From positions 33,815 to 97,814 of the IMG/VR virus record IMGVR_UViG_3300011701_000001: a stretch of 64,000 bases of DNA; one strand, written 5' to 3'. Below are positions 1 to 64,000 of the stretch, piece after piece (within the stretch, counting starts at the first letter, position 1; every line of letters starts with the position of its first letter). Made by a program: the position numbers and the translations under genes. Below the pieces are notes generated by a model. That model worked only from the letters and a program-made list of their open reading frames with translations, ran no database searches and was not told the DNA's origin. The DNA comes from a virus. Taxonomy: Duplodnaviria > Caudoviricetes.

Positions 1-278
1 TGTTTATCGTATTCATAGATACGGGATAACACATCGTTAGAAGATGAAGTTTGTGCTAGGTGTAAAGTAACCATAGCTGTTTCATCAATGTTATGAACAT
101 ATGATACAAAACCATCTGTACCTACTGAGTGTGTCCAAGCAGCTTCACCACGCTCAATGTCAATTGCTGTGTCATCAGCATATCCTTCGACAACGTGAGT
201 AACACCTGTTGCTGTATGGCTGATAACAGCTAATACCTGAGAAGGTACTAAGCTACCAGCCTGACGACCATTTGCCAT
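1..278 (-). CDS. tail tube protein (DUF3277-like), runs off window start
   Basis: Manual translation MANGRQAGSLVPSQVLAVISHTATGVTHVVEGYADDTAIDIERG...; SD AGGAG; directly downstream of sheath gene. Confidence 0.75.
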   Translation of the reverse strand, partial: MANGRQAGSLVPSQVLAVISHTATGVTHVVEGYADDTAIDIERGEAAWTHSVGTDGFVSYVHNIDETAMVTLHLAQTSSSNDVLSRIYEYDK

Positions 279-292
279 TTATAATTCTCCTA

Positions 293-1339
293 TTAAGCGT
301 AAACTGTACCGCGAATACCATCAACTTTCTGAATAGCACCAGCAAGACGAGCTTCAAAAGTGATACCTGAAAGGATACGAGTATTACGAGTAGATGATGG
401 GATGTTGTTAGCGTTAGGAACAACTACACGGATAGGGTCATCAGCAGTTAGGATGTTCATTGCTACAGCTTCATCTAGTACTTCACGAAGTTTAATTTCA
501 ACCATCGAAATACCAGCGTTAGTGTAGTTGATTTTGTTCTGAGCTTTGATTAACCCCCAGATACGTTCACCCGTACGAACTTCAATCCATGTTGCTCCAA
601 GCATTACATCGATGTATTCGCCACCAACCACTTTGTTCTCACCAAAAACAACACTTTCATCTTCTACAGTTGTGTAGTAGTTAGCATTCTTAGATTGCAG
701 GTAAGCTTCTTCTGTTGCTGTATACCCGTCAGCAATAACACCATCAAGCTCTTTGTAAATCCAGACAGCACTACCAATAGGTTCAGCAGAGAATCGACCA
801 ACCCAAGCTGCTTCAATCATTGCATTACTCACACCATCTTTAGTGTAAATACCGAATGATCGATCATAACTTTTAGCTTTTAACTTGCTAAAAATGTCTG
901 TTGTTGCAGCGGTATAAGTTGCAGCATTACTATCACTAAATACATAGAACATACGAGATTGAGTTTCTACATAATCAGCAATTGCTTCCTTTTCTGCATC
1001 CGTAGCAGTATCAGTGATGACATATAAAAACTTATTATACGCTCCTTGTTGACGTACAAGAGCTTCTACGTAAGTTTCACCGTCTTTAACAACACCAACA
1101 ACAACTTTACTAGGTCGAGGGTCTTGAGCAAAAACTCTTTGTGCTGCAATATATGCTACATCTGTTGTTAGAAATCCATCTTCCAACATAGCGGTAGTTG
1201 ATTCATAGATTCTGTAATCTTCATCTGCTGTGAATCGAGTGTGTTTTGTTAAAAATAAGATTGTTTCTAAGTCACGAACAGTAACATTGTTACTTTGACG
1301 AACAATCTCAACCTTAACAACATTATCAATCGTTGCCAT
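293..1339 (-). CDS. tail sheath protein (DUF3383-like)
   Basis: 348 aa; motifs F.Q.PRP, GEYIDV, KI.YT.AG, RLAGAI typical of this sheath family; position before tube. Confidence 0.85.
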   Translation of the reverse strand: MATIDNVVKVEIVRQSNNVTVRDLETILFLTKHTRFTADEDYRIYESTTAMLEDGFLTTDVAYIAAQRVFAQDPRPSKVVVGVVKDGETYVEALVRQQGAYNKFLYVITDTATDAEKEAIADYVETQSRMFYVFSDSNAATYTAATTDIFSKLKAKSYDRSFGIYTKDGVSNAMIEAAWVGRFSAEPIGSAVWIYKELDGVIADGYTATEEAYLQSKNANYYTTVEDESVVFGENKVVGGEYIDVMLGATWIEVRTGERIWGLIKAQNKINYTNAGISMVEIKLREVLDEAVAMNILTADDPIRVVVPNANNIPSSTRNTRILSGITFEARLAGAIQKVDGIRGTVYA

Positions 1340-1388
1340 TTTGTTTCCTTTGTTTGTGGTGCGGTTTGTTAATTAACATTTATTATTG

Positions 1389-2414
1389 TTAGGGGTACAG
1401 AGTCCCATTTACTGTAACAACACCAACAATGGCGTGTTCTCTTTCATAGGAAAAGTCGAATGATACTTTCCTTTGTTGTCTATTTAATTGTGGGTTGTAA
1501 ACCTTGTATGAGATAATTCCATTTTGTCTAAGGTTGAACTCTAAAACTTCCTTAATCTTCATCTCAATTTGATCATCACCATTTCGTGTTGCAGAAATCT
1601 TAGGGGAGTCTTTCAGCAGCTTCCAAACATTTCTTCTTATAGCCCACTTAATCCAATCATCATTGACTTTGTGATCAATCCATTCTCCATCACAAGTCTT
1701 TCCACTACCCCATGTGTAGAAGTCAATCCCATCAATACTGTTCATAAAAGATGCTGAAGAAGGAATTGTTGGTGTGTCTATAGGATCAACACCATTTAAT
1801 GATTTACCTAACCATTGCATCTGAGATGGGAACACGTTAGCACAATAGCTAATCCAAGCTGCTTCGGGGTACTTTAAGGATGTTGCTGTAACTTCTAAGT
1901 AACTGTCCCAGAGGACAACATCCCAACTACTCCACAACCAAGATTGAGCATCCCACCACCATACTAGGTTTGAAATACCCTTAACTTGTGCTGTAACATC
2001 TTCATATTTTGTGAAGAAGATTAACTTATCATCGCGCTCTGTCAGCAAGAATGATGATAATGATAGGATGTCTGAAATCTCTTTGCTTTCTAGTGTAATG
2101 TAGTAATAAAGAGTGTTGTGAGAAGCTTTGTAAGCCTCTACATACGTTTCTATACTACGCTTAGCTACTAACACTACAGAATCAACTCTTTGTTTCTGAG
2201 AGAAAGCCATAGCGCAATACGCGTATGCGTTAGAATCCTTACTGTAACCTTTATCTATAACTTCTTTTAATGAGGTAACTTCTACTGTTCTTTCTACTTC
2301 ATCGTTTTCAGATATAAAAGCAGGAGTATAAAAAGCATAACGATTAACTTCTTTTTTATTGATGCTTACATTAACAACAACAGGGATTGTGTTTCTTAAA
2401 TTTTGCATTAACAC
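1389..2414 (-). CDS. second tail-sheath-like protein (paralog)
   Basis: 341 aa; GEWIDH, KISAT..G, HAI..V.V.GT.Y align with the 293..1339 product. Confidence 0.7.
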   Translation of the reverse strand: MLMQNLRNTIPVVVNVSINKKEVNRYAFYTPAFISENDEVERTVEVTSLKEVIDKGYSKDSNAYAYCAMAFSQKQRVDSVVLVAKRSIETYVEAYKASHNTLYYYITLESKEISDILSLSSFLLTERDDKLIFFTKYEDVTAQVKGISNLVWWWDAQSWLWSSWDVVLWDSYLEVTATSLKYPEAAWISYCANVFPSQMQWLGKSLNGVDPIDTPTIPSSASFMNSIDGIDFYTWGSGKTCDGEWIDHKVNDDWIKWAIRRNVWKLLKDSPKISATRNGDDQIEMKIKEVLEFNLRQNGIISYKVYNPQLNRQQRKVSFDFSYEREHAIVGVVTVNGTLYP

Positions 2415-2427
2415 CTTCCTGTTACTA

Positions 2428-3492
2428 TTAGATTAATTTTGACACAGTAACTTCAATATTGGAGATGGACATTGCTCTACTATAAGTTTTAACTCTAATT
2501 GTTAACCCATTAGTTGATAAAGGTGTGTCACCATATATTACTGTACTGAAATTCATATCCTGAATTAAGCTGTCACCTCTTACTAAACGATCTTCACTGT
2601 AAGGATTTTCTGTTGTGTCCTTACTCATTGAAATGTTAATGTAATCCGCCTGTGATCCAGCTTGAACTTTAAATCTAACTCGCACAGAATAAAAACCTTG
2701 TGGGTCTTGTAATAAGTATTTCTGTGTTGTTGGGTTATAGAATGTAGTAACCGATGTAGGTAAGTTTGTTTCAAGTTTAACACCAGCACTATTAGGTAAA
2801 ACAACCTGAGTGTTAGTGGCAATAACTAAAGGGGAGGCATCTGTATAAACACCATCTTTATAACTTGCCCAACCATATTGCTTAGGTGGTGTATCAGATG
2901 TTACTGTTGTTGTGTCTGTATAAGTAACTGTTACTGACATATCAGGGTTGAAAGTGATAGAAGAAACTGTTCTACCGTCTTCACCATCCTCACCCTTATC
3001 ACCTTTTTGACCCTGAATACCTTGCAGTCCTTGAATACCACGAATATCAGTAGCTAATGCAATATCAGAAACTAATCCAGATGAGCCTAAATATAAACCA
3101 CTTGCAGGAGGTGTTCCAGTACCACCAGTCCAAGAATCAACCCTAACAACTCTACGGTTATTATCTGCTACAACAGATAAGACAGGAGACCAACCATTGA
3201 AACCTTGATCACCTTTGTCGCCTTTAGCTCCTGTAGCACCCTTAGCTCCAGTATCCCCCTTTTCACCTTTCTCCCCTCTATCACCCTTAGCGCCAGTAGC
3301 ACCTGTTGCACCTACAGCACCAGCATCACCTTTTTCACCTTTAAATATAGGTTGTAAGGCTGTTGTGAAATCTAAGCGAGAAATCTTTTTAGCATCTGTT
3401 CCATTATCAATAGCAAATAAGAAGTCGTTTGCTGTAAACTCTTCTGCTGTCATTGTTGGTAAATCACCAACTCTAATTTCACCCGTTGCCAT
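2428..3492 (-). CDS. collagen-like (Gly-X-Y) fibre/whisker protein
   Basis: Long GEKGDAGAVGATGATGAKGD and GIQGLQGIQGQKGD repeats; located in neck/tail region. Confidence 0.75.
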   Translation of the reverse strand: MATGEIRVGDLPTMTAEEFTANDFLFAIDNGTDAKKISRLDFTTALQPIFKGEKGDAGAVGATGATGAKGDRGEKGEKGDTGAKGATGAKGDKGDQGFNGWSPVLSVVADNNRRVVRVDSWTGGTGTPPASGLYLGSSGLVSDIALATDIRGIQGLQGIQGQKGDKGEDGEDGRTVSSITFNPDMSVTVTYTDTTTVTSDTPPKQYGWASYKDGVYTDASPLVIATNTQVVLPNSAGVKLETNLPTSVTTFYNPTTQKYLLQDPQGFYSVRVRFKVQAGSQADYINISMSKDTTENPYSEDRLVRGDSLIQDMNFSTVIYGDTPLSTNGLTIRVKTYSRAMSISNIEVTVSKLI

Positions 3493-4099
3493 CTACATCA
3501 ATCTCCACTTTTACTAAACTTGAAATAATTTGTTCGCCAGAATCAGAAAGAAGAATCTTGTCGGTGTCAGTAAATGTCTCCACAAAATTTAAATCCCCCT
3601 CAACTTGAACACGATTAATATGTCCAATAGGGAAATCTTCCATTCTTGTTGTTAAAATTGTTAAAGAGATTGTGTCATTGATGAATGCAGTATTACCATT
3701 AATGTTTAAATTAATACGAGGAATTGCTTGGTAATCCATAAAACCCATACCGTATTTATCTAACACTTCTTGACCAAAATCACTATCTAAAGCAATCGCT
3801 AAGTAATCACACCATTCTTCACTCTTACTCTTAGCTTCACCCTCAAATGTGATTGTGTAAGTAACAAGGTAATCAACTAAAACTGTTTGCCATCCATTCC
3901 CATTAACATCTAATCTTGTTGTATTTGTTCTCTGAACAGATTGTTTGTTTCTATTTAAAATGCTGACAACACAGTAAGGATTCTTTGGAGGGCTGCCAGC
4001 TCTACCAGCTAAAATGAATGTACAATCAGGAATAATCTCTTGTAACGCTCTTATAATATTCTTTTCATTGTCAGCGACAATTGGTGTCGTGATTGACAT
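3479..4099 (-). CDS. putative tail terminator/neck protein
   Basis: 206 aa; P..PY motif; synteny. Confidence 0.55.
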   Translation of the reverse strand: MSITTPIVADNEKNIIRALQEIIPDCTFILAGRAGSPPKNPYCVVSILNRNKQSVQRTNTTRLDVNGNGWQTVLVDYLVTYTITFEGEAKSKSEEWCDYLAIALDSDFGQEVLDKYGMGFMDYQAIPRINLNINGNTAFINDTISLTILTTRMEDFPIGHINRVQVEGDLNFVETFTDTDKILLSDSGEQIISSLVKVEIDVDGNG

Positions 4100-4116
4100 T
4101 CTAACTAATCCTTCTG

Positions 4117-4584
4117 TTAAGGTGGAGTTGGATCATTCGGTACAGGTGTTTCTGGGTTAATATTTATTGTATTAGTCCTACCGAAAACATCACCCATTAA
4201 TCTTTCTCTTTCACTATCTAAAACTTTAACAGCTACGGCTTCAACATGATAACCTAGGTTTTGGTAAGGCATTGTATAAGCAACTTTCCAATAACAATCG
4301 TTATATAATATTAAATCAGCTTCCAATGGATGTTCACTACCGCTACGAGAAGTAAAGATGTATTGATTACTAGAAATAAAGATTGCTTCTTTCTCAGTAA
4401 ATCCACGTTCCTTTAACTTAGTATAATGTCCTTGAAAAGCTGGTTGAATATTTGCTTTAATATAGACAGTTTTTTTTTGTGGAGGAATCCATTCGCCATC
4501 TTCATAAACACCGCTACCAACTGATTCATCATCCCGAATAACAGGGTAAGTTTTCTTTCCTAGTTTTGCTCTTAGAATTTTCAT
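4117..4584 (-). CDS. putative head-closure/head-tail adaptor
   Basis: G.Y.DG.W and I.ANIQP motifs; synteny. Confidence 0.55.
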   Translation of the reverse strand: MKILRAKLGKKTYPVIRDDESVGSGVYEDGEWIPPQKKTVYIKANIQPAFQGHYTKLKERGFTEKEAIFISSNQYIFTSRSGSEHPLEADLILYNDCYWKVAYTMPYQNLGYHVEAVAVKVLDSERERLMGDVFGRTNTININPETPVPNDPTPP

Positions 4585-4586
4585 AC

Positions 4587-5147
4587 CTAACCACCCTTAT
4601 TCTTTGCAATAGATTTAGCTTGTTCTTCTTGTTTGGTTAAAGATGACTTATAAACCTCATAATCAAAAGATTGAAGCATATGTCCTGTATCATCCCACTG
4701 GAAAGCATGTCCTTTAAGATCAATTGTTAATTCAGAAAGTTTCTTCATGTTCTGTTTCATAACACTATTATGGAAATCTTGTTTAGCGTTATAACCAATC
4801 TGATTTAACTCATCTGTGAAGTCTTGACCCTGTAGAGCTTTATAGAACAACATTTGAATACGCTTGTGAGCTGTCTTTTTTGTTTCTTCTATAGCTTGCC
4901 TAAAGTAAGGTCGTGCTGGAATCTTCTGATCACCACTTGTACCAAACTCTTGCATATAAGCTAATTGAGCAACATAGAAGCCACTTTCATGTTTCTGCTT
5001 CTTCAACCAACCCCACTTAACGTGCCTATTCTTTAATATGTTAAGGTTTTTCTTTAACTCTTTAAGGTCTGTAAAGTCATACTCAAGGGAGAATTGTATT
5101 CCATCACCTTTTGTGTATGTCTTATTATCTTTCCACTTTACAGCCAT
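4587..5147 (-). CDS. neck/tail completion protein (HK97 gp10-like)
   Basis: EFGT...IPARPYF and DTG.ML.S motifs. Confidence 0.7.
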   Translation of the reverse strand: MAVKWKDNKTYTKGDGIQFSLEYDFTDLKELKKNLNILKNRHVKWGWLKKQKHESGFYVAQLAYMQEFGTSGDQKIPARPYFRQAIEETKKTAHKRIQMLFYKALQGQDFTDELNQIGYNAKQDFHNSVMKQNMKKLSELTIDLKGHAFQWDDTGHMLQSFDYEVYKSSLTKQEEQAKSIAKNKGG

Positions 5148-5156
5148 AAGAAGTCT

Positions 5157-5678
5157 CTAAGGAGTTGTTGAGTACGGATACAATGTTCTACGTTCTTCTG
5201 GTTCAACAACAGTGTCCCAAAACTCTAAACGCTTTCTATCCCAATATGGTGTACGAGCTTGTTGTCCACGATAGAAAGGGCTATCAATAAACTCAGGATT
5301 ACGTGCGTAGAATGCTGTGGCTTCTCGAAGAACACCACCAACGTAAATCGTTGGACTACCACCACCTTGATACTTACCTTTCTGAAGCATCTGCAAGAAC
5401 TTAACCCAAGAATCTACAAGCTCTTTACCGTAGATTTCTTCTTGACCAACACGTTGTCTTGCACCTTGTCCAGCTAGTTGAGCTAGGATAGACATTCCAG
5501 CAGACATTAATGCTGATCTGAAATAGTATGTTCCATCAGGTTTTGTATATTTGGTAATAAAGTATTGGTAGGCTTCATCACTAAGGAATTGATCTTCACC
5601 TTGTTCAATATCACCAAGATCACCTAAGTAAAGTCTAAGTTCCCAAATCTTGTCTGGGTCAGTAACAACGATGTCCAT
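5157..5678 (-). CDS. putative head-tail connector
   Basis: LRLYLGD...FLSDE motif; first gene after capsid. Confidence 0.55.
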   Translation of the reverse strand: MDIVVTDPDKIWELRLYLGDLGDIEQGEDQFLSDEAYQYFITKYTKPDGTYYFRSALMSAGMSILAQLAGQGARQRVGQEEIYGKELVDSWVKFLQMLQKGKYQGGGSPTIYVGGVLREATAFYARNPEFIDSPFYRGQQARTPYWDRKRLEFWDTVVEPEERRTLYPYSTTP

Positions 5679-5749
5679 AATATTCCTTAATATTCTTGTG
5701 TTATTTTAAAAGAATCTTTGTGTTTAAATAAAATCCCTTTAGAATAACA

Positions 5750-5765
5750 GGGGAGAAAACTCCCC
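5750..5765 (-). terminator. intrinsic terminator after major capsid gene
   Basis: GGGGAG-TTTT-CTCCCC hairpin followed by TGTTATT on minus strand. Confidence 0.6.
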
Positions 5766-5792
5766 ATATTATCCCAGACTACACTACTTCAA

Positions 5793-6893
5793 TTAAGGAG
5801 TAGGTAGAGTGAATGTGATGTCTAAAGACAACTCTGGTTGAGACATGAAGTAGATTGCATGCTTCTCAAGATAGAACTCGAAGTGAGTGCGATCTTTAAC
5901 AGGAGTTTGCCAAGCGTAAAGCTTTTGACCTTGAGTACCAATGTAGTCTAGGTATGGAGCTGGAACATACTTAGCTTGATACAAACCGTCAACACCACGT
6001 AGAACAGTGAAACCTTTGTTATCAGCAATTGGAGTGATTGCAGTACGATCCCAACGAGTAAACTTCTGTGGGTATGTAGAGAAGGTTACACCATGAATAG
6101 TGACAGAACGAACAAAACCAAACACAGAACGGTTAAGTTCATTCACACGACCATTGATGAATGGGTTGTTGATATACTCAGAACCAGTACCAGTGTAAGC
6201 TGCTTCGTACATAGCTACGATTTGTGGGTGAGCTACTAGAGCAGAGAATGCTGCTTCACCAATCATAACTTCAACACCAGTAAAGCCAGAGCCGTAAGTT
6301 TGAGCAGTCATCAACTGGTTAACAAGAGCTGTAATCTGACCTAGAACATCTGCTGTAGCAGTAAGATCGAAAGTCAGAGTTGTACGAGTCTTGTTCAGAT
6401 TAGCAAACATATCAATTTCAACAGAATCATCATACGGGTCAAGAGTACGACCTTGCAGAGCTGTTAAAAGAGAATACTCTTCCATTTGTTCCATTGATTG
6501 ACGGATAGGAGGAAGCTTCTCAGCCATCAAGTCTGCAACTGTATAGTTACGAGCTTCTGTTGTTAAACTAGCCCAATCACGAACACGGTTAGCGATGTCT
6601 TCGTACATGATAGCACCTTCTTGTTTATAGGTGATACCAGACAAGTGCGCACGTTTTTGTTTACCAGTGTTAACGCGATCAGCTTCACGACCTAGACGAG
6701 ATTTAGTACCAGTCATTACTGATACGTCTTCATCGTTGTAGCGGAAAGCATAAGTGTCAGTTACAATGCCTTCTTCAGTGAAAAGACCACTTTCAGCGAT
6801 ACGACCATAACGCTTAGGGATTGAGTTTAGGATCGCATCATCAATCGTTACGAGTGTAGATGGATCAAAGTCGATATTTTGAACTACTGCCAT
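5793..6893 (-). CDS. major capsid protein (phage capsid E-like)
   Basis: 366 aa; highly biased codons; SGLF.E and AL.G motifs; follows decoration and protease genes. Confidence 0.85.
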   Translation of the reverse strand: MAVVQNIDFDPSTLVTIDDAILNSIPKRYGRIAESGLFTEEGIVTDTYAFRYNDEDVSVMTGTKSRLGREADRVNTGKQKRAHLSGITYKQEGAIMYEDIANRVRDWASLTTEARNYTVADLMAEKLPPIRQSMEQMEEYSLLTALQGRTLDPYDDSVEIDMFANLNKTRTTLTFDLTATADVLGQITALVNQLMTAQTYGSGFTGVEVMIGEAAFSALVAHPQIVAMYEAAYTGTGSEYINNPFINGRVNELNRSVFGFVRSVTIHGVTFSTYPQKFTRWDRTAITPIADNKGFTVLRGVDGLYQAKYVPAPYLDYIGTQGQKLYAWQTPVKDRTHFEFYLEKHAIYFMSQPELSLDITFTLPTP

Positions 6894-6915
6894 TTGTTGT
6901 TATATCCTTAAGTTA

Positions 6916-7434
6916 TTATACGATTGCTAAAAGAGGTTTTACTTGACGTTGCATTTTGAAACCATTCTCTAGTTTCAGTTTAGTGCGAAGAGCTTTTTGC
7001 ACATCAGCAGTTTGATTGTGGAAGAATGATGCTGGAACAGTTGCTTCACCTAAATGTAAGTAACCTTCTGCAACTTGACCACTACCATAACCACGATCAA
7101 TTACCACAACATCCAGTTCAGCACCATCTTCAGCGAATGAAGCTTCTAGGTATGAACGATGACCAGCGCCATTAGTATTAAGATCACGACCTAAGAAGAT
7201 ACCTAGACGAGTGGTTGTAACAACAGCGTCAGTAGCGAATACATCAGCAGCTACAGCGAAACGTGCGGTCTTTTCAACATCGTCAATCACCAATAGACGA
7301 CCAACGTTTACAGTGTCACCAGAAGCTAGGGTTAGGGTAACAACTTCACGAGCATAACCAGCGTCAGTTGAAGGTTCAGCCCCAAATACATCTGTAGGGA
7401 TGATTAGAGCATCTTGTTCTTGAAATACAGCCAT
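6916..7434 (-). CDS. head decoration protein
   Basis: 172 aa between protease/scaffold and MCP; GY.RE.VT motif. Confidence 0.6.
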   Translation of the reverse strand: MAVFQEQDALIIPTDVFGAEPSTDAGYAREVVTLTLASGDTVNVGRLLVIDDVEKTARFAVAADVFATDAVVTTTRLGIFLGRDLNTNGAGHRSYLEASFAEDGAELDVVVIDRGYGSGQVAEGYLHLGEATVPASFFHNQTADVQKALRTKLKLENGFKMQRQVKPLLAIV

Positions 7435-7451
7435 TTATATTTATCCTTTAA

Positions 7452-8861
7452 TTATTGGTTTTTAGCTTTCATGCGTTCAGCAAGAATGTCATTGAATGAT
7501 GGAGTAGTAGCTTTCTTAGTATTTGAATTACCAAGCTCTTCCATCTCTTTATCTTCTTTTTCAACTTTAGCTTCTAGTGCTGAAACAATCGCATCAAATG
7601 CTGTAGCTTCAAGACCGGCTGTAGTAGTTAATAGTGTAGCAACTTGATCATTTTCAGAACCAAGAACAGATTCCAACTTGGCTTTGCGTTCTGCTTGTAG
7701 AGCATCAGCTTTAAGAGTTGCTAACTCTGTTTCTAATGCTTCTTTAGCACCTTGAAGTTCTGTCAATTGCTTTTCTAGTTCAGAATACTTACCTTCAAGT
7801 TCTTCTTTCTGAGTTGTTAGTTCAGCAACTAAACCTTCTTTCTCAATAACAAGTTGTTGAGCAGTAGTAAGTTGCTCTGTTAGCTGTGCAGTAACATCGT
7901 CATTGCCACCAGCGTTCTTTGTAACGTCTGTCATATTTTCCTCATATGAGATTGTGTTTTCTTTTGATTGATTTATCATGCCCTTCATGTAAAGATCGAA
8001 ATCCTCAATTTCCATGATCTTATCAATAAGACCAATTTCTAAAGCTTCATCTGCATCAAATACTTGAGCATTAGTTTCAACTACCGATTCAACCGTCATA
8101 TTACGATTTGTGGCAATGAATTTTGTGAACTGTGTATAACTTTTATCTACACTCTTTTGCAAACCAGAAATGAAATCCTCTGTGAAAGAACCATCCTTAG
8201 CAAAAGGAATTTTGTTTTTACCAGCATAAACAAATGACCGTTCAATACCGATATTGTCTAACATCTTAGAATCGTTATAGAGTTGAATAACAACACCAAC
8301 ACTACCGACACGACTTGCAGGGTTAGCAATGATTTCATGAGCGATAGAAGATAGTCCGTAACTTGCAGAAGCAGATAAACCATCAATGTAAGAAATGATT
8401 TTTACACCATTATCATCTGCCATTTTACGAATAGCTTTTGAAGTACCGAATAAACGGTAAGCTTCACCACCTCCGCTATCTTGCATGAATACTACAGTCT
8501 TAACGCCTTCTGCAACTTGAGCTTCAAATGTTGACTTAATCTTCTCGTAAGATGTTAATTCAACACATGCTTGTGTTTGTCCAGCTCGGTTAACAAGTGT
8601 TCCTTTAATATCAATAGTGCCGACCATTGTTTCAGGATTTACACCAAGTTGTTTTAACTTGTACTGACGATAAGCTTCTTCATCTCCGAAGTCGCTACGC
8701 ATCAATTGAACTTCTTCAACATCTGTTTCAAACTGTGCTAACTTCATTGTTCGTTCAGGGTCAGCAAAGTATTCAGCAATCGGTGCTAAACTTTCCTGAG
8801 TGATAAACAATGGCGTATTAAACACCTTCTTTGAAAGATGAGCTAATGAGCGTTTAGCCAT
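7452..8861 (-). CDS. S49-family prohead protease with C-terminal coiled-coil scaffold
   Basis: DSGGGE, SASASY, GSVGV motifs; heptad-rich C-terminus; internal MTDVTK after GAGG could start a separate scaffold. Confidence 0.85.
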   Translation of the reverse strand: MAKRSLAHLSKKVFNTPLFITQESLAPIAEYFADPERTMKLAQFETDVEEVQLMRSDFGDEEAYRQYKLKQLGVNPETMVGTIDIKGTLVNRAGQTQACVELTSYEKIKSTFEAQVAEGVKTVVFMQDSGGGEAYRLFGTSKAIRKMADDNGVKIISYIDGLSASASYGLSSIAHEIIANPASRVGSVGVVIQLYNDSKMLDNIGIERSFVYAGKNKIPFAKDGSFTEDFISGLQKSVDKSYTQFTKFIATNRNMTVESVVETNAQVFDADEALEIGLIDKIMEIEDFDLYMKGMINQSKENTISYEENMTDVTKNAGGNDDVTAQLTEQLTTAQQLVIEKEGLVAELTTQKEELEGKYSELEKQLTELQGAKEALETELATLKADALQAERKAKLESVLGSENDQVATLLTTTAGLEATAFDAIVSALEAKVEKEDKEMEELGNSNTKKATTPSFNDILAERMKAKNQ

Positions 8862-8870
8862 TATTTCCCC

Positions 8871-10361
8871 TTATTTCTTATTTAAATTGTTAGCATTGTT
8901 GTCTGTTTCAGAGACATTATCTGACGTACCGTTACCTGAGCCTTTAGCAAGTCCATCCCCACTTCTAGAATCATCGTCATCCTCTACGCCTAATAGCTCA
9001 TCAAGTTCTTCTTTTGTCATATCATCAGGAACACGATAAGTGAATCCCATGATCTCAAGAACACGATTGATAACGTTAGGAGTAACAGGGATAAGCTTAG
9101 TTGCTTTAAGTTGCTGCATTGCTTTAGCAAATACTGCCATATCAACTTCTTCAAGCTCACCGTAACGTAATGTAGGAAGTTTAGAATCATCCCAACCATT
9201 GCGTCTGAATAACTCTGGAATCAAGTCATTGTTAAGAACACGTAAAACTTCTTGAACTCTTGTTTCAACAAGCATGTTAAGCATACTTTTCTTGTTCTTA
9301 GAAACGTTGGTAACTTCATCACCAGAACGTAGAATGTCAGCAAACATTAATTGTAAGATTTCATTCTGTAAGCGTTTAACAATGTCTGAGATTGAAGTGA
9401 CATGAGAACTAGATGACTGTAATGTTGTAACATCCCAATCCAAAGAACCATGTGCATCATCAGAACGTGTAGATGGAAGAACAATAGCTGCTTGCTCATT
9501 TACCGCAAGCTTACTTAAACTTCCTTTAACAATGTCACCAGCTTTCTTCATGTCTTCATCAGCATCAGCAGCAAGGTACTCTTGTGGAATACGACCAACC
9601 AAGATACCATTCATGTTCTTGGATGCTGCAATGTTTTCCATATCCTTATGTCTTTGAAGTTCTCTCCATCCACCATAACAGGCATATAGAGGAGAAACAC
9701 TTTCAGGGAGATCACTGGATAAGTCAGCTTTGAAGTGTAGGTAACGATTACGAGGAATGAACGTATCATTCTCTGTTGGTTTAAACAGTAAAGGGTTTTT
9801 AATGTTGTTAGCAAAGTAGTTGTAATATGATGGTGGTTTAGGTCTATTAGCCTGATACAACCCCTCTACCTTACGGAAGTTTTCATCCCACTTAAAACCA
9901 CTAATACTGTGTTGGTTACGCATTGGGAGAGCTTTAATACCAATCTTACCATCATCGTACTTACTACCGTTCTTGTGTCTACGTCTACGAAAGACTTTCT
10001 CAAGAATGGAGAAACCATACTTATTTAATGTTAAAGCCTTTTGAACAATATTCTCTAAGCTCTCACCATCTTCCATATCTTGAAGACACTGCATGACAAA
10101 ATCAGCGCGTTTCTTATGAACATTAGATTGATCGTAAGATTCAACATAGATGTGTACACGACTAGCAATAACGTTAACAGCATTCAATGCTGAAGCAATC
10201 GTTACATCCATTGCCATTTTGTCGTATGTATCTAATGAATGTGGGAAGGTTAGGTCTTTAACACCCTCATCGAAATATGAACCGATGTTCTTTGAATAAA
10301 CACCTGTAGTTCCAATTTCAGATGGTACTTTACCCTTCTCTTTCTCTTGTTGTGTTGCCAT
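8871..10361 (-). CDS. portal protein (DUF935-like)
   Basis: 496 aa; EIG.TG, YGFS..EKV, N.DLIP.L...NGW; follows TerL. Confidence 0.85.
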   Translation of the reverse strand: MATQQEKEKGKVPSEIGTTGVYSKNIGSYFDEGVKDLTFPHSLDTYDKMAMDVTIASALNAVNVIASRVHIYVESYDQSNVHKKRADFVMQCLQDMEDGESLENIVQKALTLNKYGFSILEKVFRRRRHKNGSKYDDGKIGIKALPMRNQHSISGFKWDENFRKVEGLYQANRPKPPSYYNYFANNIKNPLLFKPTENDTFIPRNRYLHFKADLSSDLPESVSPLYACYGGWRELQRHKDMENIAASKNMNGILVGRIPQEYLAADADEDMKKAGDIVKGSLSKLAVNEQAAIVLPSTRSDDAHGSLDWDVTTLQSSSSHVTSISDIVKRLQNEILQLMFADILRSGDEVTNVSKNKKSMLNMLVETRVQEVLRVLNNDLIPELFRRNGWDDSKLPTLRYGELEEVDMAVFAKAMQQLKATKLIPVTPNVINRVLEIMGFTYRVPDDMTKEELDELLGVEDDDDSRSGDGLAKGSGNGTSDNVSETDNNANNLNKK

Positions 10362-10370
10362 CTGTTATCG

Positions 10371-11888
10371 TTATCCTATAAGGGCTAAGTTAAGTTTTTT
10401 ATACTCTTTAGTTGTTGCTAAGACGTTGAAAGAATCAGATGTTCCGTCACACTGATCGTCATGATAGCGTCTACTTACACCATCAAATCTTTCTAACTCT
10501 GTAAAGTAGTCATCGTTCCAATCACCTTTAACAACTGAAACAATACCGTTTTCACAAGCTGCTGAGAAAGGTAGGAAGCGTACAAGTTTTCCACTCTTAG
10601 TGTTAGGTTTCATAAACTTGACAGGTAGACCAGCATTCGCAAACTCTTTAGCTCGTTGATGCTTGATACTTTTACCAGCTTCACCGGGATCGGTTGGAAG
10701 GTATGTCATTACACTACCAAACTGTTTGTTATCTTGCTTTGAGATTTTTATAATCTCATCAACAACTTCACCTTCACGTTTTCTAAATCTGACAACATCT
10801 TCGACAATAAATCTTCCATCTTTTGTCTTAGCTATTAACACCCCTGCTGTGTAATCGGGGTCTGGATAAGCTTCTGATGGTATAGAACATGCCATATCCC
10901 AACAACGAACTCGTCTAACTACTTTTGATAGGTAAGACATATCTTCGGGAATATGCGGATTTAACTGTGTAACCCAAGATTTCTTAAAGTAACCACTCTC
11001 TTCTTCAGAAGCATACCAGTTACCTTTTAATAATCGTTCCATCGTAACACGAGGTTGTGATGCTAATTGAGCAACATAGTCTGGATTCTTCTTAATCGCT
11101 TCTGGGTTATCGAAACAATTAGCTCCAATAAATACAAAAGATTTAGGCTTACAGAGGTTTTCACCAGTGATAGGATTTGTTCCGAACTTCGTGTGATATT
11201 TATCATACAGTTCTTCGAATGAATTACCCCATTTAAGGTCATTACCTACACGTAAGTAGTATCGAACAACACCGTTCACATCTTCGTTAGGTCTACCTTC
11301 TACAAGCTCATCATCAATGTATGTTCCTTCTGGATGGATGTAGAAATCATTAATCCACTTAAGAATATACGAAGACGGGTCAGGGTTACATGTTAACCAA
11401 ATACAAGGTTTCATTTTTGCATTAGTACGAAGACGAGAAACAATCCACCAAATATCTTCTTCGATAAAGTGTGTTGCTTCGTCACACATTGCTGCTGAAA
11501 TCTCAATACCTTGAATAGCATCTCGACCAGCTTTATCATCCATACCTAAGAATGAAACAGATGCTCCACTAGGGAATCGAATCACCATAGGTTGTTGTGT
11601 GTATGTTGTACCTTTTCTGAATGCTTGGAAAATCTTAACAGCAGTCCAGAATGCACCACCTTCTTTCTTCAAGTCAGTTGCATGTAAACGAAACACATAA
11701 CCTACAAAGTCTGGATCATCACACCATTTTAAGAATTTTAATAGTCCAGTGTAACTCTTCCCACTCATCGCTGCTCCACCATATACAGTGAAGAAAGCAT
11801 CAGTATTTAAGAAGAGTGCTTGCTTATAACTTGTAGCACCAAATTTGGGTTTCTCAACAACCTGTTTTCTTTGTTGTGTTCTTGCCAA
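10371..11888 (-). CDS. terL: terminase large subunit
   Basis: Walker A GGAAMSGKS, Walker B MCDEA, LTCNP, nuclease WDMA and HDDQCD; TTG start. Confidence 0.95.
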   Translation of the reverse strand: MARTQQRKQVVEKPKFGATSYKQALFLNTDAFFTVYGGAAMSGKSYTGLLKFLKWCDDPDFVGYVFRLHATDLKKEGGAFWTAVKIFQAFRKGTTYTQQPMVIRFPSGASVSFLGMDDKAGRDAIQGIEISAAMCDEATHFIEEDIWWIVSRLRTNAKMKPCIWLTCNPDPSSYILKWINDFYIHPEGTYIDDELVEGRPNEDVNGVVRYYLRVGNDLKWGNSFEELYDKYHTKFGTNPITGENLCKPKSFVFIGANCFDNPEAIKKNPDYVAQLASQPRVTMERLLKGNWYASEEESGYFKKSWVTQLNPHIPEDMSYLSKVVRRVRCWDMACSIPSEAYPDPDYTAGVLIAKTKDGRFIVEDVVRFRKREGEVVDEIIKISKQDNKQFGSVMTYLPTDPGEAGKSIKHQRAKEFANAGLPVKFMKPNTKSGKLVRFLPFSAACENGIVSVVKGDWNDDYFTELERFDGVSRRYHDDQCDGTSDSFNVLATTKEYKKLNLALIG

Positions 11889-11902
11889 AATATTCCCCTA
11901 AA

Positions 11903-12298
11903 TTAATTTAAGGGTTTGTCGCCCTGTTCTAAAAAGTGATAACCCATATCTAATGTTGGAGTATCATCGTCTTCCAAATCAGTTAACTTTTTGTACCCTT
12001 CACCATGTTCAGCTTCAAGCTCTTGACGAATAAGTTGATTGTTTTTAAGTACAGCATTTTGTTTATGAATCTTTTGAAAGTCAGCTTTTTCTTCCTTGTC
12101 TAAGATTACAATATGTGTCTTAACAATATTCATACCCATAGCAGCTTTGTCTTTAATACTTACTTTAGGGTCATCCATAAACTGTTCCATAACAGCTAAT
12201 GCTTTAGCAACTAATGGGTTGGATTTAGCTTTAAGGGTTTTTAATGAGTAATCTTTAACAGGCTGCCCTGATTTAATCTTATCTAGTTCATCTGCCAT
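11903..12298 (-). CDS. putative terminase small subunit
   Basis: 131 aa helical protein immediately upstream of terL; positional inference only. Confidence 0.4.
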   Translation of the reverse strand: MADELDKIKSGQPVKDYSLKTLKAKSNPLVAKALAVMEQFMDDPKVSIKDKAAMGMNIVKTHIVILDKEEKADFQKIHKQNAVLKNNQLIRQELEAEHGEGYKKLTDLEDDDTPTLDMGYHFLEQGDKPLN

Positions 12299-12310
12299 TT
12301 TATTTATATC

Positions 12311-12658
12311 CTATTTAATAAATACTTTTGCTTCTTCTATATTATCAAAACAATCAATGTTGTTCTTAAACATAAAGTCTACGGAGTAGGATGGGAATTT
12401 ATACGGTATAGAACCAGTCTCTTTACTACTCTCAACAGGAATTACGACAAACTTTGTATTATCTTCTGTTAAGACAATTTGAAGGCTTAATCCAACAATA
12501 GATTCACTGGGGATTGCTGTTGTATAAACAATAGTGTACTTAGACATGTCACCACTAAAGAATAAATCTTTGAGTTTTTCTTTAGGTGTATTTCCCTCGT
12601 AAATTCCATTACCACACCCCTCATTGCTTTCATACCAGTCAGCAAATACATTACTCAT
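12311..12658 (-). CDS. hypothetical protein
   Basis: Start refined to MSNVF after AGGAG. Confidence 0.6.
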   Translation of the reverse strand: MSNVFADWYESNEGCGNGIYEGNTPKEKLKDLFFSGDMSKYTIVYTTAIPSESIVGLSLQIVLTEDNTKFVVIPVESSKETGSIPYKFPSYSVDFMFKNNIDCFDNIEEAKVFIK

Positions 12659-12761
12659 CCCAACAACTCCTAAGAAAGCAAAAGTTTTAATCCTAAAACA
12701 AACAAAAGGACACCAAAGGCATCCTAGTATTATTATCAATTTATTTAAAAATTTCTTTTAT

Positions 12762-13127
12762 TCAAAAGAATACGTGATTACCAATCTTAACCTTCAAGGT
12801 CTTTTGGAAACGTACTCCAAGACGTTGGTGGTTGAAGTAAAGACTTCCTTTTGTATAATTCGTTTTATTTGTATAAAAATTCTTTGCGACTTTAACGCTC
12901 TCATCCCAAGCTTCTTTTTCATACTTAGGAGGTTTCAAAGAATTAGAACCTTTATACCAAGAAAACTGACCTTTCTGTTTAACTACACCGCAATACGTAT
13001 TGGGGTAATTGTTATGCTTGCTTCTATTGTGAACAACTTCCATCACTCCATATTTACCCTTTGAGGGTTCTCCGCGAGCTTCCATGAACGCTGTCATTGC
13101 CAAACATAATATACTTTCACTAATCAA
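12762..13127 (-). CDS. cell wall hydrolase, SleB/Hydrolase_2 family
   Basis: CLA...F.EARGE, V..NR, CGVV.Q..QFSW, IGNHVF; TTG start refined from GAGGA SD. Confidence 0.9.
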   Translation of the reverse strand: MISESILCLAMTAFMEARGEPSKGKYGVMEVVHNRSKHNNYPNTYCGVVKQKGQFSWYKGSNSLKPPKYEKEAWDESVKVAKNFYTNKTNYTKGSLYFNHQRLGVRFQKTLKVKIGNHVFF

Positions 13128-13289
13128 AACACTTATCCTCTTTACGTAAACATGATAGTCTACAGGAAAGTGTTTAATTCGTAAACTATCAATAGAATGA
13201 CTGAAGTCTTCAAGACCTCCCCTGTCACCAATCGTATCCATTCTTTTAAATGTTTATCCTACATTTAGATTAAAAAATTGGTTTTTAAA

Positions 13290-13940
13290 TCATAAGGATT
13301 TAACATAATGACCATATAGCAGTCTATATGAATCTAAACGAGACAGGTTTGACAGGTTTTTAATATAGTCTGGATAACTATCTAAAATCTCTATATTGTC
13401 TTCACATGTACCGTGAATAACCTGAACACCATCATAAATACAACCATTCTTTTCTTTGTCGAACTCATAATAATCTTCGTGTTCTACTAAATAAGGTTTA
13501 ACAAGGTTAAAGATGAAACCTCTGTCCTTTGTAGAGTTTGTATTCATGATAAGTTGTTTATTACTTCTTTTGGAGAAAAATTCTAATGTGTAAGCTTCAT
13601 CAACTTGACTTGCATTATCTACGAATGTGTAATCAAACTTTCTACCAACAAGTTCTTCTGGTGTTAAAAAAGATAACGTGGCACCATTCTTCATAATAAG
13701 AAATAACTCTGGTTTATTCTCATAATGAATTTCTTTCGATAGAATTTCTTTAGAGGTGGTAAACACTCCACCATATGTTTTTAGGTCTGGTTTGTTTCTC
13801 ATGACTACAGCACAAGAATTACCTTCTAATAAATATTTTTTTAACTTGAGCAGTCCTGTATAAGAACCACCTTTTCCTGCACCACCTGTATAGATGACAA
13901 CAGAAGCTCCACTGTTTAAAAACAGTTGAATACTCTTCAT
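13290..13940 (-). CDS. terminase ATPase-domain paralog, degenerate active site, no nuclease domain
   Basis: Colinear with TerL N-domain (SYTGLLK identical, GA..SFL, DN......PDY...L......RLL.G); Walker A GGS, Walker B DN. Confidence 0.8.
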   Translation of the reverse strand: MKSIQLFLNSGASVVIYTGGAGKGGSYTGLLKLKKYLLEGNSCAVVMRNKPDLKTYGGVFTTSKEILSKEIHYENKPELFLIMKNGATLSFLTPEELVGRKFDYTFVDNASQVDEAYTLEFFSKRSNKQLIMNTNSTKDRGFIFNLVKPYLVEHEDYYEFDKEKNGCIYDGVQVIHGTCEDNIEILDSYPDYIKNLSNLSRLDSYRLLYGHYVKSL

Positions 13941-13976
13941 TTTAAATATCCTTAATAGGAAGTTAATATTTTGTTG

Positions 13977-14231
13977 TTAATATAACGTACTCTTAAACAC
14001 CAACATGTCCAAAACCTCTTTAGAGAAACCTACGTGTCTCTCAACCTCTATTCCTTGAGATTCTAAACAGATTGTTGGAACATTCTTGACTTTGTTGTTC
14101 TTCCCTTCTTCTGGGGATTCATCAACATCGACAATTAAATATTTCATGTAAGGGTAATACTTATCAAGATACTTAATTGTTTGAGCACAAGGAGAACACC
14201 AATGAGAAACATATATCTTCATTTCAAACAT
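13977..14231 (-). CDS. thioredoxin-like protein
   Basis: WCSPC active site, VDVD, VPT cis-Pro motif. Confidence 0.85.
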   Translation of the reverse strand: MFEMKIYVSHWCSPCAQTIKYLDKYYPYMKYLIVDVDESPEEGKNNKVKNVPTICLESQGIEVERHVGFSKEVLDMLVFKSTLY

Positions 14232-14254
14232 TGTATTGTCCTTGCATTTAGAAT

Positions 14255-14950
14255 AAAAACACAACACTCACAACACAGGAGAATCGTACACTGAGTTACC
14301 TTTATAATCATTATGTAAGGCTTATTTTATTCGATGTGTGTACTATGTGTGAGGTTGCTAGGAGTAATCGTAAATAAATTTACTCAAAGTAATCGTTGTC
14401 AGTCTTTCCTGACAGTCATCTTACCTATTGCAAATCCAATCACGTTATGGAAGGATAGGTTGTGTTACCTTTCGATAAGACATTTAAAAGCATTCTGTTC
14501 CGAAGAACAACACCTCCGTCAGTACGTGACAACCGATAGATGTTTTTCACACATTACCTAAATTACAACACGTTGCAACTAAGATTAGTAATGTATTTTT
14601 CAATCCGCATTTAAAGTGGCGGAACACTCACAATCCAAGCAGAGAATCAATTCTTGTGCAAGGTTGCTAATGACCTAAGATACCAAACTAACCGCGCTTG
14701 GGGTTAACCTTTATGTACTTCTACAAAAGCTCTTAGGTGCTACTGAGTCATGCCTAAACGGCTAAAATGTTGTCAGTTATTAAGGACTCTGACAAACCTG
14801 ATGGTAACTGCTACTTACCCTGTGTTATTCCACTCTTATCGTGATGCCACACAGTTCGGCTGACACAGGCTCAATTTATGTTTAAACTCAGCTTGAGCTA
14901 ATTAGCGGAGTACCCGATTCAGAACGTCAATTTGATAAGCCCTGAATCTT
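14255..14950 (-). ncRNA. candidate large structured non-coding RNA (~700 nt)
   Basis: No credible ORF; about 16 helices; C(UUCG)G and GAAA tetraloops and G-U pairs read on minus strand; downstream of consensus promoter. Confidence 0.7.
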
Positions 14951-14954
14951 GTTC

Positions 14955-15053
14955 TTAAAACAAGAAAATGTAGTAAGGGTAAATAGAGTAAAATAATACT
15001 GAGATAATTAAAAACCAGACAATTACTTTCTCCCAAGTTGTTAATGCTCTCAT
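14955..15053 (-). CDS. 32-aa single-TM peptide (not in ORF track)
   Basis: MRALTTWEKVIVWFLIISVLFYSIYPYYIFLF; weak SD (GAG). Confidence 0.5.
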   Translation of the reverse strand: MRALTTWEKVIVWFLIISVLFYSIYPYYIFLF

Positions 15054-15084
15054 GTTATCTCAATATAATTTAATATTTTATTAA

Positions 15085-15236
15085 ATAAGGAATCCCTGCT
15101 TACCAATTACGTGAAGGATTCCGAAACTTTGAATTAAATGCCACTTCACGTAGTAGCCACGTTATCCCATGTGGAAGTTAATCTCATGACAGGGAGTAAT
15201 TGTTTATCTATTGCGACAGTGTTTGTCGTCTTGATA
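15085..15236 (-). ncRNA. structured 5' leader/small RNA with alternative folds
   Basis: Begins at predicted TSS; several helices, competing terminator-like stem. Confidence 0.5.
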
Positions 15237-15242
15237 AAGTGA

Positions 15243-15271
15243 ATCATACAGAAGTTGAATGTCTATGTCAA
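15243..15271 (-). promoter_or_regulatory. sigma70-type promoter
   Basis: TTGACA-17-TATGAT. Confidence 0.85.
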
Positions 15272-15349
15272 TACCTTTACGTAAAAACAATAAAAGTATT
15301 TTTTCAATAGGTTTTAACAATAATATTTAATTATTTATTAAATATTATA

Positions 15350-15541
15350 CTATTCCAATAACCACCTTTCTTTTGTAATTAAATCAACACTAATCATATC
15401 TTTAACACATGATAGCACCAATAAATCTTCATCTTTATGTTGTACACCCATTAGAGAATCTTCTAAAACCATAAAGTTAAACTCTACAGTGTAATCAACT
15501 TCCAATTGCAACACCTTATCTAAGTTGTATTTATCAATCAA
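15350..15541 (-). CDS. hypothetical protein
   Basis: Coupled ORF in gene run. Confidence 0.55.
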   Translation of the reverse strand: MIDKYNLDKVLQLEVDYTVEFNFMVLEDSLMGVQHKDEDLLVLSCVKDMISVDLITKERWLLE

Positions 15542-16008
15542 AGCAATACTCCTGTAAATAAAAACTTAAGACGTTGCCAGAAAGTTAAAGTGTTAATCTT
15601 ATTAATTGTCTCTTGGGTTGTATTGAAACTGTCAGTTAGTGCTTCAACCTCAGCCAGCAAATCATTTTTATACTTAACAAGTGTCTCGTTTGTCTTTAAA
15701 GCTCCATTAAGACGCTCTTCTTGTAAACGACACAACTCTTTATAATCATTCAAAGCCTTTAACTCTAAACCAAACACTTCTCTAACATCTTCTGTCATAG
15801 CAATGTAATACTCTTGTTTGTCGCCTCTACGATAGAATACACGATGTTCTACGGGGATTTGTTGTACTGTAATAAATTCTTTTGTTGGGCTATCACCACC
15901 TAGATTATATACAGGAACAGAATCGCATCTTCGTTCATAGAAATCTATATGATCTTGAGCAACTACTCGCTTCTCTTTAACGACTGTGTACAACGTAACT
16001 TCTTTCAC
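15538..16008 (-). CDS. hypothetical coiled-coil protein
   Basis: 156 aa; C-terminal FWQRLKFLF motif common in phage proteins. Confidence 0.65.
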   Translation of the reverse strand: MKEVTLYTVVKEKRVVAQDHIDFYERRCDSVPVYNLGGDSPTKEFITVQQIPVEHRVFYRRGDKQEYYIAMTEDVREVFGLELKALNDYKELCRLQEERLNGALKTNETLVKYKNDLLAEVEALTDSFNTTQETINKINTLTFWQRLKFLFTGVLL

Positions 16009-16256
16009 TGACTGTCTCCTAAATTATCAACATACTCTTGCAACGTACCTTTAGTGTACTCATGAGTAATCAGTAAATTACCATCACTATTACCACAAAA
16101 CAACACACCATCTTTCCAGAAATAAGATTTAAAATTATCACCATCTTGCTCTACATGAAACAAGTAGTAATCACCTTTAACTAATTCTGATACATCCTTA
16201 GTCATAAATTCATCATCAATTATTTCATTGATATTTTCATCAAATAAAGCATTCAT
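16005..16256 (-). CDS. hypothetical protein
   Basis: SD AGGAG; coupled ORF. Confidence 0.6.
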   Translation of the reverse strand: MNALFDENINEIIDDEFMTKDVSELVKGDYYLFHVEQDGDNFKSYFWKDGVLFCGNSDGNLLITHEYTKGTLQEYVDNLGDSQ

Positions 16257-16428
16257 TCTACAACTCCTTCATTCAATAATAACACACATACCATCATACC
16301 AAGCCTCTTTTATCTCGTGTATATCGTTCGCATAATCACAATCATAAGTGTAAACTTCAACATCTCCATGTTTTACTTTATATTCCTCAAGAAGCTCTAC
16401 TAATTCACTAATCTTCATATCAGCACCC

Positions 16429-16617
16429 CTACTTAGTATATTCCATATATGTTTGCACTAAACAAAACACAAAGAATATAGCATACACAATACCAATAAT
16501 AATAGCTGATGTTAAATCTACACTAACAACATTGTTCTTTAGCAATATAAACAGAACAAATCCTGTTAAAAGTAGTAGCACATCAACAAACAAATAAAAA
16601 TATAAAAACATTAACAT
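16429..16617 (-). CDS. small two-TM membrane protein
   Basis: Two hydrophobic segments; SD AGGAG; own promoter. Confidence 0.6.
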   Translation of the reverse strand: MLMFLYFYLFVDVLLLLTGFVLFILLKNNVVSVDLTSAIIIGIVYAIFFVFCLVQTYMEYTK

Positions 16618-16640
16618 CTCCTTTAAATTAAGTTAAAGAA

Positions 16641-16670
16641 GTTATAGCACAACAATAAACAACAATGCAA
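16641..16670 (-). promoter_or_regulatory. sigma70-type promoter
   Basis: TTGCAT-18-TATAAC. Confidence 0.55.
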
Positions 16671-16683
16671 TACCTATTTAATT

Positions 16684-16790
16684 AATAATTTTATTATTTA
16701 CATTGCTGTTAATGAACACAAACGATAGTGAAGTGTGAATGTTATAGCAATCATTAGAGACTGCAACGCAGACGATAATGCAATCTAAAA
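16684..16790 (+). repeat. conserved hairpin element, copy A
   Basis: Aligns with 38127-38235 with compensatory stem changes. Confidence 0.65.
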
Positions 16791-17171
16791 GTATCCAATA
16801 CAGAATATACATTCTGTTAGCACCAAACAACAATTACTTTATCCGACAGGATAACATTGTGTTGAATATTCTAACTGTGTACGACTCTGTAGTTTCTATA
16901 GTGTAGAACACCCTTTAAGTATCCTTTTAGTTTTATGGATTTGTTTGATTACGACAACAATCCCTTTTTCCTTTAGTGTTATTGTTGGTGTTGTCTGCAC
17001 GATATTACTATCCGTAGGATGGTATTCTGTGCTTATTAACTAACAGTGTTATAGTAATATCATACTCAATAGTGTTATAAGGCTCTTAAAAATTTATTGA
17101 AGTAAGTATTTGATTATTATATTAATATTTTTAGTATAAACCAGAAAAAAGCAAACGTCTTGCTTTTAGTG

Positions 17172-17200
17172 TTGACACTTAATTTATAAAACACTACTAT
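17172..17200 (+). promoter_or_regulatory. sigma70-type promoter
   Basis: TTGACA-17-TACTAT. Confidence 0.7.
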
Positions 17201-17229
17201 TCCACTTTAATTAACTTTAGGAGTGTGGA

Positions 17230-18621
17230 GTGAATAGACCTAAGATAACTGTTTTAGATGCCATTATGGGTAACAGTAAAACACAAAGACTGAAAGAGAT
17301 TATGTTGAAATTAGAAAATCCTGTCCTGTATATAACACCTTTATTAACAGAATCTATGTCTGTTGTTGGTATTGTTTATGATGAAGATGGTAATCAGGTT
17401 AAATCTGATGATGGTGTTTACATGTATAATGAGAACAACCCATTGTGTGCTAAAAGATTTAAGATTCCTAATACAAAGAATAAGAATAACAGTAAATTAG
17501 ACAGTTTGGATTTTCTTGTTAGTAAAGGTTACAACATTAGTAGTACACATAAGTTATTCAGCATGTTAACACCAGATATTGCTGAGAAGTTTGTTGAGAA
17601 AAAGTATGTCTTGGTTGTTGATGAAAGTTTAAGTTGTTGGAATAACTTAGCTTTGTTTGATGCTTTCTCTGACGATATGAGAAGAATCTCTGAGGATGAA
17701 AAGTCTGATCAAAAGGGTGGTGCTACTTCAAGGACAGATAAAGAAGTTCTTGGTTTAATAGAAACAGGAAGTATTGTCGTTGACCCTGTTGGTTTGTTAC
17801 ACTGGGACTCTGAATCAGAGTATGTACCTAAGGAGGGGATGATTCATTATAACCTAAAGATTCTGTGTGACATGAAGCAGTTGTACTTATCTAATGGTAA
17901 GGTCGTTTTTTGGGAATTGACTGCTGACCTTATGAAATCTTTCTCTGAGATTTATATTGGTACTTACATGTTTGAGGCAAGCATAATGTCACATTATATG
18001 GATGTACATAACTTAGAGTATGAGGTTATTAAATTTGGACACAAACCTTCTTTCTACAAAACTTACATTGACATAGTACAAGGCAAGATGAATGATGTTG
18101 GTGAGGGTAAATTTGCACTGTCCTATAGTAAGTTGGAAGGTAAAACTAGAGTTAAAGAAAGTACAAAAGAAACACGAAACACTTTAAAGAAAAACTTAGA
18201 TAACTTCTTTAAGAATCGTTGTAAAACCAAAAAAGAGTTTAATCTTTGGACGACTTATATTGATGCTAAGAACTCCATAATGAACTCCCGATGTAATATT
18301 AATTTTGTACCTTACAATATTAAGGCTACCAACGATTATCGACACTGTACAAGTGTTGCATATTTGGTTAACAATTTTCCGAATACTTTCTTGGTTGCTA
18401 TGATCACTAAGAGAAATCAGAAGCGTAAGTTTGATCAAGACATGTGGGCTTTAAGTGAAATGTTACAAATGATTTTCAGAAGTGCAATACGTGGCGATAA
18501 GGAAAAAGGTGATGAAAGTAGGTATATTAAACTTTATATCCCTTCACAACGTATGAGAAATTTGCTAGAATCTTGGTTAAATGATGAATTTGAGGAGAAA
18601 ACTTTTGATAATAAGTGTTGA
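17230..18621 (+). CDS. SF2/DEAD-like helicase-fold protein, paralog 1
   Basis: DAIMGNSKT (Walker A-like), LVVDE (Walker B), TYMF, ATN.YR, Q.I.RS.IR. Confidence 0.7.
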   Translation: MNRPKITVLDAIMGNSKTQRLKEIMLKLENPVLYITPLLTESMSVVGIVYDEDGNQVKSDDGVYMYNENNPLCAKRFKIPNTKNKNNSKLDSLDFLVSKGYNISSTHKLFSMLTPDIAEKFVEKKYVLVVDESLSCWNNLALFDAFSDDMRRISEDEKSDQKGGATSRTDKEVLGLIETGSIVVDPVGLLHWDSESEYVPKEGMIHYNLKILCDMKQLYLSNGKVVFWELTADLMKSFSEIYIGTYMFEASIMSHYMDVHNLEYEVIKFGHKPSFYKTYIDIVQGKMNDVGEGKFALSYSKLEGKTRVKESTKETRNTLKKNLDNFFKNRCKTKKEFNLWTTYIDAKNSIMNSRCNINFVPYNIKATNDYRHCTSVAYLVNNFPNTFLVAMITKRNQKRKFDQDMWALSEMLQMIFRSAIRGDKEKGDESRYIKLYIPSQRMRNLLESWLNDEFEEKTFDNKC

Positions 18622-18853
18622 CAAAGAGATGTCTAAAATAAAAGAAAATCTTTGGAAGTTGCTGTACGATGATCTGTATATTGTTATAAATAGAACATAT
18701 GCAATCAGAGTTACCAAAGATGGAAAAGACATTTGGTTTGAGGTTCAGAATGAACCTTTAATGTCTGGTCGGTATTTATATGCAACAAATGACCTTAGAG
18801 AGTGTCTTTCGTGGTGCTGTGATAATTTGGATATAGATTTAAATTTTTATTAA
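18605..18853 (+). CDS. hypothetical protein
   Basis: TTG start after GAGGAG. Confidence 0.55.
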   Translation: MIISVDKEMSKIKENLWKLLYDDLYIVINRTYAIRVTKDGKDIWFEVQNEPLMSGRYLYATNDLRECLSWCCDNLDIDLNFY

Positions 18854-18869
18854 ATATTAGGAGAAATAA

Positions 18870-19295
18870 GTGTCTTACGGTAAGATTATCCCAACAAACA
18901 AAGTTGTTGATGAAGTTTATGAGGAACATGTTAAACATAATGATAATGGGTTATTAACAAACAAGTTGAAATGCAATGTTAAACTCAATGTAGAACAAGT
19001 TGCAGATATTATTTGTTTGTATATTTTTGGTGTTCCAACACTACGCCTCAAAGATGTTTACGAGTATAATGTTGATGGGGTGATTCATCGAAGTAGTTAT
19101 CGAAACATTAAGATTCCATTTCAAAAATCACGTAAGAAGAAACTTGGTAAGATGGTTTTCACTTATGATAAAGAATTAGTTGAAGAGCACTTTAACTCTC
19201 TACCAGAGCATCTTAAAGGGTTGTCTGATGGAATTATTCGAGAAGATCGTCTAGTGAAAGTTACAAAGATTCTTAAGAGTGAAATGTGGATTTAA
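18870..19295 (+). CDS. hypothetical protein, possible HTH-like DNA-binding domain
   Basis: KLNVEQVADI...SYRNI resembles helical DNA-binding tails of phage HNH proteins. Confidence 0.45.
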   Translation: MSYGKIIPTNKVVDEVYEEHVKHNDNGLLTNKLKCNVKLNVEQVADIICLYIFGVPTLRLKDVYEYNVDGVIHRSSYRNIKIPFQKSRKKKLGKMVFTYDKELVEEHFNSLPEHLKGLSDGIIREDRLVKVTKILKSEMWI

Positions 19296-19312
19296 TTAAA
19301 TAGGAGATTGTT

Positions 19313-19639
19313 ATGGGTAAGATAAAAAACATGTTATTAAGCCTAATTCATTTTCTAAAGCTTTACAGTATAACGGAGATAATACCACATAAGTTTCCTG
19401 TGCCATATCAAGTATTACCTGAAACACGAAAGTTTAAGTTATATGAGATGGTTTGGTGGCGAAGTGAGAAGTGGTGGATTAAGAGTATTCACTGCACTTG
19501 TTACGGAGATTGTGAGGTGTGTTGGTTAGAGTTGGAAAACTATCCTTGCAAATGCAGTTCACACAATATACAATACGTTAATAGTCGAGAAGTTAAGAAG
19601 ATAATTAGGTGTGGAGAATCGAATGTACAAAGTTGGTGA
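19313..19639 (+). CDS. hypothetical Cys-rich protein
   Basis: SD AGGAG; CxC motifs. Confidence 0.55.
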   Translation: MGKIKNMLLSLIHFLKLYSITEIIPHKFPVPYQVLPETRKFKLYEMVWWRSEKWWIKSIHCTCYGDCEVCWLELENYPCKCSSHNIQYVNSREVKKIIRCGESNVQSW

Positions 19640-19829
19640 TACAGTGATGTTGGTCAAGATACTGGACAGTGAAGAACGAGGAACATTGACAGGTAAAGTT
19701 CCTTTAAGAACTAAAGGTGTTGTTAGTTATGTTTTTAAAGATAGTGTAGCTATTGATGATTATGTCTGGTATTTTGATGAGATCAAATTAGTTGTTCGTG
19801 GAGAAATAAATGCTAACAATGTTGTATGA
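19611..19829 (+). CDS. hypothetical protein
   Basis: YKVGD SH3-like start; coupled. Confidence 0.55.
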   Translation: MENRMYKVGDTVMLVKILDSEERGTLTGKVPLRTKGVVSYVFKDSVAIDDYVWYFDEIKLVVRGEINANNVV

Positions 19830-20145
19830 TGCAGACACACTAAAACCACAATTGCTGATTAGTGAAGATATTGAGAATGGTGATATTGGTAAGAAGTTTT
19901 GGGTGATTAATGGTTGTTGGGATGGAACATTCAATGGTGATAGTATTATTGTTCATCACCCATATTATGAAGATCATATTCCTAGTACGATATACAAGTG
20001 TTATAAGTTTAAATCTAAACCACCTGAAGAATACTATGAGTTGTACGAATCATATTACCCAGAAGATTTTCATGGTAGAATCTCCTATGAGCCGTGGTTT
20101 TCACACTTTAATGATTTAGTTGAGAAGGGAGAAATAATTAAATGA
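19810..20145 (+). CDS. hypothetical protein
   Basis: FWVINGCW motif; coupled. Confidence 0.6.
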   Translation: MLTMLYDADTLKPQLLISEDIENGDIGKKFWVINGCWDGTFNGDSIIVHHPYYEDHIPSTIYKCYKFKSKPPEEYYELYESYYPEDFHGRISYEPWFSHFNDLVEKGEIIK

Positions 20146-20399
20146 AAGAGTTTTCAAGAGTCTTGTATGGTAAAAAGTACACAGTTAGGAAAGGTGTTGT
20201 GTATGATCTGCTTATAGATGATGTATGGGTTAATTCTTCAAATAGTTTAGATAATATTCGTGGAGAGTTATTTGAATCTCTGTTGAATAGGTTGTACGAG
20301 GTTAGTCTTGGACAAGTGGTATTGAAGTCAGAGATCATTGAGTGTTATTATAAGGCAGAATTATTTATAGCTTGTTTTAAGCAAGATTTGGAGAGTTGA
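20142..20399 (+). CDS. hypothetical protein
   Basis: Overlaps upstream stop by 4 nt; SD GGGAG. Confidence 0.55.
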   Translation: MKEFSRVLYGKKYTVRKGVVYDLLIDDVWVNSSNSLDNIRGELFESLLNRLYEVSLGQVVLKSEIIECYYKAELFIACFKQDLES

Positions 20400-20795
20400 G
20401 TGAAATTAATTGATGATTTAGAAGCTACAAGAAATATTGCAATGATGCAACCTGATGGGAAAGATGTTAGATTTCTTAGTGACGTAATCCTTGTTAACCA
20501 TAAAGGAAGTTTGAGGAAAGTTTTAGATTACTTGAGTAAGTATGAGTTTTCTGTGCGGGAACAACAAGGTGTTGCTATTAAAGGTGATCATAATATTATC
20601 GTTAAGATTTACGATTCGATGAGTGATGATAATAACGGTCTTTGTGGTATTGAAATTCTTAAGGTTTACATTTATGATGCTGAAATAGACTTGGATGGTT
20701 TGTATTATTGTAGCACAAGAAAACGTTGTGATTTCGGAAGTCTTAGTAGACTGGCGTTTATATATGAATCAGATGGTTTTAGGGTAATTAATTGA
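20400..20795 (+). CDS. hypothetical protein
   Basis: Coupled ORF, SD GGAG. Confidence 0.55.
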   Translation: MKLIDDLEATRNIAMMQPDGKDVRFLSDVILVNHKGSLRKVLDYLSKYEFSVREQQGVAIKGDHNIIVKIYDSMSDDNNGLCGIEILKVYIYDAEIDLDGLYYCSTRKRCDFGSLSRLAFIYESDGFRVIN

Positions 20796-20879
20796 GGTGT
20801 ATCTAACAGTACGGTGATAAATAAAATGTACACTTATAAATGATAGTTTTAGTAAAATATTTTACCTTAAGGAGACATA

Positions 20880-21554
20880 ATGAGTTATCACAAAATAAAG
20901 ATATGTAAACACGATGTAAAAAGCCCTTTTAAACTGCAAGAAGAGTTTTTTGAATATTTGGATGCTGTAGCTAATAAAAACCCCATTATGGCTGTTCAGG
21001 AGCTTTCTGACTTGTATGGCTGTTTGGAGAATGAAATATCCAAATATGGTATGTCTGTTGAAGACTTGAAAAAGATGTCTGAATTAACGAAAAGTGTTTT
21101 TAAATCTGGCTTGCGTAAAAGCACACCATTCATCGAATATTTGAAAGATAACAGTGATAGTATTAAGTGTTTTGGACTTGGTTTTGTTCAGGTTAAATGT
21201 GGTGAGTTTAATTATAACTTTTACTCTGATAAAATTGAAAAGTTTTTAAACCATAAAGCACCTCATAATCACCAGCAAGATTTTGTTGGCGAAATCCTAA
21301 AAGGTGAGTTGAAAGAGACTCTTTATAATTTTGAAGAAGGTGTTTCAATAAAACACACAAAAGGTGAGTTGTATTTAAGGTTGAAAGATGAGTATCATTC
21401 TGTGTTAGGTGCTCACGGAACGGTGACTAAAGTGTACAGGATGGGTTCAAAATCTGACGCTTATGATTTATCGGAAAATACCTTGCACAATAATACAATT
21501 GACTATAGTGTAGATCAGCTTTGGAGTATTGTAGAGGATGTTTGGAATGTATGA
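20880..21554 (+). CDS. MazG-like NTP pyrophosphatase domain fused to cupin domain
   Basis: KLQEEFFEYLDA...QELSD (EExxE..ExxD); cupin PHNH...ILKG and GELY......YHSV. Confidence 0.7.
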   Translation: MSYHKIKICKHDVKSPFKLQEEFFEYLDAVANKNPIMAVQELSDLYGCLENEISKYGMSVEDLKKMSELTKSVFKSGLRKSTPFIEYLKDNSDSIKCFGLGFVQVKCGEFNYNFYSDKIEKFLNHKAPHNHQQDFVGEILKGELKETLYNFEEGVSIKHTKGELYLRLKDEYHSVLGAHGTVTKVYRMGSKSDAYDLSENTLHNNTIDYSVDQLWSIVEDVWNV

Positions 21555-22077
21555 AATAGATTTAAAAGTTTTGTATGAAGCTTTAAACCACTATAAAGAA
21601 CTTGGTTATAAGATGATACCAGCACCTTTATTGGTTGATGAAGATATTGTTTCTTTAACACTACCTGAAGGACGTAAAGCAAAAGAACATATAAATGGTT
21701 TGTTTTATGTTGGTAGTGCTGAACAATCAGCATATCAATTATACAAAGACGGAGTTCTTAGTTCAGGTAAATACATGCTATTAACACCGTGCCAAAGGGA
21801 TGAAGATATTTTAGATGAAACTCACCTAGAAATATTTTTAAAACTGGAGTTAATATCTTTAGGTGGTGAGTATTCCTCGATATTGAATGATGTTTTATCT
21901 TTCTATAATAATGACAAATGTGTTGTTATTAATACCTCACAAGGAGAAGATATAAATATTAATGATATAGAGGTTGGTAGTTTCGGAAGCAGAATTTTTA
22001 TGGGGACAAATTTCTGTTTTGGTACAGGAATAGCTCTACCAAGATATACACAAGCAATTAATAGGAGTGCAGCATAA
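21547..22077 (+). CDS. stand-alone class II aaRS-like (SerRS-type) catalytic domain
   Basis: Motif 1 GYKMIPAP, GSAEQ, motif 2 TPCQRDE..H..F.K.E, EVGS, motif 3 GTGIALPR; no tRNA-binding arm. Confidence 0.75.
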   Translation: MYEIDLKVLYEALNHYKELGYKMIPAPLLVDEDIVSLTLPEGRKAKEHINGLFYVGSAEQSAYQLYKDGVLSSGKYMLLTPCQRDEDILDETHLEIFLKLELISLGGEYSSILNDVLSFYNNDKCVVINTSQGEDININDIEVGSFGSRIFMGTNFCFGTGIALPRYTQAINRSAA

Positions 22078-22593
22078 ATGCGTATTCAGAAAGGAAAGGT
22101 TAGATTTAATAAGCGAGAGCTTTGGAACTTAGATAAACACCTCTCTAGAGTTATTGTTCAGGGGTTGGAACAGTTTAAGGGTATTCGCAAGAATACAATC
22201 CCACCTAACTTAGTTACTGAGGATGTTGATCCTGAAACGGGTAAAGAGGTTTATTGGGATTATTCTAGTGAATATTGTGAGGAACAATGGCAAGAGTTGT
22301 TAGATAAGATGATCTTTGCTTTCACAGAACATCCAACATATTTTAATATTGAACCTTATGATTTTCATTACGATGACTTATCACACCCTGAGAAGTTTCC
22401 TCCTGTTGTTTGGGAAGATCACCCTGTTTATGGTAAAGTTACTGAGTGGAGACAAATTCTAAAAGAAGGTGTCACACAAGAGGAAGTTGATGCTTGGTGG
22501 GAACGTAGTCGAGCATACGATGCTAAGATTAAGCGTAAGGTAAATGAAGGGCGAGAGTTGTTCATCAAATATTTTGATGACTTGTGGGATTGA
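22078..22593 (+). CDS. conserved phage hypothetical protein
   Basis: WNLD..L, W..LLDKMI.AF, G..LF.KYF..LWD pattern. Confidence 0.65.
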   Translation: MRIQKGKVRFNKRELWNLDKHLSRVIVQGLEQFKGIRKNTIPPNLVTEDVDPETGKEVYWDYSSEYCEEQWQELLDKMIFAFTEHPTYFNIEPYDFHYDDLSHPEKFPPVVWEDHPVYGKVTEWRQILKEGVTQEEVDAWWERSRAYDAKIKRKVNEGRELFIKYFDDLWD

Positions 22594-22637
22594 TTTAAAA
22601 ATCAGGATTAAGTTTAGAGTATTATTAGGAGTAAATA

Positions 22638-22877
22638 GTGGAAATTAAAGTGCATGAAAAGAGTGGTGATTACTTCACGGTAATCGAATTAGAGGGTGTT
22701 GATACAGATTGGGGAGCAATACACGGTATCTATACTTGTAGTTGTCACTGTATCCACCTTAAAACAGACCTAGATACTTTCATCTATGTGTATGGTGCAA
22801 CTACAGATTGTGTTGAGGAGGTTGCAAATAATATGGTTGAAGTAATTAACTCTAGAAAGTCACACAAAATATATTGA
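22638..22877 (+). CDS. hypothetical protein
   Basis: SD AGGAG. Confidence 0.55.
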   Translation: MEIKVHEKSGDYFTVIELEGVDTDWGAIHGIYTCSCHCIHLKTDLDTFIYVYGATTDCVEEVANNMVEVINSRKSHKIY

Positions 22878-22902
22878 CACAGATTTCAAAATTATGTATA
22901 TT
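22874..22902 (+). promoter_or_regulatory. sigma70-type promoter
   Basis: TTGACA-17-TATATT. Confidence 0.7.
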
Positions 22903-22939
22903 TGTGTCTCTTTAATATTATCGAACAAAGGATTTAAAA

Positions 22940-23251
22940 ATGTCTAACGAACAAAGTAAAGTTGTAACAAAAGTAATTGATGTACGTCATAAAGCACCAG
23001 ATCAAGCTATTCATGAATTGATGCAAGCTGCTAAAGATGGATTTGCTGTAACTAAGATTGCAACACGATTCAATCACACTCATGTTTATCTCGAAGCGAG
23101 TACCAAGCAAGTGCCAAAAACTGATGATGCTGCTAAAGAAGCAGTGGTAGAGAAAGAGGAAGATAAACCTGTAAAAACTACAGCTAAGAAAGCAACATCT
23201 AAAAATACTGCTACCAAGAAAGTTGAGCAGGGAGAAAAAGATGCTGAGTGA
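22940..23251 (+). CDS. hypothetical protein with Lys/Ala/Thr-rich tail
   Basis: KTTAKKATSKNTATKK; own promoter. Confidence 0.65.
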   Translation: MSNEQSKVVTKVIDVRHKAPDQAIHELMQAAKDGFAVTKIATRFNHTHVYLEASTKQVPKTDDAAKEAVVEKEEDKPVKTTAKKATSKNTATKKVEQGEKDAE

Positions 23252-23315
23252 TGGTTATGGTTTAGGTAAAGAAGGTTGGGATGGTAAACAATCTGAAGGG
23301 TATGGTCTAGGTTAA
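23241..23315 (+). CDS. 24-aa Gly-rich repeat peptide (not in ORF track)
   Basis: MLSDGYGLGKEGWDGKQSEGYGLG; SD GGAG 6 nt upstream; overlaps previous stop. Confidence 0.5.
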   Translation: MLSDGYGLGKEGWDGKQSEGYGLG

Positions 23316-23412
23316 CTAATGTGCGAAGCGTAGTGCATTAACAATGGATTGATGTTAAACATGGAAGTTTACTTATAAGTAGTTTAATTTAATATTTTAT
23401 TTAATTGGAGAT

Positions 23413-23712
23413 TTGAAGTTGAGTGTTCTAAATAAGTTAAATGAATTTATAATGTCGTTAGATGAGTACAGTTTTAACAAAGTTGAGTATCAAACTGCAT
23501 CATCTGGTTTGTTTTCAGAGACAACGGTTTTAATTAACGATACGAAGATTATTTTAGAAAAGATTGGTTCTGAGTTTAGTCTAACGGTTAACGATCAGAC
23601 CGGAGAGTTGAGTTTAGAGGAATATTTAGATTTGTATGACCGTTTTGCAGATGCTAATAGAGAAATGCAGGATGTTTTAAATTCAGAATTTTACAAAAGT
23701 TTGGAGAGTTAA
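23413..23712 (+). CDS. hypothetical protein
   Basis: SD GGAG, TTG start. Confidence 0.55.
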   Translation: MKLSVLNKLNEFIMSLDEYSFNKVEYQTASSGLFSETTVLINDTKIILEKIGSEFSLTVNDQTGELSLEEYLDLYDRFADANREMQDVLNSEFYKSLES

Positions 23713-23713
23713 T

Positions 23714-23983
23714 TTGTATAAAGCAGTTGGTGATGGATTGGTAGTTGAATACCAAGAACAAGAGAATATGTCCAGTGGTGGTATTGTATTAACAGGCACA
23801 GCAATGTCTACACCACATGATATTGTTCAGAGTAAAGTGTTAAGTGTTGGTAGTGGTGTCCCACAAAATAGTTTAATTAAAGTTGGTGATATTGTATTGA
23901 CATCTAAAGAGGCTTTAGTTAAACTTGATGACAACACTAGCAGTGTTAAGTGGACACGAGTTGTTGGGGTGGTCAATGGATAA
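23714..23983 (+). CDS. groES: GroES-like co-chaperonin
   Basis: GD..VV, SSGGIVL mobile loop, VLSVG.G, KVGD.V. Confidence 0.8.
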   Translation: MYKAVGDGLVVEYQEQENMSSGGIVLTGTAMSTPHDIVQSKVLSVGSGVPQNSLIKVGDIVLTSKEALVKLDDNTSSVKWTRVVGVVNG

Positions 23984-24218
23984 GTTAACAATGGAGCACA
24001 TCAAAAGCTTAATTGATGATGTTGAGTTTATCATAGACCCTCAAGTTATTGTCTGTAAGGTGAAAGTTGATGAAGCAACAGTGGTCGGTGTATCATACTG
24101 TTTCAGTAAATCATCTTACAATGAGGAAGCTGGTAAGAAATCGGCATACAATGATGCAATAAATCAGTTGTTTGATTTAGAAGCATATCACCAAAAACTT
24201 ATTCGTAGTGAAGTTTAA
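23976..24218 (+). CDS. Phage Gp49/66-family protein (Acb4-like nucleotide sponge candidate)
   Basis: T.EHI.SLI, V.G.S.C......N...G.K.AY.DA...L..LE.Y pattern. Confidence 0.65.
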   Translation: MDKLTMEHIKSLIDDVEFIIDPQVIVCKVKVDEATVVGVSYCFSKSSYNEEAGKKSAYNDAINQLFDLEAYHQKLIRSEV

Positions 24219-24237
24219 TTAAGAGTGGATAAGTAAA

Positions 24238-24753
24238 ATGGTTTCAGTATTAAAAATTGGTAATTTAGAATGGCTATCGGGAATAACTTGTGGAAAAACT
24301 AATATGACAAATCCTAATACAATTGAAATACATGGTGAAAAAACAATAGTTAAGCTTTGTGAGTTTGGAGCTGAACACAACATGGAAGGTTGCTCATTTA
24401 CTGAAATTGTTGAACGTCTGGTAACTGAGTACCAACGTGCCAAAGATATAATTCCTAAGAACCCTAAGTTCTTTAGTTATGATTTCGATGGTGAAGGTAT
24501 TCAGTTTCACAAAACCATAGATGAAGCCAAAAAGAATACTGAGGCAAACCTCGATCATTATAGAGATAGAGTTGCTGATGGTTTTAATGTTGTAGATGAT
24601 GGTAACTTTCATGATGTTTGCTATGGTGTTGTGCTTGGTTCTGCGGCTTATTCAGTTGATGAAGTGGTAACAGAAGAACATCATCAAAACGATGACTACA
24701 CAAAATATGAAGTTGGAACAGAAATTCTCAGTCTATATGTGGAAGAAGCTTAA
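24238..24753 (+). CDS. hypothetical protein
   Basis: 171 aa; FFSYD..G.G..FH.T..EAK, VCYGVVLG. Confidence 0.65.
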   Translation: MVSVLKIGNLEWLSGITCGKTNMTNPNTIEIHGEKTIVKLCEFGAEHNMEGCSFTEIVERLVTEYQRAKDIIPKNPKFFSYDFDGEGIQFHKTIDEAKKNTEANLDHYRDRVADGFNVVDDGNFHDVCYGVVLGSAAYSVDEVVTEEHHQNDDYTKYEVGTEILSLYVEEA

Positions 24754-24777
24754 TTAAGTTTAAAATAGGAGAAGTAA

Positions 24778-24903
24778 ATGTTAAACGTAAATGATTTTAA
24801 AAACCTAAAGAGTACAAAAGAAAGTCGTCTTAAACTTCTATACTTGTTGAATGATAAAGAGAAGCAAATTTTTAAGAACTTTGTTAAGAGTGTGGGTGTT
24901 TAA
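24778..24903 (+). CDS. 41-aa hypothetical protein
   Basis: SD AGGAG; MLNVNDFKNLK... Confidence 0.5.
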   Translation: MLNVNDFKNLKSTKESRLKLLYLLNDKEKQIFKNFVKSVGV

Positions 24904-24904
24904 T

Positions 24905-25165
24905 ATGACACCACACAATAAGTTCCTTGATTTTTTAGACACAGTTGAAAATGAACAAACAGAAGTCGTAATTGAAAGTGTTCCTGCTGATAAACACTGG
25001 ATTTCAACAATTGAGATCAATGGTGAAGAAGCTAAGTTATTGCGACTTAACGATAACTACATTTTTGTATTCAACGATGAAGCTCAGGTTTTGAATTTGA
25101 CTCAGTACAACAAGGTTGCTGAATCTTTTGAGAAAGTTTTAAAATTCTTACAAGGTAATAGTTAG
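24905..25165 (+). CDS. hypothetical protein
   Basis: Start refined to MTPHNK. Confidence 0.55.
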   Translation: MTPHNKFLDFLDTVENEQTEVVIESVPADKHWISTIEINGEEAKLLRLNDNYIFVFNDEAQVLNLTQYNKVAESFEKVLKFLQGNS

Positions 25166-25229
25166 TGTTTATGAGGTGTGATGCTATAAAGGTGTTGCAC
25201 CTCTTTTTGTACATATTTAAGGAGTTATC

Positions 25230-25481
25230 TTGAACAGAAAACAGAAGAAGCTTAAGCGACTTAAAGCTACATTCCACAAAGATCATTGCAATTGGTTGAA
25301 AGGTGGAAACCCTCGTAAATTTAGAAAGAAAACCTTTCGTGGTATTCTTGCATCGAGGGGTATCAGGGTCAGTCATAGGAAGCTGCGAGAGTTAAGTGAT
25401 AGAACCATGAAAGCATATTTAGATGCTTACAATGATGGTTCTTATCTAAATTGGAAGAAAGAAGATATTGTTGAGTTATAG
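25230..25481 (+). CDS. basic hypothetical protein
   Basis: SD AAGGAG, TTG start; K/R rich. Confidence 0.55.
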   Translation: MNRKQKKLKRLKATFHKDHCNWLKGGNPRKFRKKTFRGILASRGIRVSHRKLRELSDRTMKAYLDAYNDGSYLNWKKEDIVEL

Positions 25482-25490
25482 GAGTGTTAA

Positions 25491-26267
25491 ATGAAATACA
25501 TGGGTAGTAAAGCGAGAATTGCTAAACACATTTTACCAATCATGTTAGCGGAAGCAGAGAAACATGGGATTACTAAATGGGTAGAACCTTTTGTTGGTGG
25601 AGCAAATTCCTTACAGAAAGTTCCAAAGACTTTTGATCGCATTGGAATTGACAACAACAGATTCTTAATTGCAATGTACCAGTCTTTACAAAAGAATGGT
25701 TTTTGCTTCCTTGAGGATATTGATAAGGAGTTCTATTCAAATATTCGAGATTGCTATAACAATTCAACAACCTACACAAAAGATGGTGATGCTGTTGGTG
25801 ATGAACTTATTGGTTGGGTCGGTTTCATGGCATCAGCAAACGGTAGATTCTTTGAGGGTGGTTACAGTGGTAAGTCTAATACTAAAGTTGGTACTGTTAG
25901 AAACTACATTGATGAGAGTATTCGAGGGTTGAAAAAAGAATGGGATGATATTAAGGGTATTAATTTTGAACACGGAACATTTAGTGATTTTGATTTTAAT
26001 AACTCCTTAATTTATTGTGACCCACCGTATAAGAACACTAAACAATACTCAACATCTAAAGGTTTTGATTACGACTTATTTTATGATTGGTGTCGTAAGC
26101 AAAAAGAAAATGGTAATATTGTTTTTGTTAGTGAATATGAGATGCCAGAAGATTTTAAAGAGGTCTGGGCGCAAGAGGTTAAGAGTTCGTTGTCTGCCAA
26201 TGGTGTGACTGGTGGGAATAAAGTTAGTGTTGAGAAGTTGTTTCGTGTCAACGGAGGATTTAAATAA
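25491..26267 (+). CDS. DNA adenine methyltransferase (D12/Dam class)
   Basis: KYMGSK, EPFVGG (SAM binding), IYCDPPY catalytic motif. Confidence 0.9.
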   Translation: MKYMGSKARIAKHILPIMLAEAEKHGITKWVEPFVGGANSLQKVPKTFDRIGIDNNRFLIAMYQSLQKNGFCFLEDIDKEFYSNIRDCYNNSTTYTKDGDAVGDELIGWVGFMASANGRFFEGGYSGKSNTKVGTVRNYIDESIRGLKKEWDDIKGINFEHGTFSDFDFNNSLIYCDPPYKNTKQYSTSKGFDYDLFYDWCRKQKENGNIVFVSEYEMPEDFKEVWAQEVKSSLSANGVTGGNKVSVEKLFRVNGGFK

Positions 26268-26425
26268 TGGGTATGTTTGTATTTTTATTTAGTATGCTAA
26301 TGTTTGTATTGTTAGCTGTTATGGGAACAATGTGGTGTATTGTCCCCTTGTTAACAATGATCTTAGGGTGTTACCTTGTTGTGTATGTTGATAATAATTA
26401 TATCCCATCTGAGGGTGAGAAATAA
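26267..26425 (+). CDS. 52-aa membrane protein
   Basis: SD GGAGG; MGMFVFLFSMLMFVLLAVMGTMWCIVPLL... Confidence 0.5.
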   Translation: MGMFVFLFSMLMFVLLAVMGTMWCIVPLLTMILGCYLVVYVDNNYIPSEGEK

Positions 26426-26461
26426 ATGTGTTAAATAGTTGTTAAACTGTTCATAAGTGTA

Positions 26462-26490
26462 TTGACAATGATGAACAATTCAAGTATGTT
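26462..26490 (+). promoter_or_regulatory. sigma70-type promoter
   Basis: TTGACA-17-TATGTT. Confidence 0.65.
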
Positions 26491-26527
26491 TAGTATTCAT
26501 TTATTATAAAGTATATGGAGATGTTTA

Positions 26528-27331
26528 GTGTCATTAAATGCTCAACGCTACGGTGATCGTGGTAGTAAAAAGAACCGAAATAGTAACAATCGAAAAGCAA
26601 AGGTTGAGGGAACAACTGATAGTTTACCTAAGAACAAGTGGGAGGAGGATCGTAAAGCTAAGATTAAAGTTATTCACCCTCGTAGTGATGCTCAGAAGGC
26701 TTCATTGTGGTCTTTTGAGGAGAACATGGTAACTGTTAACTCTGGCGCGGTAGCAAGTGGGAAGACTGCGGTGGCTTGTTGGTGGGCTGCTAATCAGGTA
26801 GCACAAGGTAACTTCGATAAGATTATTATTGGTCGACCAACAACAAGATTAAATGGTCGAGATAATGGACATCGACAAGGTAGTTTACTTCAGAAGCTTT
26901 ATGGTTTCCATGCACCAATGATCGAGTACATTTCTGATGTTTTTGGTCGCAATGCTGTTGATATGCAACTTGAGAAAGGTACAGGTTGGGTAGAGATACT
27001 TGATTTCGAGGCGATGCGTGGAATTACTGTACGAAATCGAACAATCCTGATTCTAGATGAAGCACAACTGCTGTACCCAGACGAAGTGGATTGCCTTATG
27101 ACACGTTTAGGGGAGGGTTGTAAGATGATCTTGTGTGGAGACCCTAGCACCATGCAGAACGATAATAAAATCGAAATGAACGGGTTGCAGTATTTAGAAG
27201 AGATTGTTAGTCGTTATCATATTCCGAATATTGGTTTTGTTAAATACCGAATTAAAGATATTTGTCGAAGTGATTTTGTTTACGATTATGTTATTGCAAT
27301 GCAAGACTATCATAATTTAGACGTACAGTAA
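26528..27331 (+). CDS. phoH: PhoH-family ATPase
   Basis: GAVASGKT, IIIGRP, MRG.T, ILDEAQ, TRLGEG.K.ILCGD. Confidence 0.9.
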   Translation: MSLNAQRYGDRGSKKNRNSNNRKAKVEGTTDSLPKNKWEEDRKAKIKVIHPRSDAQKASLWSFEENMVTVNSGAVASGKTAVACWWAANQVAQGNFDKIIIGRPTTRLNGRDNGHRQGSLLQKLYGFHAPMIEYISDVFGRNAVDMQLEKGTGWVEILDFEAMRGITVRNRTILILDEAQLLYPDEVDCLMTRLGEGCKMILCGDPSTMQNDNKIEMNGLQYLEEIVSRYHIPNIGFVKYRIKDICRSDFVYDYVIAMQDYHNLDVQ

Positions 27332-27334
27332 TGT

Positions 27335-27355
27335 GAGGTCGAAAGACCTCCTTTT
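27335..27355 (+). terminator. intrinsic terminator
   Basis: GAGGTC-GAAA-GACCTC then CTTTT. Confidence 0.65.
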
Positions 27356-27367
27356 AGGAGTTTAACA

Positions 27368-27571
27368 TTGAAACAAGATGATCAAGACTTTAACGACTAC
27401 TACAATGCTGTTGTTGTATTAGCTATAGAAGCTGGTTTTAATCCTAAGTTTATTAAATATTATGAACTCGATATTAAAGATTATTACTACGATGGTTTAA
27501 CACCTCAAGAGTGCTTTGAGAAAGAGTTTTATGTAGGTGATGACTTAGAGATTAAATCTATTTTATATTGA
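27368..27571 (+). CDS. hypothetical protein
   Basis: SD AGGAG. Confidence 0.55.
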   Translation: MKQDDQDFNDYYNAVVVLAIEAGFNPKFIKYYELDIKDYYYDGLTPQECFEKEFYVGDDLEIKSILY

Positions 27572-27586
27572 TATTAGGAGAGATAA

Positions 27587-28306
27587 ATGTACGAAGAAGA
27601 AAACAAATACCCTACGATTTTTGCAACTCCACGAGGAGCGCAATATTCGATTAATGTGAGTCAGGTGTTTGGTAACGCTCACACATTCGATGAGGTTATC
27701 CATGTACTAATGACAGCTACACCAGAAGATGTTATTGTATTTCACATTAATAGTGATGGTGGTCAGTTGTTCTCATTGGTAGCATTAAAGAATGCAATTG
27801 CATCATCTCAAGCCCAAATTCATATGAACCTTATGGGAATGGCTGCGAGTGCTGGTTCTGCTTTATTCCTAACTGATGGTGTTTCAAGCTACAGTATCGG
27901 TGAGAATACTTGCATGATGATTCACAACATGATTTCTGGAACTGGATACGACAATACGGTTACTATCAAAACTCGTGCTGACTATAATATGAAGATGAAT
28001 GAGCGATTTGTTCGTGAGACCTACAAGGACTTCTTGCTAGAGTCTGAGATTAACGATGTGATTTTTAATGCTCGTGAAATATATCTAGAAGACTTTGAGA
28101 TTCGTGAACGCCTACAAAAACGAGAAGAAATGAAAGCACAACAGATGCAGAAAGAGTTTGAGGATAGTGTTAATGCTGCACCAGACCTCTCACAATTCTC
28201 TGTAGAGGAACTTGAGGAAGAAATTCAGTTGTGTAAGGAAGATATTAAAGCTTATCAACGTGAAGTTAAATCTCGTACATCAGCTAAGGTTACTAAGGAG
28301 ACATAA
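27587..28306 (+). CDS. ClpP-like protease
   Basis: INSDGG, GMAASAGS, MMIH catalytic motifs. Confidence 0.8.
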   Translation: MYEEENKYPTIFATPRGAQYSINVSQVFGNAHTFDEVIHVLMTATPEDVIVFHINSDGGQLFSLVALKNAIASSQAQIHMNLMGMAASAGSALFLTDGVSSYSIGENTCMMIHNMISGTGYDNTVTIKTRADYNMKMNERFVRETYKDFLLESEINDVIFNAREIYLEDFEIRERLQKREEMKAQQMQKEFEDSVNAAPDLSQFSVEELEEEIQLCKEDIKAYQREVKSRTSAKVTKET

Positions 28307-28938
28307 TGTTCACAGCACTAGCAATTAAAAACTTTGCTGGCAGTGTGTTATCTTTTCTATGGGAATATAAATGGAGCATCCTTGTTGGTGCTCTAATTGC
28401 CTTCTTGTGGATTAGAGGTAATAATTACCAACACAAGTACGAAGAAGAGGTAATAGCACATAAACAAGAACGTGCTGCACACCTTGTCACAAAGATTGAG
28501 AATGAATTGACACTGAGGAAACTGCAAGCTGATAGTGAAACAGCTTTACGTTTAGCACAAGAAGAATCTTTACATGAGTATCAATCTTTAGTAGATAAAA
28601 CAACACAAATTCAGAAGGAGTATTCTGTTCGTGAAAAAGAAATTAACAACACTATTAGTTCTCTCAACAATAGCAATGCTAGGTTGTCAGAAACAATCAG
28701 ACAATACACGACCACTACCAATAGTAGTGCCAATTCCAGTGGAGAAGAAGGTGACACCAGTTCCAAGCGTTTATCTACCATCGGAGGATTACTTGAAGCG
28801 TGTACAGCAGAATATGTCTACATGGGAACAGAAGCTTCAAAACTAGGTAATAGTGTGAATACCTTGAAGACTTGGGGTGATATTGTTTTTGATAATGTTA
28901 ACTCAAAAGAGGAGGGTGTAACAAATGCTATTGATTGA
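28306..28938 (+). CDS. i-spanin (Rz-like)
   Basis: N-terminal TM then long coiled coil; nested lipoprotein gene. Confidence 0.7.
   Translation: MFTALAIKNFAGSVLSFLWEYKWSILVGALIAFLWIRGNNYQHKYEEEVIAHKQERAAHLVTKIENELTLRKLQADSETALRLAQEESLHEYQSLVDKTTQIQKEYSVREKEINNTISSLNNSNARLSETIRQYTTTTNSSANSSGEEGDTSSKRLSTIGGLLEACTAEYVYMGTEASKLGNSVNTLKTWGDIVFDNVNSKEEGVTNAID
28631..28846 (+). CDS. o-spanin (Rz1-like) lipoprotein embedded in +1 frame
   Basis: MKKK-hydrophobic-MLG/C lipobox, Pro-rich mature part; SD AAGGAG at 28615-28620. Confidence 0.75.
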   Translation: MKKKLTTLLVLSTIAMLGCQKQSDNTRPLPIVVPIPVEKKVTPVPSVYLPSEDYLKRVQQNMSTWEQKLQN

Positions 28939-29338
28939 GAAGTCTAAGAAGTTTAAGTTTAAGTATTACTCAGGATATGAGTTTAACGATGTAAACAGGC
29001 ACAAAATTTATATCGTTTATTTCATGTTCTGGTGTTTTGTCTTTATGAATAAAGATAGCGATATTACAAACACATTTAATGCTGCATACACAACGAAGGA
29101 CTTGTCTTGGGTTGATGCTATTAAAGAGGAGAAAGAGAAGTGGAAGGACTACTATGAAAAGTACTGGTACGACACCTACATGGATGATTTTACACACTTC
29201 AAGGGATTAATTGAAGATCGTGATAAAGAGATTCAATTGTACAAAGACTCATACCATAACGTACTTAACCTTGCTAGAGGGTTGAGAACACTTCAACGTG
29301 ATGGTATTGAACTGTTGGAAAGTTTAGAAAAGAAGTAA
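28925..29338 (+). CDS. hypothetical protein
   Basis: Coupled ORF with SD GGAGG. Confidence 0.55.
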   Translation: MLLIEKSKKFKFKYYSGYEFNDVNRHKIYIVYFMFWCFVFMNKDSDITNTFNAAYTTKDLSWVDAIKEEKEKWKDYYEKYWYDTYMDDFTHFKGLIEDRDKEIQLYKDSYHNVLNLARGLRTLQRDGIELLESLEKK

Positions 29339-29345
29339 TATTCAC

Positions 29346-29382
29346 AAGGAGTGTTGACACAACGTTAGCACTCCTTTATTAT
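29346..29382 (+). promoter_or_regulatory. terminator hairpin with embedded sigma70 promoter
   Basis: AAGGAGTGTTGAC/GTTAGCACTCCTT stem; TTGACA-17-TATTAT. Confidence 0.7.
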
Positions 29383-29424
29383 TGTCTTTAGAAAGTCAAA
29401 CATGTATTAAGTAGGAAAAAACAA

Positions 29425-29814
29425 ATGTCGTTAGCATTAGCACTCAAAACAGCATTAGCATTAAATGAGTATGAAACAGAGCAGCAACAGAAGAAAGAAC
29501 TCAAAGAGAAAGCATGGAATCCTGATGTTCTTGTAACAGGTGGTATTACTTGGTGGAATCGTAAAGTTGTTAAACAAGTCGTAGATAAAAAGACAAACGT
29601 TGTTAAAGATAAAGAAACTATACAGAAGGTTAAAATCACTGTATTAACACAAGACCAAGACCCTACAGAAGTGGGTAACAAAGGTAAGTTTTCATTCCGT
29701 AATGCTTGTGGGAACAGAATCTATATTGGTGTAAAATCATATAAAGAAGCTGATGAGTTTGTTGCAGAGTTTTATGGTAAAGGGACATATCGTGTTTCGT
29801 CAGTTGTAAACTGA
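29425..29814 (+). CDS. conserved phage hypothetical protein
   Basis: F.FRNACG..I, YGKG.Y.V. Confidence 0.65.
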   Translation: MSLALALKTALALNEYETEQQQKKELKEKAWNPDVLVTGGITWWNRKVVKQVVDKKTNVVKDKETIQKVKITVLTQDQDPTEVGNKGKFSFRNACGNRIYIGVKSYKEADEFVAEFYGKGTYRVSSVVN

Positions 29815-29846
29815 GAACAGTTCACAATTAATTTAGGAGAAAAGAA

Positions 29847-30203
29847 ATGAGTGATAGTTGGAAAAAGAAAGTTAAATCTAGAATCACTGATGAGCAGAAA
29901 GAGATTGAAAAGTTTAAGAATGATCGCAAGGTTATCTTGGATAAAGTTACCAAAGCTGTTTATGAGGTTTATGATTTAACAGGAATTAAGATTAGAAATA
30001 TATATGATGTTTCTGAGTATATTGATGGTCATCCAGTTAAGGATGAGTTGAATATGAGTGGGTTTAATCGTGCGGTAGATTATTGTTTTAGAGTAACATA
30101 TGAAGGACGAACACATGACTTCTACTGGCATGAGTTTCACTCGTCTATAAACAAAAACTACAAGAAGCATAGTTGGAAAGGTTGGTTTGTTGAATTTTAT
30201 TAG
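29847..30203 (+). CDS. hypothetical protein
   Basis: SD AGGAG. Confidence 0.6.
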   Translation: MSDSWKKKVKSRITDEQKEIEKFKNDRKVILDKVTKAVYEVYDLTGIKIRNIYDVSEYIDGHPVKDELNMSGFNRAVDYCFRVTYEGRTHDFYWHEFHSSINKNYKKHSWKGWFVEFY

Positions 30204-30213
30204 GAGAAAATAA

Positions 30214-30489
30214 ATGGGTGATTATTCAAAGTGGTTTTGGGATAACTGTGATGAGTTAAATAAAGATACAAGTTTTGCTCACAGTTTGTCTGAAAGATGT
30301 TGGAATCATCAACAGAAGAAGATTGATACTTTGGAGAGAAAGATGAACAAGATTCTTGATTACTTGGATAGTAAAACAGAGGAAACTTGGAAATCTTGGA
30401 AAGAGAAAGCTGATATGATGGATCAAGGTGCAAGTAACGCATATGAGGATGCTTATTGGTTTGTTAAGAATATTGTTGAGGAGAAATAG
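30214..30489 (+). CDS. hypothetical protein
   Basis: WNHQQKKID motif typical of small Acinetobacter-phage proteins. Confidence 0.6.
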   Translation: MGDYSKWFWDNCDELNKDTSFAHSLSERCWNHQQKKIDTLERKMNKILDYLDSKTEETWKSWKEKADMMDQGASNAYEDAYWFVKNIVEEK

Positions 30490-30491
30490 CG

Positions 30492-30719
30492 ATGGATGAA
30501 GTTAAAGTGTGGGCTGTATTTTTAGGTTGGGTGGGTTTCTTAGCATTAATCCCAACAATAGTGTGGTTTATTATCCTAAGTGCTGTTGCTTGGGGTTTGA
30601 ATCAATCAGGGTTAACAGGAGAGTGGTTGCACTACTGGAAGTATTGGTGGTGTTTAGGTGTGTTTGTTTTAGCGTTTATTGGTCAAGTATTAGTTGCTAT
30701 TGGAGGTGTTAAGAAATGA
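30492..30719 (+). CDS. two-TM membrane protein
   Basis: Two hydrophobic helices, basic C-terminus. Confidence 0.6.
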   Translation: MDEVKVWAVFLGWVGFLALIPTIVWFIILSAVAWGLNQSGLTGEWLHYWKYWWCLGVFVLAFIGQVLVAIGGVKK

Positions 30720-31207
30720 CTCTTTGGTTAAATAAAAATACTCTTGAGGAAAAGTATTTGGAATCTGGAAGTGTGATTAAAGGTATTGATTGGATAAACG
30801 TTCCAGATGGTGCAACATTCGCTACAGGAGATAAAGATAATCTAGTATTCCGTAAGGATGGTTGGTATTACGATAATCAAACAGGTTGGTGGATTAAAGG
30901 TTATGTGAATCTTCAGAACTTGTGCAAGCATGAGTTTGTTAAATTGTTTTGGGTTAAGAATGGCGTCAAAGAGAACATCTTTACATTAGAGCGATTGTTA
31001 GGGTGTGAGGTAAAGATTAATTACTCTGGTGTTACAGGGTATGTTACAGACATCACCAATAATGGATATTTCTTACATATTTGTTGTGGTAGCAGTTTTG
31101 ATGTTGTTAGCAAACACCGATTAACCTTCTTCACAGAAGATGGTGATGAGTTAACATTTGATGAGTATGTTGAGATGTATTATGGAGAGCAATGTGAACA
31201 TATTTGA
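30716..31207 (+). CDS. hypothetical protein
   Basis: WINVPDGA motif; ATGA-coupled. Confidence 0.6.
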   Translation: MTLWLNKNTLEEKYLESGSVIKGIDWINVPDGATFATGDKDNLVFRKDGWYYDNQTGWWIKGYVNLQNLCKHEFVKLFWVKNGVKENIFTLERLLGCEVKINYSGVTGYVTDITNNGYFLHICCGSSFDVVSKHRLTFFTEDGDELTFDEYVEMYYGEQCEHI

Positions 31208-31553
31208 ACAGTACGGTGGGTATGAAGTTGTAAAGCAAGCTATATCAAACTATAAGCAATCTGGTGATATGGTTACAGCAGCAGGGTTGAAGTTACAGTG
31301 TTTAGAGTATCGTAGGAAGCACAAGTTTTATGAAGTGGGAGACCCTGTAATTCGTAAGTGGAATAATCAACTTTATTATATCTGTTATGATATTGATAAC
31401 GGTGGTGAATACCTAATTGGTAAAGAACCGAATACACCGTTTAATAAGTGTAAAGTGTGTGAGCTACCTTCTAATCTATCTCATGCAACAAAGACAGAAG
31501 TTGAGCTTGGGTATCGTAGTCGTAGTGGTCAGATGGAGTTGTTTGATGAGTAG
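31158..31553 (+). CDS. hypothetical protein
   Basis: EQYGGYE..K, LEYRR....EVGD, HAT..E; true start probably later. Confidence 0.6.
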   Translation: MMSMLRCIMESNVNIFEQYGGYEVVKQAISNYKQSGDMVTAAGLKLQCLEYRRKHKFYEVGDPVIRKWNNQLYYICYDIDNGGEYLIGKEPNTPFNKCKVCELPSNLSHATKTEVELGYRSRSGQMELFDE

Positions 31554-31770
31554 TTACCAGATTGGTGATAAGGTTTGCTTTAAAGTGTGCGAAGAATTAC
31601 CAGACCTTTACGGAGGTGTTTACGAGGTAATAGGGTGGAATTGGAAGCGAGATTGTATTATTCTATTTGATGTAAAAGATCGTAAGAATAATGCTAGGTA
31701 TGTTTCTGAGGATTCTATTCGTAAAGCATCTTGGGATGAGATTTTAAATGGTAAGAGAGACCTTTTATGA
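31546..31770 (+). CDS. hypothetical protein
   Basis: YQIGDKV...IRKAS.DEI..G.R. Confidence 0.55.
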   Translation: MSSYQIGDKVCFKVCEELPDLYGGVYEVIGWNWKRDCIILFDVKDRKNNARYVSEDSIRKASWDEILNGKRDLL

Positions 31771-31781
31771 ATCTGTGAAAT

Positions 31782-32126
31782 TTGTTTCAGAAAAATTTCC
31801 ATCTCGTGTTTTTAGGAATGCAGAAGGTTTCCCTTAATGAGAATATCTTGGAGAGTATTGAATTGTTAAAGAATGAGGATTTAATTAGTATAGGGTTTAC
31901 TCCTTATGATCACTTCACAGTCATGAATACAGTTTGCTTTGATGTAGGTAGATGTAGACAGGTTCAAGTTGGTTGTGTTGGTACACCGAATGAAAATGTT
32001 TTTCTTGTTCATCAGTGGGGTGACACATGCGAGGAACAAGATGTGGTGTGTATTCATAATTGTGATTATGATGGTTATCTTACAATGGAAAAAGTTATGA
32101 ATATCTTAAAAGTTTTTGGAAAATAA
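31782..32126 (+). CDS. hypothetical protein
   Basis: CVGTPNE, HNCDYDG. Confidence 0.6.
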   Translation: MFQKNFHLVFLGMQKVSLNENILESIELLKNEDLISIGFTPYDHFTVMNTVCFDVGRCRQVQVGCVGTPNENVFLVHQWGDTCEEQDVVCIHNCDYDGYLTMEKVMNILKVFGK

Positions 32127-32201
32127 TTTTTAAAGTGAGTTTTTAGGAAACAAGGAAGTTTTCTAGGAGGGAAAATATCTTGAGGTGGTGGAGGAGTTAT
32201 T

Positions 32202-32504
32202 GTGAAATTATATAGAGCAATGTGTAAGGAAGAGTTTAAAGGTAGATGTGCAAAACACCCATTCTCTTTCTCTAAAGGTAAGTTTAAGTGGTTTTCTGAT
32301 AATCTTGATTTTGTTACTAACAGGGTGAAAGACGGCAAATTTAATAACTCAAAATTTAAAAAGGATGCTTACAATGTTCTTGTTGAGTATGTTGTGGATG
32401 ATATTAGTTGTTTTAAGAGAGTGTCAAACAATGAATTAATGCTGTCTGTTAGGGATGTAAACAAAGTTAAGGTATTTGAAATAAATGTTTTGGAAAATTT
32501 TTAA
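32202..32504 (+). CDS. small protein with ADP-ribosyltransferase-like motifs
   Basis: LYRAM...EF, KWFS, late NE: R-S-E spacing; SD GGAGGAG. Confidence 0.4.
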   Translation: MKLYRAMCKEEFKGRCAKHPFSFSKGKFKWFSDNLDFVTNRVKDGKFNNSKFKKDAYNVLVEYVVDDISCFKRVSNNELMLSVRDVNKVKVFEINVLENF

Positions 32505-32876
32505 GGTGGTGTGAAAGAGTTTGGTGGATTCTATAATTTATCTGTTTGGGTATTAAACATGGCGCACGGGTCTCAATAGTAAAGCCTTTCCCTATTTCAG
32601 AATATCTACCGTATATCTTCATATAAGCTCCCTGACGACATTTTAAGAGTCTGATATATACCTATGTACCGTTATATCCTAAAGTCTCTGTAATGAGTTT
32701 AAAACAGCGTTTAACGTGATGTTATAAAGATTGATTGATAGCTACCCCATATGGATGATTTTAGTTGATCATTGTTTAAGAATGACTTAGTTAGAATAGA
32801 ATTTTAATTCTTAATCTTTATAATTAATTTAATTGATATGTTATTAAGTTATACTGATTAGTAAATAACAGGCAAC

Positions 32877-32899
32877 AAAAAAGCCAGCATTATGCTGGC
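32877..32899 (-). terminator. intrinsic terminator ending early block
   Basis: GCCAGCAT-A-ATGCTGGC then TTTTTT. Confidence 0.8.
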
Positions 32900-32919
32900 A
32901 CAGTTGGTAACATGTAAAG

Positions 32920-33258
32920 CTATATTATGAAAGGGTTTTCATAGCCATCTAAAAACATACATGTTAACAACCCATGTCTAAAATTATGCTCACAGAATAG
33001 AGGCTGGAAAGTAATCCATCTTGTTTGGTCATTTTCATTCTTAATAGTTTTTAATATTACATAGATTATCGAATCATTATAAGATTGTATAATATCGCCT
33101 TCCTCTAATGTTCTTAATTCAACATCAAACATGTAGTGATTACAATCAATAATCTTAAATAATGTTCCACATCTAATAAGGTTTTTATAGCTATTTCTGT
33201 TATACCTTCCTTTATATGAGACGATGGGGTCAATGTCGCAACTTAGTTTAATATTCAT
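32920..33258 (-). CDS. hypothetical early protein
   Basis: SD AGGTG. Confidence 0.55.
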   Translation of the reverse strand: MNIKLSCDIDPIVSYKGRYNRNSYKNLIRCGTLFKIIDCNHYMFDVELRTLEEGDIIQSYNDSIIYVILKTIKNENDQTRWITFQPLFCEHNFRHGLLTCMFLDGYENPFII

Positions 33259-33269
33259 AATATTTCACC

Positions 33270-33467
33270 TTAATATAACTTTTGTTGTTTATTAAAATAC
33301 TTTGTTTCATCACCACAAAAGAATTTTATATTATCACTTTCCTTATGATAACTTTTAGCTACATGACACTCAAACATAGAATGATATTTCACATCATTAA
33401 CGCGCTTCATTGATTCATAACCTTCGCTATCAATAAACACGACAAATAATAAGTAAATAGTTTTCAT
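33270..33467 (-). CDS. hypothetical early protein
   Basis: Hydrophobic N-terminus, S..EC..A....C; SD GGAGG. Confidence 0.55.
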   Translation of the reverse strand: MKTIYLLFVVFIDSEGYESMKRVNDVKYHSMFECHVAKSYHKESDNIKFFCGDETKYFNKQQKLY

Positions 33468-33730
33468 TGGTTATCCTCCTTTAATCTGTTTGGTATACCC
33501 ATAACAACGATGTTACCTTTAGTAAACTTTTCAGTATTAATAATCTTATAGATTAAGGCATCACTGTTATTTAGTTCCTCTATTTCTTTTATATGTATTT
33601 CAAAGTTTCCAATATGACTGTGGCGTTCATATGGAACATGTACAAATACACCTAAAGTCACTGTATAACCACTATCATTAGTAGCTATGTTTACAAATTC
33701 TTGAATAAGATCATCAAAATAAACTTTCAT
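33464..33730 (-). CDS. hypothetical early protein
   Basis: ATGA-coupled. Confidence 0.55.
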   Translation of the reverse strand: MKVYFDDLIQEFVNIATNDSGYTVTLGVFVHVPYERHSHIGNFEIHIKEIEELNNSDALIYKIINTEKFTKGNIVVMGIPNRLKEDNQ

Positions 33731-33909
33731 CTCTTAAACTCCCAAGGTTTTACAATTCTTGCCACTTCTACCAATGAACCAAAATCATCTACTATATGAT
33801 AAATAAATTCAATTGTTTGATTCTCATTATTTCCAGTATAAGAGTAATAAAAACCATGCCCGTATAATCTAAACATTCTTATTCTCCTTTTCATTGTTAT
33901 GACATTCAA
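33727..33909 (-). CDS. hypothetical early protein
   Basis: DDFG.LV motif; coupled. Confidence 0.5.
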   Translation of the reverse strand: MNVITMKRRIRMFRLYGHGFYYSYTGNNENQTIEFIYHIVDDFGSLVEVARIVKPWEFKR

Positions 33910-34065
33910 CTAAATAACCAACGATCATAAGAACAATTAAGCCAATGAATAACACTAGGGTGTTATCTATTGATGTACCTTCTGCAGCTAATTTAGCTTG
34001 TATTGCGAATATTAATTCTAACATTATAGATTCCCTTAGTTTATATTAATTGACATATAACGCAG

Positions 34066-34230
34066 TTATATAGGGCGTACTGTGACGGCGTTCTTAAGAG
34101 CATTTAAGAGCATCTCTTCACTATGCAACTTAACATTGTACAGCTCAGTTTGTTTAAATCCTATAACGACAACTGTTCTACCATCGTTAAAGCAATTTAA
34201 TACAGTTGCCAATTTCTCTACTTTTGACAT
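34066..34230 (-). CDS. hypothetical early protein
   Basis: Start refined to MSKVEK. Confidence 0.45.
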   Translation of the reverse strand: MSKVEKLATVLNCFNDGRTVVVIGFKQTELYNVKLHSEEMLLNALKNAVTVRPI

Positions 34231-34243
34231 GTTAAGCACCCTA

Positions 34244-34450
34244 TCAACTCTTAACAATATTGACTTTAGATAACATGCTATAATTAGGCACATCACACAA
34301 TAAGAATTGCTTATGTCCTTGCGTCAATAACTCAACAAATGATTCATCACATGGTTTATATGATTTAACTACTTTCATATTGTTAACCTTATGGGCACAG
34401 ATTGACGTTTTGCCTGATAATGGGCATTTATAACGGTTAATGATTAACAT
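34244..34450 (-). CDS. hypothetical early protein
   Basis: SD AAGGA. Confidence 0.55.
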   Translation of the reverse strand: MLIINRYKCPLSGKTSICAHKVNNMKVVKSYKPCDESFVELLTQGHKQFLLCDVPNYSMLSKVNIVKS

Positions 34451-34462
34451 GGCTTATATCCT

Positions 34463-34729
34463 TTAAATTTGCTTATATTCAAAATCAATATAATCTTTAA
34501 ATTTATTAATCTCTATTAATCTACCATTCTTATATACATTAAAACCAGCATAACTCCTGATGTTCTTTAATCTTGTAACATAGTCAAAAGTTTTTTCGTG
34601 TACCGTGTGAATGTTCTTAATTCTACCTTCTAAACGCAACTCAGAATCACTACCCAATGCTTCAATAATATATTGTTTAGGACAATGAATATTTTTAGCT
34701 GATAACTGCAATAATTTAATTGTGAACAT
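34463..34729 (-). CDS. hypothetical early protein
   Basis: EALGSD....L.GR motif. Confidence 0.6.
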   Translation of the reverse strand: MFTIKLLQLSAKNIHCPKQYIIEALGSDSELRLEGRIKNIHTVHEKTFDYVTRLKNIRSYAGFNVYKNGRLIEINKFKDYIDFEYKQI

Positions 34730-34827
34730 AATAAAAATACCTTAGTTTAAATATTTAAGATTGTGCATTGCATTAAGGGGCTGTTATCCAATACAACACA
34801 ATGCAATGCACGTTGTTTAAATGTTGT

Positions 34828-35025
34828 TTATTTACGCTTGTATTTGTAAATTGTTTTTTCACCAGAGAAAGAATTATAAACAGTTTCTTTACTAATCAAT
34901 TCTAAATCTAACCAACTCAAGAATTCCTGACAGTTTCTCAAATCATTGCAAATTAGATCATCATCTAAATATAATTGATTGTCTACATTAGAACTTTTGT
35001 AGTCGATGTAAATTAATGTTTTCAT
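34828..35025 (-). CDS. hypothetical early protein
   Basis: ORF with SD GAG. Confidence 0.5.
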   Translation of the reverse strand: MKTLIYIDYKSSNVDNQLYLDDDLICNDLRNCQEFLSWLDLELISKETVYNSFSGEKTIYKYKRK

Positions 35026-35067
35026 TTTAAATACTCACTGTAGATTAAAAGGTATCTTGTTTAACTG

Positions 35068-35436
35068 TTAAACCGCTTGCAAGAAACGATATGCACCGTA
35101 CTTATTAAAACGATCAAAATCATGATTAACTTCACATAAGTCTTGTAAGAAATTTAAGTCTTGAACAGATAACTTATCATTGCCTAGATTTTGCTTAACA
35201 TATTGATCGCCAGCTTTTTGCACTGCTACACTTAGCTTATCAAAACCGCACCCACTAACGCTAACTTGTACCATCTGTGAGCCGTATAAGTGTAAGTATA
35301 AGTATAATTTACCCATACCTTCTTTAGGATACTTAACAGACATAGTGCCTTTTTGATTTCCTTCACTGTCAATAATCACATAAGCCGATACTTGGGCAAA
35401 GTGTTTGTCGTGTTTGTCGTATACTGAAGTTGTCAT
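35068..35436 (-). CDS. hypothetical early protein
   Basis: VSAYVI, SGCGFDKLS.A motif seen in phage early proteins. Confidence 0.65.
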   Translation of the reverse strand: MTTSVYDKHDKHFAQVSAYVIIDSEGNQKGTMSVKYPKEGMGKLYLYLHLYGSQMVQVSVSGCGFDKLSVAVQKAGDQYVKQNLGNDKLSVQDLNFLQDLCEVNHDFDRFNKYGAYRFLQAV

Positions 35437-35521
35437 GTTGTATTACTCTCTTAAAATGTGCATTATTGCACGTAGTTTACATATTAATGCAATCTAAAAA
35501 TAAATTGCACTGTATATAAAC

Positions 35522-35749
35522 TTACTCTACATTGTCTAAATTAACTAACGATCTTCCACCAAAACCAACAGCTCGATGATGGTGCAAAGTGTAAGTGCCT
35601 GACCACTCATAAGTACAAATATAATCAGGTGCAAAGCTTAAATTCAACTCTGAATCATCTTTATCTCTAACATAACCAAGTGATTCAAGCTTGTTAATAA
35701 TGTCTTTAACAGGTTGAGATTCATTTACTTTGATCATTTGATTTTTCAT
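35522..35749 (-). CDS. hypothetical early protein
   Basis: LESLGY motif; SD AGGA. Confidence 0.6.
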   Translation of the reverse strand: MKNQMIKVNESQPVKDIINKLESLGYVRDKDDSELNLSFAPDYICTYEWSGTYTLHHHRAVGFGGRSLVNLDNVE

Positions 35750-35839
35750 GTCGTTTTTCCTATTTTATAAATTAAACTATTCACTATTAAATAGCTTGAG
35801 TTATAAAACAACACACAAGGGTAATCATTATTAATAACA

Positions 35840-35987
35840 ATTAGACAATGTATGTCTTATACTTCTCACAGTATCGGCTGTGACTGCTATTTAACAGATT
35901 TCAGGTTCAGCACCTTCGTTAACCGCATCTTGATACCACTTCAATATGTCTGCTTTACAGCTCGCTGTTGCCTGTATCGCTTGGTAT
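35840..35987 (-). ncRNA. candidate early structured RNA/leader
   Basis: Starts at predicted TSS; nested helices; no ORF. Confidence 0.4.
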
Positions 35988-35993
35988 GAAATA

Positions 35994-36022
35994 AAGATAC
36001 CAATTTAAAACTTTCATTGCAA
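35994..36022 (-). promoter_or_regulatory. early sigma70 promoter
   Basis: TTGCAA-17-TATCTT, +1 ATACCAAG, AT-rich upstream. Confidence 0.7.
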
Positions 36023-36273
36023 GCACTTTATTCAAATAATTTTAAAATAATACTAAAAATATTGATAAATACATGAAAATACAGTGAATTTAATTGTTTA
36101 TTTTATTAAAACCTTACTAAATAAGTTTATTTAGGCTTATTTCTAAATATTTATTAATAAAATTTCATTTTCCTATTGTATTTAATTTAAAATTTAATTA
36201 AACTGTATCTAGCACGTCAGGAACGGGGAGACAATCACTAAGCACGTCTATTGCATTTATAACTGTATAAACA

Positions 36274-36294
36274 AAAAAGCACCCTATTGGGTGC
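36274..36294 (-). terminator. intrinsic terminator
   Basis: GCACCC-AATA-GGGTGC then TTTTTT. Confidence 0.8.
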
Positions 36295-36341
36295 GGTATT
36301 TAGTAAGTATGTTTTATATAGTGCAGGACTAAACCGTATGA

Positions 36342-36662
36342 TTAGGCGTATGCTAGGGCATCCAATCCACGAACAAGATTACCCTTGATCACTTGGCATT
36401 CACCTAGTAAAGCAGTAGCTAGTTTTTTAAGGTTAGCACAACGACGACGGATTAATTTGTCAGCAACGGTTAAAGGTTTAAAAAAGCTACTAGTGATGAT
36501 TGAATCATGTTCTGCTTTAGTTACTACTACTAAATTATTAATGATGTTAGCAAATTTAGTAATCTTAACAAAGCGACCAGTTTTACGGTCACGTACACAA
36601 GAAACTTTACCGTCAACAAGGTGGATGATGTTAGTAGCAGTGCGGATAACTAAGTTTTTCAT
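36342..36662 (-). CDS. highly expressed early protein
   Basis: Start refined to MKNLVIR; strong codon bias; RDRKTGRFVK; own promoter and terminator. Confidence 0.7.
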   Translation of the reverse strand: MKNLVIRTATNIIHLVDGKVSCVRDRKTGRFVKITKFANIINNLVVVTKAEHDSIITSSFFKPLTVADKLIRRRCANLKKLATALLGECQVIKGNLVRGLDALAYA

Positions 36663-36708
36663 GATGTTGTTTCCTATATGGTTAAGCTTTATTACTTGGT
36701 ATGTCTTC

Positions 36709-36736
36709 ATTATATAGATTCTTAAAACTATTGCAA
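36709..36736 (-). promoter_or_regulatory. early sigma70 promoter
   Basis: TTGCAA-16-TATAAT, +1 ATACCAAG. Confidence 0.7.
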
Positions 36737-37370
36737 CAGCTATTTATACATTTAAATCAAAAATAACTAAAATATTTTACAAGTGTTTGTTTTAAAACAA
36801 TAAACAACATTAAATTTTATAAAGGATTTATCAAAGGATTAATGAAAAACATTTATTTAGGGATTATTGCCAGTGTTATCTATCATATCCATAACAAAGA
36901 AATAGCTATTAAAACTTTCAATCTGATGTTTATAGCTCAAAACCTTTGTTTATTGGATTTTTAGATTTAAGAAAATAATTGTTGATTTTTACTGAAGTTT
37001 TGTGTTAGTTGACAAATTGACAAGTACCACAGTTTTAATATGAAAGTCAACAAAAATTTAATTTTTCTTACTTCTATCATTTTAGCTAATATCGTTATCA
37101 GTTTTATAACTTTAGATATTTATAATATGTAGTTTTATATTCTATCATTTAATAATATATGATTTTATATTATATAAGTTACGATAAACGGTAAGCTTTG
37201 ACCAAAACGAAATGGCTGGTGAGTTTCTACTGAGCAGTCATTTTCACCCCCTCCCCACTCCTCATAATCGGCTAAAATCGGATATTTTTATATTTTTCGA
37301 TAATTCCCACCCCCAAATTTTTTCTGGGTAGCCTACACGTATAACAAACAAAAAAAAACAACTAATACCA

Positions 37371-37592
37371 TTAAGATATTAAGTGTAAGGTTAATTCTAT
37401 CAAAGTCACAACTAGGAATAACGCCGTAGTGATAATAGTTACAATCAGTCCGTAGTAGATAAAATCTTCATCAAAGTAATTTGTAAGGGATGTATTAAAC
37501 ACTGCATCAATAATAGTAGCAATCCCTGAAAACAATATAACACTAGCACCAATCACAACAGCTAAAGCCGCAACACAATAACTTATTAACAT
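37371..37592 (-). CDS. two-TM membrane protein
   Basis: SD AGGAGG; two hydrophobic helices. Confidence 0.65.
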   Translation of the reverse strand: MLISYCVAALAVVIGASVILFSGIATIIDAVFNTSLTNYFDEDFIYYGLIVTIITTALFLVVTLIELTLHLIS

Positions 37593-37709
37593 TTAAACCT
37601 CCTATACAAAATAGCCCCCTAAGCCCTCAAACTTTTTCGATTTTATGGGAAATTAAGGGAATATCTGGATATATCTATAACAACCTTTAAAGTTTATCTT
37701 TATAAACCC

Positions 37710-37895
37710 TTACGAATATATCATGTATACAATATAACAAGATAGCACAATTACAATAACAATAAACATCGTTAAACTGAAATCGTTTTTAACTTTGTTA
37801 TCTGCACCTGATAGTGATAACATAATAACACTAAATAAACTTACACCGAATATGAAACTTATGGTAAAAATAGTTAATAACTTATCTGGCAACAT
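37710..37895 (-). CDS. two-TM membrane protein
   Basis: SD AAGGAG; two hydrophobic helices. Confidence 0.6.
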   Translation of the reverse strand: MLPDKLLTIFTISFIFGVSLFSVIMLSLSGADNKVKNDFSLTMFIVIVIVLSCYIVYMIYS

Positions 37896-38126
37896 ATTAA
37901 ACTCCTTAAAGTTTATCGAAAGATTGAGCTAACAGTGTAACAAAGAATCCTAACCATATAGCAATCAAAGCTGTTGCTAATACGCTATCTTTTAACATTG
38001 CAATAAGTAAAACAAGAATAAGAATAGCAACAACAAAAAGAAGTACAATCATCTTAAACACCAATATAATTTAATATTTAATTAAATATACTTTAGCAAC
38101 AAAAAGAAGTCAACACCAAGAAGAAT

Positions 38127-38235
38127 AATAATTTTAATATTTCTAGTGCTACTGTTGTTAATGAAAACGAATGCAATGAAGTTTGAATGTTACAACACAA
38201 TATACAACAAAGACTACGAATGTAGGCTGTGGTTG
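38127..38235 (+). repeat. conserved hairpin element, copy B
   Basis: Aligns with 16684-16790. Confidence 0.65.
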
Positions 38236-38239
38236 GAGA

Positions 38240-38990
38240 TTCACTAAAGGGATAAACGGTAAGGTATTCCCTGTTGGTAAATTTTATAGTTAATTACGTT
38301 ACAGGGAATTTGTAACAGAGTAGTATTTATTTTTGTAACATGTTTAACCCATAATAATTTATAGATGAAAGTAAAAGAGACACCAACAGTACCCTACAAG
38401 AGATATAAAGAATAACGTTAAAAACACCAAAAGATAGTAATACTAAGGATTACAAGGGTATTGTAAAGAAACATAAAGGGTTAATAACGGAGATACTCTT
38501 ACAGTATTTTAATACTATTTTAGTATATCACTATTACTGCTAAAATAGTATCCCTTTATCTATAACTTTAATATAATAACATATTCCATTAGTGTATTTA
38601 TTAAACTATAACTAATTATAACAATAACATACTCTTATTATTTCTATTACTACATAATAAGAGGATTTTTATATCACTATTCTCCTAGTTACAATATAGT
38701 TACATATTAGTATAAGTAAAAATTACATATTTGGTTAAATAAAAGTTACTTATAAACCTGTTTAATATCCTATTAGTTTTGGGGTGTTGGGAGGCGACAG
38801 CCGACCATCCAACCCCTATTTTAGGGTTATTTTATAGATTATTTTAAACACTTTTAGACACTTGTTGTAAGTGAACAGTGCACAAGTATTCAATATTAGT
38901 TTAAATAACAGTAACTTAAATAGCACTTTCTTTAAAGGAGGGTATCTTTAGATGAGTAATAAAAAGTGTTGTTTTATAATTCTAGTTGGT
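38240..38990. other. long AT-rich non-coding region, candidate replication origin
   Basis: No ORF of 60 aa or more; GC-rich cruciform at 38781-38817; divergent transcription boundary. Confidence 0.35.
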
Positions 38991-39079
38991 GTAAACTCTG
39001 CATTAATAACTGACGGGTAAAGCGTACTTGAAAACGTGACTCATCAGTCATTTTATTTATATTTAAACAGGAGAAAACA

Positions 39080-40060
39080 ATGTCTTTAGAATTTACTAAG
39101 TTTCCATCTTTGGAGAATACATATCGTCAAAAAGAGATTGATAAGATTCAATCAATGATGATTAAAGATAAATGGGTAGTTACAGAGAAAGTTCATGGTG
39201 CTAATTTTAGCTTTTGGGTTACTAAAGATGATGGAGGTAATATTGAGATTAAATGTGCTAAACGTAGTGGTTGGATTGAAGAAGAGGAGAAGTTCTTTAA
39301 TTACAAGCCTGTTCTTGAGAAGTACAAAGATAATTTAATCCATCTTCGTAAATCAATACTAAGTGACTATGTTATTTATGGTGAATTATTTGGTGGTAAT
39401 ATTCAATCAGGTATGTGTTATTCAGAAGAACAAGATTTTGTTGCTTTTGATATGTGCTTCTTAAATGAAGATGGAACTAAGCATCCAATTGAAAAGAAAG
39501 CAGTAATGACATTAGAATCTGACTATAATATTCCTGTTGTTCCTGTTGTTGGTGTTTTTAACACATTAGAAGAAGCCTTAGAGGTTAATGAGAGTTTTGA
39601 TTCTTTATTGATGCGAGAAGGTTTTAGTGGTGATGATAAGCATAAAGAAGCTGAAGGTGTTGTAATTGAACCTAATACTCCAGTTTATGAACCTAATGGT
39701 AGTCGAATCTACTTAAAGAAAAAGACTAAGCGTTTCTTGGAGAAAAGTGGTAAACCAACAGTAAAACACAAACAAGTGACCACTTTAAGTCCTGTTGTTA
39801 AAGAAGTGCTAGAGCGATCAACACCGTATATCTGTAAAAATCGCTTCGATGCTGTTGTATCTAAGATTGGTGAAGTTACAATTAAAGATATTGGTAAAGT
39901 TATGGGTTTGATGACACAAGATATTATTGTGGATATTGAAAAAGATTTAGACATTGTTATTGATCAGATGTTTGATAACAAGGCAGATAAACAGAGTTAT
40001 ATGAAAAACTTGCAGAAATATGTACAAGATTTCATTAAACCGATTTTACTTATGAAGTAG
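39080..40060 (+). CDS. RNA ligase, Rnl2 family
   Basis: TEKVHGANFS (motif I), YGELFG, FVAFD, EGVVI, LKKK; helical C-terminal domain. Confidence 0.9.
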   Translation: MSLEFTKFPSLENTYRQKEIDKIQSMMIKDKWVVTEKVHGANFSFWVTKDDGGNIEIKCAKRSGWIEEEEKFFNYKPVLEKYKDNLIHLRKSILSDYVIYGELFGGNIQSGMCYSEEQDFVAFDMCFLNEDGTKHPIEKKAVMTLESDYNIPVVPVVGVFNTLEEALEVNESFDSLLMREGFSGDDKHKEAEGVVIEPNTPVYEPNGSRIYLKKKTKRFLEKSGKPTVKHKQVTTLSPVVKEVLERSTPYICKNRFDAVVSKIGEVTIKDIGKVMGLMTQDIIVDIEKDLDIVIDQMFDNKADKQSYMKNLQKYVQDFIKPILLMK

Positions 40061-40089
40061 TTTTTAAGTAGAGTTTCTTAAAATAACAG

Positions 40090-40111
40090 CCCTCCTCGTT
40101 TGGAGGGTTTT
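40090..40111 (+). terminator. intrinsic terminator
   Basis: CCCTCC-TCGTTT-GGAGGG then TTTT. Confidence 0.7.
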
Positions 40112-40146
40112 ACATTTATAAACATTAAGGAGGGTAGATACTCACA

Positions 40147-41508
40147 ATGACACAAGTTGTAGAAATTCTAGATGGAATTATGGGGAGTTGTAAGACAACA
40201 AACACTTGTAAATGGATGGAAGAAAATAATCATAAATATAAGTTCTTTTACATCTCCCCTTTGTTGGATGAAGTTAAAGATGGTGGTCGTATACAACAAG
40301 CCTGTCCAACAACAAGGTTTGTAGCCCCAATGACTGTTGAAGATGAGAAAGAATTGGATGACTCTCGTAAAAGAAACACCACAAGTAAACGCAAGGTTGA
40401 TGATTTACTTAAGTTGTTGAAACTTGGTGCTAACATTACATGTACCCATAAGCTTTACTTGTCTATGACAGATGAACACTTTGATGAGATGCGTAAACAC
40501 GACTATGTTCTTATTGTTGATGAAGAACTAGGGATGATTGATGACTACAAAAGCTACACTGCCCCAGATGTGCAATCCCTAGTTAAATTGAATTGCGTGA
40601 AGATACAAGAGAGTGATGGTATGTTGATATGGACTAAGGAGGATTTAGAGGAAGTTAATGATATAGGACACCAATACTACCACTTTAAACGTCATGTGGA
40701 TAATAATATGATTTATGTTAGTAAGCGTGATGCTAATATCTTTGTGTGTCAACTGCCCATTAAACTTATTACTGTTGCAAAACGGTGTATCATCCTGACT
40801 TATATGTTTGAGGGTAATGTCCTATCATCCTTTATTAGATTAAAAGGGTTGTCATATAAACCTTTTAATGAAGTAGAGATTAAAACAGTGGATAAGGACA
40901 ATATTAAAAACCTTGTTAAACTTTATCAACCTAAACATCCTAAGTGGAATAAGGAATTGAAATTGTCAGTGACAGCTTACCACAAGATGTCTGGTAATGA
41001 TCTAAAACACATTAGTAATTATATCTCTGCCATCTGTAAAGATTGTGGTGCTAGTGATTTAGATACAATGTTCACCTTTCCAAAGAATCGTTGCAACATT
41101 AGTGACAACAAGCAGACAATTAAGATTAAACCTAGAGGTTTGGTAGATAGTAAACAGAAGGAGAAAACCTCTCCAGAACAGATGTGTTGGATTGCAAGTA
41201 GTACAAGAGCCACCAACAAGTATCGTCACAAATGGTGTGTAATTCATGCCTATGATCGTTACCCAAATCAATCAGTAGCATCTTACTTACAAGACTTCAA
41301 CCACCCCATTGATGCGAAAGTATTTGCTATTAGTGAAATATTACAGTGGATTTGGAGAAGTCGTATTCGAGATGGTAAATCAATTAATCTGGCAATCTTA
41401 TCACCAAGAATGAAATTGCTATTTCTAAACTGGTTACACGATTTACCTCTGGATAATGATGATTACACTCATTTTGCTGACTACTTAAACAAGTGTAAAA
41501 ACACTTAA
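40147..41508 (+). CDS. SF2/DEAD-like helicase-fold protein, paralog 2
   Basis: DGIMGSCKT, LIVDEE, TYMF, ATNKYR, QWIWRSRIR. Confidence 0.7.
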   Translation: MTQVVEILDGIMGSCKTTNTCKWMEENNHKYKFFYISPLLDEVKDGGRIQQACPTTRFVAPMTVEDEKELDDSRKRNTTSKRKVDDLLKLLKLGANITCTHKLYLSMTDEHFDEMRKHDYVLIVDEELGMIDDYKSYTAPDVQSLVKLNCVKIQESDGMLIWTKEDLEEVNDIGHQYYHFKRHVDNNMIYVSKRDANIFVCQLPIKLITVAKRCIILTYMFEGNVLSSFIRLKGLSYKPFNEVEIKTVDKDNIKNLVKLYQPKHPKWNKELKLSVTAYHKMSGNDLKHISNYISAICKDCGASDLDTMFTFPKNRCNISDNKQTIKIKPRGLVDSKQKEKTSPEQMCWIASSTRATNKYRHKWCVIHAYDRYPNQSVASYLQDFNHPIDAKVFAISEILQWIWRSRIRDGKSINLAILSPRMKLLFLNWLHDLPLDNDDYTHFADYLNKCKNT

Positions 41509-41606
41509 TATTACCCATAACACCCCTTGCACACTTCAATAATTATTGATATATTATGTTCATACAAACGCAAATGTGCGAGGGACGTCCCCTCTCAGCT
41601 TATATT

Positions 41607-41641
41607 AGGAGAGTACCTTCTGGTACTAGGAGAAACAAATG
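41607..41641 (+). promoter_or_regulatory. double-SD hairpin translation element, copy 1
   Basis: AGGAG-AGTACC-TTCT-GGTACT-AGGAGAAACAA-ATG. Confidence 0.6.
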
Positions 41642-41854
41642 AATAATGTTATCAAGACTGCTACAGTGCGTGACTCAAAAGGTATTGATCATAATTTCAA
41701 TTTGATCAGAAGCATTGGTGGCTATACTTTCACTTGGGATGGAAAACCTGTTGATTGGTCATTCACAGTACATGGGTATAATCAAGCTGTTTGGCACTTA
41801 AAATCATATTTGCGAAGATGTCTTGGAGGTCAATCATATGAACTCTTGGGTTAA
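41639..41854 (+). CDS. hypothetical protein
   Basis: Strong SD. Confidence 0.6.
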   Translation: MNNVIKTATVRDSKGIDHNFNLIRSIGGYTFTWDGKPVDWSFTVHGYNQAVWHLKSYLRRCLGGQSYELLG

Positions 41855-41876
41855 CGATTAAATTAGGAGAAACACA

Positions 41877-42080
41877 ATGAAAGTCAAAACAGTTTGGTTA
41901 TTAGAAACACATGACACTGATGCTTACTACAACAAAGTTAATGTTAAACACATCGGATTGTTCAACACAAAAGATGCAGCTAAGGACTATGTAATATTAA
42001 TTTTAGGTAAAAGTGAAGAATACTTTGTTTGGTGTTGTAGTGTCACGAAATTAGAAAACATAGTTGATTGTACAAATTAA
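41877..42080 (+). CDS. hypothetical protein
   Basis: IGLF.TK..A motif; SD AGGAG. Confidence 0.6.
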   Translation: MKVKTVWLLETHDTDAYYNKVNVKHIGLFNTKDAAKDYVILILGKSEEYFVWCCSVTKLENIVDCTN

Positions 42081-42127
42081 TTTACATAAAATGTTAGGTC
42101 GGTATTATTAATTTTAGGAGAAACAAA

Positions 42128-42442
42128 ATGAGGTTAATTACAAAGCAAGATTTAGCGAACATAGCTAAAGATCGCTGGAAAGATCAATACTGTAGAAATG
42201 GTAGTTGGAGCATCTATGGTAGTGACAAGGAAGTTAAATACAACAATCTTGTAGCTTTAGGAGATGATCCATCACCAGACGATGTTAATAAAGTTATTGG
42301 TAACAATAGTTGGACAAACATAACTTGTTCTGGATGTAAAGAGAGTGTTGATTCTGTTGTAGAACTCGGTGAAGTAGGTTACGATACAGAGTATGTATAT
42401 ACTTGCAAAGATTGTTTAACAAAAGCTTTAGAGTTGATTTAG
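42128..42442 (+). CDS. hypothetical zinc-finger protein
   Basis: CSGC...CKDC. Confidence 0.65.
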   Translation: MRLITKQDLANIAKDRWKDQYCRNGSWSIYGSDKEVKYNNLVALGDDPSPDDVNKVIGNNSWTNITCSGCKESVDSVVELGEVGYDTEYVYTCKDCLTKALELI

Positions 42443-42452
42443 GAGAAACATC

Positions 42453-42647
42453 ATGAAAGATATACTAACACAATTGATTCAACGTGCAGAGAAACTTAAA
42501 GTAGAGGTTGAGAAACTTGAAAGCTTAGAGTTTGACTACCATACAATGTGTACAATTTCAGATTACACTGTTGTTCAGGATCAAAAGGAACTTGTTGAAT
42601 TCTTAACAGGTAAATTAAAGAATACTGTAAGTTTATTGGGAGAGTGA
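42453..42647 (+). CDS. hypothetical protein
   Basis: SD AGGAG. Confidence 0.55.
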   Translation: MKDILTQLIQRAEKLKVEVEKLESLEFDYHTMCTISDYTVVQDQKELVEFLTGKLKNTVSLLGE

Positions 42648-42648
42648 C

Positions 42649-42846
42649 ATGAAATTTTATAAGACATTAAAACCTGTTGAAACTTTAGGCATAGTTATCC
42701 CACCAAACACAACTGTTATCTTAAAATTCCAAAGTAAAGATGACACTGAACATGGTTGGTTTGAGTTCTTAGGACTTTACTCAGGATTAACTAAGATCAT
42801 CAAAATGAGTGAAGTTGAAATTGTTGAGGAGAATTATCAACCATGA
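42649..42846 (+). CDS. hypothetical protein
   Basis: Coupled ORF. Confidence 0.55.
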   Translation: MKFYKTLKPVETLGIVIPPNTTVILKFQSKDDTEHGWFEFLGLYSGLTKIIKMSEVEIVEENYQP

Positions 42847-43073
42847 ACATCAATAAAGATTTAGAAATATTCTTCAAGCAAAACTCTTGGGAGATTAATA
42901 AACTAAAAGGCGGTGATGTATTTTACTACATTGAAGATAATTTTAAACCAAGTTTACCAAGTTATGTAGCTTGGCATATTGAGAACCAAGAACTTGATGG
43001 AATTAAAAATGAATATGATCAAGGTTGGTATGATTGCTTGAAGATGATTGAACGATATTTTAATGGAGACTGA
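42843..43073 (+). CDS. hypothetical protein
   Basis: ATGA-coupled. Confidence 0.55.
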   Translation: MNINKDLEIFFKQNSWEINKLKGGDVFYYIEDNFKPSLPSYVAWHIENQELDGIKNEYDQGWYDCLKMIERYFNGD

Positions 43074-44013
43074 TGTGAGTGCTTTAATTATTCTTGGTAT
43101 CATTGCTGTAATGTTTATCATTTTTATTGCAAATATTAAACCAGAAGTTAAACAAGAACAAAGTGGTGTCACACTAACTGATGTGAAACGCAGGGTTGAA
43201 CAGTGGCAGAATGTGTCAAATCAATCAGAATACGATAAGATTATTAACTACATCAAAAACTTTAAATCTCATATCCAAGACATGAAGAAAGAGGGTGACT
43301 TACTTGGAGTGGATGGTGAGCTTTACCCTATTAGGGACAATTGGGTAGACTCTTATGACTCTCTAGGAAAACACATCCTTCGCATCAGAAAATTAGTTAG
43401 TATTGAGACAGGTTTTCACTCATTTGGAAGTAACAGTTTGGATTGTTATGAGGACTATAGGATTCATGGTTTTAGTCTAGATTCTGTGAATAAACTGGAA
43501 AAACTTTTGAGTGACTGCAAGATACACCAATCCACATTCTTTAAGTTGAAAAGTAAGTTTCCAAACATGTTAAACGGCTGGTATTCAATTAATAGTGGTG
43601 AGTATTACCTGAAGAAAGGCAATAAATTTGATCACGAAGATTTTCAGCAATACAACTACGATGTTTACAATTTTGAAGATTGGTCAACTGTCGATATAAG
43701 TCGTACAACTTTTGATATTAAAGAATTAACTCCATGTGAAAACCCAAAGCAAACACATTGGAAACACTTCTTAGAGATAGAAATGAAAACTAAGAAGAAA
43801 CGTGAAGAAGATTGTCACAAGTTTGTAGATGAGGTTTTATCTCAACAAAAAGAGTATAACGACTTGCAACTACAATATGAGATGATGCCTTCTGCACCAA
43901 TTTCAGATGCTATTAGTTTTAATAATTTCTGTAAGATAGTTAGTAAAAAGCATGGTTTCAAGGATTATGAAATTCAGAACTATTTAATGCTTAAACAAGG
44001 GAGTTTGAAATGA
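43048..44013 (+). CDS. membrane-anchored hypothetical protein
   Basis: N-terminal TM helix then about 290 aa soluble domain. Confidence 0.65.
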   Translation: MNDILMETDVSALIILGIIAVMFIIFIANIKPEVKQEQSGVTLTDVKRRVEQWQNVSNQSEYDKIINYIKNFKSHIQDMKKEGDLLGVDGELYPIRDNWVDSYDSLGKHILRIRKLVSIETGFHSFGSNSLDCYEDYRIHGFSLDSVNKLEKLLSDCKIHQSTFFKLKSKFPNMLNGWYSINSGEYYLKKGNKFDHEDFQQYNYDVYNFEDWSTVDISRTTFDIKELTPCENPKQTHWKHFLEIEMKTKKKREEDCHKFVDEVLSQQKEYNDLQLQYEMMPSAPISDAISFNNFCKIVSKKHGFKDYEIQNYLMLKQGSLK

Positions 44014-44408
44014 AAATAGAAATTATTAAGTCGCATGATATGTGGGAAGAAGATTGTTCAGGTTGGTACGATTTATATAAAGTGGATGATCATTACTTCT
44101 ATCCATTATCAGATTGGTGGGATAATGATAAGATTCCAGACGATCTATATGTTAAATTTACCGAAACAATTAACGGCAGTAAGACAACTTTTGATGATAT
44201 TATCAAATCCTTGTATTGGGATTTAGTTTTAACAAGCAATGATGTAGATTCTGATTTTGATACATGGTGTTATTATACAGAAAACTCAGTGAATTGGATG
44301 TTAAAGCGTATGAATCAGAAGTTTGGTATATCAATTGATGTTGTAGATCATGGTAAAAGGTATAGTGATATGTTAGCATTTCAAGAGAGATTTCGACAAA
44401 AGGAGTAA
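44010..44408 (+). CDS. hypothetical protein
   Basis: ATGA-coupled, acidic. Confidence 0.6.
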   Translation: MKIEIIKSHDMWEEDCSGWYDLYKVDDHYFYPLSDWWDNDKIPDDLYVKFTETINGSKTTFDDIIKSLYWDLVLTSNDVDSDFDTWCYYTENSVNWMLKRMNQKFGISIDVVDHGKRYSDMLAFQERFRQKE

Positions 44409-44411
44409 ATC

Positions 44412-44660
44412 ATGTTAATTAGATGTGAAATGAAATATAACGAAGCATTTGTACAGGCATTTGAGGATTGGTTACAAGATTCTTATCCTGATGATCATTG
44501 GATGTTGGATAAAGTTTTTGATAACTCTAAGTCACCGATCTATTGGGAGTATAAGAGTGATCGTGTTGAAGAAATGTTTGACTTATGGTTAAATGTTATT
44601 TATCAACAGAAAGTTAATCCAGAAAGGTTTAAGGATGTTGATGTAGATTATAAGTATTAG
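44412..44660 (+). CDS. hypothetical protein
   Basis: SD AAGGAG. Confidence 0.55.
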   Translation: MLIRCEMKYNEAFVQAFEDWLQDSYPDDHWMLDKVFDNSKSPIYWEYKSDRVEEMFDLWLNVIYQQKVNPERFKDVDVDYKY

Positions 44661-44671
44661 GAGATAAAGAA

Positions 44672-45043
44672 ATGGGTTTAGATATTTACTTTCTAGATGA
44701 TCAAGGCGAAGATATTCAGATGGATTCGCACTTACAGATTACTCACAATCTTAACACCATTCTAATAGAGCTAGATAAGTTTAAAGGCGGTGAAACTTGC
44801 TACTACAAATTAATCTGGAGACCTGATGAAGTTTTCAGTTGTGATAACGGTAAAGTTCCTGTTAACTTCGTCTTATGTCACTTAACAGAGGTGATTCAGG
44901 ATATATTACTCTATCAAGACAGTTTAGAAAAATACCTCCCTGATAACGGTTATGGTACTTTTCAGTGGTTATATTCTTTCTTGTGTGATTACCTAAAAGA
45001 ATGTTTATTACATCAAGACAGCTTTATCTACTGTTGTCGATAA
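44672..45043 (+). CDS. conserved phage protein (MGLD.Y family)
   Basis: MGLDIY, ITHNL, WRPDE, P.NG.GT. Confidence 0.65.
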   Translation: MGLDIYFLDDQGEDIQMDSHLQITHNLNTILIELDKFKGGETCYYKLIWRPDEVFSCDNGKVPVNFVLCHLTEVIQDILLYQDSLEKYLPDNGYGTFQWLYSFLCDYLKECLLHQDSFIYCCR

Positions 45044-45086
45044 GGATTGGAGGTTTATAATCAAAAACAGTTTCCTAAAAACACAC

Positions 45087-45260
45087 ATGATGCACCTAGA
45101 AACTCTCACACAGATTGTTCTAGGTAATATCATTGCATTAGTTATTTTGTTTTGGTTTGGCATGTCTCTGGAGCAATCCTTACACTTACAAATAATCTTC
45201 TTTGTGACAAGTTATATTCGTAGTTACTGTGTTAGAAGAGTGTTTAGTAACTTTCTTTAG
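45087..45260 (+). CDS. small two-TM protein (not in ORF track)
   Basis: MMHLETLTQIVLGNIIALV...TSYIRSYCVRRVF; GGAGG SD sits before in-frame ATA at 45057. Confidence 0.55.
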   Translation: MMHLETLTQIVLGNIIALVILFWFGMSLEQSLHLQIIFFVTSYIRSYCVRRVFSNFL

Positions 45261-45282
45261 CAAGAAACAATGAAATCTCACC

Positions 45283-45319
45283 AAAGGGAGTTGACAAATT
45301 GTTAGCTCCCTTTTATCAT
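45283..45319 (+). promoter_or_regulatory. terminator hairpin with embedded sigma70 promoter
   Basis: AAAGGGAGTTGACA/TGTTAGCTCCCTTT stem; TTGACA-17-TATCAT. Confidence 0.7.
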
Positions 45320-45366
45320 GTGTGAATGTTTATGGATGTATCTCTTAGTACTTGGAGAAAATTTAA

Positions 45367-45573
45367 ATGATTAAACTTGAAGATAAAAATCTACTTGATT
45401 TTTATGAAGACTATATGATTGCATATAACGGTGTTGTTTATTACTGCCAATTTTACCCTAGTGATGACTTCCCAGATAGAAAAGATAAGGGGATTTTTGT
45501 TATACAAAATCATTACGACACAGAGATTCTATGTTCTTATTGGGACGTAACAGTTGTTTGGAGCTTAACATGA
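45367..45573 (+). CDS. hypothetical protein
   Basis: SD GGAG. Confidence 0.55.
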   Translation: MIKLEDKNLLDFYEDYMIAYNGVVYYCQFYPSDDFPDRKDKGIFVIQNHYDTEILCSYWDVTVVWSLT

Positions 45574-46274
45574 AATACTTACGTGACTACATCACACCAA
45601 CTAACATTAAAGAGTCTAAAGTTTTATCTCGACTAAACTACGATATTACTAAGTTTATTAAAGATTCTAAAATTGTTCACACAAACACCCTTGTTACAGA
45701 TTCTTTTGTTTCTGACTACAATAAATTACTTAACGAGTTAGACTTGCAAGGGTATCTAACCTTATCTGAACATGGTGCTAATGGTATTTGTATTGTTGAA
45801 TCTTATTGTGATGAATGGGTTAATCAATTGAATGACATTGATAAATCTTATGTAGAACGTAAGCGTAAAGAGATTCCAAACTTATTTACATTTGATACAG
45901 AGTTCCATGAAACAGAGATTGTTAATAGCGGTGGTATGGAGTTTGACACTTTAGTAGCTTTGAAATACTTAGGTAAGAAACGTAATGCTTTATCTCGTGG
46001 TATTGAGTTTAAACTTACTCTAGCGGATATGGCTCGTATAATGCGATCTAAGCGATGTTATTATTCAGGGGTTACTCTTACACTAGATGGAGTGAATAAG
46101 CTCACTATTGACCGTATAGACGCATCTGAAGGCTATACAAAATCCAACTCAGTAGCATGTAGTAAACAGGTGAATGATTTGAAGAATAAACTCTTAGAGA
46201 ATCAAGAATTGATTAAAGAGATGGGTGGTAAAGAAATTAAGAAGATGTTACTATCTTTATCTAATCTTGTGTAG
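45570..46274 (+). CDS. HNH-like fold protein resembling T4 Srd C-domain
   Basis: RGIEF.LT, RCYYSG, TIDRID...GY...N.V.C...VN..K. Confidence 0.6.
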   Translation: MKYLRDYITPTNIKESKVLSRLNYDITKFIKDSKIVHTNTLVTDSFVSDYNKLLNELDLQGYLTLSEHGANGICIVESYCDEWVNQLNDIDKSYVERKRKEIPNLFTFDTEFHETEIVNSGGMEFDTLVALKYLGKKRNALSRGIEFKLTLADMARIMRSKRCYYSGVTLTLDGVNKLTIDRIDASEGYTKSNSVACSKQVNDLKNKLLENQELIKEMGGKEIKKMLLSLSNLV

Positions 46275-46314
46275 TATTAACTGAGATTAAGATTTTAAAT
46301 AAAGGAGAAGTGTT

Positions 46315-46551
46315 GTGAAAAACTTAAAAGGCTCTGTGGAAAATTGCGGTGGTATTGTAGAGGTTGAATATCCTGTTGTAAAAAGATGGTATCCACATTT
46401 AACTTATGCACTATTTACGTCCGAAACATCGGCTATCGTGATTTCTGTTGATGAGGCACACGAACATGATTACGTAGGTAAAGTAGTTGAAGACCCTGAA
46501 TCTGAAAATTGGAAAACTGCTAAGGGTTTTAAAATTACAATTTGTGGTTAA
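46315..46551 (+). CDS. hypothetical protein
   Basis: SD AAGGAG. Confidence 0.55.
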   Translation: MKNLKGSVENCGGIVEVEYPVVKRWYPHLTYALFTSETSAIVISVDEAHEHDYVGKVVEDPESENWKTAKGFKITICG

Positions 46552-46580
46552 TCAATTTCTAAATTAAACAGGTGATCTAA

Positions 46581-46919
46581 ATGAAAAAATTAACAAGAGT
46601 TGAAGCATGTCAGGTATTATTATACGGAGGTAAACTTGAGTATTCTCAGATTAATTCAGATTATTGGTCTGATGTAACCAATAGGGACTTAGTGTTCACT
46701 TTAGATGATAATTACATCTTCCGTGAAACACCAGAATATAATTTTATTCAATACACACTCGATGATCTTGCCAAGTTTTTAAAAACCTTTGGTCACAAAG
46801 AGATGTGGGTGTTTGAGGGAGTATATCGAAAAGAGTCTGTAACCTCACTAGATATAGACAAGATTGCAATTAGAGCTTTTAGGGGTGAGAAATTTTACAA
46901 ACGTGTAGAGTCTGAATGA
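46581..46919 (+). CDS. hypothetical protein
   Basis: SD AGGTG. Confidence 0.6.
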   Translation: MKKLTRVEACQVLLYGGKLEYSQINSDYWSDVTNRDLVFTLDDNYIFRETPEYNFIQYTLDDLAKFLKTFGHKEMWVFEGVYRKESVTSLDIDKIAIRAFRGEKFYKRVESE

Positions 46920-47033
46920 TATGTTTATTTGACATTAACGTAGTTAATATGTTAATTTATTAACACCTTATACAGAAATGTGTAGGGTGTTTTACACTTC
47001 GTAAAAACTTTGTTCTTACATAGGAGAAAATAA

Positions 47034-47291
47034 ATGAAGATTTACTTAAGCAATGAATTAGTTATTCAAAGTTGTATTGCAGAGATTAACAAATACAATA
47101 AGAAAATTGGAGAGCTTCGTATTAAGTGGTATCAGCAGGGAAATCCGTTCTCACTTAAAGCAATGGAGAGTTGTAACTATGAGAATAGGATTTCAGAGTT
47201 AGAAACCTTAAAAGCTATGGCTGAAAGTAATACTGATTTAAACTGTGAAGTTACAAATTATGAGTTCTTGTTATTGAGAGGTGAGTTTTAG
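47034..47291 (+). CDS. hypothetical protein
   Basis: SD AGGAG. Confidence 0.55.
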   Translation: MKIYLSNELVIQSCIAEINKYNKKIGELRIKWYQQGNPFSLKAMESCNYENRISELETLKAMAESNTDLNCEVTNYEFLLLRGEF

Positions 47292-47459
47292 GAGTAATGA
47301 TGAAGGGTTTAAAACAATTCTCATACTTGTAATTACAATCTAATTACCTTGGTAACACTATCCATCTTGAAGTTTTATTTAAAGCTCTTATATTATGATT
47401 TTATCAATATAATATAGGAGCCTTATTGTTTCAGGCTCTTCACAATAGGAGCTTTTCTT

Positions 47460-47846
47460 ATGCCAACAAGAACATATCAAAAAAGAAATAACAACAGTGC
47501 AGCAAGCAGTAGAAGAACAAATAATAACAATGCTAATTTATCCTCTTACGAATTTGAATACAGAGAGAATAAACACCCTGAATATCAATACATCAGTGAT
47601 GACTCCAGAGTTAAGGTAGGGTCAACACGTAAAGAGCGTAGTGAGATGCGCAGAGAAAGACACCGTGAGGAGGATGATAAGTTCCATATAGGACTTCTAT
47701 TTGGTTGTCTGGTACTGTCCTACCTGTTAAATTTTGCTTACGGATTTCAAGCTGGTACAACGATGTACGGGGTTGTATTCACTATAGGGTTAGTTGTATG
47801 GGGAGTAGTAGCTTTGATGGGGTATTTTAGGGAGGATAAGGAGTAA
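47460..47846 (+). CDS. two-TM membrane protein with basic/Asn-rich N-terminus
   Basis: C-terminal two TM helices. Confidence 0.6.
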   Translation: MPTRTYQKRNNNSAASSRRTNNNNANLSSYEFEYRENKHPEYQYISDDSRVKVGSTRKERSEMRRERHREEDDKFHIGLLFGCLVLSYLLNFAYGFQAGTTMYGVVFTIGLVVWGVVALMGYFREDKE

Positions 47847-47873
47847 GGGATAGGAGAATTAATAGGTAAAGAA

Positions 47874-47893
47874 AAGCCCTTTAAAGGGGCTTA
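47874..47893. terminator. terminator at convergent junction
   Basis: AAGCCCT-TTAAA-GGGGCTT palindrome between converging blocks. Confidence 0.55.
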
Positions 47894-48053
47894 GAAATTG
47901 CGGAGTGATTTAAGCTTATCAAGCTGCTCGGAAAGAAGTAAACCCTTACCCAATCAAAACCCTTAAATATATATTTTCCTCTGTAGTATTGCCCTGTTTT
48001 CGGGTTGTATTTTTTCGCGCCTTCTGGTGCATTTTCTTTGATTTGTTGTGGGG

Positions 48054-48284
48054 TCATTTTAGCACCTCTGTTGAAATCTCTATATTCTGTAGAGATGGTT
48101 TATTTATGTGGTAACAGTCTTCATATTTTTCGATTACTGATTTTAATAAATCAATGTGCATTCTCATATGTTGCGTAAATGAATCACTGCCAGTTAAGTT
48201 TTTTAACCGCCACTCCTTATCTTTTAGCTCTTTTTTAGCGCTCTCGTATTGCTTTTTTGTCACCATCTCATTTCTCCAAAACAA
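48054..48284 (-). CDS. hypothetical protein
   Basis: Probable start MVTKK after GGAG. Confidence 0.5.
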   Translation of the reverse strand: MFWRNEMVTKKQYESAKKELKDKEWRLKNLTGSDSFTQHMRMHIDLLKSVIEKYEDCYHINKPSLQNIEISTEVLK

Positions 48285-48443
48285 TCGTGCCGTGCTTGGC
48301 TAGTTGGAGACGAAGGTCGATAATCCACAAATCACCTTTCCCAACCTCACTCTTATAGTAATACATACCATTATGTAGATTCACAGCTACATCCCATTCT
48401 GGAGCATTATGCAAAATCTTTTGCATTTGTTCAGGTGTCATTT

Positions 48444-48683
48444 TTATTCTCCTTTCAAAATATTGATGATATGTGTTAGGTCGTCATAACCACCGGGATT
48501 AACCGCATGATCTAAAGCACCCTCAATCTGATTTTGAAGTTCATCAATCTGCACTTGAAGTTTGTTAACTTCTTCTTGTTTGCTTTGCTGACCATTACAA
48601 AAACCTCGGTCATACTCAGGATGATTTCCCATGTTACATCCAGTCATTCTACTGTAGCCACCTTTAAATTTAATACTCATCAA
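48444..48683 (-). CDS. hypothetical protein
   Basis: QQSKQ.EV..LQ coiled coil. Confidence 0.55.
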   Translation of the reverse strand: MMSIKFKGGYSRMTGCNMGNHPEYDRGFCNGQQSKQEEVNKLQVQIDELQNQIEGALDHAVNPGGYDDLTHIINILKGE

Positions 48684-48847
48684 TCATCACTCCTACATAA
48701 ATAATTGCTAGTGCAAACGGTGTTAAAAACAACAATGCAATGATGTCTCGTTTGTTCACTTAAATGTCTCACATAATGAAAACCCAAAGTAAACTCCCAT
48801 TACAAAACCTATGATGTAGAAAAATACCCAAGAAAAAGGATTACTCA

Positions 48848-49114
48848 TTATAAACTCTCCTCAAATAAAACCTTACCACATTTAATTGATTGCACAGTCT
48901 CAAGGTTAATACTTCTCCATTGACCAATACTTAAGTCATAGGCACGTAAGATGTTCTCTTTGGTATTTGGTAATCCCGTACCCTTCACACCTTTAGATAC
49001 TCCAGTACGGGTTAACATCTTGCGAACCTCACCATTAGACTTTATAAATTGTACCACGTAGAAACGACCTCTAGTTGAGTCGATTAAGGTTTTCATCATT
49101 TGAATCTTGTTCAT
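48848..49114 (-). CDS. WYL-like SH3 beta-barrel protein
   Basis: V.F.K.NGE.R.M, YDL....WRS....V. Confidence 0.65.
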   Translation of the reverse strand: MNKIQMMKTLIDSTRGRFYVVQFIKSNGEVRKMLTRTGVSKGVKGTGLPNTKENILRAYDLSIGQWRSINLETVQSIKCGKVLFEESL

Positions 49115-49169
49115 TTCATATTACTCCGATGTGTGCATAAATCTTTATGCCTTGTATTTAATTAAATAT

Positions 49170-49250
49170 TAAATTAATTTGAAGAGGTAGTCAACACTTT
49201 ATTTACAACTTTATTATAGTCGTTAAAAAGGGAGCTTATTGCTCCCTGTG
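49170..49250 (-). repeat. terminator + promoter cassette, copy 1
   Basis: GGGAGC-N5-GCTCCC-TTTTTAACGA.TATAA then TTGACT-17-TAATAT. Confidence 0.65.
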
Positions 49251-49257
49251 TTTAGTT

Positions 49258-49440
49258 CTACCCAATTCTCCACAACTTAGCAGGGTAATCAGAAGAAAAC
49301 CAAGATATAGCTACCCAGTGACCACCTCTGTAAAAGCAGAAATGTAAACCCAACCTCTTGTACTGTCTACCACACTTATCAACAAATTCAGATTCTCTGT
49401 TTAGTTTTTCAACCTTCTTTAACTTCTTTGATATTTTCAT
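49258..49440 (-). CDS. hypothetical protein
   Basis: ORF in gene run. Confidence 0.5.
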   Translation of the reverse strand: MKISKKLKKVEKLNRESEFVDKCGRQYKRLGLHFCFYRGGHWVAISWFSSDYPAKLWRIG

Positions 49441-49451
49441 TCATCACTATC

Positions 49452-49826
49452 CTACATACAACTTTCTACATCTTTAATGGCTTTTTCTAACCTTTCAAAA
49501 ACAGCTCTTGATTCATACATTTCATGAGTTAGTTTTTCACCAACAGATTCCAACCCACCACAGGTTTCAACCAAATTATGACTTTTAACCAAGTTGTCTA
49601 ACATTAGCAAGTTCACCTCACCACAACGGTATGAGTTTTCATCATAGTCTGTAAAATTACCTCTGTATAAAGTTCCTATGGCATACTCATACGCTCTTGT
49701 CTTTAGAACAAAAGAATTATCTGTCAATTCTCTACCAGACTTCTTATCAACCCACGTTCTTCTAGCGTTTAATATCTTTTTAGCTTCAACCCAACCAAAC
49801 GTCTTGACAAACTGATTAGCTTTCAT
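49452..49826 (-). CDS. hypothetical protein
   Basis: MKA.QFVK.FGW..AK family typical of Acinetobacter phages. Confidence 0.6.
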   Translation of the reverse strand: MKANQFVKTFGWVEAKKILNARRTWVDKKSGRELTDNSFVLKTRAYEYAIGTLYRGNFTDYDENSYRCGEVNLLMLDNLVKSHNLVETCGGLESVGEKLTHEMYESRAVFERLEKAIKDVESCM

Positions 49827-50112
49827 AATACACCTCAACAACCTCTAATAACGCTTCATAACTACCAAGATTATGATCACCATTAATCATTAAACGACCA
49901 TAAGGTGTATTATACACTCCAGACATACTACGGAAGTGGGATTTAGAAATCTTAGATAAATCTTCTAGCAACATATCCAAACCATCACAGTTTACTAACT
50001 CATCAAGATAGAAAGTAATAGTTTCATAATCTGGTACATTATTAAATTTGTATTCAAACAACTCTGTACCCTCTACAGATTTCACTTCAAATGTGATTTC
50101 ATTGATGTTCAT
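49816..50112 (-). CDS. hypothetical acidic protein
   Basis: Strong SD. Confidence 0.6.
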   Translation of the reverse strand: MNINEITFEVKSVEGTELFEYKFNNVPDYETITFYLDELVNCDGLDMLLEDLSKISKSHFRSMSGVYNTPYGRLMINGDHNLGSYEALLEVVEVYYES

Positions 50113-50145
50113 TGTGTTTCTCCTAGTACCGTTAGGTACTCTCCT
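50110..50145 (-). promoter_or_regulatory. double-SD hairpin translation element, copy 2
   Basis: AGGAG-AGTACC-TAAC-GGTACT-AGGAGAAACACA-ATG. Confidence 0.6.
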
Positions 50146-50164
50146 GAATGTTTGTTTATTAGTT

Positions 50165-50250
50165 AAAGATAACAGAGTTGTTTTAAATGGTCAACAATTT
50201 ATTTAAAACTTTCTTATAATCGTTAAAAAGGGAGCGATAAGCTCCCTTTG
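50165..50250 (-). repeat. terminator + promoter cassette, copy 2
   Basis: GGGAGC-N5-GCTCCC-TTTTTAACGA.TATAA then TTGACC-17-TATCTT. Confidence 0.65.
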
Positions 50251-50260
50251 TTGTTCTTAA

Positions 50261-50644
50261 CTACCAATCAATACAAATGCCAAGCTCACCTTCAGGTAAC
50301 AACCCTTTACTATGTAAGTCGTTTACCACCATACTAACATCTGGGTAGAAGTTTCTCTCCCACCACAAACTTAAACCGTATTTAACAGCCCAAGAATCTG
50401 TTGTGTTTAATTTCTGTTCAGGGTCTCGACTTAACCAAGCACTGAAACTAACCCCCATCTCATCATCGTTCACATTTTCTGGAACAGTATCATTATCATA
50501 ATCTTCTGGTTCAGAAGGGACACTTAGATATACCGTTTGTCGATCTTTACAACCATCTTGTTGCTGAAAGGAATAAACCCTACCATAAGTTTCTTGAACT
50601 AACTTATCAAAGTCACTAACAGAAATAATATTTACTTGTTTCAC
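50261..50644 (-). CDS. conserved phage hypothetical protein
   Basis: YGR.YSFQQQDGCK, WERNFYP, NDL..KG.LP.G. Confidence 0.65.
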   Translation of the reverse strand: MKQVNIISVSDFDKLVQETYGRVYSFQQQDGCKDRQTVYLSVPSEPEDYDNDTVPENVNDDEMGVSFSAWLSRDPEQKLNTTDSWAVKYGLSLWWERNFYPDVSMVVNDLHSKGLLPEGELGICIDW

Positions 50645-50646
50645 TT

Positions 50647-51030
50647 TTACTTCTCCAAACTATTCAATCTAAACTTTAAATTATCATACTTAGACTCTAA
50701 ACTCTTGAGTTTAGCTTTCAAAGTCTTATTCTCCAACTCTAAAGCTTGAATCTTATCTTGTTCACTAGACCACTCAGATACACCCTTAGAAACACTACCG
50801 ATAAGCTCGTTGTAAGCCTGTTCTAGCTCAATAAATCTCTCAGCTATACTATCCCTAATACCGTACTTTAAGTAGCCTAAAACAGCGTTAAATGGGGTTG
50901 TATAGTACCCTATGTTTTGGATGTGATCTTCCATTTCTCCAAGTTTATTCTTACGCTTAGTAACTTTACCAAGAATAATATTGTTAGGGGATTTTGTTAA
51001 CACCCAATTGTCTTTTAGTTTAATGTTCAT
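50647..51030 (-). CDS. DUF5405-like hypothetical protein
   Basis: V.T....N.IL, IGYY. Confidence 0.5.
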   Translation of the reverse strand: MNIKLKDNWVLTKSPNNIILGKVTKRKNKLGEMEDHIQNIGYYTTPFNAVLGYLKYGIRDSIAERFIELEQAYNELIGSVSKGVSEWSSEQDKIQALELENKTLKAKLKSLESKYDNLKFRLNSLEK

Positions 51031-51242
51031 TCATCATACTCCTCTAGTGTATAGCATTTAGGTAACTCTTCTTCAGAACCTCTAAATCCAAAATCCCAAT
51101 CAATATCCTCAAGTGATGGTTCAATATAATAATCTGCATTGTTGATTTTATCCAACGCTTCCTCATAGGATTCAGCAATTACACTAAATAACTCTTCACC
51201 ACGAACAGGGACAGTGAAATTATAAATCATTTTCTTACTCAT
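51027..51242 (-). CDS. hypothetical protein
   Basis: V.AES.EEA motif. Confidence 0.55.
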   Translation of the reverse strand: MSKKMIYNFTVPVRGEELFSVIAESYEEALDKINNADYYIEPSLEDIDWDFGFRGSEEELPKCYTLEEYDE

Positions 51243-51412
51243 ATTAATTCTCCAACAGTCCTTTCAAATCTCTAATAATTGTTTCACACCAATATTTGTC
51301 GCATTTTTCATAACAAGTAGATAAGGACTCCTCATAATCACCAATAAGATCTTCGATCTTATCTTGCAAGATTAACAACACAATATCAACTGTCTTGTTA
51401 TCTTGCTTTTGT

Positions 51413-51628
51413 TTAGCCATGAGTAGTTACTCCTACATCTTCAAGATATTTAATAAACTCGTTTAAGCTTACTGACAATGTAACACTCTTTGGATAATTT
51501 CCAATAAAATGCAACACAGCATAACCATGTTCCTCTGTAATCAAAGTGATGTTATGGGTATTGATCACCATGTTTGCAATATTAACTAACATTCTATTCT
51601 CCAACATTAAACGTAATATAATCTTCAC
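51413..51628 (-). CDS. hypothetical protein
   Basis: Probable start MLVNI. Confidence 0.5.
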   Translation of the reverse strand: MKIILRLMLENRMLVNIANMVINTHNITLITEEHGYAVLHFIGNYPKSVTLSVSLNEFIKYLEDVGVTTHG

Positions 51629-51791
51629 TAAAGTATGTCCCTAGTGATTCTAAGTAAAACATACTTCCAATAATATCGCAATCAATTTTGTATGCACACC
51701 AGCATTTATGGTTACGATAAAAACCTTTAGTTACTCTACACCAAGCACCAACTTCAAATACTCGCTGTTTCTTTGGTTTATCCTCAGACAT
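51594..51791 (-). CDS. hypothetical protein
   Basis: ORF with SD. Confidence 0.5.
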   Translation of the reverse strand: MSEDKPKKQRVFEVGAWCRVTKGFYRNHKCWCAYKIDCDIIGSMFYLESLGTYFSEDYITFNVGE

Positions 51792-51799
51792 ACTTCTTC

Positions 51800-52105
51800 C
51801 TAAATTTCCAACAAAGGTTTAACAAATTCTAAAACTTCTTGATACACCCCTTCATACTCAACATTGTAATTCTTTGAATTAAACACATCCTCAATATCAA
51901 ACATTGTGAAGTTACATACATCATTACTCGAAATACAAGCTGTAAAACCATCATTCGTGATTGAAATAGTGGTAATTAGGGTAGCTTTAGATTTGATAAA
52001 AGGGTAGTGATTGAGCATACGACTGATACTCACACTACTCGTTGTCTTATCTATATTCTCAAGGATGTTGAATAGCATTTCTTTTTGGTTCATTTCAATT
52101 CTCAA
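51800..52105 (-). CDS. hypothetical protein
   Basis: First gene after promoter at 52125-52152. Confidence 0.55.
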   Translation of the reverse strand: MRIEMNQKEMLFNILENIDKTTSSVSISRMLNHYPFIKSKATLITTISITNDGFTACISSNDVCNFTMFDIEDVFNSKNYNVEYEGVYQEVLEFVKPLLEI

Positions 52106-52193
52106 TTAAGTTAATATGTATTTAATTATACACACAACAAAAAAGAGTGCAATATCTTTGATGAAAAATCACCTTAGTATTACACTCTTAAGT

Positions 52194-52706
52194 TTAATTA
52201 AATTTCTTCCACTTCTGAAAAGTAAACAGCAAATCTTCTGTATCTACACCCATAACCTTTTCAAACATTTCAAAACCTTCTGGAATATGATAGAAAGTGT
52301 CTGCTTCTGGGTATTCGTTAAACACTTGAGTAACCCACAGTTCATCAACAATACCAAATGTTGAGTTATATAGTTGAGCACCACCAGCAATGAAGATTTT
52401 ATCACTCTTTAATTGTTTTGACTGCCACAATCCAACAGATAAAGCAGATTCTAAGCTCATAGATTTATAAGAGTGTTTCTCAGACCTGTCACCAATGTTT
52501 GAGCTAACACAAAATATTACCCTGCGACTTAATTGCTTAGGTAAACTCTCAACAGTGTTTCTACCCATCAAAACAACATGACCAATCGTACTGTCTTTAA
52601 AGAACTTTAAGTCTTCTGGAATGTACCATAACAGCTTATTGTCAGCACCAATCTCACCGTTCAACCCACGAGCAACGATGTGGATTACCTTTTTCTCTTG
52701 ATACAT
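52194..52706 (-). CDS. frd: dihydrofolate reductase
   Basis: IVA...NG.IG..N.L.W.IPEDL..FK, MGRNT.ES, IAGGAQLY, ADTF. Confidence 0.92.
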   Translation of the reverse strand: MYQEKKVIHIVARGLNGEIGADNKLLWYIPEDLKFFKDSTIGHVVLMGRNTVESLPKQLSRRVIFCVSSNIGDRSEKHSYKSMSLESALSVGLWQSKQLKSDKIFIAGGAQLYNSTFGIVDELWVTQVFNEYPEADTFYHIPEGFEMFEKVMGVDTEDLLFTFQKWKKFN

Positions 52707-52716
52707 ATTCACACCA

Positions 52717-53607
52717 TCACTTAGCAACAGGGATAGATATTTTATCGCCTGAAATATAGTTGAGAATTTTAATGTCATCCCATTCGTAAGAGTACAAATC
52801 TTTAGCTTTGTTAATTTCAATCTTAGGGAAAGGGTAGGTCTTACGAGTCAGAATTTCCTTAGCCATCTCTAGCTGGTCAGAATAAAGGTGAACATCACCA
52901 AAGGTAATAATAAAATCTCCAACATCTAAATCACATTGTTGTGCCATGATATGTGTTAACATCGCGTAGAAGATTATATTCAGAGGATTCCCAATGATGT
53001 AATCACCACTACGTTGATACAATTGACAACTTAAAACACCATCCTCAACAAAAAACTGGAACAAAGTGTGACAAGGTGGTAATGCTGCTTTTCCAGAAAC
53101 ACAGTGAACATGAGGATTCCAAGCTGAAACAATTAGACGAGATGACGAAGGGTTTGTCTTAATCTCATTAATAACCCATTCGATTTGATCAAAACCCTCT
53201 TGTACATCAAACCAACCATCGCCATCGTTCAGACTAGCACTAACTTCACAGAAATCTTGTACCTGACCAAAGTTTCGCCAAGACTCTCCGTAAATTGCAC
53301 CAAGATCACCTTCTTGATAACCGTAGTCAACGAGAGCATCTTTCCATAAAGACCAGATGAATACTTTCTTTTCTTCAAGGGTTTGTACATCTGTTTGACC
53401 TCGAAGCATCCACATAAGCTCTTCAAAAGCTCCACGAACAAACACTTTTTTATGTGTCATTAATGGGAAACCTTCTTCTAAGTTAAACCGAATTTGACGA
53501 CCAAATAGAGAGCATCGTTTGTGACCATCTCGAACTTCACGAAAACCTTTTGTTTCCGCTTTGTGGACTAACTCTTTTAGTAAGTCCAAATATGCTTGTT
53601 CTGACAC
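52717..53607 (-). CDS. thyA: thymidylate synthase
   Basis: FPL.T.K, ALPPCH, YQRS.D, GD.HLY; no intron. Confidence 0.95.
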   Translation of the reverse strand: MSEQAYLDLLKELVHKAETKGFREVRDGHKRCSLFGRQIRFNLEEGFPLMTHKKVFVRGAFEELMWMLRGQTDVQTLEEKKVFIWSLWKDALVDYGYQEGDLGAIYGESWRNFGQVQDFCEVSASLNDGDGWFDVQEGFDQIEWVINEIKTNPSSSRLIVSAWNPHVHCVSGKAALPPCHTLFQFFVEDGVLSCQLYQRSGDYIIGNPLNIIFYAMLTHIMAQQCDLDVGDFIITFGDVHLYSDQLEMAKEILTRKTYPFPKIEINKAKDLYSYEWDDIKILNYISGDKISIPVAK

Positions 53608-53611
53608 TTAT

Positions 53612-53857
53612 TTACTCTCCAAAAACTAAATTTAAATCAATTTCCAAAACATCTTTCAACTCACCCTCATGGATAACTTGAACTTTCATAGATTGAATAA
53701 CTTCACCTTTCTTCATAGGGTGTGGAATACTCGCACCTTTAGTATAAACTAGAGGTAATTTGTTTCCACGATACTCCCCATAGTTAAAACATTTAACTGT
53801 TCCATCAGGGTCTGAATCCTTAAAAATTTCATTTTTCATTTTATCACCAACTATCAC
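53612..53857 (-). CDS. hypothetical protein
   Basis: Coupled ORF. Confidence 0.5.
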   Translation of the reverse strand: MIVGDKMKNEIFKDSDPDGTVKCFNYGEYRGNKLPLVYTKGASIPHPMKKGEVIQSMKVQVIHEGELKDVLEIDLNLVFGE

Positions 53858-54110
53858 AATCTGTTAAATCTAAACTTTCTTTTAGATAATTGTTTGTTAC
53901 AGAAACCCCCATACCAATAGAGTTAGGAGTAAACGACCATGTATAATTACCACCAATAGCTCCGAAATATGGGTGCTCACCATTACAGGTTTTTAACACA
54001 TAATCTTCTTCAGTCATCTCTTTTTTCTGTTTCTCTAGGATTTCCTTTCTACAGACTTCATCCCACACCTTAAACTTCTTTTGCTGATATTCAGTTAACT
54101 CAAACATCAC
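53844..54110 (-). CDS. conserved phage hypothetical protein
   Basis: GAIGG..T.SFTP.SIG, LDLTD..SW. Confidence 0.65.
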   Translation of the reverse strand: MMFELTEYQQKKFKVWDEVCRKEILEKQKKEMTEEDYVLKTCNGEHPYFGAIGGNYTWSFTPNSIGMGVSVTNNYLKESLDLTDCDSW

Positions 54111-54334
54111 TAGCTCTCCTTAAACTCTACACTAAATGTAATCCAATTCTTACTAACCCAACTATCAACATCAACCAACTCTAAGAAGTATTCTTCTACA
54201 CTAGAGTAATCTACAGAAACATCAGACCAAGTATCTTCAATCTTCTGTAAACATTCATCAATGTGTTTGTTGATACTATACTCATCTGTTTCAATATTAG
54301 CAAATAACTTACCAAATATTTTATTCGTATTCAT
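54110..54334 (-). CDS. hypothetical protein
   Basis: Coupled ORF. Confidence 0.5.
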   Translation of the reverse strand: MNTNKIFGKLFANIETDEYSINKHIDECLQKIEDTWSDVSVDYSSVEEYFLELVDVDSWVSKNWITFSVEFKES

Positions 54335-54552
54335 TCTACAAACTCATCTTCAATAACATAAGGAGTTCCCATACCTAGCGTAAAAACTTCCTCTGTTTCT
54401 CCTAAATAGACCAACTTGTTATTCACTGAGGAATATTGCTTAGTAACTTTATACCAAACACCATCCTTTAGAATTAAGTAAGTTCCCAAGTATTTCTTAG
54501 CTAAGTTATATAGGTAAGACTTATTAGCACTTCTTGGAATGCTTATATACAT
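54331..54552 (-). CDS. hypothetical protein
   Basis: SD GGGAG. Confidence 0.5.
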   Translation of the reverse strand: MYISIPRSANKSYLYNLAKKYLGTYLILKDGVWYKVTKQYSSVNNKLVYLGETEEVFTLGMGTPYVIEDEFVE

Positions 54553-54789
54553 TTATAACTCCCAATTAAAATTACATGCGTTGGAGTGACAACAACAATG
54601 CTTGATCGAATACATGAGATCAAACCTCCCAATAATACTTCTGTTCAGCATCAACATTAGTCTTTTGCTTTAAGAATCTTTCAACACTACGAGTTAAACG
54701 TTTAACTTCTCGCATATCTTTCTGACGTTTGCGATGTTGACGTTTGTATTTCTCTAAATCTTCGTAAAACATATCTGAGTTATCAATTT

Positions 54790-55125
54790 TCATTTATTTC
54801 TACCCCATAAAGATACAGCACCATCTTCAGTATCATGAATTGACAATAATACCCATCCACTTCCATCTGGTACTATTGGATTCCAACTTGTTAGTACGTC
54901 ACAATCACCGTCAAAGTATTGATCTATAATTTCTTCTGAAATAGAAGAATCATCCTCAAACCAAATAAGTTTAAGCTCAACACCAAAAGAATCTAGAAAC
55001 TTCTTAATCTTGTGGATTTCGCACTCATCTTCAACCGTTTTCAATAGTAAATCCCAAGAAGGGTGTGTCCAAAATGGATTACTACGACCAACATATGAAT
55101 TATCTTTCTTAAACTCTAGTTTCAT
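54790..55125 (-). CDS. conserved phage hypothetical protein
   Basis: WTHP, W.P..P.G.GW.LLSIHDTEDG. Confidence 0.7.
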   Translation of the reverse strand: MKLEFKKDNSYVGRSNPFWTHPSWDLLLKTVEDECEIHKIKKFLDSFGVELKLIWFEDDSSISEEIIDQYFDGDCDVLTSWNPIVPDGSGWVLLSIHDTEDGAVSLWGRNK

Positions 55126-55313
55126 TTAATAACTTCCTTAATAACACCTAGTAAATATTTAACATTAACTTCGTTACCACTACCTAAACCACTTAGATAA
55201 ACATTTGCAATATTTCCATCTAAGTGTTCAATAAAACCTGTTAACACCTCACCATCGTAGTGTAATCCAACCTTCTGTCCAACAAAACAATCTTCTAGTT
55301 TCATCTTTAACAT
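55122..55313 (-). CDS. hypothetical protein
   Basis: Coupled ORF. Confidence 0.5.
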   Translation of the reverse strand: MLKMKLEDCFVGQKVGLHYDGEVLTGFIEHLDGNIANVYLSGLGSGNEVNVKYLLGVIKEVIK

Positions 55314-55320
55314 GCCTCAA

Positions 55321-55545
55321 CTACTCTGGAATTAACATGTAAGTGCGTTTAACAGGTTTACGGAATCTATTCACCCCATCAACCCACCCTATAACACTGT
55401 GGTTTTTAATGTTATACAAAAGACTTTCTGATATTTCATACTCATTACAAGCGTCTTGCCATATGAGTTCGTGATCACTATCTAGATTTATGTTGTAGGC
55501 AGTCTTGTATTCATCCATAACAACTTCAGTAATTAGTATTTTCAT
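55321..55545 (-). CDS. hypothetical protein
   Basis: SD GGAG. Confidence 0.5.
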   Translation of the reverse strand: MKILITEVVMDEYKTAYNINLDSDHELIWQDACNEYEISESLLYNIKNHSVIGWVDGVNRFRKPVKRTYMLIPE

Positions 55546-55646
55546 TTTAAAAGCTCCGAATAATCAATTTCCAATTCATCCAACAGTTTTAAAGTAACAG
55601 GTATTAAAAAAGAATGCAACCACTATGTGTCACATTCTTGATAAAT

Positions 55647-55865
55647 TTATTTTAAATATTCTTTTAGCTTCTCTAACCCACCTAGATGTTCACCATCTAA
55701 GTAGATCAAAGGAAACTCTCGTTGACCGTTAGCAAGCTCTTTAGCTTTATCTAAATCATAATCAACACCAAGTTTTAATACTTCATGTTCAGCACCTTTC
55801 ATCTTTAGCAGCATAATTACTTGGCTACATTTAGCACAAGAGTCTTTAGAGTATACAGTAATCAT
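55647..55865 (-). CDS. nrdC: glutaredoxin
   Basis: VYSK..CAKC, FP.I..DG..LGG; follows nrdB. Confidence 0.85.
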   Translation of the reverse strand: MITVYSKDSCAKCSQVIMLLKMKGAEHEVLKLGVDYDLDKAKELANGQREFPLIYLDGEHLGGLEKLKEYLK

Positions 55866-55874
55866 TTCTTCTCC

Positions 55875-56981
55875 TTAGTATTTAAAAATAATATCTTCAT
55901 CATCAACTTCCACAGCATTAACCTTGTAAGCAGGGTTATCCTGTTCTTGTGGAGCAGATTGTTGTTTGTTCATGTTAATCCAATCCTCTAAAATAGGCAT
56001 AGGATTGTTCTTCGGGAAAGTATATTTCGTTTTCAACCCTAAAGTGTTTGCAACAGCTTTTGCATTAAACAAGCACCATTGAGTCATTAACTTAGAGTTT
56101 GTACCAACTAGGGTTCGAGTATCGTTCTTAAACAAATCCTCAATAGTCCAACGAATTTCACTATCTACAACATTTTCCAAAATTTCAACAAGCTTTGGTT
56201 TAACTTTTTCAAAAACTTCTTTGCCATATGGTGTTGAAATAATCTCTAGAACAACCTCTTTGCGAAATTCAGAATGAACTTCAAACTCATCCTGACAAAT
56301 CTTTTTAACAGCCTGCCCGATAGCCTGATACCATCCAGACTGAGCAATAACAAATGTAGTTCCAAAACTATCCATAAATTGAACACGCTCTAAGCACCAC
56401 ATTGTAAAGTAAAAGACTAACATATCTTCTACCCAATCTTTCTCAGTAACTTCATAACCCTCAAACTCTTTCTTCCAAGCTAGTTTCAGTGAGTTTTGTT
56501 TTAACTGTTTTAACACACTACCAACAACATTGAGTCTTCGATGAGCTTCTGTTTTTTCAAGCATATTCTTAAGAACATCTTGAGGTACTGGAAAACCCAT
56601 ACGAACAATCTCAGAGTAAGTGTTACCATGAATACTCTCATTATCGTTAATACGAAGCTCCGCTTCCCAAAGTTCTGTACAAGGCTCGTATGGTGCTACA
56701 AGAACAGCAGGGCATTGTGATGCAACGCTATCACTCTCCCACTGCCACATAATAGTTTCCACCATCATATCTGTAACATCTTTCGGGGCTTTATCAAAGT
56801 CGATCAAACATTGTGAGAAATCAAACTCGTTTTCCTCCCAGTCAAGAGCTTTCATTTCCTTGTACAACGAGAACAACTTGGGAAACTTCTTATTTACAGT
56901 ATCAAGTAAACCAACATCACCGTTACCAAACAAAGTTACATCACTATATTGTTCAGCAGTTTTTTCTGTATTAAAAATCAT
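55875..56981 (-). CDS. nrdB: ribonucleotide reductase class Ia beta subunit
   Basis: DSVA, ESIH..TY, LERVQF..SF, I.QDE..H, APQE. Confidence 0.93.
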   Translation of the reverse strand: MIFNTEKTAEQYSDVTLFGNGDVGLLDTVNKKFPKLFSLYKEMKALDWEENEFDFSQCLIDFDKAPKDVTDMMVETIMWQWESDSVASQCPAVLVAPYEPCTELWEAELRINDNESIHGNTYSEIVRMGFPVPQDVLKNMLEKTEAHRRLNVVGSVLKQLKQNSLKLAWKKEFEGYEVTEKDWVEDMLVFYFTMWCLERVQFMDSFGTTFVIAQSGWYQAIGQAVKKICQDEFEVHSEFRKEVVLEIISTPYGKEVFEKVKPKLVEILENVVDSEIRWTIEDLFKNDTRTLVGTNSKLMTQWCLFNAKAVANTLGLKTKYTFPKNNPMPILEDWINMNKQQSAPQEQDNPAYKVNAVEVDDEDIIFKY

Positions 56982-56995
56982 TTAACATCCTTAAT

Positions 56996-57018
56996 AAAAG
57001 GAGGTCTTTCAACCTCCC
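56996..57018 (-). terminator. intrinsic terminator between nrdA and nrdB
   Basis: GGGAGG-TTGAAAGA-CCTCCC then TTTT. Confidence 0.6.
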
Positions 57019-57028
57019 AAGTTCTAAA

Positions 57029-59386
57029 TTACAGGCGACAACCTTCACATTCTGAATTGGAATCTGGTTGCCATTCTGTGTCAACATTATCTAAAACTTC
57101 AACGTTTAAGTCAACACCTTTAGCTGTTAATGTATTCACATAATAACGAGTTTTAACACCATAGTAGTTCCAAGCAAACCATCCTCGCATCAACTCAGAA
57201 GATTTAATCTTGTCACTCCCTTGAACCTTAAACCATTGATCAGCAGAGATAGCTTGATCTGTCCACTTCTGAATAATACCATAGACTTTAGCCATGTCTT
57301 CAACATCAATCTCATAAGCATTTTGATAAAACTTACCAAGCTTATCTGACTCAGGAACAACATACTTAACAGTGTTGGTGTCGTTTGATTTGTTTAAGTC
57401 TAAGTCTCGAATAGGGTAAACTCCATTTGTAGAGCCAGACTTGATTGAAGAGCTTTCTGCTGGCATATGTGCAGCTAGAACAGAAAAAGCATGTCCACCA
57501 TTTTCAACCAACTCTTTACGAACACTTTCCCAATCATATTGCAAACCAACCGTAACAACCTCGTCAACATTTCGATTGTAAGTGTCTAGAGGTAACCACC
57601 CTTCAACCCACTTAGTACGATCCATCCACTCAGCAACACCAAACTCTTTAGACAACTTAATAGAAGCGTTTAGTAGATGCCAATAGTGTGATTCAGCTAC
57701 TTTATGGATTAAATCACGACCTTCTTGAGAGTCATAAGTTAGTTTATATTTTGCCATAAGGTGTGCTAGATCAACAATACCGACACCAGCAGACATACGC
57801 TTCTTAGCTGTATATTCAATATGAGGTAACGGGTATTCACTTTCTGTAATACCTGTATAAATCATATCAAGCGCAACGTAAGCAGCTTCAGCGTACTCAG
57901 CATCCCATTCAGGTGAACCAACCTTACCTTTGATCTTACCAACATTGATTCCAGCAAGGGAGCAAACTGCAACTTCACCCTTAACACTTTCGTTAAGTTT
58001 TGAGAAATGTTCTCGAACATTTTCAGGTAAACTTAAATCTTTAACATGTCGGTAGTAGTACAACTCCTCAACACTGTCGTAATGATGCGTAGGTAATGCT
58101 ATTTCTTGGCATAAATTTGATAATAAAATCAAAGACTTAAAAGGCGTATGATAGTTCTTTTCCCATAAATTTGTCTGGTAAATACGACCAACACCCACAC
58201 TCTCTGTTAAAGCTTTACGTAATAAATCACGAGCCTTCACAACCTTACGACTTTTACCAGAAGTTACAGCTTCATTATAAAGCCTTTCAAACGTTCCATC
58301 TGTTTTGTAAATCGCTTCATAAAGATCAGGACAATCAGCCAAACTAAACAAATTCCAATCTTCGTTCTTAGCTGCCTTCTCAACAAACAACTTTGTATAA
58401 CAAAAAGCATAGTCCAAACCACGAATCTGACGAGCAGATGGAGTCATAGGGTTCTTGAGAACTAATATTTCCTCTGCTTCTGGATCAATACAATCAAACG
58501 ACTGTGTTTCTGCTCCACCACGACCATTCTGTAGGTTAGCATTAATCATCGCTACTTCTGCACGATAGTAAGGTTTTTTACCTTGATGTGGAATACTACC
58601 ACCACGAACAGGATCATTAACAGTACGAGTACGAATTTTATTTCCTTGTCCAGCACTGTTAACCGTCATCATGTAAGAGATGTGATTACCAGTAGCCAAA
58701 CTTGGAACTTTATCGTAAGCATCGTGAACACAACAAGAAGCTAATCCAAGCTTATCTGTACCACTGTTCATATAGTAAGGAGATGGAACATTTAAAACAT
58801 CATTACTGTACTGTTTATAATGACGAGATATACGCTCAATACGGTTCTTTCGATTCTTACACATCTCCATAGCGACACGCATCATACCAAACTGAGGTGT
58901 CTCATACATAATACCTTTTGCTCGATCTCGAAGAGAGTATTTCTCCATCGCTTGTTCGATTTGGTAATGTGCATAATTTAAATCTTGCTTATGATTAATA
59001 ATGGATTCAAGCTGCATGTACTCTTCATCAGAAAAGGAGTTTAAGAGTTTTTCAGACATTAATCCAACGGATGTCAGTTTTGTAAAAACCTCTTTAATTG
59101 TTGGAATTTTATCATCGTACAACTCTTTGTATAGCTTAGACACGTACAGACGACCAGCCATTCGATTGTAGGCAAAAGACCGCTTAGTCAAACAAAAATC
59201 AATGAGGGCGTTATGTAACTCGACTGATGTAGTCTTTTGGTTTAATGTTGAAGCAACATGTAAAACCACTTCAGACCAATCTACATAACTACCCAATGAT
59301 TTTGAAGCCCACTCTCCCCAACCATTCAACTTACGAGGATCAAATTCCTCGACATCTCCATTACGTTTTACAATATGTTCAATCAA
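57029..59386 (-). CDS. nrdA: ribonucleotide reductase class Ia alpha subunit
   Basis: ATP-cone-like IVKRNG, ASC, SNLCQEI, MPAESSS, KTRYY, C-terminal CEGC; TTG start refined. Confidence 0.95.
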   Translation of the reverse strand: MIEHIVKRNGDVEEFDPRKLNGWGEWASKSLGSYVDWSEVVLHVASTLNQKTTSVELHNALIDFCLTKRSFAYNRMAGRLYVSKLYKELYDDKIPTIKEVFTKLTSVGLMSEKLLNSFSDEEYMQLESIINHKQDLNYAHYQIEQAMEKYSLRDRAKGIMYETPQFGMMRVAMEMCKNRKNRIERISRHYKQYSNDVLNVPSPYYMNSGTDKLGLASCCVHDAYDKVPSLATGNHISYMMTVNSAGQGNKIRTRTVNDPVRGGSIPHQGKKPYYRAEVAMINANLQNGRGGAETQSFDCIDPEAEEILVLKNPMTPSARQIRGLDYAFCYTKLFVEKAAKNEDWNLFSLADCPDLYEAIYKTDGTFERLYNEAVTSGKSRKVVKARDLLRKALTESVGVGRIYQTNLWEKNYHTPFKSLILLSNLCQEIALPTHHYDSVEELYYYRHVKDLSLPENVREHFSKLNESVKGEVAVCSLAGINVGKIKGKVGSPEWDAEYAEAAYVALDMIYTGITESEYPLPHIEYTAKKRMSAGVGIVDLAHLMAKYKLTYDSQEGRDLIHKVAESHYWHLLNASIKLSKEFGVAEWMDRTKWVEGWLPLDTYNRNVDEVVTVGLQYDWESVRKELVENGGHAFSVLAAHMPAESSSIKSGSTNGVYPIRDLDLNKSNDTNTVKYVVPESDKLGKFYQNAYEIDVEDMAKVYGIIQKWTDQAISADQWFKVQGSDKIKSSELMRGWFAWNYYGVKTRYYVNTLTAKGVDLNVEVLDNVDTEWQPDSNSECEGCRL

Positions 59387-59387
59387 C

Positions 59388-59669
59388 TCACTTCTTCCCT
59401 TTAAAATCTTTAACAACATCACTAATCAAATCAATAGCTCCAAATACAACAGTCTTCATAAACCAGAAGAATAACTGCCACAAGTGAACTACAGGAGAAA
59501 TAATAGCTGCAATTAAATTGCAAATCAAGTAGTTTTTTAAATATTGCTCAGGTAATTTATCACCATAATCTTCTTCCAACCCTTCTAAGTTATTCCGTAC
59601 AGAGTCATTTAACATGTAAAACCAGAATCCACTATACAATATCCACAACAAACCAATAATATAAATCAT
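59388..59669 (-). CDS. membrane protein
   Basis: Two hydrophobic segments; SD AAGGA. Confidence 0.6.
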   Translation of the reverse strand: MIYIIGLLWILYSGFWFYMLNDSVRNNLEGLEEDYGDKLPEQYLKNYLICNLIAAIISPVVHLWQLFFWFMKTVVFGAIDLISDVVKDFKGKK

Positions 59670-59753
59670 ATTTATCCTTTACGAATTTTAAGAAGTAAAA
59701 CCCTTTATAGGTCTTATTCAGAAAGACCTTTTATAAAATAGAAAAGGGTGCTG

Positions 59754-60128
59754 TTAAACACCCTTATAAAGCCCCCACGTCTCTGTAGACATCATTCCCG
59801 TGTCGTACCAGCCTTTATCAATACGTTCTGCACCAATGTACCTATCCATTCGTACAACCTCACCAGTGAGCTTAGAACGATGCGTACAGTGATGTGCTGA
59901 GTACCAATGGAAGACTTTATTACCTTCATCGTCATAGTTTTCAAACATCACCACTTCTTTATCAAACCCAAAGTATGTGTGTAAGATATACTCTAACAAC
60001 TCAATACTATCTTTAGGGTGTGGTAATAGTCCAAACTCTTCCATTTCATTAGCAATCATCATCACATCATGTAAACTTGCTACAGCATCAAAGTATTTTC
60101 TAAATCCAGAAAACTTACTATTACTCAT
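59754..60128 (-). CDS. hypothetical protein
   Basis: HRS......Y.G.ER.D..W motif; coupled. Confidence 0.6.
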   Translation of the reverse strand: MSNSKFSGFRKYFDAVASLHDVMMIANEMEEFGLLPHPKDSIELLEYILHTYFGFDKEVVMFENYDDEGNKVFHWYSAHHCTHRSKLTGEVVRMDRYIGAERIDKGWYDTGMMSTETWGLYKGV

Positions 60129-60810
60129 TATCTTTTAAAACCTCCTTGTCATCGTAACTACTGTCACGGATATTTTGTTCTTCAACCAAACCTGTTAAAT
60201 CTACCACTGGGAAACCGTATTTCTTACGAACCTTACCACTCTCATTAACAAAACAATAGTAAGTTACACCGTCAACTGTTTGTTCACTAGGTTTTAAAAA
60301 CTCCCCGATAGGAGAAACCCACGTATCAAACTCTTGTTTATCAGTTGTAAACTTTAACATGTTATTCTCAACAACTAAATCTGTTGCTTTGATAATAATA
60401 TCTAAGTCAAAGTGAGTGTACATACTCTCAAAGAACAAACCAATCTGTGACATCAAGAATTGTAAACGATCATGATTAATGTCTAACTCAGTTAAGAATT
60501 GCTCATCACACACTTTAAGTTGATATTGTAAATAAGATATGGTAAACAAAACATCTGCAATAGCATCCAATTCTTCAATCTGATCCTTAGCAAAGAATAC
60601 AGCATACTCTTTAATAAGCTCTTCAGACACAATATCAATTTGTAAATCAATACGTGAAGCTTTATCTTCTTCGCTTAAGGTTTTAAAATCACCACCAACT
60701 AGTTTGTTAAACAACACAACTTTAGGTGTTAAAACTTCGTAGTAATAATCACGAAAGGTGTCATTGATAACAACTTCTTCATCTTTCTCTGTATTCAAAA
60801 TATTCTCCAA
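60121..60810 (-). CDS. NTP pyrophosphohydrolase (MazG-like all-alpha) family protein
   Basis: EEL..E, ELDAIADVLF, V.ENN..KF, GKVRK. Confidence 0.7.
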   Translation of the reverse strand: MENILNTEKDEEVVINDTFRDYYYEVLTPKVVLFNKLVGGDFKTLSEEDKASRIDLQIDIVSEELIKEYAVFFAKDQIEELDAIADVLFTISYLQYQLKVCDEQFLTELDINHDRLQFLMSQIGLFFESMYTHFDLDIIIKATDLVVENNMLKFTTDKQEFDTWVSPIGEFLKPSEQTVDGVTYYCFVNESGKVRKKYGFPVVDLTGLVEEQNIRDSSYDDKEVLKDNE

Positions 60811-60811
60811 T

Positions 60812-61135
60812 TTAATAATCTTTTAACTTGTATAACGATTCTGCAATCCTATCAGCCTTATCACCTGTGAAATGGAAAGTCAGAGTATGCTCTAGAAACT
60901 TAACCGTGAAGCTTAATTCTTGATGCTTAGGCATCACAGCTCCAGTAGTATTGTAAATGTGATTAAAACAACGTGTAGTCAATCCATAATTACTATCGTA
61001 ATCAACCTCAAGTAAACTATCAGGAGTGATTCGTAATAATACCCCATTATCGTCAATCAGGTCTACACTTTCTAACTTTGTTTTAGGGTTTTCAATAATA
61101 CGCATTAAACAATCTCCAAGTGGTAATGATGCCAT
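60812..61135 (-). CDS. hypothetical protein
   Basis: ORF in gene run. Confidence 0.55.
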   Translation of the reverse strand: MASLPLGDCLMRIIENPKTKLESVDLIDDNGVLLRITPDSLLEVDYDSNYGLTTRCFNHIYNTTGAVMPKHQELSFTVKFLEHTLTFHFTGDKADRIAESLYKLKDY

Positions 61136-61305
61136 TCACCTTCAACGACACCATTTGAAAGTAATTCAGAAACTAAATCTTCATTTTCTTCCCAACCTAA
61201 ATATACAATAACATCTGATAAAGAATTAAGCTTTACAACATCTGAGCCATTCTCATCAAAATCAGCAATAAATAAAATATACATTAAACAACTCCTTAAT
61301 ACCAC
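61105..61305 (-). CDS. hypothetical protein
   Basis: Probable start MYILF after AAGGAG. Confidence 0.5.
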   Translation of the reverse strand: MVLRSCLMYILFIADFDENGSDVVKLNSLSDVIVYLGWEENEDLVSELLSNGVVEGEWHHYHLEIV

Positions 61306-61309
61306 TTAA

Positions 61310-62320
61310 TTAAGCGTGGTATTTTTCCTTCATATAATCCAAACTTACAAACATAGGGACAGCAAACCCATCGTCAACCTCGTGAAGAACTGTGAGTCCT
61401 CTGAAGTGATTGTTACCTTGATAACCCTTATAACCTTCTGGGAAATCGTAGCAAGCACCATTAACAATACCTAACTGCTGTTTACCATCAATTGTAGGGC
61501 GAATTGCTATATCAAGACATTGTTTGTGTCCTACAACAAAAGAACGACCAACAGTTTTTAGGATATTCAAAGCACTACCGCTGTAAGGTTTACCTGTAAA
61601 TGGGTTAGCAAGGTAATGGACAAAGAAAATTCCATTAATTTCAATTGGTTTTAAGAAAGGTACAACTTCCCAACCATACTTTAAAAATGGAAGTTTCTCA
61701 ACACCCAGCGTACCAATCAGCTCAGGATTATCATCCACATATCGGTCTAAACGATGTTCATGGTTTCCTAGACAGAAAACTTTACGAGGATGGTAATAAG
61801 GGTCTTGTTTGATAAACTTGTTTAAGTATTCAAAACCACGATTACCAGCTTCAATGTCGTTATTAAGTCTACGACCTTCTGAACTTGATTTACCTTTGTC
61901 ATAAGATGATAGACTAGGGAAATCGTAATGATCACCGATATGAACAATAATATCAGGCTTCTTATCAGCAATATATTTACCAACCCAAAGCATGTAATCT
62001 AAACCTTCTTCACTCTTGCATTGAGTGTCAGCAATAACCAAGATTGTAGGCTTCTTCTTGATATTACTTAAAGACTTATTTACAACAAGTTCAATTTGTT
62101 CATCACAACCCCAAACGCTTTCAGGATGTTTAACATCATCCCCAACAACATTCAAAGTATCATATCGTTTGAAGAAATCATTCACTGATGATTTAGCACT
62201 CTTACGATCTAACAACTTCTCTGCAATATGACGAGAGCTGAAACCTTGCTCCCTCATCTCTAAGGCTCGTTTATGCCACTCTTTAAGTTCCAAATTATTC
62301 TCCATTCTCAAATACATCAA
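61310..62320 (-). CDS. calcineurin-like metallophosphoesterase with N-terminal HTH
   Basis: ADTQ, GDH.D, GNHE, FVH, GH.Q; GFSSRHIAEKL HTH-like. Confidence 0.85.
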   Translation of the reverse strand: MMYLRMENNLELKEWHKRALEMREQGFSSRHIAEKLLDRKSAKSSVNDFFKRYDTLNVVGDDVKHPESVWGCDEQIELVVNKSLSNIKKKPTILVIADTQCKSEEGLDYMLWVGKYIADKKPDIIVHIGDHYDFPSLSSYDKGKSSSEGRRLNNDIEAGNRGFEYLNKFIKQDPYYHPRKVFCLGNHEHRLDRYVDDNPELIGTLGVEKLPFLKYGWEVVPFLKPIEINGIFFVHYLANPFTGKPYSGSALNILKTVGRSFVVGHKQCLDIAIRPTIDGKQQLGIVNGACYDFPEGYKGYQGNNHFRGLTVLHEVDDGFAVPMFVSLDYMKEKYHA

Positions 62321-62460
62321 CTGACTCTACAGAGAAACCAATATCAGCTTCATCTCTTAGTAATTCGATTGCAATATTCTTAGCTTCAACTTTGTTCTCA
62401 GCCTGAACATCAATGTGATAAGAGCCACTATAGTACAAACTTACTGAAAATACTTTTTCT

Positions 62461-63078
62461 TCACTCATTCTTACTCTCCAACAATAATTTATATAACAAC
62501 TCTTCCTGACCTTTCTTGGTCTTAGGTATAGGGACAGAGTTTACATTAAGGGAATGGATGGTGTCAATAACTGATTCGTATTTTTTAATACGACCAAGCT
62601 CCCTAATGCACCAAGCTTCATGTTGTGTTAGCGATGGATTCATCTCAATTTGTGTTTTCAGAGAGTGGCATCCGATACTGACTATGTATTTCTTCTTATT
62701 ACGAATACGAGAAGTATCAGCACACAACCATTGTAGATTGTTTTTAGAAGTAAATAAGATTGCTTTCATAAAGGATTCTGCTTCAGAAAGGTCTTTACAA
62801 CTATTACTCCCTTCAATATGATCTAATTGGATGTTAGAAGGAGAAAATACACCACCACACTTCACACAATTAATTCTATCAACTAAAGGGTATCTCTTCA
62901 TACTCTTAGGGTTATCATTAACAATCTTATACTTGGCTTCATCTTCCATCTTGCGTTTGAATGGACTATTTCCCCACATTTGTCTAATAGCACTACGCCA
63001 CCAGTTAGCAACTTGTTTTTCAGACAACCCATACTCTTGAGCCATAAATTTAAGTTCTTGCTCTAAATCAATACTCAC
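62461..63078 (-). CDS. HNH endonuclease
   Basis: RS.IR..W, CVKC, QLDHI, NLQ.LC...CH..KT. Confidence 0.75.
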   Translation of the reverse strand: MSIDLEQELKFMAQEYGLSEKQVANWWRSAIRQMWGNSPFKRKMEDEAKYKIVNDNPKSMKRYPLVDRINCVKCGGVFSPSNIQLDHIEGSNSCKDLSEAESFMKAILFTSKNNLQWLCADTSRIRNKKKYIVSIGCHSLKTQIEMNPSLTQHEAWCIRELGRIKKYESVIDTIHSLNVNSVPIPKTKKGQEELLYKLLLESKNE

Positions 63079-63425
63079 AATTCATCCTCTGGAACAAATC
63101 TTCCACCACCACATTTACAATCTTTACGGTGAACAACCTTCCACCAACTACCACAAATACAATCTTTCCAGACCATTTTAGGTGGAGGTGGGACAAAAGG
63201 TGGTCGTGATTCACCACTACCAACACTTCTAAGTGGTTCAGGCTTATATGGAGGAATATTACGAATCCGTTTCTTAATTAAATCCGTATCTACTTTCACC
63301 ACCTCTGATAACACCACAGGGTATTTAACATTCTGGATTAAAGTTAACTGTTCACGTAGCAGTTGTAAATCTTCTTCACTCAATGTCTCTGCATATCGCA
63401 ACACATCGTATTTATCAATACTCAT
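63075..63425 (-). CDS. hypothetical protein
   Basis: Pro-rich, C-terminal CxC..CxC. Confidence 0.55.
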   Translation of the reverse strand: MSIDKYDVLRYAETLSEEDLQLLREQLTLIQNVKYPVVLSEVVKVDTDLIKKRIRNIPPYKPEPLRSVGSGESRPPFVPPPPKMVWKDCICGSWWKVVHRKDCKCGGGRFVPEDEL

Positions 63426-63439
63426 AAGAATTCCTTAAA

Positions 63440-63640
63440 TCAATCATGTTTAGACACCAAACCACCGATGACTCTTGCACAACCACAACAAAATATAATA
63501 CTTTGACCACGATTGCGGAACGAATACGTGTAGATAATTTCATCCCCCTTAGTCAATTTAGTATCACAACCGCGACAAAACCCATCTCGTTGAATTGTGC
63601 GTTTCTCTATTTTATACCGATCATTAATACTCAACACCAT
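63440..63640 (-). CDS. small zinc-finger protein
   Basis: CRGC....KG, CCGC. Confidence 0.55.
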   Translation of the reverse strand: MVLSINDRYKIEKRTIQRDGFCRGCDTKLTKGDEIIYTYSFRNRGQSIIFCCGCARVIGGLVSKHD

Positions 63641-64000
63641 ACTCCTTTAGTAAGCTCTGGAATGTTGTGTTATCGTCATTATAAATACGCATATAACAAC
63701 AACTGAAATACAACTCTATAATTTCCAACCTAGTTTTCTTTTGTTCCACACCAAAGACATCGGCATATTCTACAACATCTGGTACTAAAGACTTCCATCG
63801 CTCTAGATATTTAATAAACAACTCTTGAATATCTTTTATGTCTTTAAACTCTTTATAAAAACTTTTCTCACCATAGCGTTTCTTAAAGAACTGTTTAGGA
63901 GTGTATGAGTCGGCAACATCACCCAACAAGAGCTGGAAAAGCAACCAAACCAAGCCACTACCCTTGATACCATACGAGGTTTCCCATAACTCACCAATAC
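63624..64000 (-). CDS. 5'-3' exonuclease (C-terminal part; start lies beyond window)
   Basis: Frame open to window end: IGEL..TSYGIKGSGL.WL..Q.L.GD.AD.Y, YGE. Confidence 0.75.
   Translation of the reverse strand, partial: IGELWETSYGIKGSGLVWLLFQLLLGDVADSYTPKQFFKKRYGEKSFYKEFKDIKDIQELFIKYLERWKSLVPDVVEYADVFGVEQKKTRLEIIELYFSCCYMRIYNDDNTTFQSLLKEYGVEY

Follow-up and report, generated by a model that had tools for sequence, protein, structure and literature searches.

The stretch at positions 14255-14950 belongs, with a probability of about 0.6, to a ~1-kb minus-strand RNA island in an Acinetobacter myophage related to BS46, an island organized like a tRNA array and composed of independent modules, one of which, here called the core, would be a strongly selected RNA gene. 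Comparison of its homologues presents the core as a bona fide RNA gene, conserved, folded, present in a single copy and under strong purifying selection, and its status as a new small RNA family without an Rfam counterpart appears well supported by the same alignments. The DNA analysed (hereafter the window) is a 64,000-nt stretch of an IMG/VR virus record, 97.8 kb long and carrying direct terminal repeats, whose closest cultured relatives are the Acinetobacter myophages BS46, Ab3-TPeters (Ab3) and MD-2021a, of 92-96 kb each.

Genomic context of the RNA island

On the upstream side, the next ORF ends at 15350, which leaves an ORF-free gap of ~1.1 kb whose distal 700 nt correspond to 14255-14950. 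The GC content is 0.40-0.42 across this region, against 0.30-0.33 in the flanks. The gap is bordered and occupied by the following elements, apart from the RNA modules described below:

15243-15271, minus strand: sigma-70-like promoter TTGACA-17-TATGAT (11/12 match), with a predicted start near 15236
15054-15236, minus strand: 5' leader
14955-15053, minus strand: gene for a 32-aa hydrophobic peptide, MRALTTWEKVIVWFLIISVLFYSIYPYYIFLF, between the promoter and the 14255-14950 stretch
13977-14231, minus strand: thioredoxin-like gene (phrog_22 thioredoxin domain), the first gene downstream of the island
Downstream genes, minus strand, in order: thioredoxin-like, 216-aa TerL-like paralogue, endolysin, two small ORFs, TerL and portal

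Near-consensus promoters occupy the equivalent place in L004, a close IMG/VR relative (TTGACG-17-TATAGT), and in BS46 (TTGACA-18-TATAGT). Within the leader, 15134-15235 is 99% identical in L004, and the fold of 14951-15236 has a z of about -2.5 on either strand. The 32-aa peptide is kept at the amino-acid level, with 29/32 residues in L004 and 24/32 in Ab3-TPeters, where it is annotated as a CDS. At the other end of the island, the likely start of the thioredoxin gene is the ATG at 14231, preceded 7 nt upstream by AAGGA, in agreement with the 84-aa homologue of L004.

Two further observations concern this neighbourhood. The 216-aa ORF (13290-13940, minus strand), with the thioredoxin gene on one side and the endolysin gene on the other, matches the large-terminase family phrog_979 in the N-terminal (ATPase) part of that family (E 3e-16) and looks like a truncated paralogue of TerL; the complete TerL (505 aa) is found 1.4 kb beyond it, and the related locus L010 carries a 50%-identical homologue of the short ORF. 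Moreover, the islands of BS46 (L003), Ab3 and MD-2021a open with a leader unlike that of the window. In BS46 (L003 3545-3610, minus strand), this leader displays, by eye and again in the four-way alignment, a long hairpin, CACCACUCUU...AAGAGUGGUG, with UAUUUUU after it; the element may be an attenuator preceding the tRNA genes.

A conserved core RNA

The sole block common to all relatives (14395-14545) lies within the core, which is made of the following elements:

14384-14545, minus strand: core structured small RNA, ~150 nt, supported by covariance model R1 and covariation
Pa, in the core, minus strand: about 10 bp, including a conserved A-C mismatch, closed by an 8-nt loop, UGUCACGU
Pb, in the core, minus strand, optional: UUCG-capped, in three sequences (GUUC-UUCG-GAAC in the window, GCC-UUCG-GGC in L010)
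Pe, in the core, minus strand: GNRA-capped (GAAA, GUGA or GAGA), with fully covarying stems
Pc, in the core, minus strand: ACCUAU/AUAGGU, with variants CCAA/UUGG and CUUAG/CUAAG, an inner UCCA/UGGA and a 9-nt loop, UAACGUGAU
Pd, in the core, minus strand: UGUCAG/CUGACA with loop GAAAGA; variants include GCUAG/CUAGC and GAGAG/CUCUC

The core alignment comprised 22 sequences, for which the structure was drawn by hand and followed by model-guided alignment; L027 is the 23rd locus. The resulting model R1 (146 positions, 31 pairs) scores 127-172 bits at all 23 loci, with one strong copy in each of the six genomes or records searched. The paired cells amount to 94.8%, and two-sided changes were observed at 14 pairs, compared to 8.4±1.6 in shuffles (0/500 reach this value), although many of the 23 loci are closely related and these shuffle statistics are therefore inflated by kinship. 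When the partners were slid by 1-3 columns, the pairing fell to 28-37%. Pe displays four to five pair types at two positions, and such a variety of pair types is hard to explain without real pairing, even among related sequences. In addition, RNAalifold independently predicts the hand-drawn helices, and two linkers, CUUUUAAA and AAGNUGAC, are conserved between them. The core alone is thermodynamically unexceptional (z -1.2). Pa or Pd is flagged as a candidate terminator in BS46 and L014 by the terminator scan, but the U-tracts are not conserved.

The sense strand of the core is the minus strand, because of its GNRA and UUCG tetraloops and of its many G-U pairs, which would be A-C on the other strand. 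An earlier note on this DNA had reached the same strand from the UUCG and GAAA hairpins and the promoter, all of which are present where it placed them, and the strand-biased folding described below agrees with it. It had also found no credible ORF, and indeed no frame is conserved across the region nor open across the core homologues. The sole sizeable ORF (14334-14561, plus strand, 75 aa), which overlaps the core, is open just in the window and one relative, and a protein-coding reading was rejected, as most homologues have stops in every frame.

Database searches agree with the novelty of the core. At the gathering threshold, Rfam cmscan gave 0 matches in the whole window, and at E<=10 over 13900-15400 it retrieved eight chance-level matches (six microRNA models, CRISPR-DR45 and U4), none of them relevant; the ROOL, GOLLD, Phage_pRNA and RF00005 models had no match in this interval at the same threshold. 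Self-cleaving ribozymes (hammerhead, twister, pistol, hatchet and HDV-like) likewise gave no Rfam match at E<=10. We found no account of the core motif or of BS46-like RNA islands in the literature, the PMC10690425 catalogue of 10,006 viral candidate RNAs lying outside this comparison, so a prior listing there is possible.

Three candidate motifs were rejected. A hammerhead-like core was discarded because CUGACGG and CUGACGC depart from CUGANGA at the essential A9 (alignment, by eye). The conserved CUUUUAA, which is identical to the anticodon loop of tRNA-Lys(UUU), was discarded as an anticodon-loop mimic, as its flanks form no conserved stem, such a stem is missing from the window, and those bases serve the outer helix of Pe. 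Finally, a second pseudoknot, pairing CUUUU with GAAAG of the Pd loop, is lost in the sequences whose loop reads GAAUAG.

Distribution of the core and position relative to tRNA and late genes

The core was found in 23 loci from two distant lineages of Acinetobacter phages (TerL ~34% identical). Exact-pattern scans with two invariant motifs retrieved 8 viral and 14 metagenomic loci, to which a loop-independent pattern added L027. The exact-pattern scan of 185,579 prokaryote genomes (one per species) and the blastn search against plasmids both gave 0 matches, and blastn of the phage collection, using the window region and the second-lineage core, located the core in the Acinetobacter phages BS46, Ab3-TPeters and MD-2021a only. 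The second lineage consists of one 82-kb complete genome and mostly wastewater contigs. Between the two lineages, the core shares about 70-83% nucleotide identity with that of the window, compared to 30-34% amino-acid identity for TerL and portal. The core RNA is thus much better conserved than the surrounding proteins, which implies an important role.

Of the 23 loci, 11 carry same-strand tRNA genes at most ~1 kb from the core, mostly upstream and, in L005 and L007, just downstream. The equivalent gap of BS46 and Ab3 carries minus-strand tRNA genes, and tRNAs were the sole Rfam matches on 20 related loci. The setting agrees with that of ROOL and GOLLD, the core lying near phage tRNA genes as those RNAs often do. 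The genome of the window differs from its relatives in this respect: ARAGORN found 0 tRNA in the window, and RF00005 found 0 in the complete genome (97.8 kb), against matches in all 14 control genomes.

Among these neighbours, a tRNA-like gene is located ~80 nt past the core in L005 (1299-1364, plus strand) and L007 (1422-1487, plus strand), scoring 45.7 bits over positions 4-67 only of the Rfam tRNA model. ARAGORN misses it. Inspection by eye shows a mismatched top of the acceptor stem and an anticodon loop of CACUAAU (CUA, amber-reading, position 33 being A). The gene shares ~80% identity with the annotated tRNA-Lys region of phage Herod. The first ORF past the RNA island of the second lineage is in all cases a Cys-rich protein of 73-86 aa (MSGRCTCCN..., followed further on by a CxxC), for example in L014 (439-666, plus strand) and L005 (1405-1656, plus strand), and a conserved TCATCAATAAAATTATAAT element ahead of it may be a promoter.

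Wherever a locus extends far enough, the core lies upstream of the TerL/portal block and shares its strand. If the core and its neighbours served the late operon (lysis and packaging) as a leader in cis, modulating antitermination, mRNA stability or processing of the downstream message, this would account for the arrangement, and also for the result of the terminator scan, which, with a loop limit that leaves out the 14261-14358 hairpin, found no internal terminator in the stretch and no canonical one between the core and the thioredoxin gene. Nevertheless, the gene next downstream of the core varies between a thioredoxin, an endolysin, the Cys-rich ORF and a tRNA-like gene, at a distance from about 80 nt to nearly 900 nt, and L010 carries the thioredoxin gene on the upstream side of the core. 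Such varied downstream genes, together with the order in L010, argue against a dedicated cis-regulator. In addition, the island of the window closes with a terminator-like hairpin and a U-run, and the combination of Pd and a following AUUUUAUU receives a terminator-like score in some relatives. A role as leader of the late genes is therefore doubtful.

A mosaic of modules around the core

The earlier note had interpreted the whole stretch as a ~700-nt, densely structured RNA tiled with helices, either a divergent member of the ROOL/GOLLD type or a new class. All 16 helix/loop motif pairs that it listed are found in the DNA, but their density is ordinary for this genome: the stretch contains 21 6-mer inverted repeats, which ranks 26th among 91 equal tiles of the window, and 17/300 shuffles reach 21. 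The folding of the 696 nt surpasses that of dinucleotide shuffles on the minus strand (z -3.0 to -3.1) but not on the plus strand (-1.2 to -1.3). The shuffled-MFE check proposed at that time thus succeeds for the full-length minus strand and fails for two of five sub-blocks, which are at chance level. The signal is significant in 14910-14955 (z -5.1), 14546-14626 (-2.9 to -3.2) and 14796-14950 (-2.6), and no significant folding was detected in 14626-14795 (-0.9), 14700-14800 (-0.2) and 14255-14383 (-1.5). From the promoter side to the thioredoxin side, the core is surrounded by the following modules:

14916-14948, minus strand: hairpin GAUUCAG/CUGAAUC, just past the stop codon of the peptide; z -5.1, with 0/200 shuffles as stable
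14796-14915, minus strand: lineage-specific module common to L004 only (94%); z -0.9 alone, -2.6 with the 14916-14948 hairpin
14679-14795, minus strand: optional module in the window and MD-2021a (88% identical), missing in L004 (blastn breakpoints), with folding at shuffle level
14626-14678, minus strand: module UAGCAACCUUGCACA...UUGUGAGUGU, common to L004, MD-2021a and, at another position, Ab3
14546-14625, minus strand: two hairpins, UCCGC-loop-GCGGA (14604-14623) and ACAUUAC...GUAAUGU (14551-14594); z -2.9 to -3.2
14362-14385, minus strand: small hairpin GAGUAA/UUACUC, identified from its sequence alone; relatives have the conserved 3' flank UUGAGAAGUGAAU here
14250-14358, minus strand: terminal module, a long imperfect hairpin (14261-14358), one base, then UUUUUAUUCU

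Aligned with BS46, Ab3 and MD-2021a, the gap resolves into conserved blocks split by large indels and rearrangements. The flanking segments of L004 are about 93-99% identical to the window, yet L004 is entirely devoid of 14679-14795 and adds ~400 nt between 14367 and 14398. The 14916-14948 hairpin is present in Ab3 and L004, with its pairing mostly maintained and no U-tract after it, and the 14604-14623 hairpin is retained in Ab3, L004, BS46 and L010; a single compensatory change turns CCGC/GCGG into CCAC/GUGG. The terminal module (MFE -23.6 kcal/mol, z -1.7) is 97% identical in L004, and the end of the island is formed by its long hairpin and UUUUUAUU, immediately before the ribosome-binding site of the thioredoxin gene. 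The terminal module is probably terminator-like. A similar patchwork of optional conserved modules surrounds the core in the second lineage, many of them ending in a like hairpin followed by CAAUUUUAUUGAGAAG.

Some modules also share sequence with each other. The 5' 15-mer of the 14626-14678 module is repeated at 14346-14360, and its 3' end motif, GUGAGUGUU, is found near 14264-14272. The same ends are thus present on two modules (14264-14275/14626-14636 and 14346-14360/14655-14669), in the form 5' UAGCAACCU(C/U)(A/G)CACA ... UUGUGAGUGU 3', and a third version of the UAGCAACCU...UUGUGAGUGU frame occurs at another position in Ab3. These ends look like a common frame around different inserts. 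Inside the ~400-nt insert of L004, a weak and diverged second copy of the core (2735-2906, minus strand, 19.4 bits) retains AAGGUAUGAC, a GGAAAGAC-looped hairpin and a Pc-like stem, with different loops. Just upstream of the core in the second lineage, GGUG..GACCUU..CACC..AAGGUC shows interleaved complementarity in an H-type pseudoknot pattern (L005 ~1020-1060, plus strand, and the same place in L006, L012-L014, L016, L020 and L022-L024); in L022 both strands of its second stem are lengthened together (GACCUCU/AGAGGUC).

This mosaic bears directly on the interpretation of the ~700 nt as one large ornate RNA, of the ROOL/GOLLD type or of a new class, in which a conserved core and a variable periphery would fold as a unit. 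The full-length minus-strand z of about -3 is consistent with it, as is the prediction of no internal terminator, and GOLLD also combines a conserved 3' part with a variable 5' part near tRNA islands (10.1101/2024.12.08.627333). In contrast, the window departs from a near-identical relative by whole blocks of 117 nt and ~400 nt, the order is changed in Ab3, and several blocks fold at shuffle level. The long-range helices are not conserved: CCAAGC/GCUUGG, one of those listed earlier, is mismatched in MD-2021a and missing from Ab3, and the comparison of relatives found no conserved long-range helix at all. Covariation confirms the helices listed inside 14397-14540 and extends to nothing beyond these limits. 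Furthermore, in relatives the core is flanked by tRNAs instead of these blocks, and the assignment to ROOL or GOLLD fails, as neither model matches even at E<=10. The region does hold a real structured RNA, as had been claimed, but ~150 nt alone are conserved beyond close relatives. A single giant RNA is improbable, since whole blocks are inserted or deleted between near-identical genomes, long-range pairing is not conserved and no ROOL/GOLLD signal was detected.

Complementarity between the Pa and Pc loops

The complementarity between ACGUGA and UCACGU, flagged in the earlier note as a possible loop-loop contact, falls exactly in the loops of Pa and Pc and is invariant in 22 of the 23 homologues. 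It extends to 7 bp (GUCACGU with ACGUGAU, duplex energy -8.8 kcal/mol) and is invariant and complementary in 22/22 aligned sequences. The sole loop variant is L027, in which a U to C change loses the outer pair without compensation. As the loops are invariant, this contact has no support from covariation; a Pa-Pc kissing contact of 6-7 bp, with typical kissing-loop geometry, is plausible. In the metagenomic locus L025 (1792-1947, minus strand), the Pa loop contains UGUCACGUAC twice, a 10-nt tandem duplication that doubles the kissing-loop motif.

Two loops of one molecule that are complementary over 6-7 nt and invariant could also pair between copies, so that the core would self-assemble into a dimer, ring or cage in late infection, for packaging or encapsulation, much as phi29 pRNA forms its ring and ROOL and GOLLD form their cages. 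The core gene stands at the head of the packaging module, and phage RNAs near tRNA islands form homo-oligomers (10.1101/2024.12.08.627333). However, the Rfam pRNA model does not match the core, and the large terminase is of a conventional type here (505 aa, phrog_979), unlike phi29-type motors. The linker between the hairpins is estimated to be long enough for pairing within one molecule. Moreover, the loops are frozen in the core, whereas the loop pairs of phi29-like phages vary from phage to phage. Self-assembly is therefore very improbable; if true, this would be without precedent among myoviruses that have a conventional terminase.

Finally, it is scarcely credible that the sequence is a DNA-level element, such as a pac site, an origin or inverted repeats bound by a protein, or a non-functional relic of tRNA genes that have decayed. 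The position adjoins the packaging genes, a DNA inverted repeat is also formed by TCACGT and ACGTGA, and this genome is devoid of tRNA, unlike its relatives. However, compensatory changes preserve the pairing as the sequence shifts and the GNRA/UUCG tetraloops and G-U pairs are strand-specific, neither of which is expected for a DNA site. The core has no tRNA-model signal at E<=10, and it co-exists with intact tRNAs in relatives and is therefore no relic of them.

A model for the island

The interpretation that we favour remains an array of independent small RNA modules. The sigma-70-type promoter (15271-15243) would drive the leader, the gene of the 32-aa membrane peptide and a string of independently folding RNA modules, ending at the terminator-like hairpin and U-run (14358-14250), before the thioredoxin, endolysin, TerL and portal genes. 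The island occupies the slot where related phages keep their tRNA genes, its modules being gained, lost and moved as whole blocks. Transcription would presumably produce a polycistronic precursor, from which the host RNases that mature tRNA precursors may release the core as a stable RNA of ~150-170 nt. The core could then fold compactly through the intramolecular loop-loop contact, with the GNRA loop possibly docking on the invariant CC/GG pairs of Pc, and it could act in trans in late infection, where its invariant loops and linkers would bind a conserved partner. We infer the excision by RNases, the compact folding and the role in trans by analogy with tRNA precursors and with the RNAC and RNAD of phage T4.

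Comparison with known systems

The closest parallel to the island as a whole is found in tRNA precursors and phage tRNA arrays, which share its locus, its strand and a strong promoter at the head. The size of its modules, from one to two times that of a tRNA, and their gain and loss as units are also reminiscent of these arrays, but the modules of the window are not tRNAs according to ARAGORN and the Rfam tRNA model. A seemingly giant structured region can thus be an array of swappable small RNA genes, which matters for the annotation of phages and for the reading of long ORF-free stretches.

phi29 pRNA resembles the core in its size of roughly 120-170 nt and in having two mutually complementary loops in one molecule, which the core also displays next to the terminase and portal genes. 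In contrast, the core has no Rfam match, belongs to a myovirus with a conventional TerL, and its loops are invariant, without covariation.

ROOL and GOLLD lie near phage tRNA islands (10.1101/2024.12.08.627333). As with these RNAs, the core is phage-encoded, non-coding and beside tRNA islands, being found within tRNA arrays, and its loops are suited to RNA-RNA contacts. The differences concern the scale and the organization: 500-800 nt in those RNAs compared to a conserved unit of ~150 nt here, whose surroundings are a swappable mosaic and not a conserved architecture. No single conserved multi-domain fold of >500 nt, with long-range covarying helices or pseudoknots, was found in our comparisons.

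The RNAC and RNAD of phage T4 are encoded beside the T4 tRNA genes, and, like the predicted RNA of the core, they are small phage RNAs in a tRNA-gene context. Both T4 RNAs are small, stable, of unknown function and expressed late (PMC9697503). The presence of the core in cultured, therapeutic-type Acinetobacter phages (BS46 and Ab3-TPeters) makes genetics and biochemistry feasible, and its architecture, with four helices, one arm capped by a GNRA loop and a possible kissing loop, is simple and testable. Together, these comparisons suggest that the core adds a compact, covariation-supported family of ~150 nt to the RNAs of phage tRNA islands represented by GOLLD, ROOL and T4 RNAC/RNAD.

Follow-up and report, generated by a model that had tools for sequence, protein, structure and literature searches.

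A minimal SerRS-type class II aaRS core paired with a MazG/HisE-like protein in an Acinetobacter phage and many other phages

The Acinetobacter phage described here carries a two-gene cassette that combines a 176-aa SerRS-type catalytic core with a fusion of a MazG/HisE-type domain and a cupin. The explanation that we favour, with a rough probability of 0.45, is that the two genes form an accessory unit travelling among large virulent phages, in which the core would activate an amino acid and pass it to an acceptor of nucleotide character; it draws on sequence comparisons and predicted structures. Among natural class II synthetase cores that are evidently under selection, this one, at 176 aa, is close to the smallest, and it bears on the ‘urzyme’ question of how little protein can activate an amino acid. 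The fact that it is obligately paired with a putative nucleotide pyrophosphatase points to a reaction not yet studied, in which amino acids would be linked to nucleotides or RNA ends. Our literature search found no experimental study or characterised function of the pair, in line with an earlier sequence-only reading, whose author knew of none for the combination.

Organisation and distribution of the cassette

Within the window, i.e. the whole 64,000-nt stretch of phage DNA that was analysed, ORF calling located both genes on the + strand. Gene 1 (20880..21554, 224 aa) encodes the MazG/HisE-like and cupin fusion, as assigned from the ORF, PHROG and the AF2 model, and is preceded by the Shine-Dalgarno sequence AAGGAGA at 20869..20875 (+ strand, sequence reading). 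Gene 2 (21547..22077, 176 aa) encodes the minimal SerRS-type class II aaRS core, as assigned from the ORF, profiles and fold. Its ATG at 21547 precedes the gene 1 stop codon (21552-21554), giving an overlap of 8 nt (ATGTATGA), and its own Shine-Dalgarno sequence, GAGGA (21534..21538, + strand, sequence reading), lies within the 3′ end of gene 1. Homologues begin at the same Met. We also observed a second ATG at 21538, upstream and in an open frame with gene 2. The ORFs, their motifs and the overlap were all as the sequence-only reading had described them.

Gene 3 (22078..22593, + strand, 171 aa; ORF and profile match to PHROG 11543) begins on the base directly after the gene 2 stop codon. Judged by genome comparison, it is outside the module and marks its right border, because the sister phages AM24 and TaPaz retain gene 3 and lack the cassette. 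The DNA similarity to Phab24 has its left edge at 20871, as defined by blastn break-points. The position of the cassette is early-region-like. A promoter and terminator scan gave no signal above that of shuffled sequences, PADLOC returned no matches for genes 1-3, and NCBIfam had no family at E ≤ 0.1 for gene 2, genes 1-3 likewise being without matches.

Among these sister phages, the carriers of the cassette are the present phage and Phab24. From this distribution, the cassette is evidently accessory and dispensable in the phage lineage, which is new in the present analysis, and its absence from the sister phages speaks against any role that the lineage could not do without, for instance modification of DNA across the genome. 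Phab24 and the present phage, set against AM24 and TaPaz, form a natural genetic test of what the cassette does, for example in counter-defence. The substitution pattern indicates that both genes, and both domains of gene 1, are under purifying selection, with dN/dS of 0.087 for gene 1 (vs Phab24) and 0.132 for gene 2, and pN/pS of 0.17 for the cupin domain. A search of sequencing runs gave no RNA holder and small metagenome shares only, which has no bearing on expression.

Gene 2 as a minimal class II aaRS core

The AF2 model of gene 2 (pLDDT 95.8) aligned in VIA with human mt-SerRS (PDB 7u2a) over 176/176 residues, with Z 18.3 and rmsd 2.5, and about 50 class II enzymes were matched with Z from 18.3 to 12.6. 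Foldseek gave E of about 4e-9 to PylRS and SerRS. The gene 2 profile, compared with the PDB, matched PylRS (5.8e-6) and SerRS (8e-5), hhalign against E. coli SerRS gave E 1.8e-6, and PHROG 4806 matched with E 1.6e-45. The Pfam family PF00152 scored 15.4 bits vs the cut-off of 25; relatives above the cut-off were P0295 on PF01409 (29.4 vs 19.8) and P0294 on PF00152 (27.4 vs 25). A single-sequence search of the PDB returned chance SH3 matches only for gene 2 and nothing for gene 1.

Motif 1 corresponds to GYKMIPAP (P27), motif 2 to TPCQRDE...H93..F97.K99.E101, motif 3 to GTGIALPR (R166), and the SAE loop to S57-E59. In the hhalign alignment, SAE, TPCQRDE, EVGS and GTGIALPR of gene 2 paired with TAE, TPCFRSE, EISS and GSGLAVGR of E. 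coli SerRS, whereas H93 paired with the second motif-2 Arg. Across 66 relatives, P27, R84/E86/H93/F97 and G159/G161/R166 were either invariant or conserved to 90% or more, and the residues that bind the alpha-amino acid, S57, E59, E101 and T160, were invariant in the same set. Judged by the model and this conservation, gene 2 is a complete yet minimal class II aaRS catalytic core that keeps all SerRS-type residues for ATP and the alpha-amino acid and is armless, as had been proposed from the sequence alone. The chain starts at the catalytic core, its first residue falling on position 235 of mt-SerRS and on about position 165 of the T. thermophilus enzyme, and the N-terminal coiled-coil tRNA arm is absent from the model. 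The upstream gene 1 consists, in its AF2 model, of a four-helix domain and a cupin, with no long hairpin.

Compared with the bacterial-type SerRS (E. coli SerS and mt-SerRS), with which it shares the class II core, the TAE-type loop, the TPCxRxE motif 2, the E..S pair and the G(S/T)GxAxxR motif 3, gene 2 is ~60% smaller, has His in place of the second motif-2 Arg, and lacks an NCBIfam SerRS match. The PylRS catalytic domain (PylSc/PylRS-C, class IIc) gave the best PDB profile match and the best Foldseek matches, and shares with gene 2 a short motif-2 loop with THLE(E/I)F and a D(I/V)ExNGxEV(G/A)S strand. Unlike gene 2, PylRS has no SAE/TAE alpha-amino loop, has a large hydrophobic pocket and ~270 aa, and acts on tRNA-Pyl with a separate N-domain. 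Databases label the family ‘putative Seryl-tRNA synthetase’ (Phab24), as the sequence-only reading had foreseen, and ‘histidyl tRNA synthetase’ (PHROG 4806); both labels are probably wrong.

The intact SerRS-type active site, with SerRS as the best fold match, would suit a genuine minimal aaRS or a tRNA 3′-end maintenance enzyme, aminoacylating host tRNA-Ser or tRNA ends generally, which would boost translation, or shield or restore 3′ ends that defence toxins have attacked; its MazG-like partner would then act on a blocked or triphosphate end, or on the nucleotide substrate of the toxin. However, gene 2 has neither the coiled-coil arm nor an anticodon reader or variable-arm reader, and its motif-2 loop is ~8 residues shorter than that of E. 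coli SerRS. E. coli SerRS without its arm keeps adenylate formation and loses tRNA charging, which also counts against such an enzyme. The whole 97.8-kb genome encodes one tRNA (Arg-TCT) and none for Ser, and Rfam gave no match within the window, which we count in favour of the cassette not being a dedicated tRNA system. Nor does a tRNA enzyme clearly explain why a MazG-type partner should be obligate and sometimes fused. We consider this alternative somewhat unlikely, and aminoacyl transfer to a nucleotide-type acceptor, which we infer to be most likely, is favoured over standard tRNA-Ser charging. Net charge and pI were dropped as a proxy for nucleic-acid binding: the median pI of the family is 4.9, and E. 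coli SerRS, at 5.3, is also acidic, leaving no discrimination.

HisZ structures were in the top group of fold matches (3od1, Z 16.7), and together with the HisE-like partner and the ‘histidyl’ PHROG label they would suit a non-catalytic HisZ-like regulator or decoy, whose core would merely bind a ligand or a host factor. HisZ/HisE likewise combine an aaRS-like core and a HisE/MazG-type pyrophosphohydrolase in one pathway. Nevertheless, HisZ is non-catalytic and depends on HisG, whereas here the motif-2/3 arginines and the Mg/ATP and amino-acid residues are invariant in the 66 relatives, and no HisG-like gene was linked in 82 loci. A regulator or decoy of this kind is extremely improbable.

The MazG/HisE-like partner domain

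The N-terminal all-alpha domain of gene 1 (aa 1-90; 20880..21149, + strand), assigned from conservation, the model and sub-threshold Pfam matches, contains the motifs KLQEEFFEYLDA (aa 18-29) and QELSD (40-44). The acidic residues E21, E22, E25, D28, E41 and D44 are near-invariant, as are Y3, H4, K18, T70, F74 and R79. In 79 domains, the EExxE(15)ExxD pattern of E21, E22, E25, E41 and D44 was at least 96% conserved, with the 15-residue spacing. The AF2 model of gene 1 (pLDDT 92.1) has four predicted helices in this domain and places the metal motif on helices 17-31 and 35-54.

PHROG 6408 matched aa 2-80 with E 2.7e-17. In Pfam, PF01503 (PRA-PH) matched 35/42 members and PF03819 (MazG) 5/42, all of them sub-threshold, with best E of 1.3e-3 and 0.015, respectively. 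The neighbours of the domain in the protein atlas carry PRA-PH/MazG. The best 19 PDB profile matches included HisE (1yvw and 2a7w) and the MazG-like 1vmg with E 0.5-1, and hhalign gave weak matches to E. coli MazG (E 0.16) and HisIE (0.8). In fold searches with the whole gene 1 model, the top rows were all taken by the cupin. The motif, the four predicted helices and the recurrent Pfam matches suggest, with weak statistics, that aa 1-90 are MazG/HisE-like. Of the MazG and cupin fusion claimed for gene 1, the cupin fold stood firmly (Z 10.3), and the MazG-like half stood in its motif and helices, with Pfam scores below threshold.

A helical partner of ~80 aa is also what a carrier protein looks like, which raises the possibility that the core works like EpmA, AsnA or the amino acid:carrier-protein ligases, with the acceptor being the side chain of a protein, the thiol of a carrier or a small molecule other than a nucleotide, and with the MazG-like protein as an adaptor or an unrelated, co-travelling house-cleaning enzyme. 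To our knowledge, all characterised armless class II paralogues act in this way, and VIA matched gene 2 to Bll0957 (3mey, Z 15.5), GenX (3a5y, 13.6) and AsnA (12.6-14.3). Carrier-protein ligases such as Bll0957 are likewise armless, SerRS-related adenylating enzymes found beside a small helical partner. Known ones derive from the zinc-dependent, methanogen-type SerRS. However, the partner here has the MazG-type acidic motif and no conserved phosphopantetheine serine, and the family is phage-borne. The sole carrier-like serine, S43 of the ELSD stretch, is replaced by Ala in 19 of the 79 domains and by Cys in 2, whereas E41 and D44 on either side of it do not vary, which fits a MazG metal motif and not a phosphopantetheine site; the ACP-like reading of the partner was rejected on this ground. 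By fold and sequence, gene 2 is nearer to SerRS/PylRS than to EpmA/AsnA, and the fusions in both gene orders and 95% adjacency described below oppose mere co-travel. Overall, we find a ligase of this type unlikely.

Linkage of the two genes

A survey of 82 loci found the MazG-like gene beside the core, on the same strand, in 78, which bears out the recurring linkage that the sequence-only reading had expected. The partner was directly upstream in 49 loci, up to 542 nt upstream in 22, directly downstream in 7 and fused in 1, and it was missing from three loci with complete flanks (L006, L008 and L013). Among the 50%-identity representatives, fusions occur in both orders (P0229 vs P0268, P0219, P0270 and P0087). 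The ORFs between core and partner encode unrelated small proteins, except for a cupin in one locus. No third conserved neighbour was found in more than 7 of the 82 loci. Gene order and fusion indicate that the MazG-like gene and the core are one unit. The linked set had been proposed to include the cupin, together with a pathway of NTP hydrolysis, oxidation/isomerisation and ligation; the MazG-like gene and the core are conserved as a set, whereas the cupin occurs in 7/82 loci only, so that this pathway is not the general one.

The core family comprises 1,653 clusters at 50% identity, almost all of them phage, from large phages of many hosts. A pattern search of genome contigs gave 2 loci, the patterns covering the close subfamily only, so that distant cellular relatives are underestimated.

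Among the neighbours related to nucleotide metabolism, RNR genes accompany the pair in ESCO13 and muut, NUDIX/NADAR in L088, and ThyX/dUTPase in L090. Three other associations support a tRNA-directed enzyme: in muut a YqeY-like tRNA-binding gene lies directly downstream of the pair (PF09424, E 4.3e-8), a CCA-adding enzyme is encoded 3-6 kb upstream in 6/80 loci and also occurs in L089, and one relative is fused to an alpha-CTD-type helix-hairpin-helix domain. Nevertheless, the tRNA-related neighbours are lineage-specific, and the YqeY-like gene was rejected as a general neighbour (1/80 loci). For the favoured amino-acid transfer to a nucleotide-type acceptor, these associations suggest that an RNA end fits better than a free nucleotide.

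Proposed reaction and its acceptor

In the mechanism that we propose, the core would adenylate a small polar alpha-amino acid, with serine as the first guess, and would hand the activated aminoacyl group to an acceptor chosen without the classical tRNA-binding domains. An acceptor of nucleotide character is favoured because the obligate partner is a putative nucleotide pyrophosphohydrolase. Candidates are the ribose or base of a nucleotide made or trimmed by the MazG-like domain, or the terminal nucleotide of an RNA, and the core and its partner would probably work as a complex. The likely role is in counter-defence or in the manipulation of nucleotide or translation stress, and not in core replication or translation. 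The products offered by the sequence-only reading (a modified nucleotide or base, an altered immune or alarmone signal, or a modified host protein or tRNA) would be candidate alternatives. A rough split of the acceptor gives 25-30% to an RNA/tRNA 3′ end, 15-20% to a free nucleotide and 50% to others.

Known acceptors of aaRS-type enzymes are tRNA, the thiol of a carrier protein, the lysine of EF-P, and ammonia. We know of no characterised truncated aaRS paralogue that aminoacylates a free nucleotide, which counts against our preferred explanation. A related chemistry is found in the MazZ-PurZ system of Z-genome phages, where a MazG-type enzyme yields a nucleoside monophosphate and an ATP-dependent ligase joins an amino acid to it. 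The likeness is one of analogy only: PurZ is a PurA homologue and is not aaRS-like, and the present cassette is dispensable in its lineage and has no link to DatZ-like genes or others of such a pathway. In its boldest form, in which the pair would be a novel enzyme type, with the smallest natural class II aaRS-type ligase complexed with a MazG/HisE-type pyrophosphatase and aminoacylating free nucleotides or an immune signal of nucleotide type in place of tRNA, protein or carrier, the proposal is decidedly unlikely. If true, it would represent an undescribed amino-acid-nucleotide conjugation chemistry in phages, which in the present phage the cupin would extend by a metal-dependent step.

Several class II aaRS make Ap4A-type compounds. 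The intact adenylate site, the NTP-pyrophosphohydrolase type of the partner and the accessory, early-region-like setting are also compatible with a dinucleoside-polyphosphate or alarmone module, in which the core would make Ap4A-type compounds and the MazG-like domain would cleave either them or nucleotides of the (p)ppGpp type and so reset stress signalling in the host. However, a fused unit that both made and cleaved such compounds would run a futile cycle, and the invariance of S57, E59, E101 and T160 is stricter than Ap4A synthesis alone needs. We regard this module as very improbable.

The cupin domain

The C-terminal domain of gene 1 (aa 93-224; 21156..21554, + strand), assigned from Foldseek, VIA and conservation, contains the cupin motifs PHNH (128-131), ILKG (139-142), GELY (162-165) and YHSV (172-175). 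The best 50 VIA rows for residues about 80-205 were all cupins (Z 10.3-8.3), Foldseek matched HppE, MncA, KdgF and oxalate decarboxylase with E of 1e-5 to 1e-4, and PHROG 4784 matched aa 92-166 with E 4.1e-5. Metal is putatively bound by H129, H131 and H173, to which D134 or E138 may be added. In the 246-aa family, conservation of H129, H131, D134 and H173 reaches 90% or more, and the cupin-MazG forms keep them as well, whereas the metal residues are lost in ~205-aa forms, those of Acinetobacter T4-like phages among them.

The cupin occurs as MazG-cupin, as cupin-MazG, or as a separate gene between the two, the last being a stand-alone ORF between partner and core in L081. By its distribution and conserved histidines, the 3-His cupin is an optional third part of the cassette; in the present phage, it would contribute a metal-dependent step or serve to bind a ligand. 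We must also note, as a further new finding, a 66-nt in-frame deletion within the cupin (junction at 21333..21334, + strand), established from protein and DNA alignments. A loop of 22 aa with a conserved CxCGD, present in Phab24 and in most homologues, is thereby lost, and AAGA(G/A)G microhomology borders the deletion.

Organization of the cassette locus

The window belongs to a complete phage genome of 97,814 bp with direct terminal repeats, and the nearest deposited relative at the cassette locus is Acinetobacter phage Phab24. The cassette consists of two plus-strand genes in a series of small genes, most of them without a family: gene 1 (20880-21554, 224 aa), a MazG/HisE-like N-domain fused to a cupin, and gene 2 (21547-22077, 176 aa), a minimal SerRS-type class II aaRS core. 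The ATG of gene 2 is located inside ATGTATGA, with GAGGA 8 nt upstream, and the 8-nt overlap with the gene 1 stop described in the sequence-only reading is seen in the sequence; all motifs quoted there were found where it had placed them. The first base of gene 3 (22078-22593, 171 aa, PHROG 11543) directly follows the gene 2 stop. The sole tRNA of the 97.8-kb genome is tRNA-Arg(TCT) (C1:2606-2682, minus strand), outside the window. No tRNA-Ser is present in the whole phage genome, and an Rfam search of the window returned no match. Downstream, an 89-aa ORF (23714-23983) resembled the phage GroES-like co-chaperonin (PHROG 3188, E 1.7e-11).

The aaRS-like core

Gene 2 matched PHROG 4806 (‘histidyl tRNA synthetase’) with E 1.6e-45, whereas in Pfam there was a class II match only, below threshold. 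The AF2 model, built with 65 relatives, had a pLDDT of 95.8, and its best Foldseek hits were the catalytic domains of PylRS and SerRS (E about 4e-9). In VIA, 176/176 residues aligned to SerRS cores (human mt-SerRS, Z 18.3, rmsd 2.5), followed by about 50 other class II enzymes, including HisZ, Bll0957 (an amino acid:CP ligase), GenX and AsnA. The family profile searched against the PDB gave PylRS (5.8e-6), SerRS (8e-5) and PheRS (2e-3).

When the family was aligned with E. coli SerRS by hhalign (E 1.8e-6), all family-invariant residues paired with active-site elements. S57-A-E59 paired with the TAE loop, TPC-x-R84-x-E with motif 2, and H93 with the second motif-2 Arg. F97-x-K99-x-E101 corresponded to QFDKVE, E142-x-x-S145 to EISS, and G159-T160-G-x-A-x-x-R166 to motif 3. 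We take the roles of these residues from SerRS structures, in which the TAE loop, for example, holds the alpha-amino group. Unlike SerRS, gene 2 has no coiled-coil arm, and the motif-2 loop of the family is about 8 residues shorter, resembling the loops of PylRS and PheRS. We therefore regard the family as a deep, minimal branch of class II whose amino-acid site resembles that of SerRS, rather than as a fragment split off recently from SerRS. The class II motifs, the SAE loop and the missing arm had all been recognized correctly from sequence, as the fold searches and hhalign confirmed.

The MazG/HisE-like and cupin domains of gene 1

Residues 1-90 of gene 1 were predicted to form four helices and matched PHROG 6408. 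Over 79 N-domains, Y3, H4, K18, E21, E22, E25, D28, E41, D44, G47, T70, F74 and R79 were near-invariant; E22-x-x-E25, 15 residues and E41-x-x-D44 correspond to the metal motif found in all-alpha NTP pyrophosphohydrolases of the MazG/HisE type. Pfam placed PF01503 (HisE) on 35 of 42 N-domain members and PF03819 (MazG) on five, all sub-cut-off. The best 19 matches of a PDB profile search included HisE structures twice and a MazG-like structure once, and protein atlas neighbours of the N-domain carry PRA-PH/MazG. Alignment by hhalign to the single E. coli MazG or HisIE sequence was not significant, though the motifs align. From these sequence comparisons, the MazG/HisE assignment has weak but consistent statistical support; the metal motif and the recurrent, sub-cut-off PRA-PH/MazG matches agree with the earlier MazG call.

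Foldseek and VIA identified residues 93-224 as a cupin, in which H129-x-H131-x-x-D134 and H173 are conserved among homologues. The cupin, too, had been called rightly. The window copy of gene 1 lacks 22 residues present in most homologues (246 aa), a loop bearing a conserved CxCGD. This deletion, new in the present analysis, is a clean, in-frame loss of 66 nt relative to Phab24, flanked at its junction (21333/21334) by short AAGA(G/A)G microhomology repeats. The CxCGD loop is likewise absent from one further homologue, P0164. The structure model is confident over the junction, and the cupin domain has remained under purifying selection despite the deletion (pN/pS 0.17 vs Phab24).

Linkage of the pair

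The linkage sample comprised 82 loci: 80 IMG/VR loci found by the core, Phab24 and the window. An N-domain HMM detected a same-strand partner ORF in 78 of them, with placement directly upstream (49), upstream within 542 nt (22), directly downstream (7) or fused (1). Among the four loci without a partner, one was cut by the contig end and three were true absences. In the latter, L006 (Acinetobacter phage Acj61), L008 and L013, no MazG-like gene was detected within 6 kb of the core; these rare exceptions could reveal whether the core works alone. Fusions occurred in both orders among the 50%-identity representatives, as MazG-core (P0229) and core-MazG (P0268, P0219, P0270 and P0087). No other gene family was common to more than seven of the 82 loci.

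The sequence-only reading had proposed looking for recurring MazG + cupin + aaRS linkage. The MazG-core part of it stood, whereas a cupin was found in 7/82 loci, in three arrangements: a MazG-cupin fusion (window, Phab24), a cupin-MazG fusion (L037, L045, L050, L065, L086) and a separate cupin gene between the two (L081). Gene 1 forms of ~205 aa, including those of Acinetobacter T4-like phages, keep a C-terminal domain that has lost the His ligands. MazG-like + aaRS-like thus constitute the core unit. The metal cupin recurs as a third, optional part, added in both fusion orders, which is new in the present analysis.

In P0274 (L085:377-1195), a relative of the core with a MazG-like gene just upstream, the N-terminus is extended by 86 aa that match the alpha-CTD of RNA polymerase (helix-hairpin-helix; PF03118, E 1.6e-5, above cut-off). 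At L086:3100-4906, a cupin-MazG protein (276 aa) precedes a core whose C-terminus is extended by 125 aa that belong to no known family. This pair lies near a GAF-EAL gene on a 1.6-Mb JGI metagenome contig, longer than any known phage, and could be of cellular or prophage origin.

An accessory cassette

Gene 3 homologues with 80-85% identity occur in 18 related, AM24/TaPaz-like phages of Acinetobacter without the cassette, among them AM24, TaPaz, BS46, B9 and Herod; distant ones (26-30% identity) were seen in Aeromonas and Klebsiella phages. A high-identity core occurs in Phab24 alone, and so does the cupin. The core was not found in the whole genomes of AM24 and TaPaz, where other small genes abut gene 3. 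DNA similarity of the window to these two phages starts at 22062 and 22077, respectively, and similarity to Phab24 spans 20871-22593 only. In this mosaic region, genes 1 and 2 together with their ribosome-binding site thus act like a module that can be exchanged, and the cassette is dispensable within the phage lineage, a further new result of this analysis. Both genes are under purifying selection vs Phab24 (dN/dS 0.09 for gene 1 and 0.13 for gene 2). The dS of gene 2 (0.26) is much below that of gene 1 (0.98) and gene 3 (0.78), which may reflect either a recent exchange confined to gene 2 or strong constraint on its synonymous sites.

Family range and proposed function

The core family, typically 165-210 aa long, comprises 1,653 clusters at 50% identity with E <= 1e-3, or 1,172 with E <= 1e-30. 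Among deposited phages it occurs in 275 records, from large virulent phages infecting Escherichia, Acinetobacter, Caulobacter, Pectobacterium, Cronobacter, Microcystis, Vibrio and other hosts. When prokaryote genomes (one per species) were scanned with two close-subfamily patterns, only two loci came up for that subfamily, one of them on a 167-kb contig of phage-like size. In Citromicrobium phage RXM, g121, labelled ‘SerRS’, adjoins the MazG genes g118 and g119 (PMC8953757), and a jumbo-phage survey does not discuss the pair (PMC7824862). Full-text literature searches turned up homology-based labels only, and we found no experiment on any member. The module is a variant among aaRS paralogues that is mislabelled in the catalogue (PHROG 4806/6408) and unstudied.

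The original observation of this gene pair is real and well supported, and the results demonstrate the folds, conserved catalytic residues, obligate linkage, fusions and accessory status. As to function, the core would convert a small polar alpha-amino acid to its adenylate and pass the aminoacyl group to an acceptor not picked by a tRNA-binding domain. Since the partner is a putative nucleotide pyrophosphohydrolase, sometimes covalently joined, we favour a nucleotide-type acceptor, which might be the nucleotide at the end of an RNA or, less probably, a free nucleotide made or trimmed by the partner. Two other readings were rejected: that of the partner as a carrier protein, as the candidate serine is not conserved, and that of the core as HisZ-like and non-catalytic, as the catalytic residues are invariant.

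Contexts in other phages were split between nucleotide metabolism and tRNA-related functions. RNR genes adjoin the pair in phages ESCO13 and muut, NUDIX/NADAR genes lie near it at one other locus, and ThyX/dUTPase at another. On the tRNA side, a CCA-adding enzyme lies within 6 kb of the pair in 6/80 loci, and P0274 is the one alpha-CTD-type HhH fusion to the core. Directly downstream of the core in Escherichia phage muut, a 144-aa YqeY-like protein (L092:7586-8017; PF09424, E 4.3e-8), annotated ‘tRNA amidotransferase’, represents a GatB-tail-type tRNA-binding module. Upstream of the pair, the UvrD-type helicase of muut (L092:3968-6739) has 924 aa, compared to 530 aa in ESCO13 (L091:5148-6737), and Hint/intein-splicing matches at aa 254-600 of the muut protein indicate a likely intein insertion.
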